Shown here one piece after another: positions 1 through 64,000 of a DNA stretch of 64,000 bases; positions within the stretch are counted from its first letter, which is position 1, and every line of letters begins with the position of its first letter. Source of the stretch: Kondoa subrosea (lineage: Eukaryota); NCBI GenBank assembly GCA_039545335.1, contig BCIN01000006.1:620001-684000 (forward strand), in the 5' to 3' direction. The notes beneath the pieces were generated by a model, which made no database searches, was not told the origin of the DNA, and worked only from the letters and a program-made list of their open reading frames with translations. Position numbers and translations under genes: made by a program.

Positions 1-30
1 CCGAATGATTTACTTACATTCCCTCGACAG

Positions 31-609
31 ATCGCTAATGAAGTAATTCAAAACTCGACAGCATTCGAATGGTTCACTCCAAGATCTGAAGAACAGATGA
101 AAGACTGGCTAACAGAAGTACAAGAGCAAGATCTATATTGCTTAGTCGCTGTTGAAAAAGGAAGAGTCATTGGCTACTTTGCTTTAGAACCGTATGCTTT
201 CAAGCCATTTCTGCTATCCTAATGACATTGTGAATAGTTATGATTATGGCGAACGAGATGTCTATCCTTTTGTCGCGCAAATTGTTGTCTTCATCGAACC
301 AGCTCGAAGGCGGAAGAAGATCGGAGAACTACTCTGGCGAGCTGCTCTGGCACACCCTAACATCGCAAAAAGAGGATTGCGGACGGTCATTGGTGATGTA
401 GCAACATGCAACAGTGCCAGCTTGAACGCTGCTTTGAAGGCCGGGTAAGTCTTGATTGTCAATTGTAACGCAAGAAAGCTGAAGCTCGATCAAGTTTCAA
501 GATGATGGTCAATGTGAACAGGCTGGAGTGCAAATTTGGAGAATGGCTCGACAGTTGTTGGGTGGTAAAGCAGCTTCAACGGCCTGATGCATCTCAAAGA
601 CAAAGGTAA
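31..609 (+). CDS. GNAT N-acetyltransferase, phosphinothricin-acetyltransferase/YncA-like (5' end outside window, 3 exons visible)
   Basis: Spliced translation IANEVIQNSTAFEWFTPRSEEQMKDW...VAVEKGRVIGYFALEP|YDYGERDVYPF...VFIEPARRRKKIGELL...NSASLNAALKAG|FKMMVNVNRLECKFGEWLD. Shows motif A (R..G) and the NxxS..LxxxxGF and KFGxWLD motifs typical of the PAT/YncA family. GT-AG introns at ~192-237 and ~446-494. Confidence 0.75.
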
Positions 610-770
610 TTGGGAGACTACTGTCACATCTGCGAAGTATTCTGTCATGAACGATATTACATGGTATTCAGGAGGTATTTTGTACAGCTTTGTGCAATGG
701 CATATTTGTGCCCTATTTACACTTTATTACAGTCAATTACGGTCCACGAAGCTTGCGCAGCTGCTCAGAT

Positions 771-3268
771 TCATGCTGGTTGTTTCTTCTCCCCGTTTGA
801 CGAGCCGTTGCGCTTCTCCTTACTGGCTCTGCGCTCTTCCCTTTCTTTAGCAATCTTACTTGCGAATTTTGACTTCTTTCTGATCTTTTCACCGTTACGA
901 TAGAAGTAATACAAGGGCGGGCCTGCGCAAGCGGTCAAATCAAATCACAGCATTTGGTTAGCTCTTGACGTACATAGGAACAATGCAATGATTGCGAGAA
1001 TTAGAGATGGCCAGACTTGAGTTGCCTCGCCAGAGCCAATGTTGGTGTACACTATATGAATTTGAGACATAGTACTCTCCTGAACACTAAAAACATACTT
1101 GGTACGCTGTACAGAGCTGCCACGCCAGATAGGAAATCGCTGCAGCATCATATGAGCTTCGTGCATCGCAAGAACACGAGCCTTACTGACCGGAGGAAAT
1201 CATTGGGACCAGTAGCGGAAGCAGCATATGGACCATAGGCAGCCACTGAGAGATATCATTAAGAAAGTCTGACATTGAGAAATTCATCTCACCAGTGTAA
1301 TCAATCGAACTTTGGTAAATGGCATAATTTGCTATGCCAACAAGCAAAGTGCCAATCATAGGAGCAATCCAAGGTATTCCATACGAAGGACCTAAGCTTG
1401 TTCCAGCAAAGATAGCAAGGCCCATAAATTCTAACGGGATCAGATATCGGAGCCACCATAGACGGGCTGTCATTGATCTCACACGCTATCATCTAGGAAA
1501 TAAAGGCGACTCACATTCGGGAGTGACCGCATCTTCACCTTCGACCCGACGCTTCTTTCTAAAGTAATGGATAGAAGGTAGAAAGCTGAAATATGCTATC
1601 ACATAACCGATGATCAATGGCAAGAAAGCAAGACTGTAATTGTTGCGATAAGTATGACAAGAAGACGCCGCTAATGAACGTACTCACCTGGTTGCAATTG
1701 TTCCGAAACCCCTAGCAGATTAACATTAGTACATGTATCGCACATTGTCAGTAGCGAATCACCATTTCTTGTATACAGGAGTGAAACCTTGCAGAAAGGT
1801 GAAGATAAGGCTGCGATAAAGTTTTTGAATCAGCGATATTAAAAACGTTGACATGCTTACGAGTCTGAAAAGCCGGATACTGCACTAAGCCAGGCGATAA
1901 TGGGTTCCGTGAACAACATGTAGAAGGGTCGAGTCCAAGTAGTAATCACGTCTCGCATAGTCAATTTGTTTTTGCTCAATTCCTTTGGTCCGTAGACATT
2001 TGGATTTTCGCCAGAATCGCGCATACGTTTGGCAACCTTTGTTAAGATCTATTCTTGTATGTCAGCTGTCAGTTGTCGCGACAGAATGAGAGATTTACAA
2101 TGGTAGATCTCGTTTCTGGAACAGTGAGGGCGTGTAAGATCTGAACGAAGCCTGTATCGTGCCATCAGCTAATACCTCGTGTTTCTTACGGCTAAAGAAA
2201 CGTACCGCCTGCTATCAGTTGCACCCAGAAGATGTAGTTGAGGGTTGCATATTTTTCGACAAATCCTCCAACAACCGCGCCAACGACTGAACCCCCAACT
2301 GACGACAGCACGAGGAAAGCGATAGCATATTCTTGATCTTGTGGCTCCCACATCTAGCTCATACGGTTAGGTAGAATAAAACAGAGCGATTCGTACATAC
2401 ATCGGCAAGAACGCCCAAGCTATAGATCAAGCCAGATGAGCATTGCTAAAGGCACAACGAAGTGCGCAGCTTACGTAACAGATCCACCAGCTGTAGACAA
2501 GCCTCCTAGAAGTCTACATACGACAAAGGTAGCATAATTTGGTGCCAAAGCGCAAGGAATTTGCCAAATATTGACAAGAAGCAGAGATGCTTGTTGAGTT
2601 GGCCAACGACCAATCTCTTCGGACCATGGTGCCCATAGCATGCCTATAGGAAGCCTTAGCTTCTTCGTATGCCCAATAAGATGATTTTTTTCGCACAGCC
2701 GAAAGCGTATGCGCTGACGATCAGTATCAGCCTGTATGTTACCGGATGAGACAGATATGCACACACCAAAGGAAGGTCAGCTGAGGCACACGAGCAGCTT
2801 GTTCGCTGACTCCATATTGCTTGGAGATGGCTCCGACCCCATTAGCGTACAGACTGGCATTCAGATTGACTGCGGAGGAACAAGCCTAAGCCGAATCGCT
2901 CAGAAAAACAAGAGGTCTGCATACTACTGATCTGGACTAATCGCGATTCTTCAGCTTTGGACGAATAGCACACCGGACAGTACTCACTTGCAAACATGAC
3001 CCCAAGTATTTGCCATTTCCGCCAGGTAGGATAGCAGAAGCCTTTCCAAAGAGGTTTCAACAGTTGACTTTCAATGCTTGGGTCCAGCTTACCTAGGTAA
3101 TTGTATCCAGCATCCTCAGTGAGTTCGTGCTTGCCGCTATGAGAAGCTTGTCACTCAGAGCTGCTCGGCTTAATCGCGAGAGAAGACCGACTCTTTCTGC
3201 TCTTCCAAATGCTCGGATTGCAATCCCCCATTGACTCCTCCATTGGCTTTCTCAGTCAGCTTGTTCAT
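771..3268 (-). CDS. MFS multidrug transporter (DHA1-like), multi-exon
   Basis: Exonic peptides WAPWSEEIGRWP, RLLGGLSTAGGSVT, PEARL-like WLRYLIPLEFMGLAIFAGTS and IYQSSIDY; many hydrophobic segments; start MNKLTEKANGG at 3268. Confidence 0.8.
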
Positions 3269-3776
3269 TGCTACCCAGATCGGTTTGGGCTCAAGAAAAG
3301 ATCACTGTTACGCTGTTGGCTGTTGATTTCTAATAGCAGGCCTATGACATAGTTAATTTGCCCATCGGGTTCCCAAAAAAGATTTCCCCAGATCCGCCTT
3401 GGCGGGCGCGGGATCTCAAAATCAGAGACAGAGAGATACAGAGCATACCGTAGGAGCCTCTATCGAGTTATCGAAGATGTCTTGTTCGAGCCTGGAGAGT
3501 CAGCAATCCATTGAAGTTAAGGATTTGGGTATTTGGATTAGATTGCTCATGGAATGGCTATTCATGAGCATAAGCTTTTTCTGTCTAGATTGCATCCATT
3601 GCAGTATGAGTGCTGAGTACAGGCTTTCACGGAGGACGAGCGCGAAACCTGATTCGAGACACATCAATGAGAGGATCGGTGAGAGGCAAGATTCCTGACC
3701 TTGACTGAGTCAAAAAAGTGAGCACAAACGAAATCTGGATGAGATCACAATGCATATGGAAAGACATTCAAATACA

Positions 3777-6700
3777 CTAGTCATGCGGCAACGGAGCTGC
3801 GGGAGGCTGAGGAGACAATTCGAACTGAGTACTGCCCGGAACTTTGAAGTTCTGTCGGCTCGATGAGTTCTTACTCCATAAGCAGCAACACAACGCAAGG
3901 CTCACCAATTGTTTGCCTTCACGATATATATTCTCGAGCGCCTCTTCCCAATTGCCCTCAATCTCGATGCGCTGGTACTCTTCATAGAGTTGCAAAGCAG
4001 TCCTAGCATCTTCTATAGAATCATGCATGCCTTTACTCTGAATGTCTTGCTTAAGGCAAACGTAGGCCAAAAATCTTAAAGAAAGTTTTCGATGTCGTGC
4101 TGGTAAGTGATAGATGTTTACGGTATCAATGATCTGCGAAGGAGGTATAAAGATGTCTTGCGTTTTTTGTCATCAGCAGGAATGCGAGAAAGTATAACGC
4201 AGAACTTACTGATAATGCGGAAATCTTTTATCAATCCATGACCGATGAATATACAACCCAGATCAACCAACAGCCGGAGCTTCTTGTAAGCTACCTTCAA
4301 TGGCACCAACGTATGTGGTGAGGTGCTAGGATCCAGATCACCAGCTACCACAGTATTGAGTATTCCATTCAATGCATCGAATTGTACATGCGCTTACGCA
4401 TGATGCCGGAGAATTCGGTCAAGTAGTCTGCGATATGGTCGTGCGTATGGATATGATCATCCACAAATGGTACTCCGGTCTGTTCGCCTTGGCCACGCAA
4501 AACAGACACTCTAGCCAGAGTCATTCTTGAAGGACGAAGTATTTTGCGGGAACCATCTGAATGTACTTCTGCTTCTTCCTACAGAGCACGACGTCATGAA
4601 AAGCAGCTTGTGGCCCATGGATAGCAACGAACCTGCTGTAATGATACAAATTCTGCATCGATCGAAATCAAAGTGCCAGCCTTCGGTAATTCGGCTTGCT
4701 GAAGCGGAACATGCTGGATTCTGGATTTATCTCTTTTCTTGGCAATGGAATGATCCACTGAAAGAATGCTGTAGTCGGGCTGCTGAGGTAGGGCGCTGAA
4801 GTCTAAAGTTGTATTCGCATCGATACGTTGGTAATAAAGTACAGCCGGAATCTGAATCAGATGATTAGACTGGCATACAAGCAAACACAGATCACATACT
4901 TTCCAGGAGCCAGAGAAGCTCAAAACCTCTTCTTCTGGCACTGGATGTACCAAGAAATCATTGAACAGATACCAAGATGTGGGGTTGTCTTCAGGTAGCT
5001 CGTCCGTTGGTACTGTAAAGAGTCAATGAGTACACCGTGAGATTCTTCCGAAAGCAATAAACCTTTGATCAAAGCTACCAAGTGAGCTGATTCGCCTTCG
5101 TCCTGAATTTGCACTACCATTCCTTGCAATGCATAAATGACCTTTTCGTCCGTCGTGCTTGCAGCAGAATCAGTCTCATCTGTGAAAAGCATCGATTCGC
5201 CCGCTTTCACAATTCCGAAGCGTTGTTTCAGGTAATGCTTTGATTCGCTCGTTGCAGAATCTTGCCACATTTCAAGGTGTTCAGCAGTTTTAACTCCAGC
5301 ATTGATGGCTAAAAGAGGTGGCAAGGAAGAATGATCGGCCGCGGAAAGAGTGCGCCTGAGCCTAAGATGGACTTGAGCTTTGCATGATGTACAGCGAGTC
5401 TTGTTTAGAGTTTCACGAGTAATAGAGGATCGAAGAATAGAAAGGAAGTCGAGTGGTATAGAAGCTTCATTGGAGAGCGGCTGTAATCTCGAATCAGCCT
5501 CATCAACACTTGAAATCGACAGAACAATTACTTTGCGCGGATAATTCAGTTCAAGCACATTCTTGATGGAATCTCGAGCGCTTTCAGCATTACATTCTGG
5601 ACACTTTGTCCTAGTTGTTGTATGCATCCCAAACAGCTGACTGACAGTCGAGGGCAATGCATTGGATTGCGGGCCTTTCTTGAGACTTGGATTCGGTTGA
5701 GGAGTTGCATCAGCCTCCACAGCCATTTGATCAATTAGAAATTGATTGAAAGTCTGGATGAGTGAGGAATAAGAAGTGTGCGAAGCAGTATTAGTATCTT
5801 CTGTATCCATCAGACCGAGTGCAGCAGCGTGAGGAGTAGCAGTGAAAGCTCGAGAGAAGTTGCTTGCTTGACAATTGGCACCTTTGGCATCTCGAAGCAT
5901 CTTGAAGAGAAAGCCAGCTTCGCAAAGCAGACAAGATTCTTTTTGACAAGACTCAAACGTGTGCGCTTCTGCGACTTTGCGCAATGGTCTTGCGAATCGA
6001 AGTACTTGTAGTAAAGGATTGGTGTAAGAGTTGAGAATATGTGTTTCTAGACCGGAAAATGGTGTCTTGTTATAAAATCTACCAGAAGTAAACAACTTAA
6101 GCTGAGAATCACAACTACAGGATGCATAAGCACTGACGCGAAATCAAAGTCTTCCACACCAAATCGACTGTACTGGATTTCGACCTTCCTGTACCATTTC
6201 GTCATCTCTTCTTTCTCTCTACTACCCTCTTCCTGTTCTTCAACAGTCTGCTGATCTTGGGATTTGGATTTCTGACTCCGGAAAGCCGGTACTTCTAACC
6301 TTCGTTTGTCTTTTTTGTTTCCCTTTTCTTTAGATCGAGTAGCTTGATATCTCAATGTTGATCTAGGATTAGCAGCGTAACCAACGAAATCGACTTGCTT
6401 CATCGTTTTGAGTACCAAGGGATCGATAGCTTCGCTCGAGCGGAACAGACGTGTGTAAGGAGTGACCCAATCGGAATAAGGAATGACGGATAAGAGTTGG
6501 GAAGTATAGTGAGGCATACCGATCAGGTTGAGAGGTGTATCTTCATTCCACGTAATAGGTTTCAGCGGTTCAACAGGTGTAGGTAATTCTATCTCTTCGC
6601 TGCGTTTGGAGTAGTGGATGGATCGATCATCTGAATGAGATGCAGACCAAAGATGCATTATATTTTCCGAATCAGTAAACAGAAGACCTTGACCTGTTGG

Positions 6701-7658
6701 AGCAATAGAAGCGGAAGTAATAAATCCATTGGTTTCGATTTGATGGTAAGTGGTTTTAGATGGGTCATTGATATCGGTGACTTGAATTTGGCCGTTCTGA
6801 GTAACAACAATGACCGTATTAGGTAGCAGAGGATGAACTTTGACGAAAGCTGGACCAGAAGGAACGAGAATAGGCATCAAGGGTCTCAAAGTTCTGATAT
6901 CCCACACTTTGACAAGCTGCTCTGGCATTGGATGTCCTTGCCTGTACGACAGGTCAGCTTAAACGCACGAACAGTCTCCCTCGAACTGACATGACTGTAA
7001 AGCCCAAACTCATGAGCAAATTGCCTTCTCCTTCTAGACCGATGAGACCACCAGCATGTGCTTGCATCGTTTGTTGAGAAGTGAGGGATTTCGGATCGCG
7101 CATCGAGATGGATCCGCTGACTGAACCAGAAGCGACATTGTGCGTTGTATAGGTAAGATGAGATACTGCTCCTCCAGATTCAGCTTTGCGCAAGATAGTC
7201 CCAGTGGATGCGTTGACAATGAGGAGATCTGGATGTTTGCCTATACCAGAAAGAGCTGCTTCCGTATAGGATGCGACAACCAGATCTGAAGCTCTTGCTG
7301 TCGTGAAAGACATTGCCGAAAACATTGCAGGAAATCGACTAGCAGGAGCATAATCGTTTGCAGGAGCGTAAACGTTCCATGCTGTGAGACCTCTTCTGTT
7401 TGCACATTTGATGCTGTCTCCTCCAATGGAGAAGATTCCTTTCTCATCCACCAGCAATTCTTTCACAGGTCCAGATACATGACCTTTGTATGCTGTGTAG
7501 CGCTCTTGTAGACCAGAGGGCGCAAAGAGAGATTCGACGTTTCCAGCTTGATTTCCAGTCCAAATCAGTTCTTGCGATGGATCAAACGAAGTCACAGTAG
7601 CTGAAGAGAAGATTGCAGCTTGCGGGTGCCAACCTGCTTGGCCTATGTTGACATCCAT
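3777..7658 (-). CDS. PAN2: PAN2 poly(A)-specific ribonuclease (WD40 + inactive UCH + DEDD exonuclease)
   Basis: ORF pieces: WD40-like N terminus; [78 protein letters not shown]. Confidence 0.95.
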
Positions 7659-7869
7659 TGCTTATAGGTTCGTTGGATTTGGCTATGTGAGCCAGCGCGC
7701 CTATTACAAGCGCGAGACTCCAGGTATCACTGTATGGTATGATAACCTAGCTCTGAATGCTGTATGGATATGCTCTGCCAAGGTATCGCTCCATCGTTTA
7801 TCGCCGAACTTCGACAAGGTTGCTGATTTGTTGCTCTTTCTGTACCAAGACAGATTGTGAATAGCCACA

Positions 7870-9906
7870 ATGCAAAAGCTCACAGCATCTTTATCGGAGT
7901 CAAGTGACAAGCCATGCTACAGCTTCGAAGTCAGCTCGCTGTCCGCATGATTGTCAGATCTGATGTCCGATTTATGCAATTGACAGTATTTCCCGCCTGT
8001 AACAGAGCAGGGCATGTCAAATTTGATGGATCGAATGGTTAGGATGTCTAAGTTGCAGCCAAGTTGGGTTGCAGTGACATGGGGAGCTGGAGGAACCACT
8101 CAAGAGAGAAGTCTGTACTTGGCTGAAGCAGCAGTGAAGGAGACTGGCCTCAATCCTTGCTTACATCTCACGTGCACCAACATGGAAAAGTCGAAATTGG
8201 ATCAAACGCTTGCCGTACGTCGAGATGAGTCATTTCAAAAAGCAGGGCTGAATTCTTACTAGAAAGCCAAACGACTGGGTGTGAAGAACATCTTAGCGCT
8301 TAGAGGAGATCCTCCGAGAGGCGAAGAATACTGGGTTGCTGCTGATGAGCAATTTCAGCATGCTGCAGACTTGGTGCGATATATTAGGCGAGAGCATGGC
8401 GATTATTTCTGCATCGGAGTAGCAGGTAATTTCTCAGAGATGATGATCATCTTACTTTCGCTTATCTTCACCGTCAGGCTATCCGGAAGGTCATTCTGAT
8501 GCCGAAGACAAATCCCAAGAAATACATTATCTCAAAGCTAAAGTCGATGCAGGCGCAGACTTTGTAGTCACTCAACTGTTCTACGATGTGGATGTATACC
8601 TAGCATGGTACGAAGCATGTCAGAAAGCTGGCATTTCAATACCGATTATACCTGGAATCATGCCCATACAATCGTACAATTCTTTCCGTCGCATGGTGAA
8701 GCTTTGCGATTCCTCCATACCAGATCAAATCCTAGAAGATCTGGAACCGATCAGGGTGCGATTGGTCGAAGGTCACATCTCGCTATGCTGACCTGCTATT
8801 TAGAACGACGATAATAAAGTCAAAGAATATGGAGTCAAATTAGCAATAGAGATGGTGTCCAAGTTGCAATCAAAGGGATTAAGTAACTTTCATTTCTGTA
8901 CTCTGAATTTGGAGAAATCGGTCAAGCAGATCATCGAAGGTCTATCTTGGACTACAAAGCCAGCTACTAATGGCAAACCAGACTTCGTATGTCATTCAAG
9001 CTCAAAACCATACTGCACTAATCTCTCCCCTTAGGCTGACCTACTTACCGCCCAACCTCATTCTTCCGTCTCAACTCGAAATATTGGTCAATGGGATGAA
9101 CACCCTAACGGACGTTTCGGAGATTCTCGATCACCAGCTTACGGAGAACTCGATGGTTGGGGTGTATCGCTCAAAACTTCTTCAACTCGAGCTCTACAAA
9201 ATTGGGGTCGACCTACTTCCATACAAGACATTTCAGCTGTTTTCGCTTCCTACCTTGAAAACAAAGTGGATAGTTTACCTTGGAGCGATATGCCTCTCAT
9301 GGAAGAAACCGCTGCTATAGTTCCACAATTGCTGAGATTGACAAAGGAGAAACATTGGTGGACTGTTGGTTCTCAACCTGCTGTAGATGGTGCTTCTTCG
9401 GAAGACACAACTTATGGTTTCGGACCCAAAGGTGGTTATATATACCAAAAAGCTTTTGTAGAGTTTTGGGTTGAGGAAGAGGAAGTAAGGAAGTTGGCAA
9501 AAAAGATTGAAGCACGGAAAGCGAAAAGCGGAGTCAGGGAGTTGACTTTCTATGCTGCTGGAAGAGGCGAAGATCAATTCTTGACCAACATGGAAAAGGG
9601 TGATGCAAATGCTGTCACATGGGGAATCTTTCCTGGTAAAGAGATCATTACAACCACTTTGATCGAAGAGATGAGCTTCAAGTCATGGAAGGTGTGCTTG
9701 CACTCTTGTGTTCTGCTTTGCAAATCTGATTGCGTACTCAGGACGAGGCATCATCGATATGGAATGAATGGGAATTGCTCTATCCTCAGAAATCGGAGAC
9801 CAGGCAACTCCTGCGCGATCTAGCTGAAAAGCGGTGGCTGATTAGTATAGTACATCATGACTTCAAGAAGGCATCAGCTTTGTGGGATTTCTTACTAGAT
9901 GCATGA
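7870..9906 (+). CDS. Methylenetetrahydrofolate reductase (eukaryotic type with C-terminal SAM-binding domain)
   Basis: [100 protein letters not shown] (MET12/MET13 family). Divergent from PAN2 across ~210 bp. Confidence 0.95.
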
Positions 9907-9958
9907 TATATTGTAATGCTATGTAATTGAAAGAACACAAGGCAGCTCGTTAGAGCCT

Positions 9959-10725
9959 TCATTCCGATGCAAGTTCCTCTGTGACATTTCCTCCGCTACC
10001 ATCTACAGTTTCCTCGTCCGACACAGCCTCACGAGCTGATGCGTCCGAAATATCTTCATCCAAATCTCGCTCGACCGGGTCCGAAGGTATGATTGGCGGA
10101 GGAGGTTGATTTCTTCGTGCTACTGGAACATGAATAGTAGGTTGCGGCAACGGATCTGGCGGAATGGTGTCGGGCGGCAGGGTGATGCCAGCTTCTTCTG
10201 CAGCTGCACCAACTCTCGGATGCTGGCTTTGCATAGGCGGCTGAGGGGATCCTTCACTACAAAGATCGAGCAGAGTTAGTCACTGCGTGCGGCTTGGCTC
10301 AAGCTGATTACGCACTCGTGGGCAAGCGTGTCCTGGTCAGATAGTCAGCTTGCACGCGTTCGCTCGGAAGAAGATGAACTCACATCCATCTCATCCTCAT
10401 GTGTTGTCAGACGACCTATAGGTATCAGGAAGCTATGTCCATGAGCTCGAATATCATGTTGCTGTGCAAGCATAAATCAGCTCTGCCTGTCTTGCACGCA
10501 AGAAAACGAAGAAAAGAGTCTTACGCCCTGCTCTAGGTCCATCTCCTCGTCCGACAGAGCGTCGGCCTGCTTGGAAAGCATGCGAGAAGGGTGAGAGATG
10601 GGTCTCGGCTGATGCTGCCTTCTCTGCCTGCTGTACACAGAGCCAGGGACATTGTTATAATGCAAAGGTATAGGCACGCTGAGGTCAGGCAGCTGAGACG
10701 GAGGTGGCAGTAAGCTGGCAAACAT
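9959..10725 (-). CDS. APC15/Mnd2-like anaphase-promoting complex subunit
   Basis: Spliced reading MFASLLP...ADALSDEEMDLEQG|QHDIRAHGHSFLIPIGRLTTHEDEMD followed by an acidic tail. Resembles ANAPC15 (N-terminal FPSLFP, LVPIGK, acidic C terminus); recognition from memory, not from a search. Confidence 0.6.
10158..10601. repeat. Inverted repeat, copy A (internal part of APC15-like gene); partner at 14152-14576
   Basis: Reverse complement matches 14152-14576 closely; both encode MQSQHPRVGAAAEEAGITLPPDTIPP. Confidence 0.9.
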
Positions 10726-10851
10726 GCTGGGTCGCTGCTTAGAGAAGAACGAGCAAAGGAAAGGATATTCTTAGCAGAGCGATACCTAATGATGATGCCT
10801 ATGAGGCGACCTGCATTGAAAGCAAGACAGCAAATCGGCTTAAACCCAATA

Positions 10852-11064
10852 CAAGCAGGAATTCTAGCAGCTACACATTGTGCGGAAGACAACTAGCAGC
10901 TCGAGTCAAAGCTTGGTATCCACATGAGGAACTGAAGGACGCTGCTCTCTTCGACTTCCTCATGCTGGTCTCTCTGTCTATCCTCTCGCTGACTTCCCTG
11001 GAACGGAGTTTGCTCATGTGAATCAACGAGAAAAGCTACTGAACTCTGATCATGACCAGCTTAT
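10852..11064. repeat. Diverged direct repeat, copy 1 (partner 12943-13163)
   Basis: Shared blocks CAAGCAGGAATTCT, AGCTCGAGTCAAAGCTTGGTATCCA, GAACGGAGTTTGCTCAT.TGAATCAACGAGAAA.GCTACTG, TGACCAGCTTAT. Confidence 0.85.
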
Positions 11065-11147
11065 GTACGCGCTATCGCGCCAAAATTCAGGCTACTGCTG
11101 ATCAACTCAGGCTTTGAGATGCAACCGCGCTGTGTTGTAAATCTCGC

Positions 11148-11906
11148 GATGCTGTATTGGGTTACGTAATCAGCCTGCGTGAGCTGAAAACCGCTCATCG
11201 CGACTATTGGCTGATACCAAATCACGTCGTTTGCTTTAGTCGTCTGAAGACATCTATCTCTGCTGAATTGCCGAAACGAAATGTGCCTCGTTCGCCCGAA
11301 CGGCCCTAAGATTGCCCTTGTTGTCTAGGTCTACGACTCAAGCTAGGCTGCCAGTCAATACTCTGCCATCTGAAAGTAGATCGTAGCCATGTGGTACTTC
11401 GTGTCAATCATCAATCTCAAGATTGGGGCTCGTCATGCATTTTTTTGCGACTTCATCCTGGTGCACTTCAACAGAGCGATACAAGGATGCCTCGAGACCA
11501 AACAGAGCCTGTTCTCACTCTTCATTTAACCAGTCGAATGCAATATACGCTCCGCAGATCAAATCTCAGGTTCTCGAAGATGGACAGGCAAACTAGGCAT
11601 CTTCGGCGATCGTTCGGTACCGCAAGACATTGATCATTCAACACACAAAGGAGCGACCATCCTAAGCGAATACATGCATTACATAATACTGTAATTGAGA
11701 TCGACAATGTACAGCAAAGCGCTGATCCTCATCGAAGCACCCTTCCAGCAAGGTCTACGAGTTTAACACCTCCGCTCGTTCGGTTGAATAGTCTAGCGGT
11801 TAGGACGTAAGCGATCATCATGGCCTCGTCCTAGATCTCTTCTCATTCTTCTACGTTTTCAGACCAGATTTTGATACAATACTGTTGACCTTCTGGTAAC
11901 CTGGGT
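11148..11906. repeat. 759-bp direct repeat, copy 1 (identical to 13362-14120, offset 2214)
   Basis: Sequence appears identical on reading, apart from an N at 13406; the ORF track reports identical ORFs 11391/13605 and 11522/13736. Confidence 0.95.
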
Positions 11907-11976
11907 GTGAGTTGGACCGAATCTTGTCAACCAAATTCATCTGACTTCTCAATACAGTCGAAACCCAGTCCAACCT
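11782..11976 (+). tRNA. tRNA-Gln(UUG) copy 1 with three introns: exons 11782-11806, 11863-11874, 11891-11906, 11958-11976
   Basis: Joined exons give GGTTGAA TA GTCT AGCGGTTA GGAC A CCAGA TT TTG A T TCTGG TAAC CTGGG TTCGAAA CCCAG TCCAACC T, a full cloverleaf with one A6:C67 acceptor mismatch. Introns: GTAAGC..TTTTCAG (56 nt), canonical 37/38 (16 nt), GTGAGT..CTGAC..ACAG (51 nt). Confidence 0.8.
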
Positions 11977-12942
11977 TGCGTCAACGTAAAGCTGGCAAAC
12001 ATGCTCGGACCCGGTAAACTTCTTGGAGCAAAGCGAGCAAGCGAGATATACATGTGGTATGCGACATCCATAGGATCATCGACTCTGGAAGAAGTACTGC
12101 GGTATAACTGCTCAGCACTCGACACGAGCAAGCAAGATCTCCTTCGGGTGGATAATTTGTCGAGATCAATTAGTCGCTAGAGTCAATCTCGCCGAGAAAG
12201 CGATGGAGCTTATTTGCCATTCACACCAGACCAACCTCATATTCGTCCTCAGACTGATCTGTTCTAGTTCCCTCTCTTCAGCGTGCTTCGAGCATGAGCT
12301 TCGCTTGTACCGTCGGGCAACCTACTCGCGAGAAGACCTGGCTATATCACCGCTCTCTATCAACTGACGCTGACTGGCAACTATGCTGTGTTCAAAGTCT
12401 CCTTTGCGCTGTTTTGATCGCATCTCTGGTCCAAGACCGCACCCGAATTGATGCTGATAGCGACAACTGTTGGCTTATATTGTTTGAAATGCTTACTCTG
12501 GTCATCTTTCAAGTCAATTATGACGTATTGGCAAAATGTACTTCTTTCGCCCTAATGAGGCAAACGTCTCAATCAATTCGGCATCATCCATATATCAATT
12601 AGCCTTGAAAGTTACTGCTGATCGGCTCAGATAGCATTGTTATTGCGGATGCATCCTATCAATACCAATTTGGTCTGACTATCATCTCTCTAATTCATCA
12701 TGGGTGGTTTCACTGTAAGCGATCTAAGGCTGAACTTCTTGAGACAGAGCCTGACATTAATTGCCACCGCAATATAGACAGGTTTGCAAACCGATTTCCT
12801 GAGTGTGATCGGCTTGACTGGTACAGTTGGCTGTCTAGCAACGTTTCGACATTGTGTACCGGTCAGGTGCTTCCCGTATAAATGCATTATACGAGATTGC
12901 GTCTGAGATGATGTCTGCACAAGAGGATACTGATACGTATCG

Positions 12943-13163
12943 CAAGCAGGAATTCTTGGGCTAGACAATGCGCTGAAGACAATGGGTAGCTCGAGTCAAA
13001 GCTTGGTATCCAAATAGAAATGTCAAGGTCGCTGCTCTTCTCGACGTTTTCAGGCGGGTCTCTCTGCCTTTCTCTCGATGGCTTCTCTAGAACGGAGTTT
13101 GCTCATCTGAATCAACGAGAAATGCTACTGGAGAGTCTGGACTATGATAATGACCAGCTTATT
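12943..13163. repeat. Diverged direct repeat, copy 2 (partner 10852-11064)
   Basis: Same conserved blocks as copy 1, with substitutions and small indels. Confidence 0.85.
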
Positions 13164-13361
13164 CACGAGGCAACACAGTCGGATTCGCACTAAATGTCTG
13201 CGTGTGCTGCGGAATGTCTGCTCAGTCGTTGCTGAGGAAAGACATCCGCCCAATCCAATCTTTCTCTGACTCTTCTCTATCTCGTCATGTTGGGACGCTT
13301 TCTCACTTAACAGCACTACTATGATCAACCCAAGGTTTTCTCGCCCTGTTCAAATTCTGGA

Positions 13362-14120
13362 GATGCTGTATTGGGTTACGTAATCAGCCTGCGTGAGCTG
13401 AAAACNGCTCATCGCGACTATTGGCTGATACCAAATCACGTCGTTTGCTTTAGTCGTCTGAAGACATCTATCTCTGCTGAATTGCCGAAACGAAATGTGC
13501 CTCGTTCGCCCGAACGGCCCTAAGATTGCCCTTGTTGTCTAGGTCTACGACTCAAGCTAGGCTGCCAGTCAATACTCTGCCATCTGAAAGTAGATCGTAG
13601 CCATGTGGTACTTCGTGTCAATCATCAATCTCAAGATTGGGGCTCGTCATGCATTTTTTTGCGACTTCATCCTGGTGCACTTCAACAGAGCGATACAAGG
13701 ATGCCTCGAGACCAAACAGAGCCTGTTCTCACTCTTCATTTAACCAGTCGAATGCAATATACGCTCCGCAGATCAAATCTCAGGTTCTCGAAGATGGACA
13801 GGCAAACTAGGCATCTTCGGCGATCGTTCGGTACCGCAAGACATTGATCATTCAACACACAAAGGAGCGACCATCCTAAGCGAATACATGCATTACATAA
13901 TACTGTAATTGAGATCGACAATGTACAGCAAAGCGCTGATCCTCATCGAAGCACCCTTCCAGCAAGGTCTACGAGTTTAACACCTCCGCTCGTTCGGTTG
14001 AATAGTCTAGCGGTTAGGACGTAAGCGATCATCATGGCCTCGTCCTAGATCTCTTCTCATTCTTCTACGTTTTCAGACCAGATTTTGATACAATACTGTT
14101 GACCTTCTGGTAACCTGGGT
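13362..14120. repeat. 759-bp direct repeat, copy 2
   Basis: Matches 11148-11906; identity ends exactly at tRNA T-loop position 54 (CTGGGT). Confidence 0.95.
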
Positions 14121-14139
14121 TCGAACCCCAGTTCGACCT
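13996..14139 (+). tRNA. tRNA-Gln(UUG) copy 2 with two introns: exons 13996-14020, 14077-14088, 14105-14139
   Basis: Joined exons give GGTTGAA TA GTCT AGCGGTTA GGAC A CCAGA TT TTG A T TCTGG TAAC CTGGG TTCGAAC CCCAG TTCGACC T. All stems pair (acceptor includes T4-G69), A box TAGTCTAGCGG and B box GGTTCGAACCC are intact, discriminator is U73. 56-nt GT-AG intron 14021-14076 and 16-nt canonical intron 14089-14104. Confidence 0.9.
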
Positions 14140-14144
14140 TTTTT
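14139..14144 (+). terminator. RNA polymerase III T-run terminator
   Basis: TTTTTT immediately after the acceptor stem of tRNA-Gln copy 2. Confidence 0.75.
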
Positions 14145-14151
14145 GGCCTTT

Positions 14152-14576
14152 CCATCTCGCACCCTCGCATGTAAATCCTCCAAGCAGGCCGACGCTCTGT
14201 CGGACGAGGAGATGGACCTAGAGCAAGGCGTAAGACTCGCTCCTTTAACTCCGTGCAGGATGAGCTGATTTACGCTTGCACAGCAACATGATATTCGAGC
14301 TCAACGGACGGCTTCCTGATACCTATAGGTCGTCTGACAACACATGAGGATGAGATGGATGTGAGTTCATCTTCTTCCGAGCGAACGCGTGCAAGCTGAC
14401 TATCTGACCAGGACACGCTTGCCCATGAGTGCTCAATCAAGCCGCACGCAGTGACTAATTCTGCTCAATCTCTGCAGTGAAGGATCCCCTCAGCCGCCTA
14501 TGCAAAGCCAGCATCCGAGAGTTGGTGCAGCTGCAGAAGAAGCTGGCATCACCCTCCCTCCTGATACCATTCCGCC
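14152..14576 (+). pseudogene. Inverted, truncated, frameshifted duplicate of the APC15-like gene
   Basis: Lacks the 5' and 3' parts. Exon 2 reads CAA CAT GAT ATT CGA GCT CAA CGG ACG GCT TCC TGA (1-nt net deletion, premature stop) versus QHDIRAHGHSFLIPIGR in the intact copy. Confidence 0.75.
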
Positions 14577-14599
14577 TCATTTGTTCGCACACATCAACA

Positions 14600-15459
14600 G
14601 TAGCGATGCCAGTGTTGAGCAGTTTGGATCCATCACCCTCGGACACGTGAGATGTCGTGTCATCGATCCCGTTGGCGAATTTACACATCAAGATTTACCT
14701 ATTCTCTCGCTGATACATAGTCCTCGGCATCTTTTCAGCTTGTTGTCCTCACATCGGTAGCTGCGCTTACCTTGATCTGCTTAGCTAGATGTCTGGCTTT
14801 CTTGTTTCCTTCCTTTTCATCTGCAGCCGAAGGCAATCTGACCGTCCCTAGTTCAACGGCATACCTATTCTCACAATCAGCCTTCCTTTTGAACACTGAT
14901 GGCAAAGGCGGACTTACGTCTGTAGATCTCCTTTAAGCGCTTCGATCTCTTCTTCCAACTTGTTCACTTCTTCCGTATATTTCATTTCCTCTTCTTTCAG
15001 CTTCTCCAATACTTCTTCAAACGACATGATAGTGAGCTTAGGCTTCCGTATGCTCCTGAACCCATCTTCTTCCTCTGCTCCCTCAACCTCGAGATCCGAT
15101 CCGTCTTCTTCTTCTTCAGACGAGGAATACTCTTCCGCTGCAGGCAAAGTGGAAGTGAATTCATGAATGTTCTTCTTCACTTTCCCTCTGACCGTAGTTC
15201 GTTGCTGGATCAGAATCGCATAAAGTGCAGTCAGACTTTCTCTATTCAATCCTTGCTACTTAGCTTTTCGCATATGCATATGTCAAACAACGCACAGATT
15301 GACAGGTCTGTTTGGATTGGCTCTGGTTAAAGCTGCTGAAATATCTTGAATCGGGATAGAATCCAGCAAGAGGGTAGAGTCGAGGAGAATTCGAGTGATT
15401 AGTGATTTAGCTGTGATTTCGTTTGAAGAAGAAGAGCGGCGAGGACGTTTGTTTGACAT
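14600..15459 (-). CDS. Hypothetical protein with acidic stretch and coiled coil (3' end uncertain)
   Basis: Start MSNKRPRRSSSSNEITAKSLITRILL at 15459; exon 14914-15249 (EEYSSSEEEEDG...LEEEIEALKGDLQT) is bounded by splice signals. Confidence 0.5.
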
Positions 15460-15793
15460 AGTGTGTTAGAAGCTGAAGCGTAAGAGGGAGATAGACTGCT
15501 GTTTCTCACTGTCAATCAGACTCGTGTGAAAGGATTGTCCGGAGAAGAATATACTAGCTCGCCGATACAAAAAGATAGCGATACAGTGCAGACACAGAGA
15601 AAGATGCAGGTCGAGGCAACAGAAATCTTTGAACTCTGGCTTTGAGTCAAGACTTAAGAAGGCAGAACTTTGAGTTTCGCGCTCCTGCGAGGATCTCAAT
15701 CCGGCTCTGACACCTCCAAGTTGCCTTCGACTGAAGCAGAGCACAAGAAACGCGTTATCCAGAAATGGAATTGCTTGTTTTCTGGCAAGCACC

Positions 15794-17191
15794 ATGTCTG
15801 ATTCAGAAGCTGCCTCTGGCGAAGAGACTGGCTCCCACACGAAGCTCACTTCACTCCATCATCTGTTCCTGCAAGCCTGTATTACGCGAAGGAACTTGAC
15901 AGAGGCCATTGCTGCCAAAATTCATCAGAAGTCTTGCAAACTGCTCAAGAGTGCGGCTTCTTTTTGTTCTCTTTTTACGCGTCTGAGGCTTTGTTCTGTG
16001 TTGTCATGAAATAGTCCCCTACAAAGAACAAGATTTCCCAAACCTCATTACAGACGTGAATGATGTGTTGGAGAAGTTGGGCTTCAAGCTCAAACGATCC
16101 TCTGACCCATTGACTGGCAAACCTCATCTGTTGTTTGTGAACACAAAAAGTGATTTACTGGCTCAAGTAGCTACCGAGTACAATCCTCAAGAGATTGCTT
16201 ACTTTCGACGACTGGTTCGTGCTTGTCCGATCTCTTGCTAGCGCCTAGCTCAGATTTGACTGTGATGCAAACAGATTGAAGAAATCATGACCGCGGATGA
16301 TGTGAAGTGTTCCATTACGACTTTCGAAGCTACAAATCAAGCAAAAGAAATCAAACCTGCTTTAAAGAAGACACAAGCTCAGAATCTGCTAGATTCTTTT
16401 GTAGCTAAAGGTGACTCTGACCCTGTTTGTAACGCGATGAGGCTAACGCAAGTATGAGGATGGCTGCATCGCTCTAATAAAGGAAGCTATTCACTCTCCT
16501 TGCGTTCGCTCGTCGAATTGGAGCACTACCTAGGGACGGAATTCGAGGATGAGACATCGGTCAAATGCCACGATTGCTCGGAATTAGTCACGGTCGTGCG
16601 TCATCGCAGTCCTCCATTCAGCTATGTTCTGATGTGTAGAAATTCACGATTGTACAGGGTTATCTATGTCCTGCTGAGGAATGTGATGCGAGAATGCATA
16701 AGCATTGTCTGGCTACATGGCACAAGACAAAGACTGTTTGTCCAGGTTGCAAATTGTTCGTTCTATACTCTACATTTGTCCTGCTGTTTTCAGAACGCTG
16801 AGTGATTCGCAGACCTTGGCCTAAAGATGTGAAGAAGCTAATCCTTATTGGTGAAAAAGAAGACGATAATGCACAATCCGCTGCTCGTGATGATGAAGAA
16901 GAGGAGGAGGAGGAGGAAGAAGAAACAGCAGCATCGTCGAAGAAGAAGAAGGCAGCAGCAAAGAAAGGGAAGGCTGCTGCGAAGAAGAGCAAAGGCACTC
17001 GGTCTACCCGAGCGACTCAAGCGGATGATGACGAAGAGGAGGAAGATGAGTTAGCTCCGACACAACCTACTCAGCAAGAAGACAGTAGTCCAGTAACGCA
17101 AAGGAGGTCGAGTGGAAGAAAGAGGGATACTAATCAGATGGAGAAACTCACTCAGATAGAGAAAGAAATGAATGAAATGGGTAAGTCATAG
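15794..17191 (+). CDS. NSE1: SMC5/6 complex non-SMC element 1 (RING domain)
   Basis: HHLFLQACITRR; FVNTKSDLLAQVATEYNPQEIAYFRRL; RSLVELEHYL..C..C.ELVT.G..C....C..RMH.HC RING; acidic/basic tail. Confidence 0.85.
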
Positions 17192-17316
17192 TCTCCATTC
17201 AGCAAGTATGCTAATGTGGCCTCTGCAGATGAAGACGATGACGATGATTAATCTTCTGTACCAAAGTCTTGTACAATGCTACACTATTTGTATTACATTT
17301 TCGGCTAAGTGACAAT

Positions 17317-19368
17317 CTAGTGGAACTGCGTCTCGGTTGAATCTTTCCCTGACGCAGCTGTAGCGCTCGAACCAGCCGATACGCCTGTAGTAGACATTCA
17401 GAAGAGTTGCCGAAAGTCTGAAACATAACTCACTGTTCAATATCCTATCGATATAACTTGCTCCACTCCATTTCTGGTGCGTTAAAACATCGCAGCCTAG
17501 TTCTGCTTCTCTCTTCTGAACCAGATTGACATAAGCCAACATGCCTTCGGTCTTGAATTTAGTGGATAGTTCATCTACCGACGCAGTGAGCTATATAAGA
17601 CAAGTATGCGGAGAGTAGGCTCACGTGTTATTGTAGCTCCGCTGTGCAATCCAGCCAAACTAATCAATTGGAATACGAAACCACATTCGGCCAAGTCCCA
17701 AACGAAGGATTTCAGATCCGCATCCGAGAAACCATGAGCTGACCAATTGAAGGAAGGAGAGAGGTTGTAGACGAGCCATTTGCCAGGGACCACTTTGTGA
17801 ATATCATTTGAGAAATCTTGAGCTTCTTTTAACGTAGGGGTCTTGGTTTCTAGCCAGAGCATATCGGCGTATGGTGAGAAAGCTAAGACACGTTTCACCG
17901 CTGCCTGTCATTGGCCAGGATTCGTTAGCCAAACGAATGGACTACAAATCCGATCACTGACCGGCATGCCACCTTTGTAATGATAGTAACCTTCGCGCGT
18001 TCGAGGTAAATCCCAGTCCCACCCTAATTCTCGACCAAGAGCTTCTTTGGCTGCCACTCGCATATCGGTAAGGGATACATTGGGCCCGCTGACAGCTTCT
18101 TTGTATGCTGAGAATTTGAAGTCAGCTTCCGAGGAGGAGGATTTCTTCAAAGCTCGTTGAACAGCTTCTCGTCATATTTCAGATATATCCAAGAAAGGGT
18201 ATTGTATTGACACACCTTCGCTGAAAGTACACAGCTTAACACTACTCGTCCATTTGGCTTCGAGATCATTGATTTCAGGTCCGGAAGCACCAGATTGTTC
18301 TGCCATTGCGATTTCTTGAGCTAGAGGTTTCAAACCAGGATGATCATCCGTTTCGACTCCCAGCACAAATTCGTGATCCCTCATGTCCGCAGTAGAGCTG
18401 ATAAGTTTCCCACTTTCTGCATCACTTCGAGCCAGCAACAAAGTTTCCAATCCCATGATATCGAATTGCATCCGAGCAGCTATCAAACGAGAAACGTGTT
18501 CTGCAATAGGAACCAGGACTTTTCCTCCTTGATGACCACATTTCTTTCCGCCGTGCAATTGATCTTCAAGGTGAATGCCTGCTGCACCTGATTCACCAAA
18601 CATTTTCGCTAGCTTCATTACTGATGAGAGACCGCCGTGTCTAGCTCGGAACTTAAGGGTGAAGGCAATTGGATAGGTAGGACAGGACTAACCCTGTATC
18701 GCCATCTGCAATAATCGGTCGAAGGTAATCTATATACTTGAGCTTCTCCCTTTTCTCTTTCGGCACACTGAAGCGTTCATCCAGATGCTTCTTATCATGT
18801 AATTGTTGAGCTTTGAAGAGTCTTTGAACTTGATTCGGGACAGTCGTGTATGGGTAGTCAGCTAAACACATTCAATACACGAGCGAAATCAGAAGCTTGG
18901 CAACACTGTGCGAGACTCGGACTGACCTAAATCAGGTCCTACATCGTTCATTGCTGTAGTGAGAACAGAAGAAGCAGCCCAACCAGAAACATAGACAACT
19001 TCTTGATTAGCAGCCATTTGAGATTGTTGCACAGGATCAATAGCTCCCAATGTATGAATCGGTTCCTTCTTTTCAGCAGCACGAGAGAAGAGAGCAAAGA
19101 GTTTCTGAGCTTGAATATTGATAGGATTCAAAGGTGTGACTGGGAAGTTGCCTCGTTTTGTAGCTACATCTCGAGCAGTGTAAGGTCGCTTGATGTTCTT
19201 GAATCGAGGTGATTCAAACCAGGCTTGAATTTCTGCAGTAGTAGCTTCTAGTTTGGCTTCCTCTTCTGCAAGGGACGGCGGGTCCAAAGAATATGGGGGT
19301 GAAGAACTCATACTTCGTAGCAACAAGGTCTTGGTAGGCACTCTATTGGCAGCTCTATTCAGAAGCAT
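17317..19368 (-). CDS. Isocitrate lyase family, probable mitochondrial 2-methylisocitrate lyase
   Basis: [69 protein letters not shown]; Arg/Leu/Ser-rich N terminus like a presequence. KKCGH is followed by Q rather than the M typical of ICL1. Confidence 0.85.
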
Positions 19369-19543
19369 CCTGGAATGACAGCTAGGTATAGAGCAAGCTC
19401 TGATACCGAGTTCTGCGGTATATCTTCGTTGATCGGAGTCAAGGTGCTGTCGAAACGCGTGGACGACGGAGTCGGTATTTCGATTATCATTACAGAGTAC
19501 GGCATTTGCAGTCTATGTAGCTACACTATTGCTTCCTCTGCAA

Positions 19544-20937
19544 CTAATCGTCATCATGCGAGTGCTTGTGCATATCAGCAACCGATCCTTGAACTTCACC
19601 AGAATCACCCAAGATCTCCAAGCTGTCGATCCTAGTTACGTCCCCTTCGCCCTGGTTGGAAAGCACAAAGATGCTCAAGCAAGAAACTTTGATGAATCGA
19701 ACAAAACGAAGTTCGACAGCTTCGTCGCCTTTGGCTTGTGCTTCAGTCAGCGTGAGTTCTTGAGTGGCCTCTTCGGACTACGCAATCAAAAGCATGAGCG
19801 GATTTGCTCAGACGGGAAGCGCGACTTACTTCTGCTTCGTCAAAACCCAGGTTGAAGCGATCAACAAACAGCTTGATCTTCTTTGGCGCTTTCTCTACTT
19901 CTGCAGCAGCTGTCTTGAACTTGAGTGCTTTGACTATCGTACGTGCTTTCAGCTAAAGTTGATTAAATACTCAAGCCGGAGACTACCTTTGACAATTTGC
20001 TGAGTCTAGTATAAATTATATCAGCGTCATTGACCGGAACATCAGAGATCAGAATGTACTGGAATACTGATCAGCAGTTGCTCATCTGCATCGCTTTCCA
20101 GATAACCAGCAGACTGGAACAGATTTCTAACATTATGTTCCGCATTCTCGTTCAAACAGGAAAGGTTGGCTTTTTCCATGTGTGAAACCAAAGAGGAGCC
20201 ATGCGCTGATGAAGACGAAGATCCAGAACCAGACGCTTCAGAGGTAGCTGCTGTTGCGTGTTTCTGGATCATCGCTCTTAAACCTGCTGGATTGGCGCCT
20301 TGCAGCTACCAATCGGATACTCAGTACCTGTAAGCCAAGAAAGAATCAGACCTACTCTATCTACTGTTTGGGAGTTTTTGATGAAGACGAAAGCTAATGT
20401 GATCGTCAATCGTCAGCATAACACATGCGTATGTCGGCTTACTAGGCATGGCAGAAACATTGCTAGTAAGTGCATTGTCGTCAGCTACGTCCCCACTTAT
20501 TGAATAATCCCACTCACTAAGCACGCGCGATGGATTGATTCGCGTCAACATCGACTTTGGTGAAGACTACATTCGAGAACTGATTGCTCAGTTGCTCAAA
20601 GACCGGGCCAATGACTGCAACAGAGACATTCAGCACCTCTCACGTGGACAAGTAGCGTGCTCTCACCTTTGCATGGTCCGCTGCAATCCATTCACATCAG
20701 TAGCTGCCCTGCACGAGTTTTGAGAGGCAGGGCTAACCACCAGGTTGCTGTGAAGTCTATAGCGACCAACTAGGAGATCGAATGAGCACGAGAATATAGC
20801 TGTAGGAAGCTGCTTACTTTACCACCCTATTACAAAACACAACGTCAGCGAGTTGTCGGGAGAAAGCACTGTATACGGACAGCGGATGATAGGATAGAGG
20901 CTAATTGGCTCTCTGATGTGATTGCAGTGACCGGCAT
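19544..20937 (-). CDS. Thioredoxin-like protein 1 (thioredoxin + PITH domain)
   Basis: Spliced MPVTAITSESQLASILSSA|GGK|LVAIDFTATWC|GPCK; SAMP|TFVF; YLESDADEQLLISIP; SIFVLSNQGEGDVTRID (TXNL1/Txl1 architecture). Confidence 0.88.
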
Positions 20938-21667
20938 AGCTGCTTAAGGGAGGTATCTGTTAGTAGAAGAGACCTTTGCGAAATTGCGAGCAGCTTGTCA
21001 GCAAACCATGTCATTTGTTGGATACTTCTGACTGCTTGCTTTGCTCTAGCTCTACTTTGAACAATATTCCGTGAAGATTAGCTGCTCTCTCGAAGCCTGA
21101 TCTCGGTGGAATCGACCAGTACTGTCTCGACGTCTAGTGTCTGTATGGCTCTGCTTCCGATCTTTTGTCTTCTCGTCACTCGTTGTACTACTGTGCTTCA
21201 TATAAGTGGGTCCAATTGTACTGTTTCAGCTCTTTCAGCTGAGCTAGAGCGTTCACTCATGCTTATGGCCATATATATTATCTTTCGCTCTTCCCGAATC
21301 AGCCTGAGGGTCCCCATGTCCTTCTATGACTGTCTCTCGCCGTAACCTCAAGTCTCAATAAGGGGTTTATTTTTTTCGTCAGCTTCGGTTGGCGATTCGA
21401 TCTACGCGACCGAGCGTGACCGATGACAAGGACAGTCATTCATGTCACCTAGTATCGCTTAGTATCGGTACACGCGAAGTCGAAGTCTCTTTAATTCGGA
21501 CTGCCCCAGCTGATATCAAACTCTCTGCCAGACTAGAGACTTGTTACTATGAATGCTTTCTCTTCTATGCTCTGCGCATCCAATTTTCGCATAGCATATG
21601 TCTCGGCCTTTGCTTCCAGAGCTGCATGGAATCCACTTATACAATAATTGCAGCGCTGCTGTCTTGC

Positions 21668-22202
21668 TTATATTCCATTTCCGCCTCCCTCTCTTCGTTC
21701 CTCTTTGTATCCATTCCCTTGGCTCTTAGCAATACCTGCTGCTAATCCCACTGCTCCCAAACCAGCGCCTATCACCGTACCAGCACCAATACCAGCAGCA
21801 CCGATAGATTGAGCAACAGCAAATGCTGAACCGGCAGGAACAAAGCCAGCATAGGCCGCTTGAATGGTTGCAGCCATGGATCCTGCCATCAATACAAGGT
21901 GTGATGAAGAGTAACAGTGTCTCGAGAAAAGAGAGAAACTGACCACCTGCTACTCCGCCTAGAGTAAAACCTATCGCACGCAAAATCACTGGTGCAAGCG
22001 GCACTGGTGAGATGGACAATAAGGCCCAAAATTGCCAGGCGACAAGAAATGGCAGCATCTACCTTGTATGTAAGCTGCATTGGACATCTGAGAACAATCG
22101 CTCACTGTATTTGTCTGGCCAGTGGTCGGTCTTTCTGTAGAGCAGTATCCAATGTACGCTAGCTAAGGGACAAGACAGTGACGTGAATGGATTGATCCGC
22201 AT
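21668..22202 (-). CDS. IFI6/IFI27 (ISG12)-like small hydrophobic protein (start approximate)
   Basis: AIGFTLGGVAG|GSMAATIQAAYAGFVPAGSAFAVAQSIGAAG matches the Ifi-6-16 motif GFT..GI.AGS.AA.......GG.V.AGS..A..QS.GA. Confidence 0.75.
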
Positions 22203-22427
22203 TTGCTGCGGGCAAATGCGCCAGGTGTCTCGGGTAGTAGATTACGTAAGCTAATTGCAATAAGCTTCTGCGGCTCCAGCGGACTCGAGGCTCTGATATC
22301 GCTACCGCAGTTCTGTCCTATGTGTGTTTCAAATACAATTGCATTACATTGGGGTAGAAGCCTCCTCGTACAAATTACATAAAATCTATTTCCTTGTTCT
22401 CGCACAACGTTACCCCCGTTTTCAGCG

Positions 22428-25090
<2,663 letters not shown>

Positions 25091-25236
25091 TTCAAGAACA
25101 GTAGGGCATACCCTAGCATACTATTTTATGATTATTAGAGCTATACTTACGCGCTTTACACGACCTTTCAAAACACTTTCTTATTTTTCAATTTGCACAG
25201 ACACAGGCTCATTTGATTACAGCGACTCAATTTCCA

Positions 25237-26805
25237 ATGTCTGGAGGCGTTGCGACTTTCCCTTTGCTAAGAACACCTGACCTACTGGCCTCTCTTACGG
25301 ACATTGGCTTGCAACATATCACAGCGGATGAAATTGACAGACCGACAGCTGGCAAAATCGTTCCTATCTATGCTTGGTTCTTGGGCGCTTTAACTCAATT
25401 GACTTTGGAAGATGTAATGGTTGCTGCTCAAGTTCGGCTGGACGAAATGGAAGATCAAGAGATTCACAGGGAGACAGTATACGTTGGTGCCTTATGGGCC
25501 GTTCTGTTCGTCTGACTATGCCCCGCTGCTCGTTATCAGCAAGCTGATTATTTGACAAAAGGAATCAAGTCATGCATTGGGCTTGTCTGGAAGATTTCTC
25601 AGTCAGGGATATCAGAGATCCTCAACCAGCTCGAGTTCGACGAGTCTTGTCTGCTTTACTCAATTTCTATCTCTTTGAACAAGATCAGATGCCGCGGCTG
25701 ATGAATCTCGAAGATCATGCTGAAGAAGTAGCAAAAACGGAACATGACATGGAAAGGAAACATGTTTCGTTACAAAGTGCTATAGAGAAACGACAGTAAG
25801 TCTTCCTTTGTACTCTCATTCCTTCTTTCGATATTGCATGCTGATGGTCCTTGTGTCGCTCCAGGGCGGAATTGGATAGTCAAGCCGAACAAGCCCTAGA
25901 AATCGAGAAATCCAACGCGTCCATGCGAGCTGTTTTACTCGAAAAACGAACAATAGCAGCCAATGCTGCCTCAAAGATAGAAGTAGACAAACGAGATCGA
26001 TCCAATTTGCAAATCAAACTTGAAACATTGCAAACTTCAATTTCAGCTCATGAAGTTGAAATCGCTCGATTGAGATCAAAGATCGTTCAATCACCTAATA
26101 GAGTCAAACAATCTTTGTTGGATTTGGGCAAAGCTGTGGCTCAAATGAAGGATGACATATTGGAGATTGAAGCCAAAGGAAGGGATTATCAATCTAGGAT
26201 ATCAGCTTTGAAGAAGTATGAAGTGGATATCAGTACTTTGATCAAGACGGTCGAAGAGTGGGAAGTTGAATTGGAGAAAGCTGCAGAAGAGTCAGAGAAG
26301 TTAGGCAAACTGACTGATGAGCGAGATGCGAGAAGTGAAGATTTGAAAGAACTGGAACTTTATGCTCAGCAACTCAACAGAAGGATTCAAGCTGCTATTG
26401 AACAAAGAGAAAGGCATGTCAAACAAGCTGAATCGAAGAAGGATAGCTTGCAGAAGCGTATGAGCGAAATGCAAGATACTCATGAAGCGCTCATGGCTCA
26501 AAGGCAAGATGTAGATGAAGAAGCTGCAAAGAGGCATCGAGCGATTGCTTTGAAAGAGCGAGAGGTATGTGCCCTCGCGTAGATACAGACCTATTCTTAT
26601 TTTGTGCTGCAGATCACCGATCTGGTCAAGGCTGCGGAAACTGATATAGCGCAGGGTGAAGCGGCGTACAGGGAACTCAAGATTGAAGTCTGTGAGTTCT
26701 TTTCACTTTTGATTGCATGCTTTTGGCTTAAGCTGTTCCAAAGTGGCATACTCTACGAAGCTAAACAAGGCTCTTGACGGTTTGAATGCTTACCTTGTGC
26801 AGTGA
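25237..26805 (+). CDS. NUF2: Kinetochore Ndc80 complex subunit Nuf2
   Basis: N-terminal FPLL; DFSVRDIRDPQPARVRRVLSALLNF; long coiled coil containing IVQSPNRVKQ. Confidence 0.85.
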
Positions 26806-27057
26806 AGTCATGTTGGTGTAGAGAGCAGTCTTACGTGTATTGAGAAGAAGGGAGTGTAAGACTTGTGTAAGATGTAAATGAAGAGGATGTAACATTTCAA
26901 ACATGAACAGACAAGCTCGAACGCGACGCTGGAGGAGGCGAGCGAGGAATAGAGAGAAACAACGAAACATTCCAATACGACAAGCTGCATACATTTGCGA
27001 CGAAAGAATGAAAACTACTATCAAAACCAAACCTTATTATACTGGTACATCCCACGC

Positions 27058-27996
27058 TTAGATCAAGAAGGCTCCGACGGCAACACCAACAAGACCAAGG
27101 GCTGCACCTTGAAGGGTGTTGGCACCTGAAGCAGGAGCAGAGGTGACACTGTCGAGTCATGTTAGCCTTTGTTGCTTATTTGTGACAGTTGCGTGAAACT
27201 TACGCGGCGGCGGCGGATGAGGCAGCAGAAGCAGCTGAAGAGGCGACACCACCAGCGCTTGTTGATCGGGATGACATAGCTTCCATGGCTAGTAGAGAAT
27301 GAGACGACCGAAAAAGGCAGAGTGGCAGCAAGCTTACATGATGATCTGGATTCAGCCATGGATGACATAGATGCAGCCATAGAGGAAGAGCTTGCAGCCA
27401 TAGAAGATGACATGCTGCTCCAAGATCAGAATAGTCAAACAGTTAACATAACAAACGCGTACGAAGCCATCATTGAAGATGAGCCAGCTCCAGTAGATGA
27501 AGCGGCGGCAGAAGCAAGGGTGATGCCCTGTGCCAAGCAGAGAGCATTGCCGACTGATTGAGCCTTTTGTTCATCACTGGGACGGGAAAAATCAGCGCAA
27601 AAGCAATGCATAGGCAGTCCGACTCACCTGGTGCTGCATCCACTGGTGGTTTGGATACAGGTAGCGACATTGCTATAATTCCCTGCATTAGCGGGTACTC
27701 GAGTTACGCGTGTATTTGTTGAACGCACGCTTGGTAAGTAGTGTCCTGGCACAAGCAATTGGTGTTGATTACTGAGCAGCCATTGGGACTAGCAGTAGTG
27801 GTGCTGCACCTGCGTGTCAGTATACTGCATTGAGATACCAAATGCGGGAACTTACAAGCAAGTAATTGCGCATGCTGCACACGCGTGTTAGTATACTATA
27901 AGCTTTTTCACGAGACGGGAACTTGCAAGGAATGTCGGCAATAGATTGACCGTAGGCAGTGGCTGCAAAGACGATAGCAAGAAGTGAGAAACGCAT
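27058..27996 (-). CDS. Secreted CFEM-domain, Ser/Ala-rich, probably GPI-anchored protein
   Basis: Spliced MRFSLLAIVFAATAYGQSIADIP|SCAITCL|CSTTTASPNGCSVINTNCLCQDTTYQA|NVATCIQTTSGCST|SDEQKAQSVGNALC; then SSMAASS repeats and a hydrophobic end AALGLVGVAVGAFLI*. First intron has a GC donor. Confidence 0.8.
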
Positions 27997-29467
27997 TGTG
28001 GCTGGTTTTGTTTGTTCTTTTGTACTGCATTATTCAGTTAGCCATCTCGCATCAAACGATTCTCAAAGAAGTACACACAATTCGAAAGAGTGATGAAGTA
28101 TCTGCGAAAGTAAAGATGAGTTATCCGTGTGGTTGAGGAAGAAGAGGAAGAAGCTGTTTCAACAACAAGTCCCTCTCCGGAAATAAGGCACAGAAATTAA
28201 GACGGGGCTCAGAAAAACAACACAACGGAAACTTAGTTTATGTGGAGAAGGTCTCAGGGCGATCGCTTCAACCGGCGATTCACATGCCATATAGGGATGC
28301 GACCACAACAGCTTGGAAGATGCAGATACATAGATATGGCATAGATGATTTTGAACCGAAATTTCGAAGTCGGAGAAGTCTGTGACCGGATGAGATTCAT
28401 TGCTTTTGTACAGGCATTTCATCTGGAAAATATAACGAAAACAACTTGAGTCGAAGAGCACGCTAAGTAAAAGCAACGCAAGATGGCAGAGTAGAAGTGG
28501 AAGAGCCTGGCGAGAAGAAAAAGTCAAGACGCAAGTCCTGTCTGTGTCTGAGAGCGATGTCATGAGGAGCTCATATGATATGCGACAATCTCATTCGCGA
28601 AATGTTTCATGGTCGGCTTGTGTAGCGCCAGCGAGCAGCGTCATCAATAGATATCAAAGCAGTCGAAGACCCGCCGTGTTTGGGCCAACCATGCGGAGAG
28701 TATCACGCAGGTAACGAAAAGTATAGGGCTGGCAGAAATGCGGCTGGTAGTCGATGAGAAAAATGCAACGAAATAGATCAGCTGCTAGGCTGACAAAGTA
28801 CTGCACTGAGTTCTCATCGAACTTTGCCGCATACTTGCGACATCTCCATTGTACAGCACTGAACAGAAAATAGCACAGCGCATACAGTACTCCAGGCAGT
28901 AATCGTTAGCTTAAAGCAAGCTGAATGTAATATGTTTGCTGAAACCACAGACGCGAGCTTTCACTTATTAGGCATCGCCATACGCAGAGAAGAGGACTTT
29001 GCACAACTGGTCCGCCGTCGATCACTTGCATAGAGCAATCCCTTGCGTTGATTGAATTCCGGCCCTGGGACCATCGAACTGCATCAAGTCCTGCTTGATT
29101 GTCCTAAGGCCGGAAGATGCACAGAGATCTTTGTCGCTTATACCACACAAGCTGTCATGACCATAAGCAAGGCATCCAATTCCAGTCCATTCGAAAGGCA
29201 TTTCGAACAGGAGATGAGTTGAGTAAAGCAGCTTTTTCAATCCAGCTTGACACGAGCACAACAGCGAGCAGGATGCTCTTGTTCGGGCGTTCCTTATTGG
29301 AGCATTCTGGACTTGATACAGTTTGAGGAAAAGAGCAGTCACTAGTCATCGTCAGGAGGTAAAGATCCAATCGGAGCCAAGGTGCAAACGGATTATTGAT
29401 GCTAAGTGTATACAATGACTGCAAGATTACCCTATACTATGCTAATATGATGTGAATAAAGATATAC

Positions 29468-31674
29468 CTATACATCCGGATCTGTTCTATTATCTTGTCT
29501 AGCGTGTTTGTGCAGAGCGACATAGCTCGGAGCTTGAGGTCGACACAGCGTAGCGATAAAATTGCCAAGCGGACCTCTCATGCCGAAAAGTGAACGATGT
29601 TCCTTCTGTTCTGCTTTTGGTCGAAGCTAGATCTCATGTTAGCATCTGCAATCGCTTCGCTAGGATTAGCTCACCATTTCTATAGTGGTTTTACCAAGCC
29701 AAACGAGCCTAGTAACAAAGCAGATTAGTCCATTCTAACTATTCGTCGGCCATACTTACCGCAAATGATATCCCAATAAACCGCAAAGCGGCAAAAGCAC
29801 AGCGAGAGCCAGTATCCCAATAACCAAAGCGCCGATCTCGTGCCATTCTTCCAGAACTCTTCCATTCGATCGATTTTTTGCGATGGTCACGAGGTGAGCA
29901 ATAGTGATGGCGAGAACGAAGAGAATGCAAAGGACGCCAGAAGTAACGAAAGCGAAGAAAGATGTGTAGTTCTGCTCAAAAAAGGTAAGCATAAACTTCC
30001 CATCACTTCATCTAGCCAACTAACCTTTGCTCCTATACAAGCTGCAGATTGTCTTAGCACCTCGAAGTAATAATACAAAAGCAAGCTGACTGTTTAGCCA
30101 AGAGCAATGATGGTCTGTCTTCTCGACTACAACTGGTTTCAGCATGATCTCGGCTCAGCGCGACATGTTACTTACCACAATTATTGCACAAGCGACAATG
30201 TGAAGTTCGGGGCGGTCGATACCTGTCACAATCATTCATCGCTATCACTCAACGTGAAGCGACAAATAGTACTGACGAGCCGCAAGTCTGACACCCTGTG
30301 ACAACATATCAGCACCATTCAAATCCCGTAACAGTTGGCACTCACATTTCGAGGTCACAATCCCATCTCTTACTCGAATATAACGACTTTTAGCTCTTTC
30401 TGACATTCCGTTGCCCATATCTTCTGGACTACCAGGTGCGCAGGCAATGAGTTCCGTGTCCGGTATATGAAGGTTTCTCGGTACTGTTTCTCAATCAAAT
30501 CAGCCCCGCGGTTAAGTGTAGACACTAAAACACCTCACTTATTCCTGGATCTGAAGTTGCTGTTTTCGCCATATTGATCCACATAATCTTTGGGGGAAAA
30601 AATAAGCACGCTCAAGGGCCAAATAGCAAATGTAAAACCTACAGTCATAACATAACAGAACAACGCCAATCCAACTTTGCCTCCCACTCCCAAGCCAAGC
30701 AGATACCCGACATTGAAAATCAAGAACCCAACGGCGATGACAAAAGGAACGATAATGGATGCCAAGAGCGGTAACATGGACTCAGACGAAGTGATGACAT
30801 GACCACGGAAAGCGAAGTTGTTGGATCCTTCGTGCAGAGTATAATTCCTAATCTTCTCTCCCTTTTCATTCAAGAGGTATTCTCCTTTGTAATACTGTTT
30901 CACTGGTACGGGTTGAATCTTCTCTTGAGTAGGTAGGATAGTTGAAGCTGGTCGAGGAGTTGCTGAAGAAATCAGGGAATTTGGTTTGCAAGTCGTCCCT
31001 CTTTCATCGATACTAGTGCCAAAAGAAGCATCCAGCAAAGGTTCTCTTGATGGCTTTATAGGTATATCTAGAGTCGTATGACCGTCCCGTGAAGATGCTG
31101 CAGATGTAGACATGGAATTCTCGAACTCCGTCGAGTGCCTTCTTGAGCGCAATTCAGTTTCAATTGATGCACGTCGATTGGTAATTGTAGTAGTTGGTGT
31201 TTCGTAGATAGATATAGCTGGACTATCATCTTCTCTGCCTTCGGGTTTTCGAGCGATAGAAGTGAAGGGAGAGCCAAGAGATAGTTTTGGCGATTGATTC
31301 AGCTTAGGTGTACTTGCAGTCGGAACGAAAGATCCACTTTCTGAGATAGTATTGACTGATCGAGGTGAGCCATAAGATCGTGACGAGAGAGAATTATTGC
31401 GGCTTAGGGGAGTGGAAGAGAAGGTAAGTGGGACTGGTGACGAGAAGGTAGTCGTCCCTCTACCAGCTATTGGACTACCCGCTGGATGAGGGCGTGTGAT
31501 AGAAGGGCTGGGCAAAGCAGAAGGCGTGGCAGGTCCTCTTGGAGGCGAAGAGGGCATGCTCGGAAGCGAAGGACTGTGCGGTATGCTTTCACTTCGCCGT
31601 TTATGTATAGTAATCTGGGTAGGCGGGCGATTGGACGGCAGCTCGACTACAGAAGCAGACATCTGGCCAGTCAT
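29468..31674 (-). CDS. DHHC palmitoyltransferase, ERF2-like, with long Ser/Pro-rich N terminus
   Basis: NYTLHEGSNNFAFRGHVITS; YRPPRTSHCRLCNNC; VEKTDHHCSWLN; NYTSFFAFV; GLLGYHL; KTTIE. Confidence 0.88.
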
Positions 31675-32198
31675 CTGGAATGCAGCGTCGCCCAGAGGAT
31701 CGAGCGAGCAGACTCAAAGATTTTGGAGAGCTCTCGCGTAGAGAAACGGATATCAACAGTAAAGCATCATGTTTGAGGGTATCTGGAGCAGCGATACACG
31801 TAGTCTGCACCTTCCAATTCGACGTAAGAAGACAAGCTCGAAATTGCGGCCGATCAAATACGACTCGTTCAAAATTGGCATTCTCTTCCCATTTCAGCCA
31901 TAGTCGACTACGACGCGCTCTGGTCGTATCTTCGCGTCAAGGTTTTCGGTTCCGATCACGTCACAGCGCAAGTTAAACTTCGAGACCGGTTTTGGGGTGT
32001 TGTAAAAAGCTTTTCCCTTCTTCTGGCTCGCAAGACTGGTTACACTGTGTTGGCCGCTTCCCATAGCAATCTGTAAGGCAGTCGCCGTTGCCCACAAGGG
32101 GATTCAATTCAAAATCAAGTAGTCTGCCGTGCCGCTTTCAGAAATCTCGGCCAAGCTATTAGATAGCATTCACAGGCTTATCATCGCGATCTGCAATA

Positions 32199-35100
32199 AT
32201 GGCACAGTCCAACAATCATTACTTGTCTCAATCTACCAGCCAGTATCCCTCGATCCTTTCCAATCCAGCGCAACAGTCTGCAAATGGCAATCCGCTGCCT
32301 TCTCCTGCTTTGTATGGCATGCAGCAACAACAGCAGCCTTCTATGTATGGCTCACCTGGATTCATGCCTCACAACCCAATGATGCAACAGCAATCGAATT
32401 TTCCTGCTTACGGCATGCCCCAATCGAATGATGCGTCTCTTTATTCTCCTATGCCTCAAGCTAGCACGTCTTCTCTGCCCATTCAATCGCCTACTGAAGA
32501 TTCTACAAGTCCGCAAACGTCGACCTCTAGCAAAAAGGGACCTAAAAAGCGCAAATCGACCAAAGACAAAACTGATGATGAAGATAATGACAAGGAGAAG
32601 AAGGATAAGAAGCCAAAGATCGGTCGAGCTTGTGATTCGTGCGTCTCCACGTGATCATGTTCTTTAAGTCCACACTAAAAAAGTCTTTGTCCAGATGTCG
32701 ACGCAAAAAGATCCGCTGTGATCCTATTCCAAATTCAGATCCACCGCTTTGTCGACACTGCGAGACGCATAAATTCGAATGTACTTGGGTGAGCACATTA
32801 CCTTCATCGCGTCTCTTGTTAATGTTGCTTTCAGTTTCTTCCCATCACTGAAACGCGATGGAAGAAGAGCGGTAAACCTGGAGCAACCCCAGCTGCCGCG
32901 CCTTCGCCAGATACTGATCCACCGCAAGATCAGAGAAGATCTTCTTATGGTTATTTACCCAATAACAACATGATGCAAATGAGTGGCCCATTCCCACCGC
33001 AGTCTTTACCGCCTGCTCAATCACCTTTTCCACCTTCTGGCATGATGACTCCTGCTTTACCTTCCATGTCACAGTACAACGCTTCTTTACCGCCTCCAAC
33101 GCCTTCCGATGCCCGATTACTTGGTCCAACAAGTATCAGTCACATGATGCATTCCACTAGCACTTTCCCTATTGAGAATATCTCTGCTTACAACAACAAG
33201 CATTCGCAAAGCTGGGACGTGAAAGAAACAGGTGATGGGTTCATCAAAGTCTTCCAAAACAAGGTGCATGCATCAGCGCTTCAATCCAGCCTCAACGGAT
33301 CAAGCTCTTCTGCAATGCCTCCGGTAATGACACCTATTTCAGCATCTACTATTGAATCCCTCGTCAATGCTTATCTCACATCACACGCACCTACCTTTCC
33401 TATTCTCTCTCGAGCTGATTTCTTAGTCACGAAACCTTTGGATCCTTTACTTCTTTGGAACATTTGTGGTGTAGCAGCAATGTCCCCTCAAGTACCCGAA
33501 TACGTCTTAAGAACAATCAAAATGAATATTGCTTTGGTAGCGAAAGAAGTTGATCAAACTGCCGTTTCCGAAATTCAGACCATTCAAGGTTTACTCATGT
33601 TTGCCCTTTCTGGTGAATTGGAACGCGGTATGATTGGAACCAAAGTTTGGAACTCGCTTGGATTGGCTATTCGGATGGCCCAGGATTTGGGATTGCATAG
33701 AGAAACACAAACTCCTGCTGAGAAAATGAAGAATCGACATCATGTTGAGATGAGGAGGAGAATCTGGGGTGGTTGTTTGATTGCTGATCGATGGATTAGC
33801 GCGATTGTGCGTTATTGCCTTTCTGTTAGCGTGATTTTGCTGAGCGCCGGCTGATAGTATGGATTGCCTATGATGATCGATCTCAGTGAGGATGCTATAA
33901 GGGTGTTTAGTATAATGACTGATTGCCCGGTTTCATCTTCACAGCTGACTGCGATCGACTCTACCCCTCGGTTCACGAGTTCTTACCGGATCAACCTGTC
34001 GGCAATGTCGATACAACTTCGCAACCGTACTTGATGACTTGCTCAATGATCGATCTGTCCATTCATCTTGGCAGCATATTGAAGCTGCTCTACAGTCCTT
34101 GTGAGTCAGATCTGCAGCTCAACCAACGATGTCTGAGCTGTCGAGCAGCGGGCATCATGGGACTGAAAGAAGAACAGCTATATGCTCTGCACGAGGGTCT
34201 TGACAAGTATGCTCCTGCGATGTTCGGCGTCTAGGATCGTGCTGAGCTCAGCTTTCCACAGTTGGCAAACTAATTTACCTGAACAGCTAACTTTCCAAGA
34301 TGCAGCTACATCAAGTATCGAAACTGGTAAGATGCATTATCAACTATCTTGAGCCGAATCTAACGATGATGCAGGCGTTCTTCATTTGTTGTGGATCCCC
34401 GTCAAATTCCTCTCCCTTCGACCTTTCATGCTCATGTCTTATTCTGCTGATCAAGTCAACTTTCACGTCACTGTTGGCCAATGGACTCTTCTTTGTCATC
34501 AAGCTCAGGCGGCTATCAATTTCGTTGAACGATATCCCCATACTATCGAAGCTTGGTTGCCAACCATGTACAGTCTATTCATGTGTGCTATGATTCAGGT
34601 ACGTGTGGCACTTGTGATGGCCTTGAGGATTCGCTCAATTTATGACTACTCACAGTATCACACCTACATTCGCCGCAGGGATGATCAAAACTTGCAATCT
34701 CTTCGGAAAGCTCGAGATCTACTCCGAAGAAGCTGTACTCCAGAAACTGTTGGTCGGAAGAAGGTCTGCGAAGTAGTCACCATTCTGGAACACACTGCTG
34801 TGTCTATGGCTGCTTTTCCCCCTCCTCCACAATCACCTTCACCCGAACCGCGAGGCATTAACCCAACGAGAGGTTCGCACCTCAGAGAAAAGGATCCAGA
34901 AAATGTCTGGGAGGCCAGTCGAGCTGACAGTGCGGCTTCGAATAAGAGCAATCCAACTTCGTCGACGCCAAGCCCAGCCACCAACAAGTCTATGAATCAG
35001 CTGCATCAACAGCAAGGTGGACCACCTCCTGAGACTACGCATCCATTCAATCAACATGCCAATCCTCCTCAATATGGACCAGAGCTGTCTGAAACGATGG

Positions 35101-35372
35101 GTCAATCGGGTGAAGATCCAAACAATGTCTTCACTTTCGCGCAAGCTCCTTTTACTGGACCTTCCATGCCTAGTGCTGTGATTGGACCTGAAGCTACGAG
35201 TGGTCAAAATCAACTAGAAACTTTCTTGCCTGCTTTAACTAGCGAACAAGGTAAGTCTGTTTGTGCAATTCGAATGTAAGTCTGATTGTCCCTGACTGTA
35301 ATAGATTGGTCGAGTTGGTTGCAGTGGATGGGAATGGGAGTACCGCAACCTCCTGCTGATCAACCTCAATGA
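32199..35372 (+). CDS. Zn(II)2Cys6 transcription factor with fungal-specific middle homology domain
   Basis: [71 protein letters not shown]. Confidence 0.92.
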
Positions 35373-35519
35373 AGAATCGTGTACTAAAGAATAGATGTGT
35401 ATGTAGAGTTGTTCATATGGTGTAATATAGTTATAGGGGACATGTACACACCGTATATATAGGAAGGCGATACTGACCTTATCAGATTTTGAGAACCCGG
35501 TCAACTGCATACAACGATC

Positions 35520-37735
<2,216 letters not shown>

Positions 37736-37933
37736 ATGCTCGTCTGAAGATTCTTCCGCAAATACTTTACTGTTCTCTGTACTGTACTTTGATGCTCGTG
37801 GTGCACGCATCAAGTGACACTACAATCAATATGATACAAAGTTAACAACCTGTATTACGTAATACCCTCATGCTGATGAAAAATGAGAAAATCTTTTTAG
37901 CAAGCCAAACGTCCAAACCAGAGACGACAGAGA

Positions 37934-40517
37934 ATGGGTCGTAAATCTGAACGAAAGCAAGGAGATCCTACTCCATTACCAGGATCTAGCAAAGGAGGTG
38001 GTGTAGCGAAAGAAAGCAAGCCAGCAATCAAAAAACGACGTTCAGGTGGAAAGAACAAACCTTTGATCAAAGATGTAGCGGAAATTGTGAAAGAGAAGAG
38101 ACAGAGTAAGAAAGGGAAAACTGTTGCTGCACCTAAATCTGTTGTCAAGAGCGTGGATCAAGAGGATATTGAGGGATTGGAAGAAGAAAATGATGAACTA
38201 GCTGCTAGTCGAGCGTGAGTCTTTGCTTGCTGTTACTGTGCGGTGGTCGTAAGGGCTGAAGAATATATGTACAGGGCTTACTTTGATGCTGCTGATTTGG
38301 AAGAAGATAATGCTGCAGGTGCAGAAGGTTTTGGGGATTTGGATGCTCTGATGGCAGCAGATGGGGAAGACGATCAAAGTGACAGCGGAGAAGAGGAAGA
38401 TGAATTCTTAGTCGAAGATGGTTTGGATGCTTTAGAAGGAGCAGAAGATGAACCATCATTGGAGGAGGAAGTTGATGAAGAAGCAGAAGTACCTGAGTAG
38501 GTCTCTTCAAGCTTTCTTTCGCACTCATACTCATCAGATTCGAAGAGCATCATCAAGCAAAACTGTCGTACAAGATGAAATTCTAGCTCTACCGCGCCTC
38601 AAGGGAGTAACAGCAAACGGAACTATGGCAACTGAGGATGAGGAACTGGATCCTGACGCTGACTTCGACGAGGGATCAGAACCTGATGATCTCAATCTCA
38701 ATCTTTTATCCAATACAGAAGAACAAGAGGGTCCCCCTTCAGTACAGGTTTGTCCTTTCCTTCCTTGATATTCGCACTTCAGCTTATCAATTTATTGCTA
38801 GCTCGTAAAAGCTAGAATGGCATCAGCAGTCAGAGCACTAAGTAATTGGAAACAACTTGGTCCTACTTTGAACGCTCAAGGGAAATCAAGATCAGACGTT
38901 TACGATCAATTCATCTCAGATGTATGCGAGTATTATGGCTACAACACTTTCTTGGCAGAGAAGCTTGTAGAGTTGTTTCCTATTGAAGAGGTCAGCACCT
39001 TGTTTGGTGAGACTCAGTTTGAAGCTGATTCCTACATCGTGGGGTTTTGACAGGCTGTGGCTTTCTTAGATGCTTCTGATACACCTAGACCTATCACTAT
39101 TCGAACGAATACACTACGGACGAGAAGGAGGGAATTAGCTCAAGCGCTTATCAATCGGTCAGTTGGACTTCGTCGAATCGCTAGTACTTGCTCATTAGAT
39201 ATACGACAGCGGCGTGAACCTTGAACCGATTGGTAAATGGAGTAAAGTCGGTCTACAAGTCTTTGAAAGTGGTGTACCAATAGGCAAGCGTCAAAGATGC
39301 AGCAGTCAGAATAGATCTGATCCTGCAACTTTGACCTGCAGGAGCTACACCAGAATATCTTGCTGGTCATTATATTTTACAATCCGCTTCTTCTTTCTTG
39401 CCTGTCATGGCACTAGCACCACAACCGAACGAGGTCAGTCGATCGCTTTGAACTTTCAGTTTTGGTTCTGATATCAGAGTTGTCGATTTGACAGCGAGTT
39501 CTCGACATGTCTGCTGCGCCAGGAGGTAAAACGACCTACATTTCTGCTCTACTACAAAATACTGGAACTGTTTTCGCCAACGATGCGAGCAAAACTCGAT
39601 CAAAGAGTTTAGCTGCAAATGTAGCTCGAATGGGATGCAAGTGTGTTCCTTTCTTGATCCTTAAGCTACTATGTGAGCTGATACAGATTGAATGTTACAG
39701 AAACGTCATCATTTGCAATTACGATGGAAGGGAATTTCCAAAAGTCATGGGTGGTTTCGATCGAGTTTTGTTGGATGCGCCATGTTCCGGAACAGGTGTG
39801 ATTAGTAAAGATCCAAGTGTTAAAATCAACAAGGTCAGTTCAACCTTCTCATTAGCTATCTCATTTGGCTAAAGCCAAGCGGCAAATTGACAGTGTGCTA
39901 GAGATTTCATTCTTCTATCTCATTTGCAAAAACAACTATTACTCTGCGCAATCGATTCCGTCAAACCTGGAGGACATGTAGTGTACTCTACTTGTTCAGT
40001 AACGGTAGATGAGAACGAAGCAGTCGTTTCCTATGCTTTGAGGAAAAGACCTCACGTGAAACTTGTTGAAACTGGGTTGGACTTTGGTAGAGAAGGATTC
40101 AAAAGTTTCAAAGGGAAAGATTTCGGTGATGATCTCAAGAAGACGAGAAGGTTCTTACCACACGTTGTCAACATGGAAGGATTCTTCTGCGCGAAACTAC
40201 ATGTTGGTAAACCAGCCAAAGGTTCGTCTTTGACGGCTGCATTGCTCGATTGCAAACTAAGCATATCGGCTTCTTTACCCAAAGCTATCCCGTCTGCTTC
40301 TACCACTGCGCAAAAAGATTCAATCGGAGAATCAATAGCTGAAGATCCGGAAATCGAAGAAGAACCTACAGTCACTTTCGATGCGAATCAAGATGCTGCT
40401 CTGATCGAAGCGGGTAGAATCAAGAAACTGAAGAGAAAAGGAATCAAAGTCGTTGATGAGGAGACTATCAAGGCGAAGAAACAGAAAAAGGCAGAGAAAG
40501 TTGCTAGGCAGCAGTAG
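37934..40517 (+). CDS. NOP2: 25S rRNA cytosine-C5 methyltransferase Nop2
   Basis: [89 protein letters not shown]. Confidence 0.95.
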
Positions 40518-40641
40518 GGATGTTTGGCTGTTTGTACTACTTTTGGAAAGCAGGTCTACTGGATTTGCTCGCTTGCAAGCGATCCCTTCTGCGACAACGT
40601 ACAAGCTATGACCATACCCTTTGTAGTGGTAGTCCTCGCTA

Positions 40642-43373
40642 TTATACATTCTTCTTCTGCAGCTTGACCGATGTTTCATTGGTGAAGTGATGTCTAACAT
40701 CCTTGGAACAGAATGCTGCTGCGATAGCTGCGACCGAAAAGGGGATCGACACCAGATAGACGATGCGGTACGCGTATGCTGATCCGTAGAGTTTTGCTCG
40801 AGCTTTGAGCATTCTGTTAGTCGGAGAGCCACATTACAACGTCGCAACTGACCAGCTGCAGCAAGAATTGCTGGTGTTACGCCCGCTACCGAAGACGTAT
40901 CTCCTCCCGTAGCTAAGAAAGCAGCCAAGAATGCGGAGACTGAAGACTGTGGCAAACCATTCGAGAGGACAGCTTGCGTTATTCGGGCTGGGACGGCAGA
41001 AGCGATTTTCTGACAGGGATCAAATTGAGCTCAAGCAGCGATAAATAGAACTTACATTGTTCAAGACCGCGATGTAGATCGGAACACTGATTGCACCACC
41101 TTGTGACCATCTGTCAGACAAGCTCAGACGGTGGCACTTTTCAAAAATTACCTGCAAATCTAGCTGTATTCAGAACTCCCAATGCCACGCCAATATCTTG
41201 TGGCTTGTTTGCGAAAGACCCGTGCATGAATGTAAGATTGACCTGGACGAGGTAATCAGTTTAATTAGCCCCATTGATGAATTAGACTATGCTGACAACT
41301 GAAGGACAAGCAGATCAGCCGTACGATTTGCTTAGCTACCACTTAGACTCACTTAGAATGTAAGGAATATTTGCCAACAAGATAAGTACGATTCCGAGAG
41401 TACGCGTGTTCGGAGTCAAGACAGCGAGACAGGCCAAGAAGACACCTTGCCAGATGTTCGCTATGACCAGCTGCCAGCGCGTACTTCCCAAATACGGCGC
41501 CAAAGCTCCGATGACTACACCACCTATGAGAAATCCAGCCTGCCATGATCAAAAATGGTGTGAGCAGTAACTCTAACACATGAGACGTCTTGCGTACGCC
41601 TTGAGGTATTCCCAGAAGTCCTGTGAGCTTATACAGTCAGTAAACAGCTTCATTGCCCCTATCAAGCGAACTTACCAACTTCTATAGCATCCGACGCGTA
41701 AAATTGGCCGACCTGAATAGGCCAAATAACTGCGGGAAATAAGTATTATCTTTGTTGGTTCGTTGACCGCTTACTTGCGCCCGAGAAGAAAACCATTCCG
41801 GCGACGACTGAGGCAAGACAACAAGGCTAAATCAGTCAATCGATAGATGCAAACAACAACTGTGACTTACAAACAACAACAATTGTCGAAGTGAAGCCCC
41901 TGAAGTTATTACGAAACAGCCGCGGAGGTATTAGAGCTTCGTCGTCTTTCTTTCTGCACCAGAAGCCCAACGCAATCAGGCACAAAGCGCCAACCACGAC
42001 TGGAACATATGTGTGAGGGTCGGTCCATTGGTATAGACCTCCCCCGTAAACGATACCAAGCAGGAGGATAATAATTCCAGCGCTGAAGAGAAAGACACCT
42101 ATCCAGTCTATTGACATTAGCTCTTGTAGCTTGGTTCGCCCTTCTGGCATAGGCCTTTCTTCAGGACGATAGAACAAGAAAATGAGCACAAAACCCATCG
42201 CTCCTTGTGCGACGCCAAGCCAATATATGATCTTGTATGTCGATCGTTGAACAATGACATGTGCTATGGCAGAGCCTCCTAAATAACCAAGTGGTGCGAT
42301 GCTGTGGCATAAAGGATTTCAAGCTAAAAGTCGACCATGGCGAGCAAAAGACTCACGATAATTCTAGCAAGGCAATACCTAGTGCTCTTTGCTTATTCGG
42401 TAAAATTTCGGAAGCGGCAGCAATCTGAAGTTCATTAAGGAAATTAGTAACTCAATATACCGTGATCTCTTTCGACTGACAGCACCTGCAAAGAAACAGT
42501 GTTTCTTTGAATTTGGATCTGACGAAATACGCGTTGGAGCCTACCATTAGCGATTCCACCTGCGATTCCACATAGTCTATATAACGCTGTAGTTGGAATC
42601 GACCTAGTCAAGGAAAGACTTACGCAGCGCCTCCGATGAGAGTAGCATACGTCGACGCCGTACCACTGACGAGAGATCCGACGAGCGAGAGGACATTCGA
42701 AGCGAGGAAGAAGTTCCTTCGACCGAGAATATCTGACAAGCGACCAGCAATAGCGACAGTCACCTGCCAACAGATTCAGAGACGATTCCCGCTCAGTGAG
42801 ATCAAAATTTACAGCACAGGGTACAGTCCAGCTGAACTTCGAGTTCAGCACCAGACAGAGATAAGAAGCAACGGAAATACGCTGATGAAATCCAGCTAAC
42901 TTGCGCAACAGCGTCTGGCCCGTAATCTAGAGAAACGGAAAATGGATGAATCTCATCAGACAATGGTCCTGCTGCCAAAGACATATTCAACATACGAGAT
43001 GCAATCGTTGTGCTCACGTAGGCAGTCATATCGGCAGTTATTGCGAGATTCATGCCTAGCCAAAAGTAAGTATTCAGCCAAACTGTAAGATCAGCTCGAT
43101 CACTCACCGTATGTAAAGGCCAGGCCCAAGACCGCTAGCCTGCAAGCCGACGTCAATTCTTATCCAATGTAAGGCCAGTGAGATCGCATCCTTACCATAT
43201 TTTGGTCTAGAAGACAGGTCTTTTGGAAAGCGACGAAAGAAACAATACGGATCTCTCACCTTCGAGGCAGGCGTATTCTGCTCTTGTGACACTTCAGCAA
43301 TTACTCCCTTATAATCATCGAGCTCCAAAGCCTCGGGATCGTCGCCTTGTTTACTCAGATTTTGCGGCGACAT
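40642..43373 (-). CDS. MFS transporter, 14-TM TRI12/DHA2-like efflux family, multi-exon
   Basis: IAGRLSDILGRRNF; AASEILPNKQR; FYRP..RP...IDWIGVFL; GGGLYQW; PPRLF; AYAYRIVYLVSIPF. Confidence 0.82.
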
Positions 43374-43425
43374 CGAAATCCGCGTTCAGAGGTGAGAAGA
43401 GGGTCTCCGTATCGCTGCTACTGCT

Positions 43426-43593
43426 ACCGAGGGGCGCCGGCCACCATATCGCGCCAGTTGAAGACTAAATGGAAAAGTTTCTGGTCAAATACCGAGGGCA
43501 TCTTTGATGATCTTGATGATACCTCGGTATTCACACGAGCGTTAAACATTTCGGGCGCTAACGAGGTTCTCCGTTTCTCGCACTTGACCGAGG
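43426..43593. promoter_or_regulatory. Cluster of four ACCGAGG/CCTCGGT motifs in a bidirectional promoter, including a 10-bp inverted repeat
   Basis: ACCGAGG at 43426, 43491 and 43587; CCTCGGT at 43522; AATACCGAGG (43488-43497) and CCTCGGTATT (43522-43531) are perfect reverse complements. Confidence 0.45.
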
Positions 43594-43686
43594 CTAAAGA
43601 AACTGTCCCACAGGCTACTCTATCTGCGCCTTTGACCTCTGAAACTCTGCTCTCTCGCTCCATCAAGCAAGATTAGTACTGCTCTT

Positions 43687-44466
43687 ATGACAATTTCTGC
43701 TGCACGCGTTGCCGCTCTTGAAGCGAGACTGGCTTATCTCGAAGCCAAAGATAAAGTCACAGGTAAGCCATCAGCTCTGTGTTTGTCGGCTTGAAGCGGC
43801 ACTCAAATGTCTTAAAGATATGCTACACGACTACGGCTATGCATTGGACACGTACCAGTTCGAAGCGTATCAAGCACTTTTTACTCCAGACTGCAAAATT
43901 GTAATGCCATTCTGTCGGTTTTCGATTGCGTGATTTGTCAGCAGAATTAATTTACATAAACTTATTCAGCTATTAAGAAGGGCAGAGAAGGCCTAGCAGC
44001 TTGGGGCGAAAAGGCGCTGGACAGATTCTCAGCCATGCTTCATCTCTCTGCCAACTTTGACATTCGGTTCTCGCCGCCGACCGACACTCCAGAAGGCCCA
44101 AAATACTACAAGGCAACTGTTCGATCAAAGCTCATTGCATATTGTCGGCTAGGGGACAAGCTGGGCGATAATTTCAATGAAGGTCAGTCCATTTTGAGTC
44201 TTGACTATCCGCTGCCATCTGAATTTTGCCGACTGGACCAGGCGGGATCTATGATTGGGCACTGGTCTATTCAGACGAAGACCAGGCTTGGAGAATCAAA
44301 GAACAAACACTCACATTAGCGTATACGTAGGCTCTTCCTATATATGCAGTATCGAATGGATTTGACCCTTTCTCACAGCGTTGGAGAAGACGCGGGCCTC
44401 AATGAAAAATGGGATGAAGCACCGGTCAAGCAGGCGAACGGTGTTGGCAACGGGATTCACAGCTGA
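43687..44466 (+). CDS. SnoaL-like / NTF2-fold protein
   Basis: MTISAARVAALEARLAYLEAKDKVT|DMLHDYGYALDTYQFEAYQALFTPDCKI..; MLHLSANFDI; ATVRSKL; GGIYDWALV...WRIK. Confidence 0.75.
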
Positions 44467-44560
44467 TTAAACCATTCATCGTTCATTTTGGGCTGCTTGT
44501 AAGATGCATTTGATATAGAAGATTAAGTACATTGGCTGTGATTGCGATAGATTTTTCGTC

Positions 44561-47187
44561 TTATCTATACACTGGCCCCGATTGTTGATACGACATTTGA
44601 GGTTGGACGTTCGCATGAGACCAGTTCGAGAGAAAGTTGTGAGTAGAAAAATCCTTGTCAAACAGATCCAATAGGTTTTCGCTTGACGCCTGAGTATCGA
44701 AGAAAGCATCGAAGAAGGTGTTATTGCCTGCTGTTCCTTGAGTCGAAGGCGCATCTCCTCCATATCCAGGCATTTGCGCATGCGAAAAGGGTATGGTTGT
44801 AATTGCTCGGACAGGAAGATTGCTAGCTACAGACGCACGAGTTTTTGTAACATCTGTGAGAAGAGCACTGAACGATGCTTTCGTTTGGCCGTTGCTGGAA
44901 GCTTGTCTGTGATCCAGAACTTGCAAGAGCAATTGACTGAGTTCATACGTTTCTCGACCGACTCTTGAAGTAAAGCCGGAGACAAAGTATTGTGAACGCC
45001 TGAATACCTCAATGCTTTGCATCACGATGGAGTATTTTTCGGCCACATCTTTTTGACCGCGAACGATGGCCAAAAACAAAGTATGGAATAGGACGAGATG
45101 TGCTGTCAGAAGGTGTGCGGCAAAGTAGTCGATACATATACCCTGTCGACGACATTGAATATCCTCCTTGATCAGCTTATGATAGACCTACAGCGTTGAT
45201 GATCACCAAGTGATTTTCGAGCATTTGCCTTGCAGCTCGATAAGCCGCTGGACCGCTGATTGAGTACTTTCCGTCTTTGCCAAGATAACTCCGATCTATA
45301 CAAGTGTGTTAGTTCAATTCACTTGAGGCAGAATTAGGACAAACGGAGTCGCAAGATTCTGTGTTGAACTGCTTGCTCGACAATGATACGTTGAATTTGA
45401 TACTTGAGAGGTTCAGGTTGTGTAGGTTGGAACGATGTCTTCAGGCAATCCGGTATATCTCGCAAGACGGATCGGAACAGACGATCGAATTGCAGTACTT
45501 CCTGAACAAGTCGTTAAATCAGCAAGATCATCAGAGCTGGTAAAAGAGATGGCAATACTTCATACGACAATGCATGATCACCCAAGTATGCTCTCTGGAA
45601 GTATTCTCGATGCGCAATAGCCAGCTTGAAACGGCCTAATTCGATGAGTTGGTCAGACATCTGGGTTGAAGGAAGACCAAAATCGACGTTGGTAGGCAGG
45701 AAGGGAATGTCGGCGTCATTGCAATTTTGTGGTAAGATGCCTTTACACATGTAGTCTGGTACAGCGGTCGTTGCTCCATAGTCGCTTGCACTGATTGCAT
45801 CGATGAAAATAATGAGATTCCACAACCGTTTACCGACTTCAAGTTTGATGGGACTATTGCCTGGAGGCAGAGCAATATCGTCTGGGATGATTGCGTTCGG
45901 ATCGCTCAATCGGTGCAGACCAAGAAGGGTTGCTGTTCTAAAGGCGAGGGAGAGAAGAAGGTAATAGCCATCCAACTCGCTACTAGTGTTTCTTCCACTA
46001 ATCGTGTACTGTGTAAGCGTAACTAACACAGGGACCGGCTGAACACCTACTTATGAAAGCAGTAATGCGATAACATAAGAATCGCTTGGATAGCTCGAAA
46101 TTGCGGTCGGATGCTTGCTTGACCTTGCGCAAAAACTCGCTGACTCGCGGCAAAGTAGATACCAGGCAAAGTCTGAACTTGAGCATCGGTGATTCCAAGC
46201 TGAGATGAGATTTCTCGATGTTGAGGGGTATGATTGATGGCGAGAGACATCATTAGGAGAACGATGCAGAGAAACATGGGATCTGTCTCTTCTATTCTAC
46301 CTGCTTCGACCAATTCCAAGAACAATTGTACCTGATTCTTGAATGTTGGTTCGTGATTGCACGACCAATGGCATGCTGCTTTCATGAAGTAAATATTGAT
46401 TAAGAATCGCACTGTCGAGCTTCGTATATCGCATCCGGATAGACATTCAGCTAGAGTTGTGTTGTGCATGGCGACGTCCAAAGGAAAGTCAGATCGAGAA
46501 GCAATTGGCACAGGCTTGAGCACAGAGTAATATCTATCGAGCTGACTGTGCGCAGAAGGAGAAGCTCGGCTCGAAGATAGATGCTGGGATGAAGGAGAGA
46601 AAGGTTGGGCTGGACGTTTTCCCATCGCAAAGTCCTCAAGTACAAGAGCAGCTTCCTCGACCAGCAGACCCTCTTCTCCGTCTTCATGTACGCCGTTTCC
46701 ATTTGGGGATGGATCTTGATGAGGATGATTGCTATTAGAATCCTCGGTAGATGGTAAAGAAGCAGCTTGAAGTTCTGCCAACAGATGTGGGACTTCGCTC
46801 CCGCTAGCTTTTGCAGTCAAATAGGCCACAATCTTCTCTTGTGCATCTTGTAAACGAGAAATTTGACTTTGTAGCGAAGCGACTTCTGTACGTGCAGCAA
46901 ATGCAGGTACAGGTGTTGCATATTGACCTGATCGAATGAAGAACATCAACGCAACGTAAAGCTTCGAGGCACAGTACATACGTTCTTCCTGGTAGCAAGT
47001 GCTTTCCTCTCCTCGTCTGATGCAATTGGAGCAAGGCGCTTCCTTGTTGCATTTCACCTGATAAACTTTATTTAGACCTTACAATGTCATATGAGAAGCA
47101 AATGCTCGAGCTCACCTTGCGAACTTTACACGAGTTGCAGGACAACACCAGCCGAGGCCTTTTGCTGGATCCCGAAGCTGCAGACAT
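44561..47187 (-). CDS. Zn(II)2Cys6 transcription factor
   Basis: MSAASGSSKRPRLVLSCNSCKVRK|VKCNKEAPCSNCIRRGEESTC; AFRTATLLGLHRL; EVGKRLWNLI. Confidence 0.9.
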
Positions 47188-47409
47188 GATCGCGCGCAAT
47201 TTCCGAGATCCGACTGAAGCTCTGGCTTGGTGAGATAGGCGCTCCTATTAGCTTATACAGCGCTCTCTCTTGTTGCTTGAGCTGTTGAAACGAGACTCGT
47301 GTTGGTTGCTTCAAAATAAGGAGAAATAAGGCATCGGGAAAGATTTGCAACTCGGCAAAGAAATTTCACTAAGCGCCTTCTTTGCAGGAGGGAGTACAAG
47401 TATATGGCT

Positions 47410-49032
47410 CTAAGTCATGAGAACACCCAGGACAAGTATGGCAAAGAACTCGGAAACCGAATATCGCAACGAAGTTAAACCAGGTGAACCTATAATCAAA
47501 GGGCTTGATGATGAATGGAGATATATATATATACAAGAGCACTGACCAGCAAGTGTCATACTTCCCGCGTCTTTCGAAGATGTAGCCATTCTCGAAGTTC
47601 GAGCGGAGGTCGATGTTGTTTCGGGATCCGAATCGTCTTCTGGTAATTGTGACAAGACGGCTGCGGATGCGTCTGAAGGAGAAGATGCGCTTGCAGCTTG
47701 CTGAAGTTGCGCTTCCGGAGAGGGTGTAGGAACACCGGTATTGACTGGAGTCGAGACAGCTGAATTTCCAGCGACAGTACTCCCTCCAACATTTGCTTGT
47801 GGTGCTGCCGCTGCTTTGCCATTATATAACGGAGGCCCAGCTAGAACACATGTTCAAAAACCGCTATCGCTGGCAAGAGCGACTTACGGATCTGGTAGCC
47901 TGTCATATCGCCTGACCAGATATTTACGGCGTCCACAGTTATGGTAGGAATCTTGACAGCATTTTGTGTAGGCTTCAGAGTTCCCGAAGATGCGAGCTGA
48001 ATCTACGTATAGACGCTCAGCGCATTAGCAGCTAGCAAGCAAACAAAACTTGCCTGGACGCAGACCTATCATATTATTTTAGTCAAAACTCTGCAAGAGA
48101 AGGAATACGCTGACAGGATAAGACTGAGGTGCACCATGAAGAGCAATCAGCTCTTCTCTCAGTAAATAAGCTCCCGGCGCAAAATCAGATGGAATAGTAG
48201 TAGAGTATTTCTGTCAAATTCTATTAGAATACGATAAGAGCGTTTCGTTGCGCTGAGAAAGCTCACCAGATTTGCAGTAATCTGGGCAGTTGCCCATTTC
48301 CCATCTGTGAATCCTGCTTCATCGGTTTTCACCCAATCCAAGGTGGAAGCATCAACACCAGTACATGAATCGCCGCTGAAAGAGCTAGTCAGAATTAGAC
48401 TTGATTTCAAGTTAACAGGAAATACCATGAAGCCATATAGTGCAATACAGGTCCTGTACAAGTGATCAGCAATCGCTCATCTACTCACGAGAAGAAGATT
48501 CACCTAGATGTTCTCCTGGCCAAGCGTTCCAATTGAAAGTCACAGTTGATCCACCTTTAGCAGCAGCATGTGTAGAAGTCTTGACTTTATCGCTATTGCA
48601 AGCTGCTGCTTTATCGGTCAAAGCTACCGGTCCATCTGAATTAACTTCTCTGACTGCTAATTCTGGCATTGGATCTGGAGCTGAATACCACAGAATCAGA
48701 GTAAGGCTATACCAGCGGTCTGATCAGAGATAGACTTACGAGGCGCATAAGGCTAGAGAGGCAGGCTCAGCAATTAGTGTTCCTCCATGACAGAAAATAC
48801 GGACTATATATGCATCGTACGATTGTCCGTCCTAAATAAAGGCATAGAAGGTCAAGAAGACTTCATCTTGTCGAGACGAGAACGTACGATATCGACTGTC
48901 TATGAGTTCATATATTAGTCTGCTTATTCAATAAGCGTAAATGGAATCGAAGCGTACCTTGACATGACCATGAGCCAGAACCGTGCTTGAGAATACGATA
49001 ATGGATAAAAGGCCATTCGTCAAAAGAAACAT
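47410..49032 (-). CDS. AA9 lytic polysaccharide monooxygenase with Ser/Thr linker and hydrophobic C terminus
   Basis: Signal MFLLTNGLLSIIVFSSTVLA followed by mature HGHV (His brace); DGPV; ACN; FNWNAWPGEHL|GP; LIALHG|A; QFYP-like and YPGAYTK-like segments; C-terminal FFAILVLGVLMT*. Confidence 0.85.
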
Positions 49033-49382
49033 TTCTTTCTGTTTGCCCGGGTTGATAAGCAGAGGAGAAATAAGAGGAGAGGGAGAAACCAAGAAGAGCG
49101 CGGAGCGAGCATGGACTGTTCAAGCAAAAAACATCACCTGTTCAACAAAGGGATAACTTTTCGCGACAAGATCATCTGATGAGTCAGTAGAGCAGCTGAA
49201 TATCAGATGCGTTGTATCAGCTTACTTTCGTGTCCTCAATGAAAGAGCTTGCCAGGGAGAAAAGGCATGGAATCCCAAAGTCGAAGACATCTATCAGTTT
49301 CCCGAAGCATTCAAGCTCAACTTGAATCTACCGCTCGGAGCAACATCAAGAGTCGAAAAGGCGAAGGAACGAGCGGCGTGAC

Positions 49383-49667
49383 ATGGCAGAGAATATAGAG
49401 AGGACGAAACAGCCAGCAAAGGAATATCAAGATTGTTTGCAATGTCGCATTCTCGGTACAGCAACAATGGCAGGATTGGGTACATATGCATATGTAGAAG
49501 CCAAGCGATTGCCTGTAGACGTAAAGTTTGGCAAGCAATGGACTCCCCGATCATTGAGAGCGGTCGGTACAGGTCAATCAAGTCTTTGATGCCCAGATGA
49601 ATGATATGCTAATATTACAGTTTGTGCAGTCTTCTACATTGCAGCCCTCTATCGAGCCTTCATATAA
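49383..49667 (+). CDS. Small DUF4536/DMAC1-like membrane protein
   Basis: DCLQCRILGTATMAGLGTYAY...; two exons; ends AALYRAFI*. Confidence 0.7.
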
Positions 49668-49670
49668 CAC

Positions 49671-50676
49671 TCAAGCAGGAGAAGGTGATCTCGAAATATA
49701 GCGATCTTGATCTTCTGGTTCTGGCGAAGGACTGATATACCTCTCGCCATTCGGACTTGCAGCTCTTGAAGATCCACCACTTTCAACAGAAGGGCTTCTC
49801 GAGACGTATCTATCGCTTTCATCCCCACTTCTGCTTCTCGATCTCCTGCGACCTCGATCCTCTTCCGAATCGCTTCCATCCAGATCAACACCCATCGCTT
49901 TGGCTAGTTTGGATCTTCTTTTCGGTAATCCTTCACTCTGTTCCAATATCCGCCGTTGCGTCAACCGAGGAAGCTGCTGTCCGCAAACTCTTTCTTCATT
50001 CAAGAGCTGATCCGCAAATTCATCAATGGTCATTATTGAATAGGCGCCATCTATATCTCATATCAGATACTGCAAGAGTAATAAAACTAGGCAAGGTGAA
50101 AACGCACCTATCCCTCGAAACCTCAGCTTTCGATAATCGTCTAATAAGGGTTCTAGTATTTCATAGACGTCTATAGCTGGGAAAGTCATTCGAACATAAT
50201 ACATAGCCAAAGCTCGTAGATATCTACATCGTTATCAGCCAACGTGACAGGTATCGAATGGCTGAGGGCCACTCACTTGAACTCTTCCGCTCGAAGATAT
50301 TCCAATATAATTTCCTTCTCAGGTTGTAACTGCAGCAGCTTCAAGACCAAGCATAACCATTCCGTCGGTCTCGTGTTTGCGTAAGTCCCACCAATGTAGT
50401 TCACTTCCAAGGCCTTGTCAATGACAGATTCAGCTGTTAAAGCGAAACAATGCTCTTTCCAATAGTTGGAGTCCCAGATCCGATAGCGGACTGTAGTCTC
50501 GACCAAGAATTGAGGATTGCGACCATGGATAGAAGAGCTGCCAGCTGAGTGTGAGCATGCATTCGACCAAAATATCAATTTCGTAACTCACGCATCTACG
50601 AGCGAGAACAGGGTCAGATGGCAATACTGCGCATGTGCGAAGAGTGTAACATACCTTTGATAGTGGTATTGGCCAT
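49671..50676 (-). CDS. PRP38: Pre-mRNA splicing factor 38A
   Basis: MANTTIK|..IHGRNPQFLVE..RYRIWDSNYWKEHCFALTAE; CLVLKLLQLQPEKEII; DEFADQLLNEERVC..LPRL; RS-rich tail. Confidence 0.93.
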
Positions 50677-50842
50677 CTTAGATCACTCAATAGCTGGAAC
50701 GGGTAGAGGTGCAAGAAAGAGAACCGATCAAGTTAAAATCGTACAGTGCTTTAAAGCCGTAAATTTACAATGCAAAAGTCATGCTTCATTCATACATTCC
50801 CCCTTATCAAGCGACCCAGCGCGTAGTATTATCCCTTCTGCT

Positions 50843-53800
50843 TCACACAGTAATGCTGTCCGAAACAGTCCAAGTAACGACACCCTTTTCAGACTTTCTC
50901 TCGACGAAACTCTTGAATAAAGCGTCCATGCTTGCTTTGGTAGCAGAAGGGAACTTTTCAGCCAGTTGATTGATCAAATCAGGTTTGTTCTTGCAAGAGC
51001 TAGCTTTGATATAGGTGACACTGATCCGGAAAACTTGAGCTACAAGCAAGAAAGAGGTTAAGATGAGAGATGACTCACAAGTCCGCAAGACATTCAGCTG
51101 GGAAAGGTTTCTTCTTGTTTCCGCCTGAAGAAGAAGATCGTTCCATTCCTTCCGATTTGGCTTTACCAGCTTCGCCTTGTTTCTGAAGGGCAGCAACGAT
51201 TGGCTTGTTCTCCTTCTTGATTTCCGCTTTGCTGCCAACTTTGGAGACGAAAGTGAAAGGGTCGAGTGAAGTATGAGCATCTGTCAGTAACACGGAAACG
51301 CGGAATCAGCTACAAGCTGACACCAACTCCAATCGTGCTGACCATTCAAGAACTGAATCTGCATTCCTTCGAAAGATTTGAAAGCAGCTCGAGATGATCC
51401 ATTCTCCCAACAAGGACCTCTTTGAACAGGAACGAGAATCTTGGCAGCTTTGGCACGAGCGTTTGAGTCTTTGAGAGCACGATTGCGTTTCTGAAGAGCA
51501 CGTCTCTGAGTTTCAAATTGTTGTTCGCGCGCAGCTTCGTCTTCGGCCCGGTCTCCTTCATTGTCTTCATCAGCGAACCCAGAAACATATTCGACTTCCT
51601 GTGAGCAAACAGCAAAAGGAAATCAGACGAGCTGATAGATGTTCCAGCATCACTCACATCATCGTCACACATCCATCCAGCTTCTCCATCTTCTCCTTCC
51701 ATCAAAGAACCAGTGTCGCTTTCCGCTTCTTCCTCGACATCCGATCTCGCAGTATCGGAATTAACATCTTCACCATCAGCAACTTCATCATCCCAAGCTT
51801 CTTCGCTATCATAGTCATAATCGAAAATATCCGTATCTTTGTTGAAAGGTGCTCTTGGTCGAATGGCAGTGCTAGTCTTTGTGAAAGTACCCACATAACC
51901 AGGTCGGCGATCCGTATGATTGAAGTTGAGGACTTTAATGGGCACTTGATTTCGGTTGGCTAACATCTTGTACCATTTCGTTCCTCCTGTACCGGTCAAA
52001 TCACCTTCGCTAATGTTGTGCATGATTTCCTTGACAGAAGCTAGAGCTTTGGGTCGAGGATCATACTTCGGGATTTCAGTGACAGGTACAGTGCTGAGGA
52101 ATCCAGTGAGGAAGTCTGCAAGCTCAATGTCAACTCTGATATATGCCTGAGGCAGGCTTGACTTACTCTGCAAGGAAAGATCTGGCATGCTGTTAATCTG
52201 TACTTTGGAAGACTTCTCCGACTTGACTGAAATGAATTGGTTGATAGGAGCGACATCGACATTCTTTGCGACATTGAAGGCGAAGAAAGATCGATCGAAA
52301 TCAGAAAGTTCCTCTGTGCGACATATCAGTATATCCTCGTAGTGTGGCAAAAAATGTCAGACATACCAGACATAGCACGGACATGCTTAGCAGGCACAGC
52401 TGGAGCAGGAACTTTAGGCTTGACGAAAAAAGAGCCAAAAGCACCGGATTGCTTTTCCAAGAGCTAAGAAGCAAAGTCAGCCAATATCTCATTGCCAGTG
52501 GAAGCGACTCACAGCTGCCTTCTTCTTTTTCTATTGTGAATCGATTGGATCAGCATTACCCAATGGAGTTGAAGCGGAACGCACTTCTGCCTCTTTTTCA
52601 GCTTTTTCAGCCTCTTTCGCAGCTTTGGCTTCTTCCTTTTCAGCCTTTTTGACAGCAGCCGCAGCTTTCTTGGCTTCTTTCTCGACCTTCTTAGCTTCAC
52701 GTTCTGCTTTCTTGGCTGCTTTCTGTAGTCAAGGGCACACAGGCATTAGAGCTAAACTAATAACCCGCAGCGATGACATACCTCCTCCGGCGTCTCCTTG
52801 ACTTTCTCAGTCTTTTCCTCGTCGCCATCTTCTTTCTTAGCTTTCCCTTTCCCCTTTGCTTTCTTCTTCTTTTCTCCCTCTCCTTCTTCATCCTCATCAA
52901 TTTCAATAGCATCTTCCTTCTTCTTGCCCTTTTTGCTACTGCTCTCTTTCTCTTTCTTCTTCTTGCCATCGTCCAGTAGAGCTTTCTTCTCCTTCTCTTC
53001 CAAGCCTTCAATCAAAGACAAAGCAAGATCATGCAACCCCTCTCTTTCAGTCACGCGTTTCTCGACTCTCTCACTCCATTCAGTAGGTAAACCTTCACAG
53101 ACCAAAGTCTTGTAATCGTTCACATGCCAGCGATAAACGCACAACCCAGCAGGTAATTCTTTCTCGGTATCGAAGTCAGAAGGTAAGAGACCGTAATTGT
53201 TTCGGGTTGCGATGAGCTCTATCGTAGATTTTACCAAAGCTAACGGTAATACGTCAACCATTGGCACGTCGGCATCGATAGAAGCGGAAGAAGACGTTTG
53301 CGGTGCGAAAGTAGTCCGGAGCAATTTAGCCAGCTGATCCAGAGTCTTGTCGCTGTAGTTCACCATGATTAGGCGAAGCTGAAGTATTCAAGCAGAGGTA
53401 TACATACGATTCATGAATGATCTTCGCCAAAGCACCATGATGCTCTTCTGGTACTTCGTCCAGCGTGTCTTTCCTCTCACTAACATAAGTAGCGAATGCC
53501 AAACGTTCTGTCGGAGATAAACTTCCTGAATGAGCACGGCATGTGCAGTAAAGGAGTAATGACCTACGTTGTAAAGCAATAACCTGACCTTCCAGCTGAA
53601 TCGGTTTAGTCTTGTAGACCAATTTCTTATTCTTGAGTTCCAGAACAGTAGGTGCAGCCTTTTCCTTCTTAGCTTTTTTAGCAGGTGCAGGGTTACTCTT
53701 CGCTTCTGTCAAACCTTGATGTCATACCAAGCGCTACAAAGTCGCGTAGGCATGATCAAGACTGACCTGAATCTGGTTTACGCTTCTTCACTACTAAAGC

Positions 53801-53866
53801 ACCAGTAGCTTCAATCCCATCTTCTTGAGAAGCATCAGCCATAATCACGTCCTCTTGTTCACTCAT
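50843..53866 (-). CDS. Chromatin assembly factor 1 subunit A (Cac1/p150-like)
   Basis: Lys/Glu-rich coiled coil; KVLNFNHTDRRPGYVGTF; DIFDYDYDSEEAWDDE..GED; C-terminal winged-helix-like segment. Confidence 0.85.
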
Positions 53867-54240
53867 TGTTGGTTTTGAGATCAAAACCGGTGAAGTATTA
53901 GTATCAGAGCTAGAGGTAGAGTCTGCACGAGCGGGTCAATACATCATAGTGGCTTGCATAGCGCTGTCCGGTACTCACTAGATGGGGATAGGCCAGGAGT
54001 AGGAAGCGACATTTTCCAACGCAAAAACGAGTCAGAAATGAAGGCAAGGGAGGCTCAAGACGGAGCAATCGCGTCAGTGTGTGACTGTAGAAGCTTATAG
54101 GAAGGTATAGAGCGCCTTGGCTTGGTCTAATGTGGTGGTCAAATGAGGAAAGGCCTCTGTATTTTTCAGGAAGTTGGCTCAAGACGCGTCGACATTGGCA
54201 AACGGTTTCGTCTATAAGTCTATGCATGCATGTATGTAAC

Positions 54241-55847
54241 TTAATCACCTTTATCGCCTACTTTCCTTCTGCCTACCATTCCACTGCCTGTTCCATCCAT
54301 TTGTCCGAACGCAGCATTTGGTCGCATAGCTACATTAGGATTCACTACCGATCCGCCAGTATCTCTCACCTGTACACCGATCAGATACGTTGAACACAGA
54401 GTGTTCAGACTCACCGCAGACGGTTGCTTGTATGGCTGCTGCGCTCGGTAAGGTGAAGAGAATTGAGATTGATACGGTCTAGCTTGAGCTTGCCAACGCG
54501 GTGCAGCTGCTTGAGGCATGCTTGAGTAAGCATTGGGTGTAGAAGACTTCTTTTCTGCTGAGCTTTGCGAGAGTAGGCGCCGTATTGAAGGATTTTGTAT
54601 GAGTTCTGTGAGGCACCAACGATCCACCCAATATCAGAACACTCCGAATAGGATTCAGTCAGCCTCACCTGACACCTTTATCGCACAGAACAATACTGGC
54701 ATTCGCTTAGGGAAATATTTCCAGTTTGCAGCTGTTCGAGTTCCGCCTTGTTCTGCAGGTAAAAGATCTGATGTGGAGTCGGCCGAAGGGAGTGGTTTGG
54801 CTATCGAGGCAAGAAGAAGCATGAAAGGGAAGCTCAACGAGAAGAGCGAAAGGTTGATGAGAGGCGAAGAGTGGAAGAAGGAGATGAGTGTGCAGGGAAA
54901 GCCTGAACGCATGTCTAAGCAGTTTGACATTACCGTAACGCAAGGGATACTCACCGAAGCCAAGAAAGTACGGCCAGCGCTCTTCTAAGCTGTAAGAAGA
55001 GATCTTAGATCAAGCCCACAAGTGACTTCCATGTTCCCACTTACAATTTCGCCCTTTCCTGGAAAGACATGCCCTTGGAGCTGGTCCATATGTATCTGTA
55101 GACCGAAATACCATCAAGCTGAAGCACCCAGATAGCTTTATCTGGCCTACTCGAAACAATAATACGCGTCTATTAACTCGATCAGCTTCAGCTTTTCGAC
55201 ATGGCAGAGATGCTCACCTATGATACAGAAGAACAAGAAACTCAACAACCATCCAATCAAAGGTATCCGAAACAGCAACGACGAGACAATGAAGCATTGT
55301 ACTATCACTCCAGTCCTCGCTAATCCATTCAAGACTTTTGTCTGCATGCTGTCTCCTTCTGAATGTATTCCATGTCGTTCTGCTTGTATACGAGCACCAT
55401 CTTGGGATTGCGAAACTCGAGCATTGGCTGATCCAGCAAAGAAGAACGAAAGACCGAATAATCTAAAAGCTCAGCATCTCAGCTTTGTATTCGCGTGCGC
55501 GAGAGGTAGAAGACGAACGGCCAGAGCCATAAGAGCTTAACATAAGTGTGCACTTGTCCAGCTTGCAACCCTTTCCTAGCCAATTTGGGTGCAATGATAA
55601 AATCCAATGCTATAGTCGAAGCCAGTAGGACTACTTGCAGTAGAGTTGACTTGAGAATGTTGGATTGGACTCTTTTGTCCTCTGAGATGAGTTGCAAAGC
55701 TCGTTTGATTTGACAGGCGTCGGAGATCCCAGCTCTCATTTGCTGGAAAGCAGCTTGAAACGTCTCCCCTGGACTCAGCGTAGACCGATACGAGTCTCCT
55801 CCTCCATTCGATAGAGAAGGTGTCCATTGCTGCTGTGCCGCATACAT
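54241..55847 (-). CDS. EI24 (etoposide-induced 2.4)-family membrane protein
   Basis: LWLWPFVFYL; IPLIGWLLSFLFFCII|DAYYCFE; GFGLP-like SGFPCTLISFF; LFSLSFPFMLLLA. Confidence 0.7.
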
Positions 55848-55911
55848 TCGGGCGGTCGTCAAGAGGAAGAGTACACGTAATAATAAATGCATGGAAGTCG
55901 TGATAGTACAA

Positions 55912-57064
55912 TCAATCTAGGACCAGCCCTTCGTCGTATGGATGTCTAGCCAAAGCGTCGTAAAGCTCTTCAGGTAAATCCGTCAAGAAGCCAACAGAGA
56001 GAATAATGCATTGTCTCGCTTGCAAAGGAGGCATGCTTCTCAGCAACGCCATCGGTCTGCCCTCGAGCTCAGTGCTGTCGAATGATAACAGTGCAAGAAG
56101 AACGTACGACTTGCTCGACAGTAGTTCGTCGCGCATCAGGAAGAGTTGAGCGACCACACAAAGAATGTTCATGTGCACTCCATAAGCGAGAAGAAAGTCC
56201 CATAGGTGTAGAACTTGTGACAGAGGCGGTGTGCAAGCGCAGAAAGTGAGGACAGCTGTACTGTGGTTGAGTCATATTCTGAACTTTAAAGTGAGCGGGA
56301 CTCACAAGGAAAAGCATAGATTTCTGCTTGTAAGTTCTTAGACCGTAGAAATGTGTACAATTCTGCATCAATGATCGCCAAGCATCGATCGACCAGCTAT
56401 GAACGGATTAGCAAGAAGCTATGGCATACGCGATTATCTCACCTTGAGCCCTCTGTGAACGCCTTCAAGCGTAGGCTGAACGTAAAGCGGACAGCAATGT
56501 TCGATGAAGCTGGAGAAGCAGTGAAACGCCTCTAATTCTGAAGGAAGAGTATATAAAAAGGGTGCGGCCAAGACGTTCATTCCTTGGACATATGTAAAGC
56601 CCATAGAAGCAGTGCTTTCTGCTCAATCTTCAGCCCTACATCTTCACAAAGAGCTGTTAACATACCACTACCACGCCAAACAAACGCGTCTAGTAACCTT
56701 ACTAAACGATCTTCTCCTACTTTGTTTCTGAATTCGACATCCGTCGCCAGTGTACGAAAAGTATCATTCCGGATCTTGTCATAGGCGAAAGAAGGTTCTC
56801 GTTGAACCAGATTGTAATACGATAAGGGAGAAAGGGTAGAAGGTAGGCGCAACAAGAGCTTCCACAGCAAAGGCCGCTGTTCTTGATTCTGAACGAGAAA
56901 CGAAAAGAAAACAGAACTCAGGGTATATTCACAAAGTAGAAAGGGGTATGCCGCACTGATTCTGGTAAACCTTCAGTCAATATAAGCCTTCGAACTTTGC
57001 TCAACCGACTTTCGTTTGAGGATTTTGATGAACGAGTAAAGAGCTTTTCCAAGTCTGGATTCAT
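55912..57064 (-). CDS. BUB2: Mitotic checkpoint TBC-domain GAP Bub2/Cdc16
   Basis: VRRLILTEGLP; RPLLWKLLL; YDKIRNDTFRTLATD; YVQGMNVLAAPFLY; LWDFLLAYGVHMNILCVVAQL. Confidence 0.92.
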
Positions 57065-57448
57065 TGTTTAAGGTATATAGCTATGTTATTATATGTGTGT
57101 GTGTTTGTAGGAATGCAACGCAATGCCGTAAAAAAGCAGGAACCTCGTCGCAAAACGAGCGAGGTGATCTTCGCTGATTCTGGCCTAGAGGGTCGTTCTC
57201 TTCGATCTTGCCCTCTATGGAATCTATAACCCGTTGTGTGGTCGCGTTATAGGATTGAATAAGAGCTTTCTTTCATTTGTATTGGTTCAGGAGCAAGGAT
57301 TGAAATCTGAGGTCATGCGGATTATCGGACCAGCCGAAGGACTGACAGTATCTCAATGTACTATGGCAAGTGAGTAGGACGATTGGAAGATGTCGCAAAT
57401 CCAATGCACTGCATCCGATTCTGATCTTCTGCAAGTTGCGGAACTCTC

Positions 57449-58833
57449 TCATGCTTTCGACACTCGACTACAAGCAGCTTTGTGCCCTCCCTTCCAGTCT
57501 GATGCCGATCTTAGTGGATATCAAGTGAAACATAGAAAGAACAGCTCACGTTTTGTCTGACAATCCACAGAACAGCTGAAAACGAATGTCAGCATCTTCA
57601 GACTGCACGAAGACCTTTCAACACACTACATTGCAACCTTGTCGAACTGCATTTTGCAGTCAGCGCAATTCCAACCTGCATCTGTGTAAGACACTTACGC
57701 TGCATAGCTTGAATTCGGCTTGCTTGTCCTTCTCCTTAATATCGCACTTCCCACAACACACGCATGCCTGCCCTCAGTGTCAGAACAATTTCCTTTAAGT
57801 GCAATAAAGAGACAGAGCTCACTCGGATTGGTAAACAACGATAAGCAGCCGTTTCCCCTCCATTGAAGATATCTAATCTCTCTTGCAAAGGTAATCGCAT
57901 CTGTCTAGCGACTTCGTCCGATCCCAATATTGGTAGCATCATTCCCATAACTATTCCAACAAGTTCACTTCAAAGCACAAATATGAGTCAAACCCTCATG
58001 GTGAAAATGATATCAATTTCGCACCAAGTTTCCAGTAAACGTTCGGTAATTTGCATACACAAAGCTTCTTCTCCTCTATTAGGGTTGTCTCGTAGCTTCC
58101 AAGCCAGTAATTGCGATGCATGAATAATGTCACGGACTTGAGGAGTTGGGTAGATATAAGGCGCTTGAGAAGTTTGCTGCATAACTCCATAACAGATCAA
58201 AGGATGTCTTGACTACATTGATTGTATCATGACACTAGAAAGAGAGAAGATAAGGGAAACCAAGTACCCAGAAAGTACCCAGAGTAAGGATCTGCAGGTG
58301 CAATTGAGTGACAACAGCTTCCAAAGGCACGGGCATAGTTTTGCTCATTTCTAGATAGGTCTGGTTACGAATCTTGATAGTACGAATGAGAAGACAATAG
58401 ATTCTTTCCACAACAGGCTGAGGGAATCCTTTGCAATAACCAGTTTCGTGCACTATCTCAGCTAGAAACATGAGGCCGCCGTCCAAAGCAGTCTGATCCA
58501 GTCCATCATGCCTTGTTTTCCCTTTGTAGCCTGCCGGAGTGTCTAGCTTGTTGATCGCTTGTTCACATTGATCCAATACTTCCGTCAAGTGCTCAGAAAA
58601 CAGTAGTCGCGCAGATATGGTAGTCAGCCAAGACTCGTTGCTGTCTTGTGCCAGTCCGTAGACTTTTATTGCATCCAGCGCTGCTTGAAATTCCTTTCGA
58701 CCAATCAGACGCAGGGCAGACTTCGCTCTAGACGAGATGTGTTGACCCGCTTTGTATCATCTTCTGCAATAGCATTACGCATTCCTTCTAGACGGTTTTC
58801 CAACGCCCGGGGAGTCTTAACAGAGGCAGGCAT
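57449..58833 (-). CDS. Protein with C-terminal MYND zinc finger (start approximate)
   Basis: Exons in ORFs 58705, 58235, 57988, 57736; C-terminal ACVCCGKCDIKEKDKQAEFKLCS|...CSVDCQTK|HWKGGHKAACSRVSKA*. Confidence 0.7.
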
Positions 58834-59003
58834 CTTCTGTGTGCACAAATGGTGGTAAAGAGAAAAGCAAAGGATGATTATCTGTCGATGATTGCATAAG
58901 GTCATAAAGACAATATTGTTGTCAGTTCCGAATAGGCTAAACATAATGCATTTCGTTCGCGCAGACAATGATATACCAGCTGCATTACTCCTCGTTCCAC
59001 CTT

Positions 59004-60209
59004 TCAACAGTATCGATCACTGATTAGAGACATTAGCTTGTTTTCATTCGTATCAGGCAGAAATGCCGACCTTTTCAGCTTCTTCCGCCTATCAAGCATA
59101 GCCTCAGCAACTGTGATGATTGTCAGCCACAATTCCCGCGCGATAAGATCAGACGCACTTCTGCCCTCTTTGCGCGCTCTCTTCAGCTCTGCTTTCTCTT
59201 CCGTAGATGTGACTAATCGACCAGCTCCTCTAGCTTGCATATTCATAATCATCTTCACTCATTGTCAGCGTCATGTCTCGGTTAATCATAACGATCTCAC
59301 CTTATTCTCTACTTCCTTCAGATCGCCAGAAATGACTACCAAGCCATCATCAGTTGCCTTAGTTTTCCTCTCCATCTGTTGCCTCTTTTCCAACTCTCCT
59401 TTAAACTTAGCTTGCATCCTAACAAAGAACAACTCGTCTTGTCCAACTTCTTCTACATCTCCTCGATATTCCAATTTCCCACCAGCAACTTCATCAATAC
59501 TCAAATACTTGTTGTAAAGAACTGATTTTAAAGCGTATTTAGGTTCAACAGTAGCTACTGATTTTCCTTTTATTGAATTCGCTACTGGAGCAAAATCGGT
59601 TTCTGGAATAAGTTCGAATTCTTCTTGTGCTCCTCTAGCTTCTGAATCTGCTGTTACTGCTCCATGTCGATCAATAGCGAGATAGCGATCTATAACCCGA
59701 TAGTTAGTGAACATCTTTGCAATCATACATTGTAAGAGCCTCACTATTGGCTGAACGAAGGGTGAACTTGGTTTCGGATTCAGGTATACTGTACATTTTC
59801 ATCAGCTCAACAATAGTTCGGAACTATTACCGAGCGTATGAACGCACCGAGTGCATACAAAGACATGATTCACATCAGCTGGATCGTCCATCAGATCATG
59901 ATCTTCCTCGAAAGCATGGGCGTTGATTCTGTTAAGTGAAGGGTTGATAGCAACACATGTAGCTGGTATTCCGCTAGAAGTAGGTGGGTGCAAGATATAT
60001 ACTGCGGTCGATCCAAGTCTGTCTTAAGCCCTGCAGCAAGCATAAATAGAGCGTAGGAACGCACAAGGACCATGAGCGTGTAGAGCTGTAGGCGCATGTA
60101 TCCAGCCCTCGACGTCGTCTGCTTGTTCTTGACCTTCAGTATTCTCTGCCACTTCTCTGTGCTTCCTCTTCTTCTTCTTGACAGGCTCGCCCTTGAATTT
60201 CAACACCAT
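59004..60209 (-). CDS. FRG1-like protein
   Basis: MVLKFKGEPVKKKKRKH; RYLAIDRHGAVTADSEARGAQEEF; ELKRARKEG; EAMLDRRKKLK|SDRYC*. Confidence 0.88.
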
Positions 60210-60741
60210 TGAATAGTCCCACGTGAGGTATTAGCTTCAAATAGGTATCTGGCACTTCTGGCCGTTCGTTGGCAAGAACTCGCTTTTCTTATTCGACGAT
60301 GCGTTCGCTTAATGGTGGCAGCATATACAGCTGAGATATGATGCTCATGACTTGCTACAAGTTACTATCTCTGTCGCTGCCGAGCAATCACTGGCTCTTC
60401 CACCGAAGCTGTCTTCTGATCATCTTGCTAATGCTCTGGACGACTTCTAGATCTGTCGCTACAGTACTGCCAATCCTCCACTAGCGCTGCTTCCATGACT
60501 CTTTTCTTGGTGCCGAGTCAAACAAACCAAGCATATCTCATTCCATAGTTACCAGAGCACGGCTTCCGTCCCCTCTATATTTTTGACATCTGTACTCCCT
60601 TTGTGTTCCAAATTCAACTTTCCTCGGCTGGCGTCTTGACAGACAGTACGACATCTCGTGTTCTCTTCTTCTTCTTGACTGCTCAGGTTCAAAGCTGTTC
60701 ATAAGTTTGCAGCTCTTGCTCCTGCCCTTCGACCTCGCAAG

Positions 60742-63282
60742 ATGATATTACTACACTTCCTTCTCATTCTCGCCACTACATTCTGTCTACCTGCTCTAGC
60801 TGAACCAAAAGCCCGGAAATTCCATGTAGACAGAAAACATCACAATCAAGGTCAGACTCTTCCTGATGGTTCTGTAAACCCTGCTTTTTTACATCGAGAT
60901 CGACTTCGAATGAGAGCAAAAGTGGAAATCAATAAAGTCAATATGGCGAAATATTTAGCTAAAAGAGGGATGAAACATGAACGTGAATTGAATGAAGAGA
61001 TGGAAATCAGGAAACGAGAGTTGAAGAAAAGACAATCGGATGCTACGGTTGACTTGACTGTAGGTGAGTAATGTTGTTGCTATTCTTAGTAATGAAAGGA
61101 GCTGATTCATTGTTTTGCATAGACTATCAGGATGGGTGAGTTGCTATTGAGTGATGCAGCTATATAAGCTAAATTCACGCATCTAGCATCGACTCTTCTT
61201 ACTGTAAGTCTTGTCATCTGATCATGTGGTTTTCTTCTGAAACTTCGCAGATGGAACGATCCAAATTGGCACGCCTGGTCAACCCTTCACTATCGATTTC
61301 GAGTGAGTCGTTATAAGTAAAGCTAGAGTATAGCTGATTCACTATAGTACTGGATCCTCTGATCTATGGTACTTTTCCCGGGAGTATTCGACCTGCACAT
61401 CTAACGAGTGCTATTTAGGGTTCCTTCATCCACTAGTCAAGGCAGGAACTCTGGTACTGGATTGGGTTTAGCTGCATCGACTGCTCAATACGACACCTTC
61501 TCGACAGCCAAATCTTCGACCTTCCAAGATCTTCAACAACCTTTTCGTGAGTCCTGTTGCATAAACTTGATATAGCGTTTCTCATTATCCAGCAGAGATC
61601 ACCTATGGATCCGGTTCTATCGGTGGTGAATTGATCTCCGATACTGTCACTATTGGGGATCTCAATGTCACTGCGCAAGTAAGTTGAATCGGCACTCATC
61701 TCGATATAACCTGACGAGAGGATAATCAGCCTTTGGCACTTGCTACTGTTTTTCAAGGTCAATGGAGCGCTCCCTGGAGCGGTTTGATGGGTATGGGAGT
61801 AAGTGATATGCTACTTCAACTTTCTTATAAGCTGATGACACGCTGTATAGTTTCAATCGCTCAGTACAACGGGCCAAAAGAACGTCTTCGAGCGCTTAGT
61901 GGAAGATGGACAACTGAAACAGAACATATTCACTTTTCATCTTGCCAGAGGAAGAGACAGTGTCAAGTCATCCAAGAAACGATCTCTCCCTCATCAAGAC
62001 ATGAAAGCTTACCGACCTATGAGACGCCCTTGGAAGACTGTCCCTGATGCTTTTAACCCTGCTGTACCGTCTGCTGTCGAAGATGCGCAAGAGTTAGCTC
62101 GAGGAGATGGTCAAGGTAGTCACTCAAGATTCAGACCAAATCAATCCGGTAATACAGCTGGAAGTGGTTCGAGCATAGAAGATGGCACATTGACAGAAGA
62201 TTCTGGGCTATCAAATCATGGCGAAAATCGAGCTCAACCTCAGACCGGTAGCGGCAGTCAGGTCGAACAAGGTCAAGCTGGGCAAGGTCACAGTCAAGGT
62301 AGCTTAAGCGGCGGTGGTGTTGGAGGTCTACTCCCAGATGCTGAAAGCGACCAATTGGTGCCAGGTGGTTCATTGACTTTCGGGGCTGCCGATTCTAGGT
62401 AAGAGCAAAAGCTCCGTCAATTGAGGTTTATGAAATTCGGAGTATAGCACATATCAAGGCGACATCGTCTACCAGGTATATTTTACGTATTGCTATCCTG
62501 CTATGTCTTAATGCTTCAACTAGAACCTTGCGCAAGCGAAATATTGGATGATTTCGCAGCAGGGGCTCACTAATAATGGACAAGCAATTGCTGGCACTCA
62601 ATCGCTAGCTATCATGGACACCGGCACAACACTCGTTTATCTCCCCAACAGCGTAGTCAGAAGTCTCATGAGCGCGATTGGCGGAACTTCTGCACAAGTA
62701 TCCGAAGGCTCAACATATTACTCAATGCCTTGCAATGACATTCCCAAGACCAAACTTGGTTTCTCTTTTGGCGGCCAAACATTCGATTGGGATGCAGAGG
62801 ATCTAAGTCTCGGGCAAGCTGCTGCTGGTTCGACGGAGTGTATGCTAGGTATAGTAGGTGATGACACTGTGAGCAGACTATTGTCAGTACAGGTCCGTCG
62901 GGCTTATCTCTCTGCAGATTGTCACTACAAGCGGGCAAAGCTTCGGCATCTATGGAGATGTCATGATGAAGGTGTGCGACTTTCACTGCTACCCATGCTT
63001 CTTGCTGATGGCAGATGCTAGAGCGTTGTTAGCATCTTCGACTATGACAAGGAGCGAATTGGAATGGCAGCAGTCAAAGGCTCTACTAGCTCTGTCTCTT
63101 CTTCTGGGGGTTCAGCTTCGACTAGATTGCCTAACGGAACAGGCGTGAAAACGCTAGCAGCTTCTGAACAGACTGCTCGAAATCGCCCAAAAGACGCTGT
63201 GGACCTTAAGGGATCGGCTTCAAGGGTTGTTTCTGGTTTAGGTTGTTTGACGGTTGTGTTAGTGTATGTTTTGGTCTTGTAA
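60742..63282 (+). CDS. Secreted pepsin-family (A1) aspartic protease, probably GPI-anchored
   Basis: Signal peptide and propeptide; GTIQIGTPGQPFTIDF|DTGSSDLW; ITYGSG; AIMDTGTT; GIYGDVMMK; hydrophobic C terminus. Confidence 0.92.
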
Positions 63283-64000
63283 AATAGCGATGCAGAGAAA
63301 TACGAATGTGATATATACAAGATCAGACTTTAATTTTCCGATCACCTAATGTATCGCATTGGCGGCAAAGACTGCGGATTGGCCAACATTTTTCTGCGTT
63401 GAATCAGATGAGGCTTGTTATCGAGCAGAGGATAAGCGCTTACGCCATCGGCACTTTCCAGTCGAGCACGAATCTAGCAATCAGGTTAACACCCATTGTC
63501 ACAAGCTCAGCAGTATGCTCACCTCTAAACCAGAAAAGCAAACTGCGACTCGGAATTCCAGGTGCCAGAATGTACTGCCACCGTCATGGACTTTCTTCCA
63601 AGGTATTTGTTTGGGATCGCAGGTAATTGTGCCGAGTGAGATGATATGATCTAAATCTGTACCATCTGCGTTCACATGAATCAGTTGGCATTCGCACAAG
63701 TAGAAGATTAAGTTTACTCTCGTCTGAAGTCCAGCCAGGCACGGTATGACTAGTCGAGCAGAGCAACTCAATCGTCACATCTTCTAGTTCCTGCTTGCTA
63801 GTATATTGTCTCAGATATGGGAAACCAATATACTGATCTCCGGTTGATACAGTGTCCTGCTCAAGTTGGCCTATGTCCTATGGATTGACAGGACACGAGG
63901 CGAACCTTGGTGATCAAAGGCGAGAAGCCACCACTGAAGAATATTGTTGTAAGTCAAAGCCAGAATAAGGTCAACACAGAATGACATACTCGATGCGGAA

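Follow-up and report, generated by a model that had tools for sequence, protein, structure and literature searches.

The window, by which we mean the whole 64,000-nt stretch of DNA analysed here, contains two related tRNA-Gln(UUG) genes on the plus strand, referred to below as copy 1 and copy 2. Copy 1 (11782-11976) is interrupted three times, once by an ordinary tRNA intron and twice by inserts that we call insert A and insert C. The two genes, their parts and the repeats around them are as follows.

11782-11806, plus strand: exon piece 1 of copy 1, tRNA-Gln positions 1-25 (5' strand of the acceptor stem and D arm), the same as 13996-14020 of copy 2
11807-11862, plus strand: insert A, 56 nt at tRNA position 25/26, GTAAGC...CAG, spliceosome-type
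11863-11874, plus strand: exon piece 2a of copy 1, tRNA positions 26-37, with the anticodon TTG within it
11875-11890, plus strand: ordinary tRNA intron of copy 1, 16 nt at the canonical 37/38 site
11891-11906, plus strand: exon piece 2b of copy 1, tRNA positions 38-54, its last bases being the first three of the B box (GGT)
11907-11957, plus strand: insert C, 51 nt in the T loop at 54/55, splitting the B box, GTGAGT...CTGAC...CAG, spliceosome-type
11958-11976, plus strand: 3' exon of copy 1, tRNA positions 55-73, TCGAAACCCAGTCCAACC followed by the discriminator T
11977-13653, plus strand: stretch after copy 1 free of runs of five or more T, with T4 runs only (12412, 13047, 13336)
13996-14144, plus strand: copy 2, gene 13996-14139 with insert A at 14021-14076, the 16-nt intron and a contiguous B box, and T6 at 14139-14144
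11148-11906, plus strand: identical tract, 759 nt, the same as 13362-14120 except for one N, ending precisely where insert C starts
10852-11041, plus strand: older homology upstream of the identical tract, 82% identical to 12943-13130

When both inserts were removed from copy 1 in silico, ARAGORN returned a tRNA-Gln(ttg) cloverleaf in which the D, anticodon and T arms are good and the acceptor stem contains an A6.C67 mismatch; removal of insert A alone gave no call. Judged by this fold, the match of copy 1 to tRNA-Gln is not due to chance. ARAGORN set the boundary of the 16-nt intron one base later than we did, which is equivalent, the T being repeated there. The segment CCTGGGT, comprising the T stem and the first base of its loop, has its final base at 11906. 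Three positions separate the 18-nt 3' piece of copy 1 from its counterpart in copy 2, with A60 in place of C, C67 in place of T and A69 in place of G. The second of these changes creates the A6.C67 mismatch, and all three depart from the bases kept by copy 2 and by 18/18 parsed environmental genes (see below), which have Y60 and U4.G69. Copy 2 is paired throughout its acceptor stem and also gave a tRNA-Gln(ttg) cloverleaf after in silico removal. We rejected the single-intron reading of copy 2 that ARAGORN offered when introns were allowed, a tRNA-Asn(GTT) with a 70-nt intron, which leaves two non-pairs in an anticodon stem that is fully paired in the Gln reading.

The identity over 759 nt is, as we read the alignment, the product of a recent gene conversion or duplication. 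Because the two copies are the same over this length, the intact-looking 5' part of copy 1 is uninformative about its age or function. No sequence like insert A or insert C was found elsewhere in the window, and no third, inverted tRNA was seen beside the inverted repeat at 10158-10575.

Inserts A and C resemble mRNA introns

Both inserts begin with the 5' splice-site pattern GTNNGY (GTAAGC in insert A, GTGAGT in insert C) and both terminate in CAG. The fungal branch-site consensus is CTRAY, located about 10-40 nt before the 3' end of the intron. Insert C contains CTGAC with its A ~13 nt from the 3' end; in insert A the 3' part is rich in pyrimidines and the branch-like motif, CTCAT at 18 nt from the end, is weak. 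The MTHFR gene of the window provided a set of five inferred introns, the five resolved of six gaps, which measure 48-57 nt and carry GTNNGN, CTGAY or CTTAC, and YAG. At 56 and 51 nt, inserts A and C lie within this range.

Excision by the tRNA splicing endonuclease would call for different features, namely a pair of 3-nt bulges in which the cut sites lie, a 4-bp helix between them and further helices on either side. A crude, loose scan for the bulge-helix-bulge (BHB) structure over 16 offset combinations found that 0/10 inserts reached the full 4+2+2 motif; insert A formed two of the four central pairs, and insert C formed three of the four with poor flanks. The minimum free energy (MFE) folds contained no full BHB, and the 5' junction of insert A was paired in a helix, not exposed in a bulge. 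The eukaryotic endonuclease, with its ruler mechanism, does not reach sites 25/26 and 54/55. Inserts A and C thus differ from ordinary 37/38 introns both in their sites and in their mRNA-type signals.

Environmental relatives share the intron type

A metagenome scan recovered 22 related tRNA-Gln(UUG) loci. The pattern used required, by design, a 37/38 intron and contiguous T-loop sequence, so that genes with a T-loop insert are undetectable by it and nothing can be read into the lack of such genes in this set. An earlier metagenome scan, which used the window's own exons around a gap of 40-70 nt, gave 0 matches. A search for the T-loop-split form in a collection of prokaryotic contigs likewise gave 0 matches, which says nothing about fungal genes. 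Inserts of the form GT...CTAAY...YAG, 49-60 nt in length, were present in 14 of the 22 loci (about 7 distinct sequences). They follow nt 11, 12, 20 or 22, four D-arm sites of which none equals 25/26, and in 11 of the 14 interrupted genes the insert lies inside the A box. All 14 start with GTATGT, GTACGT or GTTAGT, and all 14 have CTAAY 11-13 nt before the 3' end. Across the tRNA-Gln gene family, mRNA-type introns occupy five D-arm sites and one T-loop site. In silico removal of the insert gave tRNA-Gln(ttg) in ARAGORN for 14/14 genes; before removal, the program was silent on 12 of them and made an odd alternative call in the other two. Every one of the 22 environmental loci has a 37/38 intron, as the search design dictates, and so do both window copies; these introns measure 12-34 nt.

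Comparison of related loci separated the conserved parts from the diverged ones. Loci L001 and L002 have identical exons (72/72) and nearly identical final 22 nt of the insert (21/22), with 14/26 matches in the middle of the insert and about 50% in the flanks, and the pattern of conservation between L003 and L007 is similar. The latter pair also share a conserved 50 nt upstream (42/50, compared to 77/150 further out) that contains ATAAAT. Loci L013 and L014 have a common downstream flank, and the insert is present in one and absent in the other. Potential terminators were regular features of these genes: a T4 run starts at most 15 nt from the discriminator in 18/18 parsed loci, and a T5 run starts at most 50 nt away in 16/18. 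Four of the environmental loci look degenerate, each of them a second copy next to a good one. ARAGORN found no other tRNAs in the 400-nt flanks of the environmental loci, and no ORF usable for taxonomy was seen in those flanks. On these patterns of conservation, the intron-bearing tRNA-Gln(UUG) class is real and under selection, and it looks like a class of Pol III genes whose transcripts would need the spliceosome.

Promoter and terminator elements of the two copies

The A-box consensus is TRGCNNAGTGG. In copy 1 the A box (positions 8-19) is TAGTCTAGCGG at 11789, the same as in copy 2, with 2 mismatches to this consensus. Within the window, the B-box pattern GGTTCGANNCC is confined to copy 2, at 14118-14128 together with its palindromic partner, where 0.29 occurrences would be expected by chance. 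An earlier note on this DNA had proposed that the B box of copy 1 exists only after splicing and that the gene has no adjacent T run, and that copy 2 retains both elements. Our analysis bears this out on each count, and the note's conclusion that copy 1 is either silent or made by another route is sound. The B box of copy 1 (positions 52-62) is interrupted after its third base by 51 nt and becomes contiguous only when 11907-11957 are removed. Immediately 3' of the gene lies TGCGTCAACG; T4 does not appear until +436, and a run of at least five T not until the T7 at 13654-13660, 1678 nt downstream. Copy 2 has a contiguous B box, and its T6 run directly follows the gene.

We looked for elements that might substitute for these. 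No B box with 0 or 1 mismatch was found in 11600-12300, and the best substitute near copy 1 has 2 mismatches and lies 170 nt upstream. A B box within insert C, as in the U6 intron of fission yeast, was considered and discarded: the candidate, GGACCGAATCT, has 3 mismatches, and with eight such matches in 700 nt it is meaningless. The idea of a dicistronic gene pair, which might have explained why a terminator is lacking, was likewise discarded, the downstream sequence having no T arm and no Rfam match. Open reading frames between copy 1 and copy 2 matched no Pfam family at curated cut-offs, and no clear TATA-like element was seen at about -30 of either window copy.

Transcription and fate of copy 1

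We consider copy 1 to be real and most likely a crippled paralogue within a fungal nuclear tRNA-Gln(UUG) class that carries spliceosome-type introns, a reading to which we assign a probability of about 0.5. The normal members of this class would be copy 2 and the 14 environmental genes, each with an mRNA-type D-arm intron of 49-60 nt and each keeping its B box and T run. For these genes we infer transcription by Pol III via TFIIIC and TFIIIB, followed by excision of the GT-AG intron by the spliceosome, in the way that U6 RNA, itself made by Pol III, is spliced in fission yeast; the tRNA splicing endonuclease would then take out the 37/38 intron, and the ends would be trimmed. In copy 1, the additional T-loop intron would abolish the main anchor of TFIIIC, and the terminator is also missing, so that the gene is probably silent or else weakly or aberrantly transcribed. 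Its 3' exon appears to be drifting. A very recent conversion or duplication from copy 2 would have overwritten the first 125 nt of copy 1 and the 634 nt upstream, reaching the end of homology at the T-loop intron.

On the whole, the sequence of copy 1 leans toward a silent or crippled gene. The splice signals of insert C are nevertheless flawless, which speaks against a long-dead pseudogene, as such a gene might have lost them; by simple arithmetic, the odds of keeping 14 signal bases at roughly 15% divergence are about one in ten. The A6.C67 mismatch, for its part, may have come about only through the very recent conversion. With G6-C67 and U4-A69, a previous acceptor stem would have been fully paired, so the changes in the 3' exon also fit a once-functional variant.

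If copy 1 were instead live, it would be a tRNA gene with no internal B box or oligo-T terminator, whose precursor, made by Pol II or by upstream-driven Pol III, would pass through the spliceosome twice and the endonuclease once. It would then be the extreme member of a spliceosome-dependent class of fungal tRNA genes. We regard a live copy 1 as rather unlikely, and the two routes to it fare differently.

In the first route, Pol III would act with no binding of TFIIIC to a B box, TFIIIB being placed by upstream sequence, perhaps together with the intact A box. Transcription would read through to the weak T4 runs or beyond, and RNase Z, the spliceosome (acting twice) and the tRNA endonuclease would produce a usable tRNA. 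The 634 nt upstream and the A box are the same as in copy 2, the splice signals of insert C are perfect, and the conserved upstream segment of L003 and L007, with its ATAAAT, could be an element of the kind needed. Since the A box itself houses the insert in 11 of the 14 interrupted genes from the environment, these lineages appear to tolerate damage to one internal promoter element, and a split B box may perhaps be tolerable too. Against this, TFIIIC is normally present in fungi, neither window copy has the clear TATA-like element near -30, and the 3' exon of copy 1 deviates at conserved bases. A precedent exists in the red alga Cyanidioschyzon merolae, although its genes, as described in the available portion of PMC3978253, retain a downstream T stretch where copy 1 has none for 1.68 kb. 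Taken together, these points make the upstream-driven route unlikely.

The second route would have Pol II produce a capped precursor that undergoes two co-transcriptional splicings, with the tRNA freed by RNase P and RNase Z. This would account together for the absence of both a B box and a T run and for the presence of two mRNA-type introns, and internal TTTT runs would be harmless. tRNA-like RNAs are excised from Pol II transcripts elsewhere, as with mascRNA from MALAT1. The surroundings of copy 1, however, contain no promoter, ORF or family match, upstream it is identical to copy 2, which looks like a Pol III gene, and sister genes with the same intron type retain Pol III terminators. The last point bears on the argument of the earlier note that a Pol II route would explain access to the spliceosome. 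That argument is weakened by copy 2 and the 14 environmental genes, which carry the same type of insert and keep their T runs, and also by the Pol III-made U6 of fission yeast, which is spliced by the spliceosome (PMC5855946, available portion). As the sister genes keep Pol III terminators, a Pol II route would be unnecessary for access to the spliceosome, and we think it quite improbable.

A different possibility is that the inserts are not spliceosomal, being either inert in dead genes kept alike by conversion or cut by the endonuclease as in red algae and archaea. Gene conversion is demonstrably active at this locus and could maintain the similarity of exons among dead copies, four environmental loci look degenerate, and the loose BHB test did yield a 4-bp central helix at some offset combinations. 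Conversion, however, leaves unexplained the conservation of 5' site, branch site and 3' site next to a diverged insert interior, and neither the scan of 10 inserts nor the MFE folds produced the full helix-bulge-helix-bulge-helix. The inserts moreover have lengths and motifs like those of the genome's mRNA introns, and six independent inserts all start with GT and end with AG, for which the chance is (1/256)^6. We hold this explanation to be very improbable.

The 759-nt repeat raised the question of how the window was assembled. In contigs from two DNA runs, 11148-11906 is at double depth and branches at 11906 into a copy-1 and a copy-2 continuation, with depths in run X1 of 57 and 65 for the continuations and 121 for the shared repeat; both runs come from one sample, maybe the source, and are not independent support. 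The copy-1 and copy-2 forms both exist in the reads. At the N of the tract, position 13406, run X2 has C/T. An artefact, in which the 3' end of copy 1 derives from a mis-join at a collapsed repeat, is hardly credible: the contig graph does collapse the repeat and the window has that one N, but both continuations directly abut the repeat in read contigs at single-copy depth, and swapped left and right flanks would alter neither gene, the entire 5' part lying inside the repeat.

Comparison with known intron systems

Textbook accounts separate the nuclear intron types, assigning spliceosomal introns to Pol II transcripts and the removal of tRNA introns to a protein endonuclease acting at 37/38 (for example PMC12530127). 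The closest parallels to the window genes come from fungal snRNAs. According to the portion of PMC5855946 available to us, the Pol III-made U6 RNA of Schizosaccharomyces pombe is spliced by the spliceosome, spliceosomal introns occur in U6 genes of fungi including basidiomycete yeasts, and mRNA-type introns are also present in U1, U2 and U5 snRNA genes and in the rDNA of lichen fungi. The title of Frendewey 1990 in its reference list states that the S. pombe U6 intron carries the B box, and introns and Pol III promoter elements can therefore interleave. The tRNA-Gln genes resemble the fungal U6 cases in that portion in being genes for a small, stable Pol III RNA, with short introns that have canonical 5', branch and 3' sites and that are otherwise unconserved, variable in position and apparently gained repeatedly. 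The lineage fits as well, the window being Pucciniomycotina-like with best matches of its MTHFR fragment at 58-61% identity. In contrast to U6, the RNA interrupted here is a tRNA and no part of the spliceosome. The explanation favoured in the U6 case is reverse splicing into an RNA that sits at the catalytic centre, and it is not directly applicable; for the 37/38 intron, moreover, a tRNA requires a second and unrelated splicing system. The same portion of PMC5855946 enumerates U6, U2, U5, U1 and rRNA, and tRNA is absent from that enumeration. A literature search outside subscription journals turned up no description of tRNA genes with spliceosomal introns, although one may exist.

Interrupted internal promoters are also known from C. 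merolae, whose nuclear tRNA genes have ectopic or multiple introns and can be permuted (PMC3978253; PMC3728597, available portions). In its genes the A and B boxes are broken up by interruption or permutation, and a TFIIIC-independent mode of Pol III transcription from an upstream TATA-like element has been proposed (PMC3978253, same portion). The likeness lies in the non-canonical intron sites, including the D and T arms, and in the cutting of the A and B boxes. The introns described for C. merolae in these portions, however, are BHB endonuclease substrates of 11-69 nt, whereas the inserts of the window and the environmental genes are of the form GT...CTRAY...YAG with no full BHB, and the C. 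merolae genes have a downstream T stretch that copy 1 lacks. Copy 1 resembles tRNA pseudogenes in having no working B box or terminator, an acceptor mismatch and a place in a recently rearranged, duplicated region. It differs from them in that insert C is not random damage, as exact GT-AG excision would restore the T loop.

Should the inserts indeed be spliced, the tRNA supply of these fungi would depend on the spliceosome, which would take in Pol III transcripts beyond U6. The gain of introns by abundant structured RNAs would then be a more general process than the snRNA-based idea of an RNA at the catalytic centre implies. Copy 1 is in effect a natural experiment in B-box loss and in whether a tRNA gene can survive it. 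Such genes also bear on annotation: Rfam tRNA models gave no match in the window, whether gathering thresholds or a limit as loose as E of 1 was applied, and ARAGORN at default settings called neither copy 1 nor copy 2. Standard tools thus miss genes of this kind, and fungal tRNA sets may be under-annotated.

Structure of the interrupted tRNA gene

The interrupted gene (copy 1; 11782-11976, forward strand) reads as tRNA-Gln(UUG), its exon sequence split into four by a 56-nt insert (insert A), an ordinary intron and a 51-nt insert (insert C):

11782-11806, +, tRNA positions 1-25
11807-11862, +, insert A, 56 nt
11863-11874, +, tRNA positions 26-37
11875-11890, +, ordinary intron at 37/38, 16 nt
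11891-11906, +, tRNA positions 38-54
11907-11957, +, insert C, 51 nt
11958-11976, +, tRNA positions 55-73

Its sister gene (copy 2, 13996-14139) carries insert A and the 16-nt intron and lacks insert C. With default settings ARAGORN called no tRNA anywhere in the window, and an Rfam search of the window returned no tRNA match even at E-values up to 1. When insert A, and in copy 1 also insert C, was cut out in silico, ARAGORN recognized tRNA-Gln(ttg) in both copies, each with a canonical intron of 16 nt; removing insert A alone from copy 1 yielded no call. An ARAGORN model of copy 2 as tRNA-Asn with a single 70-nt intron was rejected, its anticodon stem having two non-pairs.

The inserts resemble spliceosomal introns

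The window is fungal nuclear DNA, with Pfam domains of a fungal-specific transcription factor, PAN2, MTHFR, CAF1A and Nuf2, and the top matches of its MTHFR fragment (58-61% identity) were to Pucciniomycotina, Mixia and Microbotryomycetes among them. The sR32 C/D-box snoRNA family also gave a weak match at 47678-47746 (+), under the gathering score (19.8 bits, E = 0.54).

Both inserts begin with GT and end with CAG. Insert C opens with GTGAGT and carries a CTGAC motif, its A positioned ~13 nt from the 3' end; insert A opens with GTAAGC and has a pyrimidine-rich tail, but its branch-like motif (CTCAT) is weak. The five introns that we inferred in the MTHFR gene, one further gap being left out, measure 48-57 nt and carry GTNNGN, CTGAY or CTTAC, and YAG, so that the lengths of both inserts fit the mRNA introns of this genome. 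The minimum-free-energy folds contained no bulge-helix-bulge, and in a permissive scan none of 10 inserts showed the full motif. Insert A of both copies holds CGTCCTAG (11827-11834 in copy 1), the 8-nt complement of TTAGGACG (last exon bases and first insert base; 11799-11806), and in the folds this pairing places the 5' junction of insert A in a helix; the complementarity could be due to chance or be a regulatory or folding feature.

Environmental relatives carry similar inserts

A metagenome scan with the exact exon sequences of the window gave no match. A relaxed pattern that used the anticodon arm, the 37/38 intron and the T arm as anchors recovered 22 related tRNA-Gln(UUG) loci, a set from which genes with a split B box are excluded because the pattern required a contiguous T loop and the 37/38 intron. 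These loci are presumably fungal, judging solely by tRNA similarity and intron motifs.

Related tRNA-Gln(UUG) loci from metagenomes
D-arm GT...AG insert, 49-60 nt: 14/22 loci (~7 distinct sequences)
Insert after nt 11: L001, L002, L011, L020, L022
Insert after nt 12: L003, L006, L007, L008, L017, L019
Insert after nt 20: L016
Insert after nt 22: L013, L021
Uninterrupted: 4/22 (L004, L009, L012, L014)
5' half degenerate: 4/22 (L005, L010, L015, L018)

All 14 environmental inserts have CTAAY 11-13 nt ahead of the 3' end, and in-silico removal restored a tRNA-Gln(ttg) call in every interrupted gene (14/14), where beforehand there had been no call (12/14) or an odd alternative one (2/14). Counting the two in the window, there are six insert sites; by our own arithmetic, the odds of six independent inserts all being GT...AG by chance are (1/256)^6. 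Selection is visible where related loci are aligned: between L001 and L002 the exons are identical (72/72) and the flanks ~50% alike, and the insert matches at 21/22 of the last 22 nt and 5/6 of the 5' hexamer compared to 14/26 in the middle. L003 and L007 showed a similar pattern. L013 and L021 are interrupted after nt 22 by a GT-AG insert of 49 nt that L014 lacks; these three loci share their downstream flank and have similar canonical introns of 34 nt, but their upstream flanks differ. The L016 insert resembles that of L003, L006 and L007 (5' hexamer GTTAGT, 6/6; last 22 nt, 18/23) and sits 8 nt farther along identical exon sequence (after nt 20 vs nt 12), which hints at intron relocation.

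A T4 run begins within 15 nt of the gene end in 18/18 parsed loci, and a T5 run within 50 nt in 16/18. These T runs and the kept B boxes point to Pol III for the class, and the splice signals suggest processing by the spliceosome. We propose that the GT-AG insert would be removed from a Pol III transcript by the spliceosome, with the tRNA endonuclease probably acting second at 37/38, since the D-arm insert must leave before the mature domain folds. The combination of Pol III and spliceosome is established for the fission yeast U6 gene and inferred for many fungal U6 genes (PMC5855946). Where that review lists genes with such mRNA-type introns it names U6, U2, U5, U1 and rRNA, but not tRNA (PMC5855946), and our full-text search of literature open without subscription turned up no account of tRNA genes with spliceosomal introns; in a paper from 2025, the passage on nuclear introns still sets its three types apart (PMC12530127). 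We group the tRNA-Gln class, as a variant, with the other small stable RNA genes that contain mRNA-type introns.

In the four degenerate loci, each a second tRNA-Gln copy, the 3' half is good and the downstream flank homologous, but the 5' half cannot be recognised and the 3' strand of the acceptor stem has changed. L010, L015 and L018 lie ~4.5 kb from an interrupted, intact-looking copy on the same contig in opposite orientation, echoing the good-copy/bad-copy pair of the window.

Copy 1 may be a crippled paralogue

The earlier note had described copy 1 as having a split B box and no adjoining T-run terminator, and copy 2 as keeping both; all of this held. Insert C cuts the copy 1 B box behind its third base, the B-box pattern occurs in the window only at copy 2 (14118-14128), and no substitute with fewer than two mismatches lies near copy 1. 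Directly after copy 1 stands TTGCGTCAACG, whose first T is the discriminator base (11976); the nearest downstream T4 is 436 nt away and the nearest run of at least five T, a T7 at 13654-13660, 1678 nt away, while a T6 closes copy 2. Because TTTT is also present in the anticodon loop and in insert A, both inside the gene, T4 can hardly terminate transcription efficiently in this organism, provided that copy 2 is functional.

With its main TFIIIC anchor split and its terminator absent, copy 1 is best explained, at roughly even odds (0.5) and on sequence grounds, as a crippled paralogue in which copy 2 recently overwrote the 5' part, up to insert C. The copies are identical over 11148-11906 except for one N, 82% alike upstream, and without homology downstream. 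The identical tract ends exactly where insert C starts, as would be expected of a conversion tract where homology stops. In contigs from two DNA runs (one sample, possibly the source; not independent), the shared part has double depth and forks at 11906 into both forms. The 3' exon of copy 1 differs from copy 2 at 3/19 positions (A60, C67, A69), whereas in copy 2 and 18/18 parsed relatives position 60 is a pyrimidine and the acceptor stem contains a U4.G69 pair; with C67, A6 has no pairing partner. Against this reading, insert C has flawless splice signals, the A6.C67 mismatch may be no more than a consequence of the recent conversion, and without it A60 and A69 say little.

Transcription of copy 1 by Pol III from upstream elements appears unlikely, though it has some precedent. 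Inserts fall inside the A box in 11/14 interrupted relatives, so that disruption of one internal element is tolerated in these fungi, and for tRNA genes of Cyanidioschyzon merolae in which the A and B boxes are interrupted, PMC3978253 proposes transcription without TFIIIC from an upstream TATA-like element. Those genes, however, have a downstream T stretch (PMC3978253), which copy 1 lacks. A Pol II precursor, which the earlier note put forward as explaining access to the spliceosome, is still less probable: the route stays among the alternatives, but that argument is weakened by the Pol III-like appearance of the sister genes.

In L003 and L007 the 50 nt before the gene are conserved at 42/50 positions (77/150 farther out) with ATAAAT at ~-35, a candidate upstream Pol III promoter element. 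T7 runs lie ~340 nt upstream of each tRNA copy within the duplicated tract (11440-11446 and 13654-13660) and would halt Pol III read-through from upstream, including from copy 1 into copy 2. The only N of the window is at 13406, and run X2, one of the two DNA runs, has C>T at the matching site 11192 of the collapsed repeat, probably the sole true difference between the copies within the identical tract. Both tRNA units are flanked by an inverted repeat (10158-10575 / 14179-14576, 89.5% identical) that seems to derive from duplication of the 5' end of a small gene with introns. Its right-hand copy begins 40 nt past the copy 2 T run and has a TAA directly behind its ATG, so that one of the two may be non-functional.

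Follow-up and report, generated by a model that had tools for sequence, protein, structure and literature searches.

A candidate mRNA-type intron in the T-loop of one of two tRNA-Gln(UUG) paralogs from a Pucciniomycotina-like basidiomycete

Introduction

Can a nuclear tRNA gene carry an intron of the mRNA type? The introns of eukaryotic nuclear tRNA genes are taken as one kind, situated at the 37/38 site and cut by the Sen endonuclease, and the sole exceptions that we know of are the BHB-type introns of a red alga and of a nucleomorph. Spliceosomal introns do occur in genes for other small RNAs, those for U3 among them. Here we describe a basidiomycete locus with two tRNA-Gln(UUG)-like genes, one of which is split in its T-loop by a 51-nt insert with a donor, a branch site and an acceptor, and we ask what kind of insert this is and how it may have arisen. 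A full-text literature search whose coverage leaves out most subscription journals found no report of a spliceosomal intron in a tRNA gene.

In the part of PMC5855946 on which we draw, the intron of S. pombe U6, a gene transcribed by Pol III, is described as excised by the spliceosome; as many as four mRNA-type introns occur in fungal U6 genes, and such introns are present in the U6, U2, U1 and U5 genes of R. hasegawae (Tani & Ohshima 1989, 1991; Takahashi 1993, 1996; Canzler 2016, all as summarised there). According to the same part of that source, snRNA-gene introns are scattered, lineage-specific and otherwise unconserved, and reverse splicing followed by reverse transcription is the usual and favoured model of their origin; Bhattacharya et al. 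2000 is cited there for spliceosomal introns in the nuclear rRNA genes of some fungi. For the nuclear tRNA genes of C. merolae and for the Guillardia nucleomorph, the relevant section of PMC3728597 reports BHB introns at ectopic sites, as many as three or four in a gene. Introner-like elements of fungi, as characterised in the section of PMC3609843 used here, represent recent intron gain; they bring their own splice signals, number hundreds of similar copies and exceed regular introns in length.

Results

Two tRNA-Gln genes interrupted by GT-AG inserts

The window, by which we mean the whole 64-kb stretch of DNA analysed, is nuclear basidiomycete DNA containing an MTHFR gene (about 7876-9903) with short GT-AG introns. 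The best protein matches of MTHFR were to Mixia osmundae (61%) and to Microbotryomycetes (about 55-59%), and none of the 120 matches listed was a close relative. Mixia belongs to Pucciniomycotina, as does Rhodotorula hasegawae (= Erythrobasidium hasegawianum).

Two tRNA-Gln(UUG)-like genes lie on the + strand, copy 1 at 11782-11975 and copy 2 at 13996-14138. Exon 1 of copy 1 (11782-11806, +) comprises tRNA positions 1-25, with the 5' acceptor strand and the D arm, and is identical to 13996-14020 of copy 2. It is followed by I1 (11807-11862, +), a 56-nt GT-AG insert between positions 25 and 26 that opens with GTAAGC and runs through a pyrimidine-rich stretch to TTTTCAG; the I1 of copy 2 (14021-14076) has identical letters. 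Exon 2 (11863-11906, +) covers positions 26-54 with the anticodon TTG and holds a canonical 16-nt tRNA intron at the 37/38 site, placed by ARAGORN at 11875-11890 (+). Between T54 and T55 lies the insert under study, I2 (11907-11957, +; 51 nt), after which exon 3 (11958-11976, +) supplies positions 55-72 and the discriminator T.

Copy 2 (13996-14144 with its terminator, +) has I1 and the 16-nt canonical 37/38 intron and is without I2: its T arm and acceptor strand run uninterrupted (14115-14138), with a B box at 14118-14128, and are followed by the discriminator T and five more T (TTTTTT, 14139-14144). The two copies are identical up to T54 (11906). Their mature forms, derived in silico, differ at three positions (60, 67 and 69), and the best match of these forms, 60/72, was to fungal-like tRNA-Gln(UUG) genes from metagenomes. 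As a separate observation, I1 contains CGTCCTA, a 7-nt complement to the exon end plus the first G of I1 itself, a match that 65 of 1000 shuffles reached.

Standard tools missed both genes. ARAGORN found no tRNA in the raw window or in raw copy 1 and, with introns allowed on the raw window, gave nothing but a poor "Asn" call on copy 2. Once I1 had been removed in silico from copy 2, or both I1 and I2 from copy 1, it called tRNA-Gln(ttg) with the 16-nt canonical intron; in copy 1, the 18-nt 3' piece completes both stems and matches its paralog at 15 of 18 positions. Rfam gave no match at the gathering threshold and none at E <= 10 on 11000-15000, and across the whole window at E <= 1 its only match was a chance-level snoRNA at 47678-47746. 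Among 2938 GT..AG candidate excisions in the 64-kb window, a tRNA across the junction came from two overlapping ones, both starting at the I1 of copy 2; these candidates recovered copy 2 alone and no tRNA hidden elsewhere in the window by a GT..AG insert. A random-excision control yielded a junction-spanning tRNA in 0 of 2938 trials.

I2 has exact boundaries and a full set of splice signals

The first-pass annotation of this DNA had described a 51-nt insert at 11907-11957 in the T-loop, precisely absent from the paralog, and re-reading of both copies confirmed this to the base; the donor, branch and acceptor letters that it quoted (GTGAGT, CTGAC, ACAG) are likewise all present. The exon of copy 1 ends ...CTGGGT at 11906, and the GTRAGY-like donor hexamer GTGAGT occupies 11907-11912, from the first base of the insert. 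The branch-site match CTGAC (CTRAY) has its A 14 nt before the insert end. At the 3' end, CAG at 11955-11957 (ACAG) places YAG on the last base, and the 18-nt tRNA 3' end resumes at 11958-11975. The bases flanking I2 differ and its boundaries cannot be shifted, so only exact GT...AG removal restores the 7-nt T-loop. The predicted consequence of exact excision also held: the 7-nt loop was regained, and with I1 also removed ARAGORN called tRNA-Gln(ttg). No target-site duplication was present in the sequence at the 11906/11957 boundaries.

The probability that a random 51-mer of window composition carries all three signals at fixed ends (GTRAGY at the first base, YAG at the last base and CTRAY 4-22 nt before YAG) is 2.4e-6. 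In the real, intron-rich window, 6 of 127,898 51-mers do so, I2 among them. Chance origin of the I2 signals is excluded. The earlier argument against coincidence had rested on two independent GT-AG inserts; coincidence is indeed excluded, but the pair consists of I1, which is common to both copies and lies inside the conversion tract described below, and I2.

I2 resembles local spliceosomal introns and forms no BHB

Protein homology defines five MTHFR introns in the window; their lengths are about 48-57 nt, and their CTGAY-like branches lie 10-17 nt upstream of YAG. A strict donor/branch/acceptor pattern occurred 45 times in the window, mostly at lengths of 45-65 nt, against a mean of 10.9 in 50 shuffles, so that about 11 matches per window are expected by chance. 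I2 (51 nt; GTGAGT; CTGAC; CAG) fits this strict pattern end to end, and both I1 (56 nt; GTAAGC; pyrimidine tract; CAG) and I2 are typical of local introns or better. These features support the assignment of I2 as a spliceosomal-intron sequence whose length and signals are those of local introns.

The 4-bp central helix of a BHB formed in 0 of 16 registers for I2 and in 0 of 16 for I1; the canonical 16-nt intron formed it in 1 of 16 registers, a figure to be read against the 408 of 2000 random segments that form this helix by chance. Minimum free energy (MFE) folds showed no BHB for the GT-AG inserts. With neither a BHB register nor a BHB fold for I2 or I1, an ectopic intron of the endonuclease type is rejected.

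Within the 64-kb window we found no second copy, similar segment or donor intron for I2 beyond the level of shuffles. The many similar copies that mark an introner family are thus missing, as judged within the window and by contig depth, and the combination of no similar segment in the window with single-copy read depth indicates that I2 is not a recently active introner. Elsewhere, the first 10 bases of a + strand intron-pattern match at 12715-12777 are the first 10 of I1, probably by chance (BLAST E = 2.2).

Some short complementarities inside I2 were also recorded. GTTGGAC at 11911-11917, just after the donor, is complementary at all 7 nt to GTCCAAC in the 3' acceptor strand (11968-11974), and 11 of 1000 shuffles reached this. 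The complementarity of TCAACC in I2 to GGTTGA of the 5' acceptor lacks significance, being reached by 207 of 1000 shuffles. The idea that I2 is a decayed copy of the tRNA 3' end was discarded, as local alignment was not significant (222-578 of 1000 shuffles reached the score).

An old duplication and a later conversion tract

Self-BLAST aligned 11139-11906 (+) with 13352-14120 across 769 nt (99.5% identical). This conversion tract reaches up to I2 and no further, its final base being the one just before the insert. In an older duplicated flank, 10852-11041 and 12943-13130 share 82% identity. About 1.1 kb of upstream sequence was co-duplicated with the tRNA, and homology stops at the tRNA 3' end. 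The 3' exon of copy 1 agrees with copy 2 at 15 of 18 positions (83%), and its 3/18 differences are close to the 18% divergence of the flank. Most simply, the whole tRNA would have been part of an old duplication, and a recent gene conversion would then have run as far as the 51-nt heterology and halted there. Because the 99.5% tract stops at I2, the presence/absence of I2 is probably older than the conversion.

These data bear on the proposal in the first-pass annotation that I2 reflects a recent gain or loss of an intron. Its mechanistic part is compatible with what we see, since exact GT|AG presence/absence fits both gain by reverse splicing and cDNA-mediated loss; the dating is not supported, given 3/18 exon differences and a flank of 82% identity. 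Divergence of the 3' exon at about the rate of the neutral flank also speaks against copy 1 being under purifying selection as a tRNA. Intact splice signals in I2 could have persisted without selection and are no proof of it: at the divergence of the two copies, about 1.4 hits are expected in 14 key positions, and we estimate the chance of survival at about 1/4.

An inverted repeat, 10158-10575 (-) against 14179-14576 (+), is 89.5% identical. Together, the inverted and direct repeats make this area a patchwork of duplications. The inverted duplicate corresponds to the 5' part of an intron-containing gene that had no Pfam match. Its left copy (10158-10575) opens with an ATG-led ORF; the right copy starts about 30 nt past the copy 2 terminator and has a stop codon directly after the corresponding ATG. 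No tRNA relic was seen upstream of the inverted gene copy, at 10575-10860.

Read contigs support the two-copy structure

We compared the assembly with Logan contigs from two DNA runs of one sample, which is possibly the assembly's own source, so that this comparison is not independent of the assembly. A 759-nt contig corresponds to both 11148-11906 and 13362-14120 and has about twice the depth (121 against 57 in one run; 299 against 135 in the other). A single-depth contig of 1367 nt (11877-13243) passes through I2 with no alternative letters in both runs, and the long flanking contigs have the same single depth (54-56 and 142-146, compared with 57 and 135 for the contig through I2). The shared segment ends at 11906/14120, where a branch is present in the read graph. 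Only 30 letters overlap on the left side of the I2 junction, which makes this graph-branch support and not a strict bridge.

The depth pattern fits a true two-copy repeat with two continuations and does not fit two alleles. By contig depth, I2 is single-copy. Around 13207-13233, in the second duplication unit, a stretch of 29 letters and a loose end appear among the read contigs, maybe a local repeat or assembly uncertainty, and the single N of the window lies at 13406, well away from the tRNA.

Pol III marks differ between the copies

Copy 2 keeps an A box, a B box, the discriminator T and a T6 terminator, and its acceptor stem has 7/7 pairs, one of them U·G. A B-box regular expression matched copy 2 only (14118-14128); the B box of copy 1 is split by I2. 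The acceptor stem of copy 1 has 6/7 pairs, with an A6·C67 mismatch, and no T-run terminator (at least 4 T) follows copy 1 within 325 bases (11976-12300). Conversion may explain the mismatch: the 3' strand of copy 1 would pair perfectly with a G6, which may have been overwritten.

Copy 1, as read from these features, does not look like a working Pol III gene. Its split B box, missing terminator and acceptor mismatch make it probably weakly expressed or decaying, and we think that it is at best weakly expressed and possibly a relic. Copy 2 is the candidate working gene. With an otherwise intact-looking Pol III gene structure and I1 alone, it is also the better candidate for a spliceosome-dependent tRNA.

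Two B-box look-alikes were noted in copy 1, one inside I2 (11914-11924) and one across the 3' end of I2 (11955-11965). Each agrees with the B-box consensus at 8/11 positions, which may be chance (p about 0.05, our own estimate). In S. pombe U6, the B box sits within the intron.

Discussion

Origin and maturation of the interrupted tRNA

The reading that we favour, with a probability just short of one half (about 0.48), is that I2 is a genuine U2-type spliceosomal-intron sequence, that its place in an old tRNA-Gln(UUG) paralog, exactly between T54 and T55, is the product of an RNA-level, spliceosome-mediated event in a Pucciniomycotina-like basidiomycete, and that copy 1 is probably weakly expressed or decaying. 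An RNA-level spliceosome event is the most likely origin of I2, and two routes would lead to the present state. On the gain route, a tRNA-Gln transcript would have taken up an excised intron by reverse splicing, and reverse transcription and recombination would then have returned the sequence to the gene. On the loss route, the intron would once have been in both copies, and copy 2 would have lost I2 exactly through recombination with a spliced cDNA. In either case, the 769-bp gene conversion would later have homogenised the copies up to I2, whose heterology would have stopped the tract.

If copy 1 is transcribed, the spliceosome can in principle remove I2 and I1, and the tRNA endonuclease the 16-nt canonical intron, to give a Gln(UUG) cloverleaf. 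By analogy with fission-yeast U6, copy 2 could mature from a Pol III transcript that is spliced by the spliceosome. A broader proposal is that two splicing machineries serve one nuclear tRNA: the spliceosome would remove one or two mRNA-type introns (at the D/anticodon junction and in the T-loop) from a Pol III or a longer Pol II precursor, after which the endonuclease would remove the 37/38 intron, and the presence/absence of I2 would be a fossil of reverse splicing or of cDNA loss. This proposal is possible, and we hold it to be doubtful at present. An mRNA-type intron in a non-coding RNA gene, now at a tRNA, is in our view a good lead short of proof.

Alternative explanations

A fully functional three-intron gene would have both copies expressed, and to yield mature tRNA-Gln(UUG) the spliceosome would have to take out I1 and I2, and the tRNA endonuclease the 37/38 intron. 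The exact restoration of the cloverleaf on excision is in keeping with this, as are the A box, B box, discriminator T and T6 terminator retained by copy 2; U6 offers a precedent for spliceosomal splicing of a Pol III transcript in the material drawn from PMC5855946, and the lack of a branch in the middle exon of the 759-nt double-depth contig hints weakly that this exon is not shared by a copy lacking I1. In copy 1, however, the B box is split, the terminator is missing and the acceptor stem contains an A·C mismatch, the 3' exon diverges at the neutral rate, and such an architecture was seen in 0 of 116 metagenomic matches to a pattern for the tRNA 5' half (described below), so that we judge this explanation unlikely. 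The tRNA pieces could instead be exons of a Pol II non-coding or UTR transcript, running for example towards the duplicated gene that starts at about 14170, with I1 and I2 as its ordinary introns and the tRNA as a captured passenger that makes no tRNA. This would agree with the lack of recognisable coding sequence in 10600-14150 (0 Pfam families above cut-off for 14 ORFs spanning 9959-14760), with further + strand intron-pattern matches at 11179-11239 and 12715-12777, with about 1.1 kb of co-duplicated upstream sequence whose homology ends at the tRNA 3' end, and with a copy 1 without Pol III marks. We count it as a serious rival but give it a low chance: removal of each intron restores the tRNA to the base, which is expected for insertion into a tRNA and not required for a passenger; the T6 run at the tRNA end of copy 2 is typical of Pol III; and about 11 intron-pattern matches per window are expected by chance.

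An insertion at the DNA level, whether of filler DNA, a transposon fragment or an introner-like element, into a dying tRNA pseudogene would leave splice-like signals that were never spliced. The patchwork of direct and inverted duplications and the crippled look of copy 1 would suit such an event. It becomes improbable in view of full signals at both exact ends (2.4e-6 by chance), a second such insert, I1, in the same gene, unshiftable boundaries with no target-site duplication, and single-copy depth with nothing similar in the window, which speaks against a recently active introner family. A further rival is an ectopic tRNA intron like those of archaea or Cyanidioschyzon, which the tRNA splicing endonuclease cuts at a BHB; it has a parallel in the multiple ectopic introns, T-loop included, that the section of PMC3728597 consulted here describes in nuclear tRNA genes of C. 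merolae. We consider it highly improbable for this locus, where the 4-bp helix appeared in 0/16 registers for I2 or I1 while the canonical intron passed, MFE folds were without BHB, and the GT...AG, branch and pyrimidine signals would be left unexplained. That the 11906/11907 junction is an assembly artefact absent from the genome is also a very slight prospect. The junction does sit at the end of a two-copy repeat, and there is one N at 13406; against this, the read contigs, possibly from the assembly's own source, show the shared segment at about twofold depth in both runs (121 vs 57; 299 vs 135), and a contig of single depth that begins 30 nt to the left of the junction crosses I2 and continues for another 1.3 kb.

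Comparison with known systems

The favoured reading of I2, a spliceosomal-intron sequence in a tRNA paralog, places it closest in form to the introns of snRNA genes as presented in the part of PMC5855946 cited above. As in those genes, a short GT-AG sequence with canonical donor, branch and acceptor lies within the conserved body of a gene for a small stable RNA, and exact excision restores that body, here the tRNA-Gln(ttg) cloverleaf with its 7-nt T-loop. The R. hasegawae snRNA case comes from Pucciniomycotina, the subphylum of the best protein matches to the window. Unlike an snRNA, the host here is a tRNA, which lies outside the spliceosome active site and keeps an endonuclease-type intron too. 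Splicing is shown for S. pombe U6 and putative for the inserts described here, and copy 1 may be a pseudogene.

The likeness to C. merolae and Guillardia tRNAs (PMC3728597, the section on ectopic introns) is that a nuclear tRNA gene is split at non-canonical sites, the T-loop included, and is thereby invisible to standard tRNA finders; the difference is that their introns are of the BHB type and cut by the endonuclease, whereas I2 and I1 form no BHB and carry spliceosomal signals. Fungal rRNA-gene introns share with I2 a spliceosomal type within an abundant structural RNA gene that is not transcribed by Pol II, but both the host RNA and the polymerase (Pol I for rRNA) are different. In contrast to introner-like elements, I2 is 51 nt long, single-copy by depth and without a look-alike in the window.

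Splicing of I1 and I2, if it occurs, would link the making of tRNA in this lineage to the spliceosome, and standard tRNA finders would systematically miss such genes, as ARAGORN and Rfam failed on the raw sequence here. The locus would also offer a clean, datable case of intron gain or loss by the much-disputed reverse-splicing and cDNA routes, in an RNA that was never in the catalytic centre of the spliceosome. Even if copy 1 is merely a pseudogene, I2 would still be the footprint of a spliceosome-mediated event on a tRNA.

Metagenomic relatives of the tRNA

Our examination of interrupted tRNAs covers one locus pair in a 64-kb window, and was extended by a scan of metagenomes. An I2-specific pattern gave 0 matches. 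The pattern for the tRNA 5' half gave 116 matches at 114 loci; ARAGORN placed a tRNA at the match start in 101 of them, 72 being tRNA-Gln, and 5 of the 15 matches without an ARAGORN call were cut by contig ends. Inspection by eye of the first 100 nt showed no insert, either at 25/26 or within the T-loop, in any of the 116 matches. There is no close relative among them, so they say little about orthologs. Canonical introns are common in tRNA-Gln(UUG) of this sequence family, as the loci L002, L008, L022, L025, L043, L066, L106, L107 and L110 show: these fungal-like genes for tRNA-Gln(UUG) have a 37/38 intron of the canonical kind, 8-28 nt long.
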